NCBI GenBank assembly: GCA_964016885.1
Contig: OZ024747.1
Location: 64,294,001-64,358,000, forward strand
DNA: 64,000 bases
Direction: 5' to 3'
From: Eledone cirrhosa
Taxonomy: Eukaryota
The notes under the pieces were generated by a model that saw only the letters and a program-made list of their open reading frames with translations, was not told the DNA's origin and ran no database searches. Below are positions 1 through 64,000 of the stretch, one piece after another. Both the position numbers and the translations under genes were made by a program. Position 1 is the stretch's first letter; every line of letters starts with the position of its first letter.

Positions 1-1156
1 GTTGCAATGAAAGTAGGAGTGCAAATCTATTGATTAGGAAATCAGATAAAGAACCATCGTAGAAGAGAAGAATTTGAAAATCAAGTAACGAATTCTGAAG
101 GCATATTAACATTTTGTAACGTAAAAAAGCAAAAGGAAATAAAGAAGTATAAATGTCTTGAAATAGAAAAGGAGTATAATGTATAGAAGACAGGTATATA
201 GTCATATTTGAGAAGTTGAAACTTATTGAAGGAGAGAAATATTTCTCTAAGCTTAATTTCGTTTTGAAAAGGAAAATGAAATGTCAATGAAGGCTTGATC
301 GAAAAATAAAGTTTTTGGCTTCTCGGCTTTCAAGTGCTTTCCCGTTACCACAATTTTGTTCTAGGCTCCAGGCAGGAAATCTGCCAACAATAACACATTA
401 CATGAGAGACTCATAGTTTTTCTGTGCAGTCTGGCATATCTAATAACAGCGATTAACACATCAAAAAGTAATAAAGGTTTGGAAGGATAACTGAGTTGGT
501 AATGCTTGGGTAAATTATTAATTATTGCAGATACAATTGATGTATTATAAACGTCTATAGTAGTCGTTGTTATCATACCACGTTCAAACGAACAATAACA
601 ACAATGGCTATATCAATAATAAACTGATTTTCGCCACCCATTATAGACTCCATCCTAGCCACTACACTCAATATAACGAAATATAGAATTAACATCAGAA
701 CATACAATCTAAAGTTACTAACGATTGAATGTATACTTAGAATCTGATACAAAATATGGCGCATAAAAAACTCGACATAAAACTAGTAACTAGAATATAT
801 ACCTATACTCGCCGAAAACGAGGACAATCGTAATAATAACAGTTTCGTATATCCAACTGAAAAGATATAAGTGAACATGAAACATGTTCCTAATGTATTT
901 TTATATTTTACAATTATATTCTAGAAAGGAAACGAAACTAGGCTAATAAACAGGTATAAGGGCTGGTGGGAAAATAGCCCGGATCTAAATGTACCGCTTG
1001 ACTTTAAAGACGTGCTAACGTAAGAAAGGAAGGCGTGAAATGTCAAGCATAGAAAGAGATCAGGAAAAGGAAGGATACATCACGACATCATATGTAATGA
1101 AAGCAAAACACGAAAATATAAATCAAGAGTAATGAACGAAACCTAACAAATAATAT

Positions 1157-1185
<29 letters not shown>

Positions 1186-1189
<4 letters not shown>

Positions 1190-1411
1190 CAACTATGTCA
1201 GAGCCAAATTTCAGTTATATATATAAAATTGGAATTTGGCTCTGACATAGCTGTATACATACAAGTATGTGAATTTCATAATTTCATATGGTATTTTTTA
1301 TAAATAAAAATGTTGTTGAAAGCCGAGCTATGAATATTGAGAGGCTGACGGCTTGCGTCGTCTACCGATTTCCAGCAGAAGCTGACACCCGCTCAGCCAA
1401 TATTCATAGCT
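1186..1411 (-). mobile_element. PLE-like 3' remnant with two small fold-backs in (TA)n
   Basis: Inverted repeats tatacaactatgtcagagccaaatt/aatttggctctgacatagctgtata and agctatgaatattg/caatattcatagct. The minus strand carries cagc-ttct-gctg-GAAA, resembling the 3' half of an HHR. Confidence 0.5.
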
Positions 1412-1440
1412 AAACATACCGTATATCTTTAGATATACGA

Positions 1441-1456
1441 GAGAGAGAGAGAAAGA

Positions 1457-1538
<82 letters not shown>
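1441..1538. repeat. (GA)n microsatellite
   Basis: Read directly. Confidence 0.95.
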
Positions 1539-1544
<6 letters not shown>

Positions 1545-2076
1545 TAAGTAGAGAGAGATCTAAAGGAGAACATCATTAAAACATTACGAAATTTAGATGA
1601 TACAATGTATTTTCTAAGGAAAAAGCTTTATCGATAAAATAGAACAAGAATGAAAATATACTTATTTATCAAAAGTACCTAAAGCAGCCAGAAATATCAA
1701 TATCACCAGGCTAAAGGAAATAATATATACAACAATCAGCATCTGTGTTTACAACACAATCTGTGTATTTACTCAGATTTTCTAATAAAAGAATATGAAA
1801 CATAAACAAACAACATTAAACATATACACAGTTAAACACAAATCAAAACCCAAAACTATAATGTTGGTTTAAATAGTTCGTTCTTCAGAAGGGTTTGTTT
1901 GGTTACTTTAATCTACTACTTCCCTCAATACAACGACTTTATAATATACCTGTTTGACCCATACTCCTAAAACACTACATGTAACGCAGCCGCTTTCAAT
2001 TCCTTCTCTCTCTAATATATTTGGTTTGTAACTACTTTCTGTCTCTATTCAATATTTGTTTTTCTAACTGAATATA

Positions 2077-2316
2077 CAAAGTGACCACAAAAACACTTCT
2101 TGATTTCACATACATATAATATGAAAACTCAATTGAATATTCTTACAATATTGGTGGCTACAGTTGCATATACTAACAAGTTTCATGTGGTATTGGTTGC
2201 TATCATAGACATTCGATGAAAGAATATTCATTTATTTAAGAATATTGTAATAATATTCATTTAAGTTTTGATATTATAAGTATTTGAAATCAAGGAGTGT
2301 TTTTGTGGTCACCCTG
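2077..2316. mobile_element. Tc1/mariner-type MITE
   Basis: TIRs of about 35 bp, caaagtgaccacaaaaacacttcttgatttca / tgaaatcaaggagtgtttttgtggtcaccctg, flanked by TA on both sides. Confidence 0.85.
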
Positions 2317-3133
2317 TATTTTAGGTTTCCATAAGAACTTTTTTTATAAGGATTCAGTTACCATGATTAGAACCCACTTAATACTTCCAGTAGGTATCTG
2401 ATTTCAATTTTCGACTCAGTATTTATCGCCTATGAACACCTCTTCGTGCCTTTTGCATTGCTGCATTGTAAACAGCTTTCAGATGTGTCAAGCTGTTTCA
2501 CCCTTTACATCTTTCATGTCCAGAAGAAACATATAACAGATTATCATGATAATGTTATTACTGACGTGTTGAACCATTAATTTTGATTCTCAGATCTTCA
2601 ATCGCCACATTGCCTTGTTATCTGTAATGATGAATCCCTCTCTTCCAATTTTATCTCTTATATGCATCTGTTTCTTTCCTAAGCTGGAAATACGCCCAAA
2701 TATATTCTTCGATCTTTAGTTGTATTTTTCCTCCTCGATGTTGGCGGCGGTGTTTAACTTCAAATCATTGACAATTGATCAACCGTTTAAAGATTGTATT
2801 TTTCTTTAGGTCGGAATATTTCATTATCTAAAGTAGCTTTTCAAAGGAGGAATGGTTTGATTTGAGGGAGTTCGGAGTGATTTTTCTGACAGATCGAATA
2901 ACCAAGTCGAGATTTCTTTAGATCGATATCGCTTTTTTATCTGATATAGGGATTCATTCAAACTTTATACTTTTTCCGATCTTTCAAAATACAAAGGTAA
3001 ACCTTTTTCAGAATAAATAAGATACTCGATGAATAATTCTACTTTTGAGTGACATTTGAGGTGATGCATGAATATTCGACGGTTGATTCCGTCAGTTGAT
3101 TTAGCTAAATTTTATTTTGATTAGCAGTATTTA

Positions 3134-3258
3134 ATACATGGGATCAACTCAATAACACACACACACTCTCCCTCTCTCTCTCTCTCTATTATATATATAT
3201 CTAGAATGAGAGAGAGAAAGAGAGAGCGTGTGTGTGTGTGTGTTATTGAGTTGATCCC

Positions 3259-3264
<6 letters not shown>
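3134..3264. repeat. Fold-back (inverted duplication) with CA/CT versus AG/TG arms
   Basis: atacatgggatcaactcaataacacac... / ...gtgtgttattgagttgatcccatgtat. Confidence 0.9.
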
Positions 3265-3311
<47 letters not shown>

Positions 3312-3319
<8 letters not shown>

Positions 3320-3451
3320 TAACAGATTAAAGTTTAAGCAAAGGATTCTTTGCTTAAACTTTCATCTGTTATTTTAATAAATATTTGGTCTATGGTTTTT
3401 ATATACTTTTATATATATATTATCCTTATCGAGCCCTCTTCTGATTTTAGC

Positions 3452-3455
<4 letters not shown>
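3312..3455 (+). mobile_element. PLE 3'-end remnant (family A) with inverted 5' piece
   Basis: Hairpin ttaaaataacagattaaagtttaagcaaag/ctttgcttaaactttcatctgttattttaa. The body matches 43827-43945 and 50869-50990, and it is flanked by (TA)n. Confidence 0.75.
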
Positions 3456-3496
<41 letters not shown>

Positions 3497-5467
3497 GGCT
3501 ATCACCGAAATATATATAACGGTAAGGAAATAAATTAATTATGAAATGTTGACTAATACCTCTTGTTTATAAATTTACTCCGGAGTTGACAGACCTTCTT
3601 GTGGCCTTCGTCTACCAGATTTCACTACGGTAACAGTAAACCGGAAATTGGATTAGAATATACTCTTCCTTGAGGCTACGCAGCGAGATTCAACTATGAA
3701 CCAAGCAAACACCTTAATCCATAAGCCACCCTGTCATTATTTATCTAATTTTAGTCATAAATTCTCTGATACGATATACATTTTCTAAATGTTACTCCGG
3801 TTATAATTGCCGTCATGAGAATTTCAATAGTTCAGATTTCTGTCGCACCAACAAATGCACCGCTGTGCTCTCGAGATACGTATGTAGAATCGGCATTTGG
3901 GAGTGTAGGGTTATGTTTGTATGCGAAATATGTTTTGCTTGCTTTTGTTTGTTTGTTTGCTCGGTTCTTTGTTGTTTACTACAGTATTAAAAATGTGTGT
4001 CGTATAGAGAGTAACCTATTTGTGATGTGTAATTTTGGTAAATGCTGTTTGAGTTTTGTGTGAGTTGGCGAGTTTCACTATGTATAGAGAGAATTGCAGG
4101 CAATCAATTTATAGTTTGTATACTGTGTGTGCAGACTTAGAGAGAGACAGAGAGAGACGAGTTTCATGGGATTATAAAGGTCAAAGACACGCCGAATATC
4201 TCGATGAGGCCCTTACGACTCATCAGGAGTTAATGGCTTAGGAAAAGTAGTAATAAGACAAATCGACACTAGTTTCTGCCAAAAGAAACTAAATCAAGCA
4301 ACACTATTTGCTAAGGATATTAAATTGATTCAAGTGAATCACTGTTGTCATATCAATGCATACATCAATATATCCCGCTTCATTTTCGTAGTTGATGTCT
4401 TTGTAGAATGCATAAAGATCACAAACAATTATTTTGTCTCTCCTAAATATATTCTCAGTGTATTTTATTTCTATCAGAACACATTACTTTCATGTTTACA
4501 ATTTTTGTATGGGTTAATTATACTTTTCATCGTTCTTGAATTAAGCTGAAACTATACCAATAATTTACAGTATAGGATGTAAATAAAAATAAGCTGCGTA
4601 ACTAGAAAATCAGTATTGCGCTTTGGAAAAAGTTTCATTATATAATTTATTATTATATCTTTACTAACAGTTGATGTTATTGAATATATCATGACCATAG
4701 AATGTTTTTAAATGGAATGCACATGAAATGTTCTAGCTATTGAGAAATAAACACTTTGTAAAGAAGGTTATGTCAGAATTTTCGCATGATTCAATTGGAT
4801 GATACGAGGATTATAGATACGGCTTTAATAGTTGTTCTCTGGACATAGGAAAATAGTTGGGAATCGGCCAGTAAAGTAGAGAAAAGCAGAAAAGAGATAT
4901 ATCACGGTATCATACGAGAAACTTCTGTTAATTCCCCCTCAAAGCACAGCATTAGTAGCTAAATGGTTTCTGCCTCTTTATATACAGGGAATCAATACAT
5001 TATTTAATGCTCATCTTCACTGATGTAGAAAAGGGATTTTGTGAGAGAACGAATGTAGTTATTTTAGAACACTTCAGATGGCGAGAGGATCAAAGTAAAT
5101 ACCCTGCTCTAAACACATAAGTTTTCGTTTTCTATATTGTTCGTTTACTTTGAACTGAGGAATACATTGCTAGTATCGCTTGCCGGTCAGCTAATATGGT
5201 AACGTTAACTATAAAGGGACAAAGACATGGAACTGGTGAAATATATAACAGTGTGAAAGACAGACGGACTGACAGGGAAATATGAGATATAGATAAATAG
5301 AGAGAGAGACTGGGTGAAATATAGAGGAGAGAGATAAATAGAGATTTAGACTGAGTGAAATGTAGAGGAAAGAAAGAGGGAGAGAGAGCACGAATGAGAG
5401 ACAGAGGGTAGTTGCAAGAAGAGAGAGATGAGGGTTTAAAAGAGAGAGAAACCGACATGGGTATAGG

Positions 5468-5802
<335 letters not shown>

Positions 5803-6074
5803 ACGTGGTAATAAAATATATAGAAAGCTGCAGATATTTAGGAGAAAGAGAAAATTTAGTTTGATTGAAAAAATTGTTAATTAATGATCGATCATTTATT
5901 AGCAATACTAACAGATTCAATCAGAGTGTTAAACTACATATTTTCATTATAGATGCAATATCGCTGAATAGTTCAGAGGTTCGTTTCACAATCAATACCT
6001 TCGATGCCAATTGTGTCACATTCTAGGAATGTGCCATATACTATAACTCTCAGTTCGTGTGAGTGTAACAGAGT

Positions 6075-6354
6075 TAGGGATGGATTTAGACCGTGGCGGA
6101 CCCATGGCACTTCAGGTTTGTGGGTCCCCTCAAACTCAGAAAATTAGAATGCACAACAAACCCCTAATTTTATATATCAAAGTTAGATTGACAGAAGTAA
6201 TTTAACAGGTATTAAATTTGAAAATTCTAATCATCCTAAAACTAAAAAGCCCATCTTAGAGCATAAATTAATTGCTACGGCCGTCACTGGTAGGGCCCCC
6301 TACTGCAGGACCTGAGGTAATTGCTCCGTTTGTCCCACATTAAATTCTGCCCTG
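6075..6354. mobile_element. hAT-type MITE
   Basis: Perfect 8-bp TSD AACAGAGT at 6067-6074 and 6355-6362, degenerate TIR tagggatggattta/taaattctgccctg, and a related partial copy at about 34487-34765. Confidence 0.8.
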
Positions 6355-6989
6355 AACAGAGTAGACAGAAACTGTTTAGAACGTTAGCTTGACTGTGACT
6401 AATTCAAAAAGGTCAGCCTTGCTACACACTGTGACTCACAGAGTCTTCCTGAGAACAGCGTTATATGTACATATGTCCGTGAAATTACCACTTAGACGGT
6501 AATCTTTGAACAGACTGATTCGTATATAGACAGACTGACGGATGTCCATATCCCTGTGATGGTCGTCGACCATCACAGGGGTATCTGACAGTATCCACCT
6601 AGTATCCATACTAGTAGTGTCTGACAGTATCCACTTCATTCTGCTCTTTTAACGAGTAAAACAAATACACCCTCAATTCCTTGTAGAATAGCTTCCTACT
6701 GACTGAAAAGGAGCAGCTGAATTAGCTGTGAGGTTAAGAAGTTCGATTCGCAGGTTCAATTAATCAGGGCGGTACTTTCAGCATGTGTAGTCTACTATAG
6801 CCAGTGGTTAACGTATACTTTGTGAGAAAATCAGCCAATATTCACTGTTTCGCTGTTTCTGTCTGAAAATTAATTTAAGTTAACACATATCTCTGGAACA
6901 ACACTCTCATCTACCCACATTTTATTCGGTTTACTGGCAATTCTGTTAACACTTTAACTGAAATATTCATCTTCGAAACGTAAAAGGGT

Positions 6990-7310
6990 AAATACTCCCT
7001 TCAGTGACGAATGGCCATGGAATTTGCACCTAGAAAGTTCCCCTCCGAGGCACCATGTCCGGGCAAGTAAGACCAGCACTCTCCCATGCATACCGGTCTC
7101 TCCTTTCCATAACACCAGTGTTGTCCAAGGAAAAGGCCCAGGCCGATACATCTTGGCACTAGTGACGCCGCAACTCATTTCTACAGCTGTGTGAACTGGA
7201 ACAACGTGAAATAAAGTGTCTTGCTCAAGAACGCTACGGAAAACCCGGTCCAAGAATCGAATTCATAACTTTACGATTGTAAGCCCGACGCTTTAACCAC
7301 TAAGCCATGC
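6990..7310 (-). mobile_element. tRNA-derived SINE (family with cttgagcaagacacttt central motif)
   Basis: Minus-strand A-box ggcttagtggttaaagcg and B-box-like ttcgattc. Homologous to 16305-16636. Confidence 0.75.
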
Positions 7311-7934
7311 ATATACGAATATGCATTCATATACGAATATCCAATTACTTTATGTATATTTCTCCTTATGCACATTTGACACATACACTCTTAAAATGAT
7401 AGGTATTCACATCTACATTACACACATTTTATAGACACATTTATAAGTATATACATCCAATTAAGACACTTGATATTAAAGATTTCCTGTCTTACATTTC
7501 TACAATCATCATTCAACTTGATATTGTGACACAAGTAATTGTGGTATGAAGGAGACTCTTATAAAGTTTGACATCATAGAATTCATATGAATGAATGGGA
7601 AATATACTAAAGAGCATTGATATTAATACAGTAGATCTATATCTTTTATATACTGAAGCAGGAGTGGTAGATTGGAAGAAAACGTCTAGTACCATATACG
7701 ATCTAGTTATATCTCTTTACAGTCTAAGTTCAAATTCAAACAAGATCGATTTTAAGTGTATTCTTCTAAGCGGAAATAAAACATATCACGTAACTGGGAT
7801 TAATTTAATTCAGTTTGTCCATAATCAAGAATGTGTGGCTTTTCTACCGATATAGATATTTAATTGAGGCACATGATGGATAAATTTGAGATGAGGGGGC
7901 TGGTGGTGACAAAGGTAATTAAACCAACCTCATT

Positions 7935-8330
7935 ATTTAACTGGTGCTTTATTTTATCGAAACAGGAAAGATGAAACGCAAAGTTGATCACTGCAGGATT
8001 TGAATTCACAATCTGAAAGCCACAACATCTACTGCATTGGCATTTTATCTGAGGCTCAAACAATTCCGGTAATCTACCACATTTTATACTAAACAGTAAA
8101 CTTAGCATCGCTATATCATATACTGATATATCATATACTGAATCATGGGCAGTAAATTGGGAGAATGGGCCTAATGCATTGTGATATCAAGTCTTTATTA
8201 TCCTAGTTCAAATTCTACTCAGGTCGACTTTACCGTTTATCTTTCTAAGGTTGATAAAATAGCAATGGGGTTTATTTTGTGCACAGCGCCCATACACCCA
8301 ATATGTGTGGCCTTTTTCTTACCAATAATA
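7935..8330. mobile_element. Two degenerate Meta-like SINE copies in divergent orientation
   Basis: ttttatcga...gatgaaacgcaaagttga (minus) and gttcaaattc...gtcgactttaccgtttatc (plus). Confidence 0.55.
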
Positions 8331-9215
8331 AAATGAACATTGTGTATTGACGTTAGATATAGGATTAAAAGATTAATAAAAGACACTAAATATTCTAATT
8401 TTAAATCTCACCTTATATAATAGAGTAAATCTCCAAAGCATATATGACTGTGTTAAAGATATTCGGCGGTCTCTAAGCAATACATAATACTGCAAATGAC
8501 GCCTTAATCTGGCTTAGCAATCTCAATCTGTTTCTTTAACCATTGTGCATATGTCATACGACAAAGAAGATGTGTCAAAGATCAGGACCTGAATACTGAA
8601 ATGTGTTGAACATAATATATGCATTGTTTGCCAGGAAATAAGACAATAACTAACACACTGAAGTTCAAGTGTAAGATAAACTCATTTCTTCAACTATTTA
8701 CATTACCTACCAAACACTGTCGAAAATGATCTGCTATGGGATTTCGTCCACATATCATTATATTACACACCAGTAAATAGAGCTATCACTTTTAAATTCC
8801 ATTGACCATTAATGTACAATTTTAAATGGGGTTATCATTTTAATCTCATTAATATTCAGAAACTTAAATTCGTACATTAACTGAATTTACATTCAATATA
8901 TTATCTAATATTTACACAATAGTGTTTTACCTTGCCAATTTCTGTTCCAACGCCATTTAAACTCCATGAAATTACAATGTAATCTACTATCAAAGATCAT
9001 GAGAACATTGTTACGTATATCTAACATAATCATTACTCTAATTTCCATGTATAAATACATAAAACGCCTGTATTTTTATAGCAGTTTAACTGAGGCTAGG
9101 GATATGAAACTGAAGTTAGAGAAAGACTCATACATTATATTTGTATTGATAACTTTCACGACAGCGTTGTTTGATTTATTACTTGACAACTGATTCTAGC
9201 ATGAATATACATCCC

Positions 9216-9243
<28 letters not shown>

Positions 9244-9247
<4 letters not shown>

Positions 9248-9420
9248 ATATAGAAATGGCTTCTAGAGGACTAGAAGTATTTCATTCGAAGGAAATTATC
9301 AGGAAATGGTTTCCTTCGAATGAGACAGTTCTAGTCCCGTAGAAGCCATTTGTATATTAAATATTTAAACTCTGTAATGTATTGACTACCTTACTGTGGT
9401 TACCCCGTTTAAACCCGACA
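9244..9420 (+). mobile_element. PLE-like remnant with fold-back 5' end
   Basis: Arms gaaatggcttctagaggactagaa...attcgaaggaaa / tttccttcgaat...ttctagtcccgtagaagccattt. A related sequence lies at about 43995. Confidence 0.6.
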
Positions 9421-9620
9421 CGCACACAAAGACACACATAAAGTATATATATTTATATATATATATATACATTTTGAGTATATGTTGGTTGTATACCAAC
9501 AACTTAGTATGCAGATTGGAGCACTCGACGAAGTGTGCAGGTTGGTTTGATTACTCCGGAGTAATGTAAAATAAAATAAAATAAATAAGTCAAATGTTTA
9601 AAATTTGGCTTCGTTTATTA

Positions 9621-9673
9621 CTGCTATATATATTTCGGTGACAGCCATCTTTGGCTGTAACCTCTTCAGGCAG
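9621..9673 (-). ncRNA. Minimal type-I hammerhead ribozyme, intact core
   Basis: Minus strand reads ctgc CTGAAGA ggttacagcc-aaagat-ggctgtcacc GAAA t-atat-a TA gcag. Stems I, II and III all pair, with an AUA cleavage triplet. Confidence 0.8.
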
Positions 9674-9979
9674 TCCGAATTAGTGTGGTAGAGACGAGTA
9701 CACATGTTGTTGAGGTGTTTAACTTTGTCAATACTCTGATATGCCCAGTTCCTGGTTGGGTTGTTGTTTCATTGAGGAACTGGAATCATATGAATTTAAA
9801 CAAACGAATTTCAGCGTCGACGGACATCTTCTCCTCTCATTGGTCAGTTGTGTGAACATTCCTCAGTCAAAATAATATAGAAGTTCCTTCTGAGGCTGTG
9901 GTGGGTTTTCTTGTTATTGCTAAGTACATCCGACCTCTACTCTTATGTTGGTAGTGGTGTTGATGTTAGTGTCAGCTCA

Positions 9980-10204
9980 AAAAAATGATAAAGTGGTAGA
10001 AGGAATAAGGTGGTAGAGGAATCAAATAAAATAATCAAATAAAATGTGTGTGTTGTACCCAATCTCAATTTTATAAAAATGTGTAAGTTCACTCCCATTG
10101 GTCAGTTTTTTATAGCATTGAAATTGCGTATAACACACACATTGTATTTGATTATTTTATTTTGTTCCACTACCACCTTATACCTTCTACCACTTTATCA
10201 TTTT
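9980..10204. repeat. Inverted repeat, arms of about 60 bp, abutting (TA)n
   Basis: aaaatgataaagtggtagaagg...aataatcaaata / tatttgattatt...ccttctaccactttatcatttt. Confidence 0.85.
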
Positions 10205-10314
10205 ATCATATATATATATTTATCATATATATATATATCATATATATATATATATACATATATATTTATCATATATATATATATATCATATATATATATA
10301 CATATATATTTATC

Positions 10315-12567
<2,253 letters not shown>

Positions 12568-12570
<3 letters not shown>

Positions 12571-12640
12571 GGTGTCTCCAGAAAATGTACTTAAATCAAA
12601 ATGTGATTGAAATATGTATTCATTTTTGTGCAACACCTTG
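12568..12640. mobile_element. Tiny mariner-type MITE remnant
   Basis: TA-cagggtgtctccagaaaatg ... catttttgtgcaacaccttg-TA. Confidence 0.55.
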
Positions 12641-12999
12641 TATATATATATAATATATATATAGATAGATAGATATATAGATAGATAGAGATAGGGGGGG
12701 GGGGGTGTATATAATTATATATTGTGAAAATAGTTGTAGACAAGCCGGAAAGATCATTTTAAAAAAATTATTGCCTCTTAACGTTATATATTCAATATCA
12801 ATATATTCCACATGTTATTGTGAAACTTCAAAGAACAAGAAATTATATGTTTGATAGAACAGATATTGGAGAGAAGGGAAAATGGCTTCTACAGTTTAAG
12901 GTTAAAACTAATGCAACCTACTCACACATGTATGGACACTCCAACGAAAATATACATGTATTTGTATATATTTCTCAGTATATAATTATATATATATAT

Positions 13000-13134
<135 letters not shown>

Positions 13135-13220
13135 AATAGATACAAATATAATTATATACATATATATTTATATATATATATATATATATACATTGAAAGA
13201 AAGAAATACAGACATAATTC

Positions 13221-13290
<70 letters not shown>

Positions 13291-13525
13291 CGCACATACA
13301 AACACTCGAAACAAATTATGATTGATTCGTAAAGCAAATCGCCCGAATCAACGTAAAAAATAGAATTTCCTGTAAGAACCGGAAATGAGTTGCTATAATA
13401 ATATATTAATATATATTTCATATTTACACCGAAAATACTTTTTTAAAGTTAGGGCTAAATAAAAGGGAAGAGCTACCGGATTTACATCAATTTTAAATAC
13501 AATATTTATGTATCACGAACAGAAG

Positions 13526-13574
<49 letters not shown>

Positions 13575-13734
13575 TATATATATAAGATGTATACACACAT
13601 ATATATCTATATAGTCTAGTTAAATTTCGTAAATATACAAGCTGGTAGGTTTCGAAATTAGGAGGACAAGTGACACACACACACACACACACACATACGC
13701 ACATATAAATATACACATACAAATATACATACAT

Positions 13735-13993
13735 ACATGATGGCTGCCCCCTCATTATAGAGTATAGCCATTGAACGATATTACATTAGTAATGATTGTT
13801 TCTACTTTTGTCACAAGGCCAACAATTATCTCAGTGCATTACTGGTACTTTATTTTATCGACCCCATAAGGATGAAAGGCAAAATTAACCTCGGCGGGAT
13901 GTGAACACAGTCCGTAAAGGCTAGTGTGCAATGCCTGTGCGTGAAGATTTTTTTTTTAATTGAGGAAAGACAGACTGTGCACTGAACCAATCA
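13735..13993 (-). mobile_element. RTE-derived non-autonomous element interrupted by a Meta-like SINE (13791-13920)
   Basis: The flanks match 24535-24670. The inner segment has ctggtactttattttatcgacccc. Confidence 0.65.
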
Positions 13994-14006
13994 CATACAT
14001 ACATAC

Positions 14007-14422
14007 ATGGTGGCTGCCAACTCGTTTTCGAGTACGGCCACCACTTTATATCCATGTAAGAGAACCCCTACCGATGCGCTGAACCGGTGTGACTTTTTAG
14101 TTCAGCCAGCGACTTGAAAACTCTGGTACAAACACTACACTTGTGACAATTATTGACACATAGTGCTGGGCCCATGGTACCATGTGACGACAAGTGCAGA
14201 GTGATCTCCAGATATAAAGCAATGCCTGTGCCCTGAAGCTTTTATAGTGAGCAAAGGTACTGCACAAAGCCAGTCCCACTCTCTTAACCAAGATGATATT
14301 TACCAAAAAGAATTACAAGTGAACATCATTGGATCTCATCAGGGTTGCATGTGTTATATCAGAGTTTTCCTTCTCCTAGAATTCTGCCTTGACAAAGGCT
14401 AAGGGGTCATCTCTCCCGGTGA
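14007..14422 (-). mobile_element. 5'-truncated copy of the RTE-derived element at 30833-31440
   Basis: Highly similar reverse complement of 31026-31440, flanked by (TACA)n. Confidence 0.85.
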
Positions 14423-14480
14423 GATACATACATACATAGATACATACATACATACATATATACATACATACATACATATA

Positions 14481-14950
14481 AAACTGATGAAAAATCTGGA
14501 GATAATCCACCCTGATTACACTTTCCGATTTATTCCTGTGATTATTGGGGCAGTGGGGGTATGTTAGTAACTGCCTCAATACAAATCTCGAGAAGCTAGG
14601 CTGCACAAGAATAGAAAGAACACAACTAGTTAGGAAATTACAGGTACAATCCATTGGAACAGTAAAAATATGTAAAACATTCCAAAAATGTTGCATCTAA
14701 TAACTGCATATATACATGTACAGATACAAAGCATACACACATACAACTCAAAACATACACAGCCACACATACAATAACATCCATATCTACACATGCATGC
14801 AAGCATGCATACATAATCTACCTATGAGAGAGTCTTGTGTCTATGTTAGAAACCGACTCTCTCTCTATTGGTAAATATTTGTGAAATTATAAAACCAGAA
14901 GAACATACATACATATATACATAGACATACATACATACATACATACATAC
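14481..14950 (+). mobile_element. R4/Dong-like (RLE) LINE 3' end inserted in (TACA)n
   Basis: Translates KLMKNLEIIHPDYTFRFIPVIIGAVG/(frameshift)YVSNCLNTNLEKLG...KLQVQSIGTVKICKTFQKCCI*, resembling the C-terminus downstream of the R4-clade restriction-like endonuclease. It is followed by a 3' UTR and a (TACA)n tail. Confidence 0.7.
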
Positions 14951-15001
14951 AGTAGACATCCTGACAAAACCGGCTTCGCTGAACCAGAGAGGGGCATTGC
15001 G

Positions 15002-15285
15002 AGTTAGGAAGTTGCAAGTACAGTCCATTTACAGAACTGTAAAATTACGTAATATATTTGAGAAATTCAGCATGTAATAACTACATATACACAAGTATAG
15101 ATACATATAACTCAAAGCATAAGGATTTTCACATTCAATAACGTCCATAAATATACACACACGCAAACACAGACATTCATATGCATTTACCTAGTTCGTG
15201 GAGTCTAAATTTTATTGAGTCTTGTTTCTGTGTCAGGAGCCGACACTCTATTGGTAAAAATGTATAAAATGATAAACCCAGAAGG
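15002..15285 (+). mobile_element. Second, more diverged R4-like 3' end
   Basis: Homologous to 14627-14900 (agttaggaa...ctctattggtaaa...aaaccagaag). Confidence 0.65.
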
Positions 15286-15840
15286 ACACACACACATACA
15301 CACACACACACACACACACAAACAAACAAACAAAGCTCCGGTATACGTTCGGTTCTCTACAAACATTGTGTTTATGCGTATTAAATATATTTATACATTT
15401 TAGGCTATCTGTGTGTGCCTACACGGGAATTAATAATTGTGTTGCATATTTCGATATATTTATGTTTTCCCGGTCGTTTCACCTGAAGGACGTTGTGGCT
15501 TTAGTCTTGATAATTCCGTTATTTGTAGAGCACAGCTTCTCTATGTTTACGTTACCGAATAAAACTGTCCATTTTGAATATGCATGTTATAATTTTAGTA
15601 AGACTTGGCAGATAATTTGACCAGTTCAGTGTGGCACATTCATATACTATTGTCAGCTCTGTTTTGATGTTGATGGTGTGTAGCTGAGCGGGTTGTATTA
15701 ACTATAATGCTTGTATTGTGTTTAAATATATATATTACCATTAACTACAAACAAATGAACGTGAGTTTAGGAACGATGAGTGGAATTTCAATTTTGTGAG
15801 AAGATTAAAAGTTTCATAGATTGTTTGTTTACTATATAAA

Positions 15841-15937
15841 CCCCCTTAACGGAATAAAATTGGACATTACCAAGTGCATATGAAGTGGCAAATGGACATT
15901 AGGACATGCTAATGGCCATTTTCTTCCATTAAGGGTG
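15841..15937. mobile_element. Small TIR element (MITE-like)
   Basis: ccttaacggaataaaattggacatta / taatggccattttcttccattaagg. Confidence 0.45.
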
Positions 15938-15956
15938 TTTATAAACTTTTTATAAA

Positions 15957-16093
15957 AGTTGTTTCTACTTGTGGCACAAGGCCAGCAATTATTCCAGTGT
16001 ATTACTGGTACTTTATTTTATCGACGATTTTAAGGATGAAAGGCAAAGTTAACCTCGGTGGGATTTGAAATCAGATCATAAAGGGCCGTAACT
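15957..16093 (-). mobile_element. Meta-like tRNA SINE (5'-truncated)
   Basis: ggcacaaggccagcaatt...ctggtactttattttatcgac...ggatgaaaggcaaagttaacctcgg. Confidence 0.8.
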
Positions 16094-16304
16094 CCACCGG
16101 CCTATTAATGGTAAAATAAATTCGATGGAGCTTCTAAATAAAACTTTTCTGCAGTGCCCGTAAACGAACCTAACCAATGTTTGTTACCGTTGAGCGCCGT
16201 TTCTTTGATAACTTATAGACTGAGATATAAAACTAATATATTAATTAATATTTTACTATTTAGTTTCGTTCTGTGAGGTATACAATAACGGTTTGAGGAG
16301 GGAT

Positions 16305-16636
16305 AAAGGGTAAAGACCCACTTGGGTTACAAATTAGACCAAGGAATCTCCGTCCGAGGCACAAGTCCGGGCAATTTTATTTGTTGAAAACCAGCAGTCG
16401 CTCATGCATACCAGCCTCCGCTATCCACACCAACGGCATTGTCCAAGGGAAAAGGCAATGATCAATACAGGTCGGCACCAGTGACGTCGCAACATATTTG
16501 TACAGTTGTGTAAACTGGAGCAACGTGAAATAACGTGTCTTGCTGAAGGACACAATGCATCACCCTGTCCGAGAATTGAACTTGCAACCTTCCAATTGCA
16601 AGCCCAATTCTCTAACCTCTAAGCCATACGCCTTCA
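16305..16636 (-). mobile_element. tRNA-derived SINE, same family as 6990-7310
   Basis: Shared blocks gtccaagg(g)aaa, gtgacg.cgcaac, aactggagcaacgtgaaataa. Confidence 0.75.
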
Positions 16637-18048
16637 TGCTTTGAGGTTATACTCTGCTATAATTGCATAGTCAGTGTTATAAAAATGCTATACTAAGTAT
16701 GGCATATGTTAGATGTGGAGTCACATAGATTCATACTTTCTTATTAACATAGACATTTGAAATTACAGTATTTGTCTGAAGATGTTCGCTGGCATTCAGT
16801 TTTTTCATTGATGGGGAGATACTGCAACTTCTTTTATTTTGTCCTTCATTTAATATATGATAAATGATTAATTAATATTTTGATATTTACAGAACGACAA
16901 AATATATGTTTCCCGAAAATAAAAGAAAGATTATAATTAATGATAGTTTATGATTAGGTGTATTAACTTTGTCTAATGAGTAACTTTTATATTGCGTATA
17001 TATATTTAATTGAAAAGGTATATGTGATTCATGTGATATATTTTATGTATAGTTCGTCTGCGTTTATTGAATTTAATTTCTGTTGTGTTGACTTTATATC
17101 GGAATTGTTTTATAGTTTTAATTATTAATTAGGTTCTGTGCATGTTATTGATGAGTGTATATAAAACTCTATGACTTTTCTTGTGTGGGATTGTCATGGA
17201 GTTCAAAACACTCTACTGTCGAAGAGAAACTACGAATTAGAAATAAGAACACACGTAAGGCCCCCAATAGACAACACACATATTTATGATCTTACATAAC
17301 ATTCTCGCATTCATACCTTAGCAAACGCGGCACGCAAAGACAAGCCATTTTCCTCATACCCGGAAAATATTTCATTCCTTAGTAATCGGTAAATTTACAA
17401 CTCTCCGAGATACAGAGTAGAATCCTGTACAGAAAATAGATACATATTCAGAAATACATGTGTCTTGTGTTTTCACGCTCTGATATTATCACTGCGTATA
17501 TCACACTTATATATGTTTATCATACATGCAGAAATTGTGCATGCTTACCAATGTTATGTATACCGTTATGTTAGTGCCACTAAAAAAATAATACGTGTAC
17601 GTCAAGCCGGCACTATATGTGAATGAACATCATTGCAGATGTACTATACGCAATACATATATATACACACATACATATATATACATAATCTGTAGCTTAT
17701 TTTGACCTCAGAACAGCATGAGTAAACATTTAATTTGATTTTAAAAGCCTGAAATCCTGGTGTCTAGCATTCACAATATGCTACTAAGGTAGCGAAAGTT
17801 ACGTATGTTTATTACACGTAAACATATTGAATATGCTTACATATACATCATTTATATATATATATATATATGATTACATTTACTATAGAAATTGCTTCTA
17901 CAGGACTACAACTGTTCCATCTGTATGGAATCATCAGAAAGCCATTTCTATTTTAAATTTCGTTGCTATCACTCTACTAATGGATTGCGTACCTTATTAA
18001 CTGTGCTTAGCCCCCTATTTCCCTCAAGATCTACAGATACACACACAT

Positions 18049-18094
<46 letters not shown>

Positions 18095-19277
18095 TCATTC
18101 ATATATATATACATAAATGGGGATATGTGGGCGTGTCTTATTGTGTGTGAGAGCTTGTTCAGAAAAATAGAAAATGAAGGTGAATGGAGATTTATTTTAT
18201 ATCTCTAAACCAATTAAGATAATGAAATCAAATTTAATTAGATACATTCAATGATGATGTCGATGATTATGATGTTGTTGATTGTGATGATGATCATGAT
18301 TATGATATTGCTATGACGCTGATGATGACGTCTACGTCTATCGTATATGATGGATGGTGGTAATAATGAAAGTGAATGTGCAGATGGCTATAGAAATGTT
18401 GTTGATTTTCATCACGAAAATTTAATAATTTATTAACTAGACTGATTACATCTCCCTAATTAATAAAATTTACACTTCCATTTCACAAGATAATACTGAA
18501 AAAAAAAATGAAATAGGTTAAATCTGTATCAATTTTCTCAAAATTATTTTTGACAATTATTTAGAGTTTCTGTTGAACCTAATATAATCTAAATTTTCTC
18601 ATGGGTATAAAAGTTATAACAGTTAACTACTAAATGAATGTAATAATTTAGAGAACATATATAAATATAAATATGACGGATCGTCTGTCGATTTCGACGC
18701 TGTACATTTCGGTTTCCGGTAAACTGTAAGTCAACTCGGTAAATAACGTGTAAATGATTGAATGTTAACTTATACGAATATTAATATATAAAAATTAACG
18801 TATGTATATTTCCAAGATTTAGGTCACGGGTCTGCACCTAGGAAGCTGAAAATGTGCTTAGAAAGATTAATATTCCTGATACTTTCTATAAGTATGATTA
18901 ATGTTGGTTGCTACAGCGTGTTAGTTTTTAATGCTACTTTTGTTTATTTAATGTACTCGTTATGTTTACTTTCATTACATCTGTGACCATGACATCAGTA
19001 AGAGATGTTGATGAATTGGTGTTTTTGAGTTGCTATTGTCTTTTGATTATAGACAAGTTGACGCTGATTATCTCATGATCTTTGGTCAGGTGATATTTCA
19101 TCAGCTGTAATTTACTCTGGACCGGATTGTGTAATGTTATTTTTAAAAGGTCGGTAGTGTGATATTTGAGTGGATTTCCCTACTATTTCTAGTATGTCAA
19201 GCATCTATGTAGGAGGTTTTTCATTGACAATCGTATTGCAACTGGTTTATTACGACAGCTACATTTTGATTCTACAT

Positions 19278-19455
19278 CAGGCACGTTGAACTGAGGGTCC
19301 CCCAACGATCACATGAGTCAGATATGTGCTGTTTTAGGGCCACACACGACAACTAATTGCACACATTACAACTAATTATTTATGTTTATTTTACGAATAT
19401 GAAACATGTTCGCGCTGTAAAAATCTTTGTACGAACCGCATGTCTGGCACGCCTG
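19278..19455. mobile_element. hAT (Charlie-like) MITE
   Basis: Ends caggc.../...gcctg with an 8-bp TSD ttctacat/ttctacgt (1 mismatch). Confidence 0.65.
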
Positions 19456-20074
19456 TTCTACGTGGTCTTGGTTTAAACCATTCAATTACGTCATTATGTG
19501 GGGTGATAAGAAACATTTCTTGCAAGGAAAAAACATATTTATGCTATGAAAAAAGTGTTCAGGAAGGTTATAACGGAGAACGTATTTCGGAGAAATTCCG
19601 GCATTGGTAAATCGAAGGATAGAATACCATAAAATATTATATTCTGTTCCCTCTGTGTTCAAACCCTAAAAAAGATTAACTTTGCCTTTTATCCTTTCGA
19701 TGCTCTAAATAATTATCTTAATTGGTTTTCTTTGTGGTTGAACATTTTCTCTCGGCTGGTGTGAAAGTGGGAAATGATAGATATATAAACAATTAAAATC
19801 ACTCATCATAAACAAAGTTGATGTTGTAGATCAAACGATGGTCATATCATACCCAAACCTCCAGGTTATCTGGTTTATACACGGTATAGGAAAGGTGAAT
19901 ATGACATACAAATATCATCAGCGAACTCGAATGATACAATTAACCCTTAGCATTTACATTACTTTATACATAATATTGTATTTTTACGGTAAACTCTATA
20001 CTTCCCATAATTATCTCACATAATATGGAATCTATGAGATTTTGATGTTATTTATGTTGAGAACCATACCTTAA

Positions 20075-20151
20075 CATCAATATAAGCAGTCGGTTACAGC
20101 CGGTTTGAGAATTTTGGCCGGATACAGCCGGTTTAAATGCTAAAGTGTTAA
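20075..20151. mobile_element. Right-end fragment of the piggyBac-type MITE seen at 61846
   Basis: gcagtcggttacagccggttt ... aatgctaaagtg-TTAA. Confidence 0.55.
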
Positions 20152-20214
20152 ACATTCATTGTTTTTACCCCATTGTAACACTCTATTCCTTCTTATGACA
20201 TCCCTGCTCCTACT

Positions 20215-20765
20215 CATCATCATCATCATCACCACCATCCCCTTCCACCTCCTCCTCGTCATCACCATAACAATAAATAATAGCAATACTACTATATATA
20301 CAAACACTGTATGCAGAGCTGTCTTACAAATTCAATGGTTTTTCCCTCTCCATCTCCAGCTTGCTCCTCCTATTCATCATTATCATCATGATCGTCAGCA
20401 ACATAGTAAACATCATCATCACCATCATCATCGTCACCAATCCCACCATCATCATCATCATCATCATCATCGTCATCATCGTCATCAATATCATCATCAT
20501 CAATATCATCACCATTATAATCATCGCCGTTGTCAACATCATCATCGTCATCACCATCATCGTTATCAATCTCATCATTATCACCATCCTCATCATCGTC
20601 ACCATCATTATCATCACCATCATAATCGTCAACATCATCATCATTGTCGTCATTCTTATCATCATCATCATCATCATTGTCGTCATAATCACCATCATCA
20701 TTGTCGTCATTCTTATCATCATCATCATCATCATCGTCATCATCATCATCATCATCACCATCAAC
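20215..20765. repeat. Degenerate (CAT)n trinucleotide array
   Basis: Read directly. It is the source of the poly-His, poly-Ile and poly-Met ORFs. Confidence 0.95.
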
Positions 20766-21044
20766 ACCCAGAATACAAGTAGTACCAAGATTATCTGCCT
20801 ATTTTTCACGAAAGTTTAATGTGCTTCAGAGAAGAAAAATAATTATACTCCCCCATTGATAAATCGAAATAAGATTTGTGAATGAAAAGAAATAGGAACT
20901 ATTAATTTATCTCTGGGCACGTATTTCTCTGGCGACGAAAATAGATTTAAAATGATTTTATGTGCCAAAGGGCCATAGTATCTTCTCACTTTCTCATGTG
21001 CTTTGCAGTTTTCTGTTTATCTCCACTAGCCTATCACTGTATAT

Positions 21045-21625
<581 letters not shown>

Positions 21626-22172
21626 TTGCGTGTATGTGTTTACCTGTAAGCTATCGGTTTAAATTTTGAAGTATTAAATGAGATGTTAAGCTTCCATTGG
21701 TTTTGTTATTTTGCCTAAGGACAACGCTTATCGAGATAACCACTGTTTTTATAGACAATCTAACCATGCCTATCCCGTCTGTCTTACATTGCCTTAACAA
21801 ATATCCTTCTTTTTCAAGAATAATAACGAAGAGGGGTGTACAATTTGAGATAGATTTGTCTCCTACTTCCAACTAAAACGTTGATCCAAACAATTTTATG
21901 CGTTACGAAATATACCAAGAGAACATTGACAACAACTAAACACAGAAACACACCAATGTTGAAATTCAAATCTCGCATCCTTTGTTTTGCACCGAACTAA
22001 GCGATATAAAATCTGATTGAAGACAAATGGATGCAGATTTTCCGGTAAAAATATAATGTATGTTAATTGTCGGTAAATAATTTTCGATCTCAAATTTCTC
22101 TTTGTAAATATCATGTCAAACCTTGTTTATGCATACAGACACACACAGACACTGACATGTATGTATGTGTAC

Positions 22173-22232
<60 letters not shown>

Positions 22233-22235
22233 TAT

Positions 22236-22708
<473 letters not shown>

Positions 22709-22716
22709 TATATATA

Positions 22717-22850
22717 CTGAAGTAAAAGTTAAGTGGAAATATCCAAGAGTAAGTCCATTCAATCCATGAGACGAGTTTAGTATAAATAATTAAATTAACA
22801 GTTGCTCAATTATCGTTGGGTTCTGGGCCCCAATTTCCTCAGTCTGTGAT
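22717..22850 (-). mobile_element. PLE-like 3' remnant (family C) with a degenerate HHR (22798-22847)
   Basis: Reverse complement matches 54855-54930. Minus strand reads acag.CTGAGGA aattggg...cccaac GATAA...ctgt. Confidence 0.65.
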
Positions 22851-22851
22851 C

Positions 22852-22921
<70 letters not shown>

Positions 22922-23964
22922 CAACCTAAATTGATGGGATGTCTATGAGAAAATCTCCACTCAATCAGTGACCATCTTGTGGTAAATACCACAGCAACTA
23001 TTATCAGCAACAACAAGAATGCTTCAGTGACCTACTGTGTATCACCGAAGTGTTTTATTACTAAATAATTAGTTATTATTTCATTTGCGGCATCAATATC
23101 GATTGTTATCGCTAAAGCATGGGGGCGTATTTTGGGGGATTTGCCAAATTAATTCTGCTCATCAGTTGACTGCCAGCTAAAGATTTGTATAATTTGTGTA
23201 TAAAATACTGTGTTAAATATAAGACAGACTGTTTAAAATACATCGTCACTGTGTGACTAAACTAGTTAAACTTACGTTTCTGGCTTGAATGTAGTTTTAA
23301 AACAATGTTAGATTATCGACAACTTTCACAAAGATTCCACCACCACGATATATGTACACATGCAACCATATATACATCTAACTACCTATGTATCCTTCCC
23401 TCTCTCTATAAAGATTCTATAAGGATTTATATAACAATAATAATTTTCGGAGTCTTCATTCATTCATATATGTATATAGTGTCGCAGACGAGTGCTGTTT
23501 ATGTTAGTTGTTACGTTGTAACTTTCTGAGGATAAGCAGATCCTAGTCATTCAAAGCACTTCACGTTTGTAGTTTATCCAAGGTACGTGCTGAATGACAG
23601 AAAAATATATATCATGCAATAAACAATTATATATATATTGTCTCTCTATATCAATCTCTTTAAGTTATCAACAGTGGCAACACATTTTCCGATGAGCAGC
23701 TTTAAAGTAGACTTATTATTTTCTCATATAAGTTGACATTGATTAACGAAATGGAGATGACATATTGTCGCTTATATAATTAATGTTACATTAACTAAAG
23801 TTAATCTAAAGTTAAGTGTTGATTGATACTTCATTGACTAAAAAAGGACAACAGCCAAAAAAGTGAAGAAAACCTATGTAACGAACAAAGACACCAATAC
23901 ACATATTACATCGATTTTGTTAATAATTATCGCTATCCATATTATCATCATCATTATTATCCTC

Positions 23965-24081
23965 GTTCAAATCCCGCCAAGGTTAGCTTTGACTTTCATC
24001 CTTGTGGGGTCAATAAAATAAAGTACCAGTAATGTACTGGGATAATTGCTGGCCTTATGCCCAAAATAAAAACAATTATTA
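23965..24081 (+). mobile_element. Meta-like tRNA SINE (5'-truncated)
   Basis: gttcaaatcccgcc...tttcatcctt...ggggtcaataaaataaagtaccag. Confidence 0.8.
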
Positions 24082-24197
24082 TCCTCCAACTTATAGTCAC
24101 CATTATCGTTATGATCATTACCCTCTCGATCATGCTGTTCAGTACGATGCATGTATGTATGTACGTACGTATGTAAGTATGTATCTATCTATGTATG

Positions 24198-24412
24198 TTC
24201 TTCTGGTTTTATAATTTTACAAATGTTTACCAATAGAGAGAGTCGGTTTCTAACCTAACATAGTTACACGACTCTCTCATTGGAATTTACACAACATCAA
24301 CTAGGTAGATATGAATGCATGTCTGCCTGCATGTGTGTGCAGTTATGGATGTTATTGTATGCGTGGATGTGGATGTTTTGAGTTCTATGTGTGCTTGTGC
24401 ATATATTTTGTA
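24198..24412 (-). mobile_element. R4-like LINE 3' UTR fragment
   Basis: Reverse complement of about 14720-14900, with a (TATG) tail. Confidence 0.65.
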
Positions 24413-24414
24413 TC

Positions 24415-24680
24415 TTCTAGAAGAAGGCAACTCAGGAAACATTGATAGCTGCGATATAAAACCTGCGGCTCAGTTCCGATCATGTTGATATTTTCTTCTT
24501 TTCGAGTTATAGCTACTGTCGCTCAGAGAGTGGGATTGGCTCAGTGCACAGTCTTTCCTCACTTTAAAAAATATCTTATCTCACAGGCATTGCACGATAG
24601 AATTAATTAATAATTATTAATAATGGTATATCTTGCAATGGCCATACTCGATAAGAGGGCAGCCATCATGTATGTATGTA
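24415..24680 (+). mobile_element. RTE-derived non-autonomous element
   Basis: Starts ttctagaagaaggcaactc, and ends with the RTE-type hairpin ctcgataagagggcagccatc plus (ATGT)n. Confidence 0.65.
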
Positions 24681-24713
24681 CCTACGTAGGAACATATATA
24701 TCATCGTTACGTG

Positions 24714-24831
24714 CAGAGCGGCCATAAAATCACGAAACCATTTAAAAATACAATAACTCTTTTTACAATTCATTTTTAATAAATAAAAGTGTTATATTTT
24801 TAAATGTTCTATTGACCTTTGGGTCACTCTG
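24714..24831. mobile_element. Mariner-type MITE (nearly all TIR)
   Basis: cagagcggcca...catttaaaaata / tatttttaaatg...gggtcactctg-TA. Confidence 0.55.
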
Positions 24832-25950
24832 TATACATGTGCGTATGTATCTATGTTTTTTAATAACTCGCTTATAGACCATTATTTCCTCTCGAAAATT
24901 ATAGGCTTTGGCAATATATCCAGTTATAACCTGAAGTTTACACCCGTACCACCGATGGAAAAAAGTACTTCGTCGAATTAGGCATCTAACATGTCTTAAC
25001 TGTGGATAGAAATCATCTTGTTGCAAGGTTTTCTGGTAGATTGTCAATATTATACTGCGAAGTATTTAGTAATTATGAAAAAAACATTCATGTCTTTATT
25101 GATAAAATTAAAAAGTAGAGAAAAGTCTCATGAGTATAATTGTGATATTTTCCTTAAGAAGTCTAACGTTGTATGATTTTAAAACATTGAATTAATCACG
25201 TTATTGAGGGGGAGGGTGTTTTACTTCGTTTTTGTTATTGATGTAGTAGCTAATATATGTATGAACATGCGTGTTCGTGTGGATATTTGTAAATATTGCG
25301 TATCAAATGTTTAACCTATAATTAATTTTGGATAAGTTTTATACATTGTATAATTTAATCGTAGATGAACTAAGTCTGAATAAAACATGACAATATCACG
25401 ATCGTCAGGCACCTGATCATAGATCTGTGTTAAATGGTCAGAGTGGAGGTTAATGAAAAAAACGTTGAAAGTATAACGTGTTTATATTAATTTAGAAACG
25501 TTGTGATGGAGGACTGTACGAGTTGGTAAAACCTTAGAGCAAATTTTCTCTGTGTTTTTTGTCACGTTCGTTTACGTCCCCATTTTTCTCGTCAATTTTA
25601 ATAAAGGTGGTGGATTAACTAAGTTTTTAGGACTTCGGATATATACTTAATAATGTTTGTTCTGTTTTTGTTTTATATTGTGAGTTCAAATTCTGCCGGG
25701 GTCAAATTGGCCTTTCATCCTTCCGTGATCTATGAAATACAATAATATTCAAGTAGTAGGCTGGATGAAATCGATTTTCCCTAAAATTATCCTCTAAAAT
25801 AACATTCAGAAACGTAAGCAGTGAGATTTTTAAATTATCAACTGCGATTTCGTTCTATACCACTGAGATCTGACAGATTATTATTAGATGTATGTTCAAT
25901 GCGAGTGTATGTGTGATGTCCGTTAGAAATAGCAGCCAAGAACCCTCAAA

Positions 25951-25952
<2 letters not shown>

Positions 25953-26014
<62 letters not shown>
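25953..26014. repeat. (CA)n microsatellite
   Basis: Read directly. Confidence 0.95.
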
Positions 26015-26016
<2 letters not shown>

Positions 26017-26197
26017 CAAAACGATGTCCTAGATATGCAAACATGTGTGATGGTAGATATGCAAATATGCGTTCATGGTAGGGGTGTCCTTAAAGGTTTT
26101 CTTTATCGGACATGAATGGGTTGCTAAAATAATTATTTGTTCTTGACATTCTCTTCTTCTTCATTCGAATAATGATGATGATGATGTTGACGGACAT

Positions 26198-26434
26198 ATA
26201 ATGGTTTCTTATATAGGCACAAGTCCAGCAATGTTTTTTTTTTGGGGGGGGGGGGAGTCGATTAAATCGACCCCAGTTTGTGACTGGTACTTTGTTTTAT
26301 CGACCCCGTAAGGATGAAAGACAAAGTTTACCTGAGCGGGATTTGAACTCAGATCATAAAGGGCCGTAACTCTATGTTGCAAAGCATGGCATTCGACCCT
26401 CTACTGATACTACCAATCACCAATCCACCGCCCT
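26198..26434 (-). mobile_element. Meta-like tRNA SINE, full length
   Basis: Head ggcggtggattgg, B-box gagttcaaatccc, core tttcatccttacggggtcgataa. Confidence 0.85.
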
Positions 26435-27060
26435 GTTGATAGTCAAAATAATAACTATTGTTCACCATGGTTTATCGTTCAGAGACTTACAGACCAGGTA
26501 GAAGGGAGTGCAGAGATACAAAAATTCAATCCTCTTACGACAAAGTTATATTATCCTATTTGTGAGGCTTTATATTCTAGAATACAATAACAATATTCCT
26601 ACAAATGTTTCTCTATCAAACGTATACTTTCATATATACTTGAAATGTCAATCAGGACATTTTCTGAAGCTAAGAAGTATTATCTGTTTGTGCTTCATGT
26701 TTAAACAAGTTTAGCCAACTTTGATGCAGAAATGCCCCAATCCTTTTGATGCTGATCAAATTTCCTAGTTCAGATAAACTCAAGATTACACCAACCTAAA
26801 CTACTATTCCAAATTATACCAATGATTCTGCTCAAGCTGGTAAATATCTTAGTATAAGCCCAAACGATATTTCTGTTCTATAGAATATTACAATTCATAT
26901 ATATTTACATATGTAGTAATGTGCATTTGTATTTAAGTCCTTATATTTTATCATTTTCCAATCTATCTGGTTACTTCAACCATGCAGCTAGATAACGTCC
27001 GGATAAGAGAGAATTGAGTTAAACAACTTTTCAATTCTCAGTGGTAAACATTCTAGATAT

Positions 27061-27260
27061 AATAATTGTTTCTACTTTTGGCACAAGGCCAGCAATTACC
27101 CAGTTCATTACTGGTACTTTATTTTATCGACCCCGTAAGGATGAAAGGCAAAGTTAACCTCGGCGGGATTTGAACTCAGACCATAAAGGACCGTAACTCT
27201 ATGCTGCAAAGCATGGTGTCCGACTCTCTACCGATACTGTCAATCCACCGCCAATCCACC
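27061..27260 (-). mobile_element. Meta-like tRNA SINE, full length
   Basis: Close to the family consensus seen across the window. Confidence 0.85.
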
Positions 27261-27329
27261 ATTTTAGATATAATAATGTAAGTTCTAATGTGCGAAGTCT
27301 ATGATTAATAAATGGTAATATCGTGTCTG

Positions 27330-27800
27330 CGATGTAATGGAAGCTTTGTGCATATGTTATCTGTATATAAAGAAACCGAAGGAAAGCCGTTTGAAGAGAC
27401 ATACAATAAGAAAATGAGAATTGCGAAGCAAAAGTCCCACATGATAACGTCAAGGACAACTAATGTCATAGTTAGTAACGAAATATTAGCTGAATAATGG
27501 ATATTAATAAGAATATTATAACATAGATTAGACGTCTTAGAAATATGGTTATATCGATGAATTCTGAGAATATCATAGACAGAAAAGCAACATAGGAATT
27601 AACATACACATTATCACATATTTCAGTGGCCTTGCATATAAGGGCATGTATAGGACGTTTGAGAATATTGTGGATAGAACAGAGAATCAGTAATGAAATA
27701 CAAAAATACTAAAAACTGAGAAAATCTTATTAAATAGCAAGAGAAACAGAAACAAGATATATGGGACACTAAATTAAAAATGAATGGTTTCATACTGACT
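27330..27800 (+). mobile_element. Decayed RTE LINE ORF fragment
   Basis: KMRIAKQ ... DVLEIWLYR*ILRIS*TEK resembles the RTE motif EAFEMWxYRRILRISWTEK. Confidence 0.5.
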
Positions 27801-27863
27801 CTTAATAGGAGGTAAAGAGAATGGGATAAGAGAAAGAAGAAAATCATGAATAATGTGAATAAA

Positions 27864-28084
27864 TAATTGTTTCAAGATGTGGCACAAGGCCAGCAATTTG
27901 AAGGGAAGTGGAAATTAGACTTAATCAACCCCAATGCGTTACTCGTACTTTATTTTATCGACCGCGTCAGGATGAAAAGCAAAGCTAACCTCGAAGGGAT
28001 TTGAACTTAGAAGTACAGGGCTATAGCTTAATGCTGTAGAGCATTTTGTACGACGCTCTACCGATTCTGCCAATCCACCGCCCT
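27864..28084 (-). mobile_element. Meta-like tRNA SINE
   Basis: Family motifs present. Confidence 0.8.
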
Positions 28085-28507
28085 CTATATGTATTAATAA
28101 TATCAAAGACAGAACAGTCTTAAAATAAAGCGAAAGTATATGAGGATAGCAAAAGAAAGGTGAGGTGAAAGTGTCATATTCAACTCGGTGAAGAAAAATG
28201 ATGTATCTGTTGTGTTGTATGATTATCACACGTATGTCTACATTGATGTACAAGTCTAATGATGGCGTCGTATTCATGTTATCCCGCTAAAAGAAAGTGA
28301 CTTACAACTCGGTAATATATATATATATATATTTATATATATGTATATATATAAACATACATGTATATACGCACATATATATAATCAAATATATATATAT
28401 ATATAAACATATATATATATAAACATATATATATACATTTATATACATACATATATATGCATACACACACACATATATACAGTATACATATATATATACA
28501 TATATAA

Positions 28508-28554
<47 letters not shown>

Positions 28555-28932
28555 TATACACACACATATGTGGGTGTGTGTATATATATAGAGAGAGATA
28601 GATATAGGTATATAGATAGATATATAGATAGATAGATAGATTGGTAGACAATTCGTACCAAAATTAGGAAAACAAAATTTTTATCGTTGTAGTGATCCAT
28701 TTTTTGCAGTTTTATTTTCCTTTCCTTCTTTTTATTTTTGTTATTAATTTCATTTCATTGCTTCTAAGCAATTATTATTCTATTACAAAGTTTGCTGGGA
28801 GGATATAGCTGGCAGCTAAATTTGTTAATTCATTTAATAAAAACAGTCTTACTAGCTTTCTAGCTTTCTATTACTAGGTCCCTTGATGAACAAACAGCTA
28901 ACTTGAGCATACATGCATGCATATATATATAA

Positions 28933-29042
28933 TATGGCTGGAGTTCTGCAGATTGTTGCTTTCAAGAAAGTGAGTTACTCGTGATCTCACCACCCTCTCA
29001 ATTACCTTAATGATATGGGAGGTGAGTGAGATCGGACGGTAA

Positions 29043-29046
<4 letters not shown>
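28933..29046 (-). mobile_element. LINE reverse-transcriptase N-terminal fragment (CR1/L2/Jockey group)
   Basis: [32 protein letters not shown] is the canonical YRPISL RT motif. It is isolated between (TA)n tracts. Confidence 0.85.
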
Positions 29047-29099
<53 letters not shown>

Positions 29100-29123
29100 T
29101 TGTGTATATATATATATATATAT

Positions 29124-29187
<64 letters not shown>

Positions 29188-29546
29188 TTGTGTATATATA
29201 TATATTTATATGTATATATATATATATAAATATATACATATATATATTAAGTTAAAGTGTACATCTACCTGGAGAATAGAGGAAGTGTACTTCCTTGAAA
29301 ACCCGTATGACTTTAAAACCCGGTTCGTCTGTGTGTTTACATACAGACTAGCTGGACACTCACTGCAAAGTGTCTAGTGAAAAGCTCGGTACATGTACAT
29401 ATGTATACATATGTGTATTTATATGCATACTAATACTTCCGTATACATATGTAGATGTACACTTTAACTTAATTGTTTAAGCGTCAGTCATACAAAAGTG
29501 AGTTAGAAGCGAAACGAAATTTAATTTCGTTTCGTTATTTGTTTTC

Positions 29547-29942
<396 letters not shown>

Positions 29943-29965
29943 TTTTCAATGTGGTCTACCACATT

Positions 29966-30087
29966 TGTTTCCGAAGAAGACGGTCTGATCGAACTTATAT
30001 ATGCATTCTGATAGTATACAGATATATAACTGCTATATATCAAACAATATGCCAATATGATGAACCCTTCGAAACGATCGTAAAACA
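29966..30087 (+). ncRNA. Degenerate hammerhead with a stem II of about 93 nt
   Basis: tgttt CCGAAGA [long hairpin] GAAAC gatc GTA aaaca, with a U4C core mutation. Confidence 0.55.
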
Positions 30088-30142
30088 ATTATATAAATAG
30101 GCAAAATAACTCGACTTTGTTGTTATTATCTTAAACGTTAAA

Positions 30143-30364
30143 AGGGTGGTGGATTGGCAGTATCGGTAGAGGGTCGGACACCATGCTTTACATCATAGAG
30201 TTATGGCCCTTTATGATCTGAGTTCAAATCCCGTCACGGATAATTTGCCTTTTATCCTTACGGGGTCGATAAAATAAAGTACCAGTCGCGTACTGGAGTC
30301 GATTTCGTCGACATTCCCTTCCCAAAAAATTGCTGGCCTTATGCCTATATAAGAAACCATTATT
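30143..30364 (+). mobile_element. Meta-like tRNA SINE, full length
   Basis: gggtggtggattggcagtatcggtagag ... gagttcaaatccc ... ggggtcgataaaataaagtaccag. Confidence 0.85.
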
Positions 30365-30379
30365 TTCATTGTTACATCG

Positions 30380-30419
<40 letters not shown>

Positions 30420-30710
30420 AGGACAAAAAATCAGAATATTTATTATATTATTTTCGTTTGTATAATTATACGCCCTCATAAATACATGCAAAAACATATA
30501 CCTGCACACATGTCTACGCATACACACTAATACATTTGAACACATATATGTAGAGCGGTACACCAAATTTATAGAAAATATCTTAACTCCATTCTGCGTT
30601 TATCAATTTCTATCTGGTTATTTATACCAACACACTCATACAAACACCTACACATACATAGAAACACCCACACCCACACACCCGCATATATGTATACATA
30701 TATATATGTA

Positions 30711-30747
<37 letters not shown>

Positions 30748-30798
30748 ACATATATGTATATATATGTGTGCATAGATGTACATATATATATATGTGCA

Positions 30799-30831
<33 letters not shown>

Positions 30832-30832
30832 G

Positions 30833-31439
30833 TCAGGTCACCAGTTGGTGCTACTGGTAACATGTATCCCAGTACAACCTGTCCCATGGTCGGGTCGTTG
30901 GCGACTAAACTGGCAACCCCACCAAGGTTTCTTGGTGAGGAGGGTGACTTTGGACATCCTGCAGGACTAAAAACAAAACCTGTCAAAGGGCAAAGGAGCT
31001 CTTAAGAGTCAATGGCCATCCAAAATCACCGGGAGAGATGACCCCTTAGCCTTTGTCAAGGCAGAATTCTAGGAGAAGGAAAACTCTGATATAACACCTG
31101 CAACCCTGATGGTATCCAATGATGTTGACTTGTTCTTCTTTTTGGTAAATATCATCTTGGTTAAGAGAGTGGGACTGGCTTTGTGCAGTGCCTTTGCTCA
31201 CTATAAAAGCTTCACGGCACAGGCATTGCTTTATATCTGGAGATCTCTCTGCACTTGTCATCACATGGTACCATGGGCCCAGCACTATGTGTCAATAATT
31301 GTCACAAGTGTAGTGTTTGTACCAGAGTTTTCAAGTCGCTGGCTGGACTAAAAAGTCACACTCGTTCAGCGCATCGGTAGGGGTTCTCCTACATGGATAT
31401 AAAGTAGTGGCCGTACTCGAAAACGAGTTGGCAGCCACC

Positions 31440-31440
<1 letters not shown>
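30833..31440 (+). mobile_element. Bipartite non-autonomous RTE derivative (5' head plus 3' tail)
   Basis: RTE 5'-UTR-type motifs (ggcgactaaactggcaacc, ctaggagaaggaaaactctga). The 3' part encodes a terminal C2H2 finger, CSVCTRVFKSLAGLKSHTRSAHR*, and ends in the hairpin ctcgaaaacgag..ggcagccacc. Confidence 0.75.
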
Positions 31441-31476
<36 letters not shown>

Positions 31477-33773
31477 TATATGTACTTATACATATATGCA
31501 CACACATATATATATACATATATGTACACACACACACATATATATATACATATATGTGTATATATATGTGCACATAAATATATGCATATATATGTATATA
31601 TATATGCATATATATATATAAAGAACGAGAGGTGGGATGAAACATAAACAACTATATATATAAGTATTCAGAGATATGCATTTTTCATAGAAATACATCA
31701 AACGGAAGATATTAAAAGCGAAGCAGACGATATATATGTCTTGAATATGTGAAAACAGACAGAATACTTACATTGTAATAGAATAAAATAAACACTCTAG
31801 AAAACGGCGTAGCTTTATTCAAAAGCCATAAAATATAAACCTCATTCATATTCAGCAATATACTATTATTATCAATTTTTTGAAGATTATGATAATTTTG
31901 TAATTATATTGGTTAACACCACTGTATCGTACAAATAACTTGTTCAATCATGCATGGTTGTTCGGTTCTGATGTTTGTAGAACGGTGCAGATACAAGTGT
32001 ACTTCTTTGTTTTATTTTACTATTTAGACCCGGCTGGCTGGCTCTTAATTAAGTAGATCTATGACAGATATTTTGCTACTGTCTTCAGATGTTGAACAGT
32101 TGTTTCATAAATTTTTCGCTTGCAAGGACAATTTTTATTAAAATGAATATTCACAAAGACAATCGCTAGAAATATCGTTCTCCTAGATTATTAAATATCA
32201 AAGTATGCGTTTATAAGTGCTCATCATGTCGTAGAAGAACCATAGTGATATACGACGTTTCTTGGGCATTTTTAAATGTAACGGAGGCCTTCTCGTCCCC
32301 AGGTCTGTATAAAGCCGATTTCTTCCAGAAAAGAAAGTGTGTGAGGGAAAAGATGAGAGAGAGAGAGAGAGATGTATATAAATGAGGAATTAACCCTAGC
32401 ATTGCACAGGTAGTTTTGTATCGACCTCGAAACGCAACGTTAGTCTTGGCGTATTTTGAACTCAGATCGCAGAGAACAGAAACGAATTCCACAAAGCATT
32501 TTCTCTGACTTTCTTAAAGATTCTGCCTATTCGTCAGCTTTCATATTATTATATAGTGAAGGGAGAATAACTAATGAAAGAGAGAGAAGTCCCTAATGGA
32601 TACTCAATTCAGTATTTGTAGATCCACATTTGGCACTGATTGTTCAAAAGTACATTGCTCTCTGATATACATTTCGCTATATTTTCCCATTGCAAAAGGA
32701 GGAAACAGCACGGATACAATAAACAAATAATTGTAAATTACCAAGTGTGGACCCATGAAGTGGAAAACGTATGTAAATAGCCACAACACGTTTAATTAGT
32801 CTATTAGAAATAACAGTGAAATAGCCCATAAATCACACTTTAGTTTAAATAATATCATAGTAGATATTGTAGTTCTCAATTATACTACGTCTGAAAATAT
32901 TGAACCAAGAGCATGGAATCACAGAAAAAGGATATTATAGCCCAGAATTCGACATAGAAGCCAGCGATCAGCAAATCTAGGACAAATAACTCAAAGGCTA
33001 TACTTACAAATAGTATAACCATAAAATCTTGCATGGCTGGAATGCAAATGACGATTTAATCGACTTTCTCCTTCCCTTCAAATTACAATATTTGTGCCAA
33101 AGTAAGAAGCAATTATTATTACCATCACCATCAACATCAACATCATCATCATCAACAAAAGTCTCACTAATTGAACACTTGGATTTGAGATACGTGTGCG
33201 GCTCATTTACAGTATTAACTATTATTCTCTCCAGACTTTCATATAAATGTAGTTAGATTAAAACCATTGATTAAAAGCCAGAGATTTTCCTTTGCTCTAG
33301 GAGCCCTCATCTGAGTGGCAGATACCATCCGTCTTATTCATTTACGGTTTGAAAGAATGTTTACAATGTTGAAAGTGTTCTGATCTAAGCGTTTATTTCG
33401 ATATATAGGAATCAATTTTTACTCGCGCTACTTTGAAAATATATGAAGAATCTCATTCACTTCATTTTGGGTCTTCTGTCTTCCATTTCATTTCGATTCT
33501 CAATTCCAATTACTGCACCAACACAAGCAATTTAACAAATATGTTTTAGATGAAAAGTTAACATGTCTAGTAATTTGGTTTTAAAGAATTGGTTTTTCTT
33601 TGAACTCGCACTGATATCTCTGTATGATTTATTGATCGGTCCAATTTATGTTTTCATAAATTGATCCATATGTCTAATGAGTAAAAATATTCACACAACG
33701 TATTACACTGATAATTACAGGATCCACTATTTTCTCATTTCTTTTCAAAAAATCATATATATATATATATATA

Positions 33774-34160
33774 TATATCACAGAAAAAAGAGAATCAGTG
33801 TTGCGACGAAAGGACTTTATTGGACATATTACAATTGTTTCTCAGGCGACCAGCGCGAGGCACGATCGATATGGTGATCAAACCTGAATCTGAAATCGCG
33901 CGGTCCTCGGATGCGTCGAAAATCTGCTTCGTAGAATCGAGACGTATCCGAGGACCGCGCGATTTCAGAGTCAGGTTTGATCACCATATTGATCGTGCCT
34001 CGAGCTGGTCGCCCGAGAAAGAATTGTAATATGTCAAATAAATTCCTTTCGTCGCAACACTGATTCTCTTTTTTTCTGTGATATCATACTCTGTTCTACG
34101 AGGGCATTGAGTGTTCATACGGCCTACCGCATACGGTCGCTTTAAGCATCCAACACCAAT
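33774..34160 (+). mobile_element. GC-richer fold-back insertion (arms of about 145 bp) with a 3' tail ending in (TA)n, PLE-like
   Basis: atatcacagaaaaaagagaatcagtgttgcgacg...cctcggatgcgtc / gacgtatccgagg...cgcaacactgattctctttttttctgtgatat. Confidence 0.8.
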
Positions 34161-34486
34161 TATATATATATATTTGAATTCAATTTAGCTTTAATCGATT
34201 GGTAGTTGGATATCACATAAATATAATTTGGGTTCAAATCTTATGCGTTAGGATTGTCATATTTCAAAGCAGAACTAATATTTCAACTTTTCTTCATTCC
34301 CTCTCACTCTTCTAGGTATGTTAAACATTTGGTAGAATTGAATTAACACTGTAGAAACTCGAATGAAAGTATCACCATCTATGTATATAAGGAATTCTTG
34401 AAACGTTTACCTGCATGTTTACTTCAATTAATTCTAAAACAGTGAAGAAGATATTTAGCATGGTATCCAGCATTGGTTACCCTGAG

Positions 34487-34765
34487 CAGGTTTGGATTTA
34501 AACCTTAGGGGCACTTCAGATTTGGGACGCCCGACATACACAAAAGATTAGAATTCGCGGCAAAGATCCCTATATTACATATCAAAGGTAGCTTGGCGCA
34601 AATAAATGGTAATTAAAAGTTATACATACAGGTATTAAATTTAAACAAATTCTAACTATCCTAAATTTATTTGATGTCACAAATAAATTGCTAACTATCC
34701 GAAATTCTAACTCTCCTATTTTGTTTGATGTGACAAATAAATGGCTACGGTTGTCACTGGTAGTA
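34487..34765. mobile_element. Truncated copy of the hAT MITE at 6075
   Basis: Shared ggattta, ggcacttcag, caggtattaaattt and gctacgg..gtcactggtag. Confidence 0.6.
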
Positions 34766-35159
34766 CAAAAATATAAATGAAGGAAACATCATTCTATACG
34801 CGGATTAACCTAAACTATTTCCTCTCAGTAGAGATTAGTTTCAAATGCTATATACTATGCTATGAATACTGTCATCCATATATAAATATTTAAAAGGAAG
34901 CAGCAAATATGCTGATTGAAAGATGGTTGAATTATTTAAAGTCACAGCTGTGTTAGCTAAATTGAAAATCCTCTATCATTTCGTGAGATTTCATAGCAGC
35001 AATCATATACCTCACGTAAGTTCTCAAACCTGTCAAAATGTCTGAGACTAGCGTAAGTTTTCAACCAAAGAGAGTGTAAATCAAAATGTTATGATGTAGT
35101 ATTCTGTACAATTCTCAAATAGCCTCAATACATTTTACAAATACTACATATTGACATAG

Positions 35160-35469
35160 TGAAGGCGCTTGGCTTTGGGGTATTCGACTCATAATCGTAA
35201 AGTCATACGTTCGATTACTGGCAGCGCGTTGTGCCCTTGGCAAAGACACTTTATTACCCGTTGCTCCAGTCCACTGAGCTGTTAAAATGAGTAATGAGTT
35301 ATGCCTGTAATTCGAAAGGGTCAGCCTTATCACATTCTGTGTCACGCTGAATCTACCTGTACGTCAAGTGCACGGGTGTCTGTGGAATGCTCAGCCACTT
35401 GCACGAGCAGGCTGTTTCCGTTGATCATATCAACTGGAGCACTCGTCGTCGTAACCGATGGAGTGCCAC
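35160..35469 (+). mobile_element. tRNA-derived SINE (CORE/V-like centre)
   Basis: gttcgatt B-box and gtgcccttggcaaagacacttt. The tail matches a fragment at about 6405-6490. Confidence 0.7.
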
Positions 35470-36279
35470 AGACGTATTCATATACATTTTCAAGTATTGC
35501 AAATAGATTGATGTTTTAGCAAGGTATGAAGCATAAGACCCGTAGTTAATGATCAGAATAATTTCAGTGGATAAAATGTCAGATGATAAGATGTTTTAAT
35601 TCATAACATATACTTTTCACTGCACTATGTTTCTGTACATAATACAATATACTCTCTGGTTGTACTTTGATATATATGCAGGTATTATTTATAGGAACAG
35701 CAGCAGGATTGCCTTTTAACTAACAAGCATTCCATTAGATAGACGTGATGAGTTGTATATTGCATGAAAAAGATGATATTGGATCATCCAACGGTTACGA
35801 CGAAGGGAATTCCGTTCTTCATTCAATTAAACGTTTATCTTAGAGGTTAACGTGGAAGTGGTTGAGAACTCCACAATCTCATCTAAACCTGAAGCAAATT
35901 ACAAACCGAATCAGCATGGCACTTTATGTGATAAAGATAGTATGTTGAATTACAAGATAAATCTATCAGATGGGCTTCCACACGGTTTCTTATTACGTAT
36001 TTTCAAACGGCATTGTTCAACTCGAGTCTATTGTGTACATACTGATCCAATATTACAAGTAGTGAGATTGAACTCATAACCTCGTGATTTCAAAATGAAC
36101 TTCTTAACTTCTCACACATCTATTCTTCTATTCCACACAGCTAACCTAATGGGAAACTATCCAGTGTATCAATATTAGTGATGTTGTGTCTAATTTTAGG
36201 ATCATAGAGGAAGTGCAATTGTAAGTAAAATGGTATTTCATGTCTCGATGCTAATCTACATTCTTATTAATCTATGACA

Positions 36280-36464
36280 TGGTTTGGCAGTATCGGTAGA
36301 GCGTCAGACAACATGCTTTGCAGCATAGAGATATGGCCATTTACGTTCTGAGTTCAAATCTCCCCGACGTTAACTTTGCTTTCATCCTTACGGGATCGAT
36401 AAAATAAAGCACCAGTAATTCACTGGAGGTAATTGCTGGCGTTATGCCAAAAGTAGAAACATTG
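36280..36464 (+). mobile_element. Meta-like tRNA SINE
   Basis: Family motifs present. Confidence 0.8.
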
Positions 36465-37247
36465 TTAATCTATGGCATGAGCTGAGACAAAACTGTAAAT
36501 TATGAAGGCATGGAATCAACAATTTGTATGACTGTTTCTAGTATATCCTGCGCTGAAATCTAACGTTTAATATCACAGTATATATAGCGCCGGAAATTGG
36601 TGTAGTCAAGACCAGCGTTGCCATTAATTTCAACAAGGTTGTTATCTAGGATGCAGGCATCAGGGAGGCATATTACAGAACTTTAAGGGTTGAATGGTTT
36701 AACAAATTTACATAATTATATTAAATATATAATTTCCTGCGTCTAATAAATAGATCGCAAAATATCTTTGCCATGTAGCAGCGTTGTGAAAATAATTGTT
36801 GCAGAGAGTTTTAGGATTGTGTTATGACGTCTGACATGATTTAGCGTGGGTGAGTGTGGATTGTGTAGTGGAAAACGCAGGCTTAATAATTTGCTGTTTT
36901 GTTTGAAAGAGATGTGTTAAAACGTAGGTTCGTAAGCTTTCCAAATGTAAGTTGAATTTATTATATTTGTGAGCAAATGGCACCGTTTGTAGGGTAAGCC
37001 TAGGGTGCTAACAACCCATATATTGGTCCTTAGGCCCATGAGATATGCATGAAGCTTACTGTTTATCGATTAGGAATATTTAACACTCAACATGTTTTAA
37101 TAGGGTTAACGGATATATATTTGTATAGACACAATTAAATTAGGCACGATTTAATTCAAGCTACGCTCCTACAATATTCCCCGCTGTGTATGTTTTCAGA
37201 ATGTTCATTAGTATAGAGCTGTTATTTTGTGTACATTAAACACCTCA

Positions 37248-37328
<81 letters not shown>

Positions 37329-37690
37329 TGACAGCTGAGGATAAACAACTCAGATCTACCGGTCTATTTAGATAGGTTTCTCACATAAAACGTATATGTT
37401 ATGTTTGACGTTTCCATTCTGATACATTCAGCACAGAAAGTCTCTGTCAGTGTATAAATACTCTATTCTTAAACGGATTCACAAGAGAGTAAATTTAGCA
37501 TCTTGATCGATTCGTTTTTACATCAACATTTCAATCTTTTGTGGTTTTCAAACACTTTCTCTTGTTTTTAAATATACATTTATCAACCAATATGATGCAT
37601 GATATATATATATATATACATTATGAAGAGAGAAGAAACATTTAGATATAATTAGTAATAAAATGTATCATACCTAAACTGTTCCTAAAT

Positions 37691-37778
37691 TCCTCGACTA
37701 CGTAGTTTCGTGGCATAAACAAAAACAATATATCAAAGATATAGAGTCCTTGCGAGGTCTGCCGACTTATCAAGAGGA
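37691..37778 (-). ncRNA. Hammerhead ribozyme (inverted copy)
   Basis: Reverse complement of 38391-38478. Confidence 0.7.
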
Positions 37779-38390
37779 TACCTCATTTTACTAGTCTCAA
37801 GAACGCGTCTACACGACGTGAGAAAGAATCCCAACAGGCGGAGGGGGAGATAGTCACGCGATATAACGGTCGAGAAACAGAGCTAAGCCTCTTATAACCA
37901 CGAAGAATCATTTTATTACTAATTATATCTAAATGTTTCTTCTCTCTTCATAATGTATTTTTAACTCTGATACTGGTTCAGTCTAGTTCAAACTGAATTG
38001 GTCTGTCCCAGTCATTCATTGAGCAACATCGGTGAAGTTGGCACCCTTAACTCACAGTTGGGTGCGGATGCATTCATGTATGTATATATGTGTGTGTCCG
38101 CATGTATCTGTGTGTTTCTAAATATATTAATAACTCCCTCTGGTCGAGCAATCTTTGAAGTGTGGGGACAACTGGAAAGCTTCCATTACTCATACTTCTC
38201 GCCTTCTTCACTACCTCTTCTACGGCCTCGATATGAATACCCCCTCCGCCTCCGTGGTATTTTCTTCGTGGTTATAAGAGGCTTAGCTCTGTTTCTCGAC
38301 CGTTATATCGCGTGACTATCTCCCCCTCCGCCTGTTGGGATTCTTTCTCACGTCGTGTAGACGCGTTCTTGAGACTAGTAAAATGAGGTA

Positions 38391-38478
38391 TCCTCTTGAT
38401 AAGTCGGCAGACCTCGCAAGGACTCTATATCTTTGATATATTGTTTTTGTTTATGCCACGAAACTACGTAGTCGAGGA
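38391..38478 (+). ncRNA. Type-I hammerhead ribozyme, U3-A8 core, long stem II
   Basis: tcctc TTGATAA gtcggca...tgccac GAAAC tacgta GTC gagga. Stem I is tcctc/gagga, loop III is palindromic, and the cleavage site is GUC at 38473. Confidence 0.75.
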
Positions 38479-38985
38479 ATTTAGGAACAGTTTAGGTATG
38501 ATACATTTTATTACTAATTATATCTAAATGTTTCTTCTCTCTTCATAATGTATTTTTAACTCTGATACTGGTTCAGTCTAGTTCAAACTGAATTGGTCTG
38601 TCCCAGTCATTCATTGAGCAACATCGGTGAAGTTGGCACCCTTAACTCACAGTTGGGTGCGGATGCATTCATGTATGTATATATGTGTGTGTCCGCATGT
38701 ATCTGTGTGTTTCTAAATATATTAATAACTCCCTCTGGTCGAGCAATCTTTGAAGTGTGGGGACAACTGGAAAGCTTCCATTACTCATACTTCTCGCCTT
38801 CTTCACTACCTCTTCTACGGCCTCGATATGAATACCCCCTCCGCCTCCGTCGTATTTTCTTCGTGGTTATAAGAGGCTTAGCTCTGTTTCTCGACCGTTA
38901 TATCGCGTGACTATCTCCCCCTCCGCCTGTTGGGATTCTTTCTCACGTCGTGTAGACGCGTTCTTGAGACTAGTAAAATGAGGTA

Positions 38986-39073
38986 TCCTCTTGATAAGTC
39001 GGCAGACCTCGCAAGGACTCTATATCTTTGATATATTGTTTTTGTTTATGCCACGAAACTACGTAGTCGAGGA
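38986..39073 (+). ncRNA. Hammerhead ribozyme (second tandem copy)
   Basis: Identical to 38391-38478, offset by +595. Confidence 0.75.
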
Positions 39074-39411
39074 ATTTAGGAACAGTTTAGGTATGATACA
39101 TTTTATTACTAATTATATCTAAATGTTTCTTCTCTCTTCATAATGTATTTTTAACTCTGATACTGGTTCAGTCTAGTTCAAACTGAATTGGTCTGTCCCA
39201 GTCATTCATTGAGCAACATCGGTGAAGTTGGCACCCTTAACTCACAGTTGGGTGCGGATGCATTCATGTATGTATATATGTGTGTGTCCGCATGTATCTG
39301 TGTGTTTCTAAATATATTATATATATATATATATATATGTATGTATACGTATGTATGTACAGGTACATACATATATGTATACAGACGTACAGTAGTATGT
39401 ATATATACATG

Positions 39412-39442
<31 letters not shown>

Positions 39443-40735
39443 TTATAAGTATTTATATATATTTCCACACACATATATATCAAATATTTAAATTGGTTAA
39501 ATGGGGAGATATTTACCCTATAGCTTATATGTCATAAGTTCAATTGTTCGCTTCACCGAGCCAGAGGGTTAAGCGCAAAAGAAACTTACGATTCAAAATA
39601 TATATATATAAAACAATTCTTATTATCAATTTTATAAAACAATCTAAAAAAATAAAGAAAAATATTATATACAAAAATATTTGTACTATCTTATGTTTAA
39701 AAATAAGTCTATAACGTGTCTGAACCACTAAATATAACGGTCAAATTTCACCTAGTTAATTCCTTCTAGGCACCCCTAACTGCTGATTGAGTCGTATGGG
39801 CGTATTTTCAGCCACATCTGCAGGCTTGAACACAGTTGTTTCACTCCAGAGAAATACAGAAAGTGAGAAAATGGATGTGAGAACGAGATATAGAGAAATG
39901 AACCAACCCAATATTGATCTGGGAAATTCTTATCGACCACAAACAGTTTAGATGCAAGAATGACCATGCTGAGTTTTGAGTTCAGATCGCAGTTCACGAA
40001 CAAATACCACAAAGCATGCTAACGATTCATCTAATTTAACATTTACGATATATAGTCAAAGTAAGACAGTTTATCATTATATGTAAAACGCTTTATATTA
40101 TCTTGGGTCGCCGGCAAACATATCTATAATAATTGTATACACACATATATATTGCAGTTTTCCGTGTTTGTTCTCCATGTACTCAGAAATGAAAAAATAT
40201 ACACGCATACATCATGGTATTGTTTCTCATCTCACCAGGTTAGAATAACATGCATTTTGTTGCATGAAACATTAATTTATAATACATTCAATACAATTCA
40301 TTTTTCCATGGTCAGGTGAACGAAATCTAGACATTTTGTTTTGCAATTGTTTTTCTTTTCTCTTCTACAGAGATAAAGAGAGAAGGGTACATAAGTAGAA
40401 ACTGGCACGTGTATATTAATAACATAAACATGTGTGTAACCGTGAAAAAGGTGAGAGTGAGACTGGGGTAGGCAAAATAACATCTACAGAGTATAAAACA
40501 AGTATAACAATAGAATTGGGATATAAAAACAGAATAAAACTGAGCAGATAGTAAGGAAGCTGACAGCGTTCTTTGATCGTAATTGTTGCAACGCTACACA
40601 TGCAAATGAGCGTGTGTATGTGTGTGCATATGCTTATATATACATACTTATTCTATTTGATGTATTGAGTACCGTATTTAACTGTGATCTTATTCTGTCC
40701 TCTACAGTAAACCATTCTTTATACATAAACGAATA

Positions 40736-40810
<75 letters not shown>

Positions 40811-40840
40811 GAAAAACCACAGACCCTCCATCTCAACTCA

Positions 40841-40878
40841 CCTTTCGAAAAGCAGAAGAACTGCGAAACCGGTAAAGG
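40841..40878 (+). ncRNA. Degenerate minimal hammerhead
   Basis: cctt TCGAAAA gcag-aagaa-ctgc GAAA ccgg TA aagg (U3-A8 plus U4C). Confidence 0.55.
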
Positions 40879-40966
40879 AACCAAATAAATATATATATTT
40901 AAAAAAAAAAAAAAAAAAAAAAAAAATAAGACTCCAGTTGCATTTTCGATTTCATCTCTTTTTCTT

Positions 40967-40997
<31 letters not shown>

Positions 40998-41051
40998 GTG
41001 TGTGTGTGTGTGTGTATATATATGTGTGTATATATATGTATATATAAAAAA

Positions 41052-41332
41052 GTCTAAAGTCCGCCTTAAGCCAGAAGGCTCATTTGGCCGGTGCTTATCC
41101 CGGTTTCATGGCGTGAATCGATTGAGAGTACAAGACTCCTCCCTGGACAGGACGCCAGTCCATTGCAGGGTTAAACCTCCAGCTATTGCTGGTACTCATT
41201 TTTCAGCTGAGTATACTGGATCAACGTGAAATGAAGTGTTTTGCTCAAGAACACAACACGCAATCTAGGAATCGAACCCGCGACATTATGATCGTAAGTC
41301 AAACACCCTTACCACTAGGGCACGTGCCTCCA
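41052..41332 (-). mobile_element. tRNA-derived SINE with a V-domain-like segment
   Basis: Minus strand: ctagtggtaagggtg (A-box), gggttcgattcc (B-box), gttcttgagcaaaacactt, gcaatggactggcgtcctgtccaggg. Confidence 0.75.
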
Positions 41333-41654
41333 CTATATATATATATATATATATATGTGTGTGGGGGGGGGGGGTGTACGTTTAACGTTTCAGGCTGTAC
41401 GTGTATAGGCATGAGTATGTTTGAAATTCTCCTTTAACATAATCGTGTTTCCATTGATCTATAGATCGTTAGATGTACAGGAAATCTAATAAAATAGGAA
41501 ATGCAACATTAAAACATATCAATGTCTATTCTACCGCATATGTTTGTATTTAAGAATGTATAGAAGATAAGTTTTATCTTGACAACCGAAGTATCTGTAT
41601 TTAATTAATTCATTCTTCTATGCTTCGATAATAAAATATACAATACACATACAC

Positions 41655-42340
41655 ACCATTGAGTCTCCTGCCAGCTGGCTTTGCCCATAAAACCTCTCCA
41701 TTGATGCCTCACGTATTCTAAGATTATTTCCTTAGTACCAAAGCTCTGATCTCTCGATTTGGGGATGTAGCGACTCTGCCTGGAGAAACTCTCTAGTATC
41801 CAACACTAAAGATCATTCGAAAGAACCCAATTTCGACCGCTTGCATTTGCGATCGTAATATTTCGGTTATTACTCAAGAATAGCTAAGGGTAGGCACAAA
41901 CACAGAATTACAAATAGCGAGTTTGGTTTTACATCCACTTCCCATGCTCTGATCACTAAGTACTGAAGCTAACAAATTAAGACAATCTCTGCTGTCTTAC
42001 TTTTTAAAGAATGGGAATACCACTAAGGATTCATATTTCCATATTTCTAAGGATCAAAGTCACCCGACAAACACGAGTCAGCCAGAGCATACCTTCTGTG
42101 TTTTAGGATTGTAATATCCCTGGCAAATTTCCATCTTCCCAAGAGGCATAGTCAGGTTTTAACGTTGTAATTGCACAGTTAACCTCAGCCTCCAAGAAGT
42201 TAATACGGCATACTTTATCCTGTGAGTTGAGCAGAACCTGACAATGTTTTAGGTTTTCTTCATCTTATGTAGTTTAAGGCTGTGGGTAACTCGATGGTGA
42301 CCGGTTGCCAGCTCAGCCCTTCTCTTAACACGAATAACCA
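41655..42340 (-). mobile_element. Decayed RTE LINE / internally deleted derivative
   Basis: KTKLAICNSVFVPTL...ILRSQMQAVE...IERSELW resembles the RTE C-terminal region. RTE 5'-like motifs (gggtgactttg, ctggcaacc) occur at 42050-42320. Confidence 0.6.
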
Positions 42341-42569
42341 GCGCAGATTCGAAGAAATCGAAGACGACAAAAAGTCAATTACTGATCTTGTATTATCAAC
42401 ATAAAATGCAGAAATCCATATCCCGAACGAAGATCACAAACTATTCTACCTGACGTTCTAACGTCTCTACCTATTGTACGCCACACCCACCCACAAACGC
42501 ACATCCATATGCATATTTACATGCATATATATATATACATATATATATATGCATATTTACATGCATACC

Positions 42570-42830
42570 CATTCTCTTCGTTACCCTTTAAGAAGGAATA
42601 TGACGTCACTTTCAGCTTATATCTGGAGTCTAAAAGACAACCACACCCAATATAAGTTACACTGGGAGATCCTAGCTAGGGCTAGATCGTAACGGAAATA
42701 AAAGACCATGTGACCTCTGCGCCGCTGAGGCCCTGGAAATACTCTACGCCAAAGACCACATCTTAAACAAAAAATCTGAGGCAATTTCGGCTTGTAAACA
42801 TAAATTGCACAGAACTTTCCTGTATTACAG
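42570..42830 (+). pseudogene. Penelope-like GIY-YIG endonuclease C-terminal remnant
   Basis: HSLRYPLRRNMTSLSAYIWSLKDNHTQYKLHWEILARARS/NGNKRPCDLCAAEALEIL/LNKKSEAISACKHK matches the PLE motif TxLSxYIWxLK...W.IL...CxLC..E...LNKRSE...CRH. It is frameshifted. Confidence 0.8.
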
Positions 42831-43938
42831 CCCCACATTATACCCTAACGGATGTTACGATCTATACGCGGATATTTTACGTCTTGATGTGGTAGCTAAG
42901 TATATGCTATGTTTGTACCATTACTTATTTGTATATGTAAGTATATATTACCTGTATGTTTTGTGAAGGTGCGTATACTTTCTCGTACGTATATTTGATT
43001 GTATATGTTATGGTGTATATTTTATATATTCTGGTACATATGCTTTTGGTTATGTGTATACGTGAGTTTTGCGTCTGTGTGAGTATGTGAGTTCGTAAGT
43101 ATGTAGGGTGTGTGTATATGTGTACTTCGTGTTTTGGTTGACGTACGTCTCCTAACATATGTGTATTTACATGTAGGTATATGTGTGCGCTTGTTATATA
43201 CGTATTTATTCATTTATATACGTTTATTTAATTATTTGTATACACGCGCACACACACACACACACATATATATATATGTGCGTGTATTTGTATACCTATG
43301 GCGAGTGTTTTCGCGTATGCTTGTGTCTGTACGTATATGCGTGTATGTATTTACTTAATTTCAATTACCTCTGTATTTTATTTACTTTATTCTTAACTCT
43401 GAAGCCGAGAATCATTCGGTTTCCTAGTTAGAATTTTAGTCTACGCAGTCAGTTATACCATTTACGTGGTTTTGTCTGTGCGTGCAATTGTCCTCCCCGC
43501 TCCACATATGACGCATTATCTTCGTTTTTTTCCGTTCATTACCAGAGAACGTCTCTATGAACCACCTAAATAGAATATTAGTCTACAACTTCTTTTATAC
43601 CATAAACGTGGTTTTGTTTTTGCGTGTAATTGTTTTTCACAGCTCCAAATAATGACGCATTATATTCGTTTTTTCCCGTTCTTTGCCAGGGAACGTTTCT
43701 ACGAACCAAAGTATCGTCTTCCTATCTTCCTCCGGTTGCAACGTCTTTTTTTGAAATATTCACTTCTGCGTTCACAGATTGACTTTGTTAGTTTCAGAAG
43801 ATCCCGTTAAGGGTGAAAGCAGCGATTCTTTGCTTAAACTTCAATCTGTTATTTTTAATAAATATTTGCTCTACGGTTCTTATATATTTGATATATATTT
43901 ATCCTTATCGAGCCCTCTTTGGATTTTAGTCTTCAAAT

Positions 43939-43945
<7 letters not shown>
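42570..43945 (+). mobile_element. 5'-truncated Penelope-like element (family A)
   Basis: GIY-YIG remnant, then a 3' UTR with a tandem duplication of about 152 bp (43420-43710), an HHR-like motif CAGAAGA tccc-gttaa-gggt GAAA at 43795-43818, and a terminus shared with 3312, 50802 and 62327. Confidence 0.7.
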
Positions 43946-43969
<24 letters not shown>

Positions 43970-44178
43970 ATATATATATATATATTACGTATAGAACAGT
44001 TCTAGTCCTGTAGAATTCATTTCCGTTATAAAATAACGATGCCTATACGCTACTAACGTGTTGAGTACCACTTTTTCCTTCGTCCACTTCCCAATATTCA
44101 TCAGGATTCACCTAATATATATATATATACAAATACATACTTACACAAACACATATCTATCCATACATACACACACAG

Positions 44179-44223
<45 letters not shown>

Positions 44224-45499
44224 CAAACATACACACACAGCCTTATGTATAAATATAAATATATATATGTGTGTGTGTGTGAATGTGTGTGTGAGTATAT
44301 GTGTGTGTGTGTGCATACGTATATATTTATATATATATATATACATTTGACTACTTGAACAGAATATAAAGTATTAACCCACTGGTGTATTAAATAATTG
44401 TGCATGGTTGGAGATATTTCTGCTATATGCAGATACCATTTCTTTTGAAATATGTCTAAAACAAATATGAAATATTTGAAACATCTTCCTTTTCTTACCT
44501 AATCGGAAGGATATACAATTGATTACATTGGTATACTTTTCCCAGAATAATTTTTGACTTGGGAAAAAATGATGTGTTGCGCAATATATTTTAAAGAAAT
44601 GAATGTTTACATAAGGAGAGTGAATATTATTTATATAAGCATAAAAATCGAAGAAGTTTTTGATATGATCATAGACGTTAGTAGAAAATAGAATAATAGA
44701 TTTTGTTATAGAAGTCGAAGGAATGTGTGGCATGAAAGAAAACAGATGAGCAATGCAGCTGGTTGGTTATTCATAATATGTGAGTGTTCCAGGAATATAG
44801 TTTTTTTCCTTAAATTATATCTTAAGAATTCTGAAAGTATATGTAATGAAAACTACGCTCTACTATTCACACAAAATATCTTATATGTTGTATCATTCTG
44901 TGTTATTGAAATATATTATTAAGCAGAACGTAACTCTGCTATAAATGAATAAATATAAGCGAAATAAAATTTATACATTTCAATTAATTATATACATTTT
45001 CAACCGAAATTACAGCGACTACATAAATGTTTCATGTCTGAAAAATACAGTTTAAATAGAAGTAAGATATATATGTTCTACATATTCGTTTAGCTTACCC
45101 TATTTCGTTTCGTAAATTAGTTTTTAAATTAAATTTTTGAATATTTTGTATATATCAAATTGAATCAAATCTCAAGCCAATCTTAGATCGCCAAACTCCG
45201 TTAGATTTTTCTCTTTACTATAGCAACCACAAATTAGCGTGTACCACCTAAATGTGTTACCAAAATAAACATTTTAATTCACAGTTTTGTACACTAAATA
45301 TGACGGTAGTAAATAGTGCATTTCGCTAACTCAAGATTACTCCAGGAAAATAGTCTTTCTTCAATGTTGTTTTCAGCTCCTATATGCGGTGAAATCTAGC
45401 TCAAATAATACAAACATATATATACATATATACACATATATATATATTCATATACACATATATAAACATATATACGCATATATATATATATGCGATATT

Positions 45500-45685
45500 A
45501 GAGCAAACATCACGGGCGCTCTATCTCAAAATTATTTTTGAAAAGCATTAGAAATGCGCAACCGGTAAAACTTAAAACCAAAACTGAATACTAACCAATA
45601 CTATTACTAATTTTTACTTATTCCTAATTAAACTATTTTTCACTGGGAACAATTTGTCAGCATTTTCTTTTCCTTTTACCAATAT
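45500..45685 (+). mobile_element. PLE-like 3' terminus (family B)
   Basis: Reverse complement of 10432-10613, ending in (TA)n. Confidence 0.7.
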
Positions 45686-45792
45686 ATATATATATATATA
45701 AAAGCAGAAGGGATATTCAATTTGTGGGTAATTCAACAAATATAAATGTTTATAACTGATTCAGAGCACTCGACAGTTTTCTGGGGTATAAT

Positions 45793-46047
45793 ATACAATG
45801 ATATTAGATAAATCGAAATTATATTTATAAAACCATATTTATTCATTATATATATTTCAAGGGTACCAACATTTTGCTTGAAAAACTTGAACCGTTAAGG
45901 TATGTTCTCCTTGGTTATGTCAAAATTTATAAAAACACACTTCGTATTTTATCTGATGATAGCGTACCAAAATGTTGGTACCCTTGAAATATATATAATA
46001 GAATAAATATGGTTTTATAAATATACTTTCCATTTATTTAATATCAT

Positions 46048-46052
<5 letters not shown>
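45793..46052. mobile_element. PLE-like fold-back (arms of about 85 bp)
   Basis: acaatgatatta...tttcaagggtaccaacattttg / caaaatgttggtacccttgaaa...taatatcattgt. Confidence 0.8.
45948..46002 (+). ncRNA. Minimal hammerhead ribozyme, intact core
   Basis: tttat CTGATGA tagcgtaccaa-aatg-ttggtaccctt GAAA t-atat-a TA ataga. Confidence 0.75.
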
Positions 46053-46139
<87 letters not shown>

Positions 46140-46143
<4 letters not shown>

Positions 46144-46515
46144 TGGCGGAATCTAGCTCAGAGGCGAAGTCTAGCTCAAATAAAGTATATACATACGGCG
46201 AAAACTAACTCAAGTAACGTATATATAGACGGTGTAATTTAGCTCAGGTAACGTCTATATAGGTGGTGAAATCTAGCTCAAATAACATATATACGTTCGA
46301 CGGAATCTAGCTCAAGTAACGTATATATATGCTGTTAAATCTAGATCAAGTAACGTATATATATGCTGTTAAATCTAGATCAAGTAACGTATGAAATACA
46401 GTAACGGTGAAATACAGCTCAAATAGCATATCTATATATGCGGTGAAATTCCGCTCAAATAGCATATCTATATATGCGGTGAAATTCCGCTCAAATAACA
46501 CTCTAACGGCATAAC
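46140..46515. repeat. Array of about 30-bp tandem repeats bounded by a short TIR
   Basis: About 11 copies of ggtgaaatctagctcaa(g/a)taacgtatatat, with ends gttatggcg / cggcataac. Confidence 0.7.
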
Positions 46516-47127
46516 AAAATAAGGATACATTTTATCGTGTCGTAATTATGACATGAAGATGGGATGATTAGTGCTGTAAAATCTTAGATAATAGGTTTAT
46601 ACACTGAGGCCCGGCTAGGGCCTAAGCAACATCAACACCAACAACAGCAGCAAACAGAATATCTAAGGATATGTTTTCAGTAAACGAAATTCTGACATAT
46701 TGGAGGACGTAACACCTCAGATAATTCATGCACCTCAGGACATAACCATGTATAGATAGATAGAGATATTTCAATCAATTTCTTCTAGCTCATTAAATCA
46801 TTCTTGTGTCTGAAGATCACCTGACAATCCACAACTGTTGTAGTAGCAGATCTCTTTGTAAATGTTAACACAAACCACAAAATAAGCAGCCCGTTACAGC
46901 ATGAGATGACGTAAACAGTACGAATGAACCAAGCAGTAATTCTCTTTGTACACATTAAATATGGATGGCCACCTCCGAGACGATCGTGATCTGCTAGAAA
47001 TAGCAACTAAAAGCGTATCATATCATAATCTATGAGAGAGGAAAGACACGGAATAATTATAGTTCTAGATAAACTTTGATCTAAAGATAAGGACGAGTTG
47101 CAGTAACAGAGTTCCTCATAGTAACAA

Positions 47128-47139
47128 CTACTACTGCTG

Positions 47140-47234
<95 letters not shown>

Positions 47235-47426
47235 AATAATTGTTTCTACTTTAGGCACAAGGCCAGCAATTATACAGTACATTACTGGTACTTTATTTTA
47301 TCGACCCCGTAATGATGAAAGGCAAAGTTAACCTCGGCGGGATTTGAACTGAGACTGTAAAGGGACGTAACTATGCTAGAAAGCATGGCGTCCAACCCTC
47401 TACCGATACTGAGAATTCACCGCCCT

Positions 47427-47466
<40 letters not shown>

Positions 47467-47680
47467 GTAATGATGATGATTTCTAGTATAGGCACAAGGC
47501 CAGTAATTTTGAGGGGTGGGGTAAAGTCGACTAAATCGACCCCAGTTCGTTACTGGTGTTTTATTTTATCGACCCCGTAAGGATGAAAGGCAAAGTTAAC
47601 CTTGGCAGGATTTGAACTCAGACCGTAAAGGATAGTAACCCTATGCTGAAAAGCATGGTGTCCGACTCTCTACCGATACT
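47128..47680 (-). mobile_element. Two tandem Meta-like SINEs (47236-47425, 47478-47680) within (CTA)n/(TAA)n tracts
   Basis: Family motifs appear twice, with trinucleotide flanks. Confidence 0.85.
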
Positions 47681-48811
47681 ATAATAATAATAATAATAAT
47701 AATAATGATGATCATGATCATGATCATGATGACATAGAATAATTGAAATAGGAAGGCCAGACATTTTAGTTGTGAAGAAGAAGAAAAAAGAAACCCATAT
47801 TATCGATAATTTTATGCAAAGACATTGTAGAGTGAAGGATAAAGAGCATGAAAAGCTGGAGAAACATGAACCACATGCTAATTCATTGTTCGACACTATT
47901 AGTAACACTACGACCCATATAGCAATTGTTTAACATAATCACAGCAAAGAGTAGACACGGAACAAACTCTATTGACTAAACAGAATATGTTTACGTTTTT
48001 GAACGCCAGCTGGCTGAAAGACAAATCTAGCTTTGACAAGATTTAAACACAAAGAAACTTGAAACAGAGACCAAATATTTACAGCAGCTATTTCGATGTT
48101 TTTATCTCAATCCTTCATCAGAACCTCACCCGATCATCCACACTACCACCACTTCCACCACAACTAACAACACAACAGCACTCTCCTCTGCTATTCTGCT
48201 AGTAAAATACACTATACTGTCATAAATATTAATAACCTATTGAGATAGAATCAAACACACAGTTCGATTTATCCAAATACCAAAAGATTACACATACGTT
48301 TTAATAAAATTAAAATGATTAAAAGACAAACAGGATGGGAATGGATTGAGGCAGGAGTGACCTCTGCAATATTGGGCTGATAACATATCTTAGCTGCGCC
48401 TCACAGACAAGATGGCGATAGCGCTATCATGGATAACAGCCAGCTATAAAGTATTATAGCATTTCAAATATTTTGTAAATAGTACACTAATACAGTACAA
48501 CTAACCCTCTCTTATTTGCATATGTAATCGACAAATGTCTATTAATTGACCGCTATAAGCGTACATACGAATGAATGATATTTATAGTCAAATGTTATAT
48601 ATACCCTGTTTGTTTATGTGTGTGTTGGTGTGTAGGGTACTTTTGTTTTTATATCATTGCCTTAACTATAAATTCATGTTATTTACGTCAATTGAACAAT
48701 AAAACAAACTTGCTAGACTCTAAGATATACATCAGTGTCTCACCTCAGCATTGTGAAATCTATTTTAAGATAAGGATTTCGTACATTAGTATATAAAAAA
48801 GATCAACTCGT

Positions 48812-49012
48812 GGTGTGAGTAGGTTATGCCTGGAAAGAAGGTTGGCTGGTAAGAGAAGCAGAGGCGGGCAGCTAAAACGATGGCTTTACAAAGTCAACTT
48901 ATGGACCGGACTTGATCTTTGCTCTTTGAGCTCTGCTGCTGGTGATCGGACTTTGTGGAGAGAGATATCACATGTTAATACGCAGTCTGCAACTGGTGGA
49001 GTTTAACGTCAC
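48812..49012 (+). mobile_element. RTE LINE 3' end fragment
   Basis: LERRLAGKRSRGGQLKRWLYKVNLWTGLDL...AAGDRTLWR matches the RTE C-terminal motif GKRxRGRQ..RW...AxDRxxWR. Confidence 0.75.
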
Positions 49013-49579
49013 AAGAAGTCATTAGAAGAGTTCAGAGATATAACCTCTTGAATATAAACCAATAAGACATTGTTGGGTATATGTATGGACACGTAACACC
49101 TGATGGAGTCGTAGAGACACTGTAGTAACGTACATGGTGTCTTGTTCATTTAATAAAATCTAATGGAACACATCTTCTCACAATTTCAACACCACCGATT
49201 TCTTCTAGAAAAAGCGAAAGGGTGTTTGAGAGTGAGGAAGAATCGACCACAGTACTCCACTGGTTCCTTTAATCGACCTTGAAATTATACAAAGCAATAC
49301 TGTTTGTGGCCGGCTTTGAATTGATATAGCGGAAAGTCGGAAAGTATTCCGCAAGGCACCTTTACCGATATTCTAACGAATCTGCTAAATTCATCACCTG
49401 AACTGATAAGAGTTTCTTCCAATTTTGCTAAGTTGACCCAGTGAAGGGATCACCTCACTCAGTAGGTTACCCTTTTCGAATTATCAAGAGTTATCCTCTA
49501 AATTTCAATCTATGGTTCTTTAGTATATTACAGATGAGATAGATGGGGGATCCGTAGAATCGTTAGTACGTCAGATATA

Positions 49580-49762
49580 ATTTTCTAATTTTTGGCACAA
49601 TGCCAGCGATTACCCAGTGCATTACTGGTACTTTATTCTATCGACCCCGTAATGATGAAAGGCAAAGTCAACCTCAGCGGGATTTGAACTGAGATCGTTA
49701 AGGGACGTAACTATGCTGGAAATCATGGCATCCGACCCTCTACCGATACTGACGATCCACCG
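49580..49762 (-). mobile_element. Meta-like SINE nested in an older plus-strand SINE (about 49545-49875)
   Basis: The outer head gtagaatcgttagtacgtcagatata resumes as agatataatgctttgcg after the insert. Confidence 0.7.
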
Positions 49763-50431
49763 CAGATATAATGCTTTGCGTTATTCCTTCCGTTTCACTA
49801 AGTTCTAGATTCAAATATCGCCGAAGTCAACTATGTCTTTCTTCTTGTTTTAGGGGGATAAAAGAAAGTAACAATTTATTAAGGGTGTCGATTCTCCTTC
49901 TATATATCTTTCTAATTTCCTGTCCAACACTATATCTCGTTCTCTGAAAAAATCGGCTGTGTTCAAAACTGGAGAGATGGGCTCCACTAGGTTTAACAAA
50001 AGTGTCCAAGAAACTTCGTGGTTGGTTTATGATATATTTACTGTAAATTCTGATGTTGTTATTGCTATTATAGAATTCCATTCACGACAATTAACACTCG
50101 TGTGCTATGCTATTAATATCAAAACCTTCAACATATTTTAAGCAAGCACAAATGTACATTTCGCCAGATATCATAAATTAACTTCTGACATAGCTTGTAA
50201 TACATTCCATAATAACTTGCGTTATATACAACCACCAACGACGGTGGATTGGCAGTATCGTAGGAATGTCGGACAACATGCTGTGAAGAATATAGTTACA
50301 TCCCTTTAAATTCTGATTTCGAAAACCGCCGAGTTTTGCGAGAGATGTCAACAAGAATGGACCCATTATTTTAATCTAAAGACATTTTTTCCAATTCCAT
50401 GTCCTCTTGTCCTATTTTCTTTCTCATTCTT

Positions 50432-50466
50432 TCTTATGATGAAGGACTAGCGTCCGAAACGTTAAT
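50432..50466 (+). ncRNA. Degenerate minimal hammerhead
   Basis: ATGATGA aggac-tagc-gtcc GAAACGTTA. A sibling copy lies on the minus strand at 55865-55898. Confidence 0.5.
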
Positions 50467-50612
50467 ACCCTCTTTCTGCTATATCAAGCGTTAACCTAAT
50501 ATATACCTTCCATAAACTGTACCGATTTTGCTGTTATTTCTGTTTACCTTTTACGTACATACACACACATATATATATATCAGTAGTTCCACAACAGTTA
50601 ATTCACCATTTC

Positions 50613-50651
50613 CGAGAACGATTGTTTCACCTTATTTGGATCATCAGCTCG
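50613..50651 (-). ncRNA. Minimal hammerhead ribozyme inside the fold-back 50584-50702
   Basis: Minus strand reads cgag CTGATGA tcc-aaataa-ggt GAAAC aatc GTT ctcg. Confidence 0.75.
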
Positions 50652-50801
50652 TTTTAAACCGAGTTAATTCACCGAATTGGTGATTTAACTGTTGTGGAGC
50701 TAGTTCTACCGAACACGTCCCATGGATTGAGTACTCTACTAATTCAGATATAACCCACAAGTGTTCTACTTATATATATATATTTATATATATATATATA
50801 T

Positions 50802-50990
50802 ATATTTATTAAAATAACAGATTAAAGTTTAAGCAAATAGATTCCGTTAAGGGTGAAAGCAGCGATTCTTTGCTTAAACTTTAATCTGTTATTTTAATAA
50901 ATATTTGCTCTACGGTTCTTATATATTTGATATATATTTATCCTTATCGAGCCCTTTTTGGATGTTAGCCTTCAAATTTATTATTATTAC
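50802..50990 (+). mobile_element. PLE 3'-end remnant (family A) with inverted 5' piece
   Basis: Near-identical to 43803-43945, with a hairpin at 50802-50903. Confidence 0.8.
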
Positions 50991-53900
50991 TATATATATA
51001 TATATATATTTCGAAAGAGTGTTTATTGTAGATAAAAGAGGAACTGAAATGTAATGTGGCATGCGTTCAACTGTCTCAGGTAAATGGTGGATCTGTTAGT
51101 TCTGATATTGATAGAAACAAATGTTGGATGGCATTTTAAGTAATGTCGAATGTATTTTTGAAACAGAAATGTGTGTTAAATAATGTGTTTAAAAAAATCA
51201 TTCAATATTTTTAAGTAGGATCATACATAGTTTTACATAGTCATGTTTATTAAATAACTTTCACGTCACTTTATATGTGAAGTGCAGTTATTTGAAAATT
51301 TGACTGGTACAATTAGATACACGACACTTCAAATGCTTAAAGAAGGTTCAAGTGACTCTGCAAATTCACGACTGAAGTTTTATGGCCGCATAATAGATGA
51401 TATTTTATAAATAAAATTGATGTAAGATTCCAATGTACTTTACACATTCCATTACCTATCTATGACTGAAGAAAACAGATATTTTATATATTGGGAGTGG
51501 GTTGGATAAAAGAAAAATTCACAATTAAAAGCAATATTGAAACCATGCAAGTCTTTAGGAGCGTGTAATATGTTTTGGAGCTTCCCAAACAAATCTTAAT
51601 GTAATTCAGACAGGAATACATGATGTTAGAAGATTTAATGTACACCACCTCCTCGAGAAAAAAATTCAACCAGAAATATTCTTTCTCTGAGCATCGATGC
51701 AATTATCAAAGCTATATATTAAAATATGTAATGTGTTGGGCAACTAGAAAAACTCTCCTCGATGGGTATAATTTGTTATGCTGTATTTGAACAAGAATCT
51801 TGATTATTTCTGTCTCGGCTAGACTAAACTAAGTTTTGAATACAGAAGGGAAATGTAATGAAAATATGGAAATACCGTTGGCTCATATTGACAGGAAGGT
51901 ACCATATTTTCCAATTATCTTTATCGAAAGGAAATCAAAGATAGTTTGGAAGAGAAATTCTGGGGAGTTTATGCACACAACATCTTTTTTAAATGTTAAT
52001 AAAGATCGCTATAGGCGCTCAACGCTGATAATATATTAATCATTCGATACAAGATCGCTATGTATTACTTTGTAGAATTTACGATGCATAATGTAAAGAA
52101 CGGTACAACATATTCTTAAAGAAAAATCGTCACGATCATCAGACGTCAATGTCATCATCTTCATCAATATCATAACCATAATTATTGTAATAAATTAATA
52201 TTTACAATGTAAATTAACAATCACTATCATTTTGGATAACTGTGTGTGAAGGTATTATATATATTCAGAACGATAGGTGTATAATCATCTCGTCGGTTAT
52301 AAGAACTGGTAGATCAGTCGATCGGGGGGATCATATACAGCTGGTCTTTAAGGATATCAGTTGTAATAGTATACTATCGCTGTCTTATGAACGCTATATG
52401 AGAATTTATGGCCAATTTATTAAACATTCAGTCACTCTCCATAGTGTAAGTGTTCCTGAGTTTACAAGCTCTTATTCCACGCAGCTACAAAAGTATCTAT
52501 TCTGAGAAATATTGTACGTTGTACAATAAACTCTGTACGGAATATGACTGTACAAGCATGAAAAAGAGGCTTCTTAGCAATCACATAAACATTGTACTAT
52601 GCTTACTATAATTTGCTTGTAATGTTTGGTTTCGTGCTTCAGTAAAACATCTTTCGTTTTCGGCTGTTAATCTAAAATTTTACAGAAGGTAATTACGTTT
52701 ATTTGTATCCATTTCAAGGCAGCCAATTTCAAAACATGTTAGGGATGGGTAGAATGCTTTGCAATATTTACTTTGGCTCTGCGATCTAAGTTAACTTCAG
52801 ATCTAGGTCAACATTGCATATCATAATTTTGGAGTCGACGTATAAGTATCCTGTCCATCACTGGGTTTGATTTCTCACTCTCTTTCACTCTCTTCTCTCT
52901 TCCACTCGCTCTCCCCCTCTCTCTCGCCATAGAGAACACATCAATTATGATAAAACCTGAAGAGAGATGTACGCCACTCCGTTTTAAATGCCCAAGCCAT
53001 GCCGTACGTTAAGACGGCGCTACCATACGATTTCATTTAAAACAATGGCAGTGATATCCATGTTCTATATTCATATATATGTGTTGTGTAATCACAATAT
53101 ATATGATTTGTTTGGCATTTTGTTTTTCTCTTTTTAAACAAATTTTTGCCTGTTTAATATTTTCTTCCATCGTTTTTCCATCCAACAAATAGCTGTTACT
53201 TCACACACTATTTTATATAATTTGGCGTCGCCAAATGCATAAATTTGGTAATTGTATTTTGTTCGATGTGTATTAGATTTACTCTCTTATATTCATGTAC
53301 CTATCAGATAATATGAAAATAGTTTTTTAGTGGCAGATGACTCCACTGTGCCTACGTATTTATTTTGAGTCGATGTGTTTTCGAAATACTTTTTCCTGTT
53401 TTCCTAAAGAGCCTTCGTAATTCATTTTACATCTATTTAAGAATGTTTTAACTGTAAGCTATTAATGGAAGAGCTAATGTATTGACAGCAGCTGTGTTCT
53501 TTATTTTTGGTATCTAACTCAATTTTAAGTAATAGTCTAATAGATGTATAAGATATCTTCCTGTTTCTTTCATTTCAGAATGTTATACGCTGTCGCATTT
53601 ATTGAATCCTAACTATTTATAAATCTGTCTTAGCTTAATTCTCTTATCTCGGTGTCTTTATTTATAATTTTTTTTAAATGATGAAATGATAGAGATATTT
53701 AATGACCCAAAGACATGATTGTGAATACGACAGATTCAGACTTTGAGAACAACTCGAATGATAGACTTCTACTAAAAGCTATACGGATGTCTATAATCAG
53801 TTAACTTGCAACTACCTAAAGGGCGTGGGAGTTTTCTTGCCTGCTCCAACATTGTTAATGATCAAAAGCAACTTCATGTTTAAGGTTTCGAATAGGCAGA

Positions 53901-54094
53901 GTTACTAGAGCGTAGGACAAAATACCTAGTACTATTGATTCCAGTTCATAGCGCTGTGTGTTCCAAACCCATCGAAGTAAAGTTTACTTATTATTCTACC
54001 ATGGTTGCTCAGAGTAATTGATGGCGCGTTGGATAAGACGCATTGCGGTATTTCCATATCTTCGCGTTTTGTGTTCAAAGTTCACTCGTAGCGT

Positions 54095-54430
54095 ATTCTA
54101 TATATATAAAGTGGTATTTCCTGTTTGTTTGTTCATGAACTCCTCCTATGGTTTTGGAGGTAGACCCCCATAACCATATATATTCTGAAACTACATTGCC
54201 CAGGGCATTTGGATAAGTATATTTACCATGGGTAAATGACAAGATATGATGCCTATTCACAAGATTTCAGCACATTTCAATAATATTAAGATACCCTAAT
54301 GCGGTTTAAACCCTAATGGAGCACAAACCCCCGCTAACAATTTTTAATTTTTTCCCTTCGTTCTATATGAAATTTAAACCATAGGTAAGTGACAAGATAT
54401 GATGCCTATTCACAAAGTTTTGAATTGATA
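54095..54430 (-). mobile_element. Possible Helitron/Helentron-like non-autonomous fragment
   Basis: The minus-strand end reads caaacaaacagg...ctttatatatatagaat, and the block gacaagatatgatgcctattcaca is duplicated internally. Confidence 0.35.
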
Positions 54431-54509
54431 TTTTGAAAAAACTATTTCCAAGAAACAAAATAAGAATACGATTTAATAATGTAAATTTGATTTGATTATA
54501 CTACAGAAA

Positions 54510-54598
54510 ATAATTGTTTCTACTTTTAGCACAAGGCCAACAATTATCTAGTGCATTACTGGTACTTTATTTTATCGACCCCGTAAGGATGAAAGGCA
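54510..54598 (-). mobile_element. Meta-like SINE 3' fragment
   Basis: Family motifs present. Confidence 0.75.
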
Positions 54599-54756
54599 TT
54601 GCATTGCATTTTATATTGGGTAATATTGAAATGCAGAGTTTTTCTCCATACATTATATCATTGATTTAAAATCAATCATCATTTCCTTTAAAAAAAATGT
54701 GCGGCTAATTCGGTTAGTGTATATATATATATATATACCCTAACTAATCATATATA

Positions 54757-54930
54757 TAATTACAACAGTGACATAAACAGGTACTCGAGTTTAATTGGGT
54801 TCTGGGCCCACATTTCTTCAACCTGTCTCGAATACCTGCTTATGTCACTTTTGTAATTATTTATACTAAATTCATCCTATGGACTGGGTGCTCTTACTCT
54901 TGGATATTTCCACTTAACCTTTACTTCAGT
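54757..54930 (+). mobile_element. PLE-like remnant (family C) with fold-back and a degenerate minus-strand HHR (54777-54826)
   Basis: Arms tacaacagtgacataaacaggtactcgag / ctcgaatacctgcttatgtcacttttgta. The minus strand reads acagg TTGAAGA...cccaatt AAAC tcga GTA cctgt. Confidence 0.65.
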
Positions 54931-54935
54931 ATATA

Positions 54936-55045
54936 TATATCGCTGCCATGTCCTGCGTCTCCAACAGGACATGGCAGCGATAATGAGGGACAGAGACCGC
55001 TGGAGAGAACTCGTCCATGGATCTCGGGAATTTTACCCGCCTTAG

Positions 55046-55050
<5 letters not shown>
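54936..55050 (+). mobile_element. RTE-like 3' tail with inverted 5' piece
   Basis: Hairpin tatcgctgccatgtcctg/caggacatggcagcgata, peptide QQDMAAIMRDRDRWRELVHGSR, and a (TA)n tail. Confidence 0.6.
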
Positions 55051-55121
<71 letters not shown>

Positions 55122-56304
55122 GTATGTATGCATGCGTGTGTGTTTGTGTGTGTGTGTTCAAATTTCAATCGCACTGTGGTCTACTTTAATGTTATAAATT
55201 ACCCGTCACCCATATTAACACCAACATCATGTGTGTCTTTGTTTGCATTTAGCAGAATTCCTTCTAATGGATGCGTTTAAGTGAGTTCCAGGTGTTTTTG
55301 TTTTTTTTCAAATTTTCACCACTCCAGTTAGGAAAGCCGGGCTAACGGTCGCGTTCCCTGTTCTTTATTTTTACATGACTAAACAGTAGGAACATATAAT
55401 GTCCGAGCTGCAGCAGGTGATCAGTGCTGTAAAATACTCTATGTTAAACAGTATTATCTCTGTCGTAATCTCACTGCTATTTTCCTTACGTAAACTTTAT
55501 ATTTTATTGCTTATTGTATGTTATAATATTTATGCTTCAGCAATATGTTTGTGCTCTTAGAAGTGTTTAGCATATCTCTATATAGCATGCAACGTACTTC
55601 ATTCTTATTGAGATTTTCCGTAACTTTGTATTCCCCATCGCAACACATTGTCCATGACAGTGTGCCAGTGTTCTAGGCAATATTACTTCTTAGATTGCCT
55701 GTTGACACGCTCAACCATTCCATGTGTGTGTGTGTGTGTATGTGTATGTGTGTGTGTGTGTGTTTCTGTGTGTCTGTGTCTGTGTAAAAACAGAAATACC
55801 AAAACGAATAGCACAGTACATGAAAGAAATATATTAGTTTAATGCTTGAAATAGCAGGACGATCATCTTAACGTTTCGGACCATTAGTCCTTCCTCATCT
55901 GATCATATATATATATATATATAGATCATATACATGTTTCAATACACATACGTCGTTATGTATACACACATCTCGGTATATAGAAGCCTCTCAAGCCCCA
56001 CACGTCAGTCTGTGCGCATGCGTAAATCTAAACCTATCTCAACGGAAGTTTTTACGAAATAAAAATCAATAACCAGGAAAGACAATCTCCTATTTCTGCA
56101 AGGTCCCCACCCCCACCCATACAGATCCCCCCTTTGTAATGGAAGGCAAATCCAATAGAGTTTGGGATCTAATATATTACTAAAGTTTTTCCCACTTTTC
56201 GACTTCTCCCTCGTAACTCTGAATTCCGTTACGACTTGTTGCGTTGGTAATTCTAACCCACATGTATTGGATGGTTTCCTTCCTAAACACGCCGAATTAT
56301 CACC

Positions 56305-56305
<1 letters not shown>

Positions 56306-56338
<33 letters not shown>

Positions 56339-56413
56339 CTGAATATGTATGTATATATATATATGTGTGTGTGTGTGTCTCAATATGTAGGTATATATAT
56401 GTGAATATGTATG

Positions 56414-56465
<52 letters not shown>

Positions 56466-56517
56466 CATGTGAATATGTATGTATATATATATATATATAT
56501 ATACATATGTGAATATG

Positions 56518-56578
<61 letters not shown>

Positions 56579-56797
56579 ATATGTATACATATGTGTGTAT
56601 ATATATATATGTATATATACATATGTATGTATATATATATATATATACATATGTATGTTAATATATATATATATATGTGAATATGTGTATATATATATAT
56701 GTGTGTGAATAAGTGAATATGTATATATATATGTGAATATGTATGTATATATGTACATATATATATACATACATATGTGAAAATATATATATATATA

Positions 56798-56840
<43 letters not shown>

Positions 56841-56995
56841 TAGTATATATATATATATACATACACATATATAGTATATATATATATATATACATACACA
56901 TATATAGTATATATATATATATATATATACATACACATATATAGTATATATATATATACATACACATATATAGTATATATATATATATATATACA

Positions 56996-57049
<54 letters not shown>

Positions 57050-57106
57050 TACATATATATATATACATATTATATATATATATATATACATATTATATAT
57101 ATGTGA

Positions 57107-57145
<39 letters not shown>
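56306..57145. repeat. Compound (TA)n array with higher-order units (gtgaatatgtatg; tacacatatatag)
   Basis: Read directly. Confidence 0.9.
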
Positions 57146-57146
<1 letters not shown>

Positions 57147-57997
57147 CACACACATATTTATTTATTCGATTGGAGAAATCGAACACCCAATTTTTGTGTT
57201 TATTTATTACAGTAATGCCTTCATTGGAAAATTGCAAAACATTCTCCGTCTTTTCACAGCTGAAAACGAAAGAAAATATGGGAGGAATTTTCAGTGAGTG
57301 ATTTCTCAAATATAGTATTATGTATTTTGTAGGTACAAAAAAAAAGTGAGAAAAATATTAATAACTCTTTATTTCGATAATAGAAATTTATTAATCTTGA
57401 ATCCGAAAAAACATAAAATAAAATAATAAAATCAAATCATCCATATCCTTTATAATCAGAAAACATAAAAATGTTATTGGGATAAATATTTCACATACAT
57501 TTCACATACAATTCACACCAAATCACACGCACCATATGCATAGACGCACACACACACACACAGAGAGAGACACACACTCGGACTCACATGTATGAAACTT
57601 AAATATCTTGTAAAAAAAGAGATATGAGAATTCCTGATATGACTGTGTAGTAAAATAATTCTTATCAAAATCAAGGCTGCGTCTTAAACAGGGGAATTAA
57701 ACGTCACAAAATTCTCTACTGGCCTGGATCTTATCTCGTTTCTTTCACTCTAAAACATAAATCAATTTAAATAAAGCCATAACACTAATGATTATAAAAA
57801 CCATACAACTGATACACTCATACATAAAAATACAACTAATAATAATGAGGTTAACCACAAGAACAAGAGGGGTGTTGGAATTAAGAAGAGGAGCAGGAGA
57901 AAAATGTAGTACAAGAAGGAGGAGGTGGAGGGGGAGGAAGATAGGTGGCGAGAAGAAGGACTCAAGTGAAGAAAAAGAAAATTCAGAAAAAGAAGGA

Positions 57998-58045
57998 CAA
58001 GAAGAAGAAGAAGAAGAAGAAGAAGAAGAAGAAGAAGAAGAAGAA
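57998..58045. repeat. (GAA)n microsatellite
   Basis: Read directly. Confidence 0.95.
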
Positions 58046-58640
58046 TTCTGCATATATGAGCCAAACAATATTATAAAAAGAAATTCCATTCTTCATGAAA
58101 TTAGCAATTTTCCAAGTGGATGCTCTCTTCGCCTCTTTCCTGGCTAGTGCTATCACCTATATAATTATATTAACAGAACTGTACTAAGATATCAGTATTA
58201 TTCGGGGATAATTAACTATATTTTTTGTATTGGGGCGACATCAACACTAGTAACTCCTAAACATGACAAATGGAACACTGGTGTACAAGACTGAGGCTGA
58301 AGTATTTTTTAGTATGGTACATTGTCAACATTAGTTTTCAAAAACAAACAAAGGAAACTATATAATAGATCTGAATACGTTACGCTACTGGGGAAAATGT
58401 AAACTATTCCAAAAGGATCAACTCTCTTGCGGCCTTTTCTGAATATGCTGCACACATTGGGAGAAAAGTATCAGCAAACAAATTTACCACGGGGTGGCCA
58501 TTTGTTTACAATAGTGAAACATGGGGAGAGCGGGATAGACGGAGACAACGACAGTGTTAGAACCTGGTGTATATATGTGCATACAAGAGGGAATTAATCA
58601 ATTTCTTGCAAACGAATGTATTATTATTATTCGAAGGAAA

Positions 58641-58864
58641 AGGGCAGTGGATTGGCAGTATCGTTAGAGCATCAGACCCCGTGCTTTGCAGCATAGAGTT
58701 ATGACCCTCTATGATCTGAGTTCAAATCCCGCCATGGTTAACTTTGTCTTTCATCCTTACGGTGTCGATAAAATAAAGCACCAGTAACGTACTGAGGTCG
58801 ATTTAATTGACTTTCCCCGGCCCCAAATTACTGGTAGTGTGCCTATACTAGAAATCATTGTTAT
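58641..58864 (+). mobile_element. Meta-like tRNA SINE, full length
   Basis: Family motifs present. Confidence 0.85.
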
Positions 58865-59069
58865 TCTAAAGAAAATACAGGAATCCATTTACGTATCCGC
58901 TGTGTGAGAGCGAAAAACCAAATTCTAATTTTGTTTTTATGTATATATCATCTTCAATTATAAGACCTTATGAAAAACATAAGTCCTGACATATTTTAAT
59001 TAAATGAATGCATCAATATATCCAAATGCTACAACTATAATAACTAATTCAGTGGTAAAAACAACAGAA

Positions 59070-59560
59070 TATGAATTTATGGAGAGTCGTAGACGCCCAC
59101 AGTAAAGAATATTTCATAAAAGATTAACATTGCCAAGAAAATAGAGGGAAGAAATAAAACGACGGAAATGAAAATGCGTCAACACATGAATCCTAGATAT
59201 TATAAAGAGTAGGAAAGAAAACAATGATTTAATTCACACAACCTCTTAATGTAGGTGGGGGTTTGACAAATGGTTTCAAATAAGAAAATCAGCCGTTCAA
59301 TGCAGAATGATTCCGCAGTGTATTAGGAGAAACTCAATAGAAAATTAATAGCAACTGTCCATTACACAGGTTGTGAATTTTTCCAATGGTTCGAGCAATA
59401 TAAATACTATAATTTAACGAAATGAGATGAAGAATGTATGAGAATGTCGTGGCAGAAGATGCGTTATGTAAATATTAATATGGAACTATTCCAAAATTTT
59501 TCAAGCAAATTGCATAAATAGACATTTTCACATTTCGATACATTTACATCTTAGTGACGT
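59070..59560 (+). mobile_element. Possible highly decayed pogo/Tigger transposase N-terminus
   Basis: Pieces KINIAKKIEG, FDKWFQ and a FSNG/WFEQYK-like stretch in shifting frames resemble CENP-B-type HTH domains. Confidence 0.3.
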
Positions 59561-60974
59561 GCTACTTGCTCTTGTCCTTTAAACTCCCATCAAATATGGT
59601 GAACAGCATTAATCCTATTTCCCCGTGTTAAATAAAGAGAGGCAATTTTCTGTATTTCAAACGTGAACAGAGAGGAAACAAAAACCTCTTTAAATCTGCC
59701 GGAAATATTCAGAAATTGCTTTGAGGATTTTGATCACTAACCCATTTGGATATATATATATTCTCATACATGTTCTTGTAACCTAAACTATCAAGTTGTT
59801 GCACTCAATCGCGAAATATGATAAGAGTATATGTATTTGATGGGAGAACATGAAATATCAGATCACATGCATTACTGTACACATGTATATATTTACATAT
59901 GTCTTTATTCATAACGTTAAATATATATATACACACAATAGATTTGCCATATATACACATATGTATATATATATATATACATATATACACACACACACAT
60001 ACACACTTACATATATATATATATAATAGAATATTATATATATACAAATATATAGCTGCTTGTCATTAAGTTATGAAATAAGGTATTCTAAGGCGATGTT
60101 CAATTTCAGCTACGCTATATGGTCGTATAGTATTCTCTAAAAGGAACCGTTATTCTGTAAAGGTGATTCATATAAACTAACTGAGATTCTTTAATATAAT
60201 TGCCATATAATAAAAACAATGGGTCGAAGATGACCTATTTAACATGCTATAACAAGTATTCTCTGTTTACTGTGTTGCCAAATTTGGCTTTACTGTCAAC
60301 AATTTCGTACATGTAGGAGTTTAGCAACTATATAATGGTGAAAATGATCTCTTACCAAGCAGAAGAGAAATAAAATTAATAGTTTGAATGAAAGTGAGAC
60401 AGAAACTGCAGAAATTCATCCTATATATACATTTGTATACTGTTTATGTTTTCTATTACGTATATATCCTAGCAGATTGACAAACGTAGATCCATAAAAT
60501 AAGTAAATAGATATATTTATCTATTATATATTTATCTATCACATATTTTTTACTTTCAAATAATGTCACAGCATAGTACGAAAATTAAATGAAGTGATCA
60601 CAGATTCGTTTAATAAAAGGATCTACTATGATAAACTTCTAAAAACTTCGTCTAATCAACGACGACATATAATGAATAAAAAATAAATACGTATGGCATT
60701 CCTGGAGCGAGATGGGCTCGCCCTGTATCAAGATGGACAGTCTGTGATATCTTCAGGGGTGGTGCATCATGGATGTGTGCTTAGGGAATCCACTTCGAAG
60801 CCTCGTGTTTTCGGATTCAGGCCTTTACATTGCATCTTAGACAAGTATTTTCTACCATAACGTTGGACTGACTAATATCCTGTGGCTGAAGCTGTGCAGA
60901 ACATTGCTGTTATATCTATCTACCTGTCTGTATATATATACAGACATACATACATAATGATGATGGTTACAACT

Positions 60975-61295
60975 CAATTTTGAATAATGCCATCGCTTGA
61001 TACCTAAGCATGATCATTATGAAGGTGACCTTTTAGTCCTGCTAGGGACTTGCCTATGGCCAGCAATACGATGCATCGCAAAGTATCAAGCGATGCATAT
61101 CAAGCGATGCCTGTGTTTGAAGCTTTTTTAAGTGAGGAAAGGCTTTGCACGGGACCAATCGCACTCTCTGAACATCGAAAGTATTTTCCCAGAAAGAGAA
61201 ACTGGTCTACATCAGTGGATGCAAACGAAGTCGCAGCTTTTATATCAGATGGGGCGTAACCTAGACAGATGTCTTAATGAAGACAAGAAGTCTCT
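60975..61295 (+). mobile_element. Decayed RTE apurinic-endonuclease region
   Basis: Pieces IPKHD..GD, LWP, LCT..IALS, WMQTKS and DVLMKTR follow the order of RTE APE motifs. Confidence 0.4.
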
Positions 61296-61321
61296 CGCTT
61301 CACAAAAAAATATATACATAA

Positions 61322-61384
<63 letters not shown>

Positions 61385-61627
61385 TGTGTGTGTTTGCGTG
61401 TGTGTGTGTGTGTGTGCGTGTGCGTGTGTGTGTATATATATATATATAATAGTGTAGATGAGTTAATAATACAAACATATAATAGCAAAGAATATTTCAA
61501 GCTCAAATGTGATTTTATAGTTCACAGCAAGAGATAAAAACTGTTTATAGTTTAACCCAATCGGTAAACTTCCAATCACAGTAGTCTTAAAATATCACAG
61601 AGCGCTCTCACACACACACACACACAC

Positions 61628-61734
<107 letters not shown>

Positions 61735-61845
61735 TGAAGAAAAATAACCAGGATAAAATCACATTAAATTATTTAATTGATTGATGAACGTTTCAATCAA
61801 CACAACAGGAACATTCATTTTTCTACTATATTGTTAATCGATTAA

Positions 61846-62044
61846 CACTTTAGCATTCACATTACTCTATATATTCTATTATATTTACACAGTAAATGCT
61901 TTACCTCATGTAATTATCTCACCTAACATCGAGTCTATTGTGAGAACAATACATTACCATCAGTATGAGCAGCCGGTTACAGCTGGTTTTAACAGAAAAG
62001 GGTGAGATAATTCTGGACGGATATGACACAAAAATGCTAAAGGA
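61846..62044. mobile_element. piggyBac-type (TTAA) MITE
   Basis: TTAA-cactttagcatt ... aatgctaaagga-TTAA. Confidence 0.7.
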
Positions 62045-62326
62045 TTAAACAACATAAATTACAAATATTTACCAAACACGTATTCAAATATATCGCTTAA
62101 TCCTCCATATGGACTACAAATAGAATCTCTGATAGCGAGAATATTTGTACTCCATTTGGAGGATTACACCGGATATTTGGACATGTATTTGGTAAATATT
62201 TATGTTGTTTCATAAATTCTGAAGAGATAAGCAGAAGTTTGAATATTCCTTTTGTATTGCACGAATCGTTCGTTAATTAATTTAATGTAATTTACACATA
62301 ACTATATATATATATATATATATATA

Positions 62327-62410
62327 TTAAAATAACAGATTCAAGTTTAAGCAAAGAATCGCTGCTTTCGCCCCTAACAGGATCTTCTGAAACTAAAAAA
62401 ATTAATCTGG
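62327..62410 (-). mobile_element. PLE family A fragment with an HHR-like motif
   Basis: Reverse complement of about 43775-43858, including cagaaga-tcctgttaggggc-gaaa. Confidence 0.7.
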
Positions 62411-64000
62411 TGCCCTAATACTCAGTTTAATGACTAAAATTAATGAAAAATATAGAATGACTGTACTAACAATACTAAAGTACGTGTAACGAAGGAGAAA
62501 TAGAAAAGAAAATAGAACACTCATTAAAAATATGAGGACGGATCTTTAAAAATCTGCTTGGAAATATGGGAAGGAGAAGAATTGAATTGAATCAAGGAAA
62601 CAAAAAGAATTCTATCAACACGTTTAATAAAAAAAAAATTGTCAATTAATATTATTGTGATAAATATGTGAGCAAATAACATCACTGATAAAAATGGTTC
62701 ATTATATTCTAGAGACATATTGTCGCTGAAATATCAAGTACTGTGATTGGCTGGTAAGAAAGACAAGAAAAATAATATTACAACTTGGGTTCATTCCTTC
62801 AAGAGATCTTGAAAAATATAACGAGTTGCATGAATTATTAGAAAGAAAAATAGTAAATTAAGATAAAGTTGTTTGAGTGCTTTAACAGACAGAAAGAACA
62901 TTTTGAAATGAGAGGAAAGAGAGTGAAAGTAAATAGATATATATCTACATTAAATAAAATCGTGTAATAAGAGAGAATATAATTGATAACTTCACTCTCG
63001 ACTCCAAAATTTCCATAAATGACAGAAGCGTTTAATTATTATTTTTTTTACTCGTGTCTTGCGTGCAGCGTTTCTCATAAAATATTCTATGTGCTCCCGC
63101 CACACTTTAACTAATTTATTTTCATAATGTCGCTTCATTTGTGACCATTGTTATAATAAAAAAAACGATTGTGGATATTAGTGCTGTCTGCCGCACACGT
63201 ACCGATAGCTTTTTACAGTGTTTCGCATAGAATATATTCTGTTACAGGATTGCTGAAAAAATAAATGAGGTGTGTGTGTGTGTGGGGGGGTCATTTAGCA
63301 AAGCTACGGTACTTTGTAACGTCCACACTCCGAATTAGAAAGGAAAGGTTCGTTCTGAGAGAGTGTACGTGGAGAGAAGGAGATAATTGGAATTGTAGGG
63401 AGTTGATAAATGTCAACGAAATTCCCAATATATAACTTTTGTAAACTGATTATTTCGGTAAATGCAAAGACATGAGAAAAACCGTAGACATTTTAAGATT
63501 GCTAATTCTCGTTGAAAGGGAAATAAACTGATTACTAGGCACGTATATTGATAACACCATGCCATATTTCGACTTATTATTATTCAAATAAAGTCCTGTA
63601 ACATTTCCTCACTGGGGAACACGTATTTGCGATAACTCTAAAATTTACAGCAGGATTTGGAAGTCAAATATGCATATAATATGTGGAAGTAATTTTATAT
63701 AATTAACGCCACGGTTATCCAATTAAACATAACTATGTATTCCCAAACATGTAGAAGATTCATTGCTTGAAATTTAGATATTGTGTGTGTATAATATTTT
63801 TATAGCTATTGCATTAATCTTCCAATTATAGTTGATGACAATAACGGCTAAATTTAGTGTGGTATGGGATATAAACATTCCCGCGCTTAATATCTCACCT
63901 CTGTAATACAAAGGAGTCCTACAGCAACAGGATCAGTGTTAAATGACTATGCATTAATTTAACGAGCAGCATACGGAATCGTGTTGTTATATCCAAGATA

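Follow-up and report, generated by a model that had tools for sequence, protein, structure and literature searches.

A (TA)n-inserted, ORF-less hammerhead repeat of Eledone cirrhosa as a non-autonomous Penelope-type retrozyme whose copies point to reiterative use of one monomeric RNA

An array of 595-bp units at positions 37616-39319 of the 64,000-nt stretch of Eledone cirrhosa DNA analysed here (the window; contig OZ024747.1) belongs to a repeat family that, by its sequence, is ORF-less, young and inserted in (TA)n, with a predicted hammerhead in every unit. The family of this locus is almost certainly a non-autonomous Penelope-type retrozyme. As the best explanation of its copies we consider probable a (TA)n tandem retrozyme that depends on an RT-endonuclease supplied in trans by a Penelope-like (possibly Neptune) element and whose template is a single monomeric RNA, probably a circle and probably edited by ADAR. 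An earlier note on this DNA had read the array as a retrozyme copied from monomeric RNA by a Penelope-type RT acting in trans; the present data support that reading, and the sharing of variants among units backs reiterative copying of the monomer.

The insertion lies between a left (TA)n target tract (37602..37615) and a right one (39320..39340), and because it sits inside a (TA)n microsatellite any target-site duplication would be indistinguishable. Counting unit position 1 as the base after the predicted cut, an inverted arm on the minus strand (37616..37907; unit 384-595 and then 1-80) has its outer end at the +80 start site, and a forward arm on the plus strand (37909..39319) holds 2.37 head-to-tail 595-bp units (unit 31-595, 1-595 and 1-251) with its outer end at the +250 start site. 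The 292-bp inverted arm is 100% identical to 38262-38553 and to 38857-39148. Identity at lag 595 spans 37909 to about 39319 with a sole mismatch, G at 38256 against C at 38851, in agreement with the layout first described (an inverted segment of about 290 bp, then partial and full units, with TA on both sides) and with the one difference then spotted between units. A base private to this locus (unit 456) is present in both forward units and in the inverted arm. The predicted cut-to-cut monomer (38474..39068, plus strand) has 595 nt and 41.5% GC, and the 170-nt stretch at 39149..39319 (plus strand) is a 'tail' bounded by the inferred RT start sites +80 and +250 (compare PMC11167929). No RT or EN frame was found in the unit by an open-frame check, the longest stop-to-stop frame being 114 aa, as the earlier observation of no RT or endonuclease ORF had it.

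Type I hammerheads are predicted on the plus strand at 38384..38478 and 38979..39073, with cuts after C38473 and C39068, the same two GUC sites that had been singled out before. The former count of one hammerhead per full unit is right for both units and has to be enlarged by a third complete copy inside the inverted arm (37691..37785, minus strand, its span mapped from the forward copy), with C17 and the predicted cut at 37696. Type I is likewise retained, with a core that is the U3-A8 variant UUGAUAA and not CUGANGA; a U3-A8 core covariant is reported for Schistosoma Cercyon PLEs in the available part of PMC4209133. In hammerhead 1, stem I pairs 38391-38395 with 38474-38478 (UCCUC/GAGGA) and is followed by the core (38396-38402), a long bulged stem II, GAAA (38460-38463) and a stem III that is short and palindromic. 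A 6-bp pseudoknot is predicted between the stem II bulge and 38384-38389, on the 5′ side of stem I. Rfam at gathering thresholds gave 0 matches for the unit, and the hammerhead is called by its motif and by pair counts: in 31 natural copies from two families, 96% of cells are paired in the proposed structure versus 31-51% when it is slid. The core and stem III are near-invariant between these families, which are about 80% identical; two-sided changes occur in 2/34 pairs and most helices are simply invariant, so the support comes from conservation more than from covariation. As a circle the monomer folds at -173.5 kcal/mol (z = -6.7 versus 40 dinucleotide shuffles). RNAalifold and whole-monomer folds lack the active hammerhead and pair the 3′ strand of stem I with unit 67-71 instead, a predicted capture that could prevent a circle from being cut again or could mean poor cleavage.

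In the 3.0-Gb genome, exact matches to a 24-mer that bridges the cut number 7,444 and those to its reversed control 0, so the sequence is not a one-off of assembly or chance. The first 100 matches, grouped by hand into about 50 loci, extrapolate to about 3,700 loci, a total that, like the 24-mer count, includes a motif-sharing sister family about 80% identical. Searching the genome with the unit, as the earlier note had proposed, returned young head-to-tail arrays dispersed over many contigs, with units of 591-595 bp, top copies 97-99% identical and arrays of six or more units. The sister family (24 loci examined) consists of ORF-less tandem and inverted repeats of about 600 nt that end near +80 or +250. 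Against the possibility raised beforehand that the sequence exists only as the pLTR of an ORF-bearing Penelope, the 102 family-A and 24 family-B loci inspected (126 of about 3,700) gave no case of the unit continuing into an ORF, although a rare autonomous version may exist. Similar flanks among loci are other elements lying behind (TA)n at varying offsets. Copies are often inserted into (TA)n tails carried by other PLE fragments, as nests of several TA-targeting families (flanks of L031-L070 and L161-L200).

We compared the ends of 103 loci, namely 23 non-overlapping top matches (seven overlapping duplicates dropped), the first 40 by position on contig C1 and 40 chosen by their +80 end. Outer ends lie at about +80 or about +250 after the cut, and inner (5′) ends are variable. 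Permuted starts had been anticipated for such arrays; the first-copied ends are at two fixed sites instead, as in the 'tail' pattern of Penelope elements (PMC11167929). This PLE signature, a tail delimited by two internal start sites, has been shown in vitro for anole Poseidon, whose protein is a predicted dimer and extends both strands (PMC11167929), and the accessible text of PMC3846280 and PMC8557442 already records a tail on one inverted pLTR. Short TA microhomology to the target is seen at both start sites, and the copies have all the marks of a Penelope-like insertion: truncated 5′ ends, arms in tandem or inverted, and an optional tail delimited by two fixed starts. An apparent enrichment of 5′ ends at the cut was set aside as too weak, 7/10 cases being alignment artefacts and three being exact (L057, L184 and L192).

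Inverted pairs combine one +80 and one +250 end in 51/55 cases, and 0/55 use the same site twice. The four non-standard pairs are one of an older subfamily using +431, one with a broken arm and two from the sister family (one of them 81/241). A copy of the older subfamily with a third TA-like end, at unit +431, is located at L039:1174-1570. Single-arm insertions split 8 versus 10 between the two sites (40 position-ordered loci), so that independent site choice would give about half same-site pairs. The count of 636 ends at +250 covers one junction form only and is not comparable with the 2,544 ends counted at +80. Neither arm could be a segment of the other in 16/51 inverted pairs, or in 15 if L066, where a deletion alone is responsible, is left aside; both arms must have been RNA-templated there, and fold-back of the first cDNA is excluded for these pairs. 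What this family adds to the known tail is strict one-of-each site use and a tail length of 170 nt.

Arms of one locus have private variants in common and diverge by 0.46% on average (n = 26), versus 3.2% between loci (n = 865; first 63 loci). The variant set was drawn from the 80 of 102 loci with less than 2% divergence, 68 of them with columns covered at least twice; indel-prone columns were excluded, and five variants were reclassed as ancestral from 10 older loci, on which polarity rests. These 68 young loci carry 43 derived variants that are array-wide (31 private to one locus), 102 confined to a single unit (4 recur) and 4 that are partial. Of the columns represented both in an internal unit and in the terminal segment copied first, 32 have the variant in every copy, 18 are terminal-only, 7 internal-only and 13 other; each of the 7 internal-only variants occurs in a single copy and A>G is not among them, and this comparison returned no all-internal variant that occurs in at least two internal copies yet is missing from the terminal one. 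Cut-site junctions were scored at loci selected by other means than that motif; 71/75 match exactly, with 4 point changes and 0 indels. Array-wide private variants in multi-unit arrays imply that the same monomer-length molecule was copied repeatedly, and we hold such repeated copying of one template to be highly probable. That the template was a covalent circle, the simplest form of a monomer template, is fairly likely on this indirect genomic pattern.

Near-identical units are also found in sequencing runs of 10 organisms (13 runs, X1-X13, with at least 55% of words), where they may represent contamination, diet, related species or RNA; no RNA run was listed as a holder of the unit in this search. 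The four runs inspected are contigs of unrecorded kind, which cannot show ends, circles or editing. In X1 and X6 the unit forms a single closed contig of 620-621 nt at a depth of about 8, which we do not count as evidence of a circle because a tandem repeat present as trace DNA yields such a contig too. X7 has only G alleles at unit 14 and 107, and X2 has both alleles.

On the RNA strand, A>G accounts for 19/43 array-wide variants versus 7/102 single-unit ones (Fisher p = 4.5e-7), and it exceeds T>C per base in the array-wide class only (p = 0.0013). The genomic copies thus carry an ADAR-like footprint, and an ADAR origin of the excess appears reasonably likely. A non-ADAR cause of the A>G excess, for example polymerase bias, transcription-coupled mutation of the DNA of source loci, or selection in a U-rich RNA for pairing that tolerates G-U, seems to us rather doubtful. 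Structural selection alone is argued against by C>T, which also preserves pairing and is not enriched (5/43 array-wide versus 16/102 single-unit). Single-unit variants, which sample DNA mutation and RT error, have no A>G excess, and in L070 three private UA>UG changes lie clustered inside a 16-nt stretch of a single predicted hairpin. The 5′ neighbour of A>G sites is U in 11/19 cases versus 40/109 for all A's, and G in 1/19 versus 24/109 (raw counts), the same direction as the ADAR neighbour preference. In favour of a non-ADAR cause, this bias is modest, A/G columns are no more homoplastic than others (p = 0.32, so the editing-hotspot test is not significant), the paired fraction is only slightly raised at A>G sites (0.71 versus 0.64) and polarity comes from the 10 older loci.

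The retrozyme route that we favour would begin with transcription of an array and hammerhead cleavage, followed by ligation of the monomer of about 591-595 nt by a host ligase, as in other animal retrozymes; ADAR would then deaminate some A's of the structured RNA. By analogy with anole Poseidon, the enzyme, probably as a dimer, would nick both (TA)n strands and start reverse transcription internally at +80 and/or +250. The outcome shows in the genomic pattern: one start yields a 5′-truncated head-to-tail array, and two starts on the same RNA yield tail-out inverted arms, one per site. Each arm can be of any length, passing through the seamless junction, so that all units inherit the variants of the template. 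A bolder version, in which the element is a viroid-sized circular RNA replicon, a Neptune RT dimer double-primes one circle and ADAR editing, made permanent by reverse transcription in thousands of inherited DNA copies, is the main mutational engine, is advanced only tentatively.

The template could instead be linear, either a cut monomer or an uncleaved, terminally redundant 1.x-mer copied with intramolecular jumps, the hammerhead having little or no part. Hammerhead cleavage is indeed dispensable in vitro for anole Poseidon, which mainly uses uncleaved RNA as substrate (PMC11167929) and at whose cut site no RNA-seq reads terminated; internal initiation makes a fixed 3′ end unnecessary, and the three arms that begin exactly at the cut are a weak sign of linear 5′ ends. 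A redundant linear template, however, predicts internal-only changes at the RNA level, and the 7 such cases are the single-copy, non-A>G ones described above, whereas private A>G changes (L059, L070, L177 and L185) are in both terminal and internal segments. End-to-end jumping on a cut monomer should leave junction indels, of which the 75 junctions have none, and we regard a linear template as unlikely. Still less credible, and in our view very improbable, is satellite-like amplification with gene conversion after insertion of a solo pLTR, the inverted arms arising by self-priming cDNA fold-back (PMC3846280). Local amplification of this kind is proposed for PLE termini in the available part of a preprint (10.64898/2026.07.22.740005), and some junctions are near-palindromic (L023, L066 and L069). 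The arrays are nevertheless dispersed and young and end at fixed RT sites, partial variant sharing is rare (4 versus 43 array-wide) and the unit never continues into an ORF in the 126 loci; pure fold-back is rejected for the 15-16/51 pairs in which neither arm lies inside the other.

As for the enzyme, GIY-YIG candidates number more than 10,000 in the genome, and no extended homology between the unit and GIY-YIG elements was found among L071-L140. A young Neptune-type family (L102/L235) has a 400-aa ORF1 and an overlapping 775-aa frame, both open in 6/12 fetched copies; in the latter frame RVT_1 scores below cut-off (E 2e-6) and GIY-YIG above it, with a CX4CxxC linker. Its hammerhead is also U3-A8, and its ends are at +82 and +150, one each in 9/9 inverted copies, the first start site being +80 in the retrozyme versus +82 here. 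End motifs are alike in both (a pyrimidine run and UUAUA at site 1, UUUCUAAUAUA at site 2), with scores that are equalled or exceeded in 0-3.9% of null windows drawn from the body of the element and inflated by TA-richness. On these resemblances the family of L102/L235 is a candidate donor of the RT-endonuclease with roughly even prospects, one beside several other Neptune-like families in this genome. In all its intact copies ORF1 and the RT-EN ORF2, read in different frames, have about 90 nt in common (L235:2600-6066), which suggests a programmed frameshift. The window itself holds a solo Neptune 5′-region fragment (40809-40970) with a degenerate hammerhead, ending at +82 inside (TA)n, 1.5 kb from the array.

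A young, intact Hydra-clade family (L141-L157, e.g., L143:2735-5011) offers many 758-aa open frames with RW, DKT and CxCX5C motifs as in PMC8557442, and microsatellite-filled UTRs. It too is inserted in (TA)n, with ends at about +27 and +97, about 70 nt apart. Its canonical CUGAUGA hammerhead and its end motifs, which score lower except for one score of 16, make it the poorer partner. Adjoining a Hydra element at L137:300-1230 is another apparently ORF-less inverted/tandem repeat with a canonical CUGAUGA hammerhead and a palindromic stem III, probably another retrozyme family, and a relative of its motif occurs in L047. Hammerhead-like motifs of other families turned up in a simple scan of 1.1 Mb (L011, L037, L046, L106, L118, L159 and the minus strand of the window near 9,670).

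The origin of tandem and inverted PLE copies, and the role of hammerheads and circular RNA, are stated to be unresolved in the accessible portions of PMC8557442 and PMC11167929. Thousands of near-identical natural products allow models to be discriminated here, on the points of one RNA, two start sites and a monomer bottleneck. For reconstitution the family also provides a short RNA along with an intact candidate enzyme, and if the A>G excess reflects editing, it would be a clear case of RNA edits written back into a germ-line genome.

Among known systems, metazoan non-LTR retrozymes, as described in the available text of PMC7229834 and 10.64898/2026.07.22.740005, are likewise ORF-less tandems with a type I hammerhead per unit, GC below 45%, thousands of copies, a highly structured monomer and coexistence with PLEs. 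The unit had been thought longer than typical retrozymes, a view not borne out by published consensus lengths of 51-972 bp in the part of 10.64898/2026.07.22.740005 available. In that same part, 8/9 Xenopus retrozyme dimers did not cleave in vitro and 1/9 did. Inverted arms, a two-site tail, (TA)n targeting and a likely editing footprint set the present family apart from retrozymes as described, the word 'inverted' being absent from the accessible text of PMC7229834. There, circles are demonstrated for mussel, coral and axolotl retrozymes and their reverse transcription into tandem cDNA is only proposed; for the 595-bp family the position is the reverse.

EN+ PLEs (Neptune and Hydra clades, anole Poseidon PAc) share with this family (TA)n targets, truncated 5′ ends and arms in tandem or inverted, along with an optional tail whose two bounding internal start sites lie downstream of the hammerhead (PMC11167929 and the available part of PMC8557442). 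Unlike them the retrozyme family has no ORF, and its tail is 170 nt versus the 30-40 nt given for EN+ PLEs in those portions and about 70 nt in the Neptune and Hydra families of the same genome; its start sites have TA microhomology, whereas those of PAc, in an AC-rich loop, have no homology (PMC11167929). Chlamys MRC1 of Chlamydomonas is similarly a non-autonomous PLE with multicopy head-to-tail insertions in microsatellites, but Chlamys elements for the most part have no canonical hammerhead, insert in (C)n/(CA)n and have 3′ sequence in common with autonomous partners (accessible text of PMC8557442). No description of this repeat family or of its copy patterns was found in the main texts covered, a body of literature that excludes most subscription papers. 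On the features examined the class is a known one, the metazoan non-LTR retrozyme as a non-autonomous PLE, with predicted self-cleavage and a presumed circular form, and the new part is the mechanistic record in its copies: fixed ends, template-shared variants and an A>G excess.
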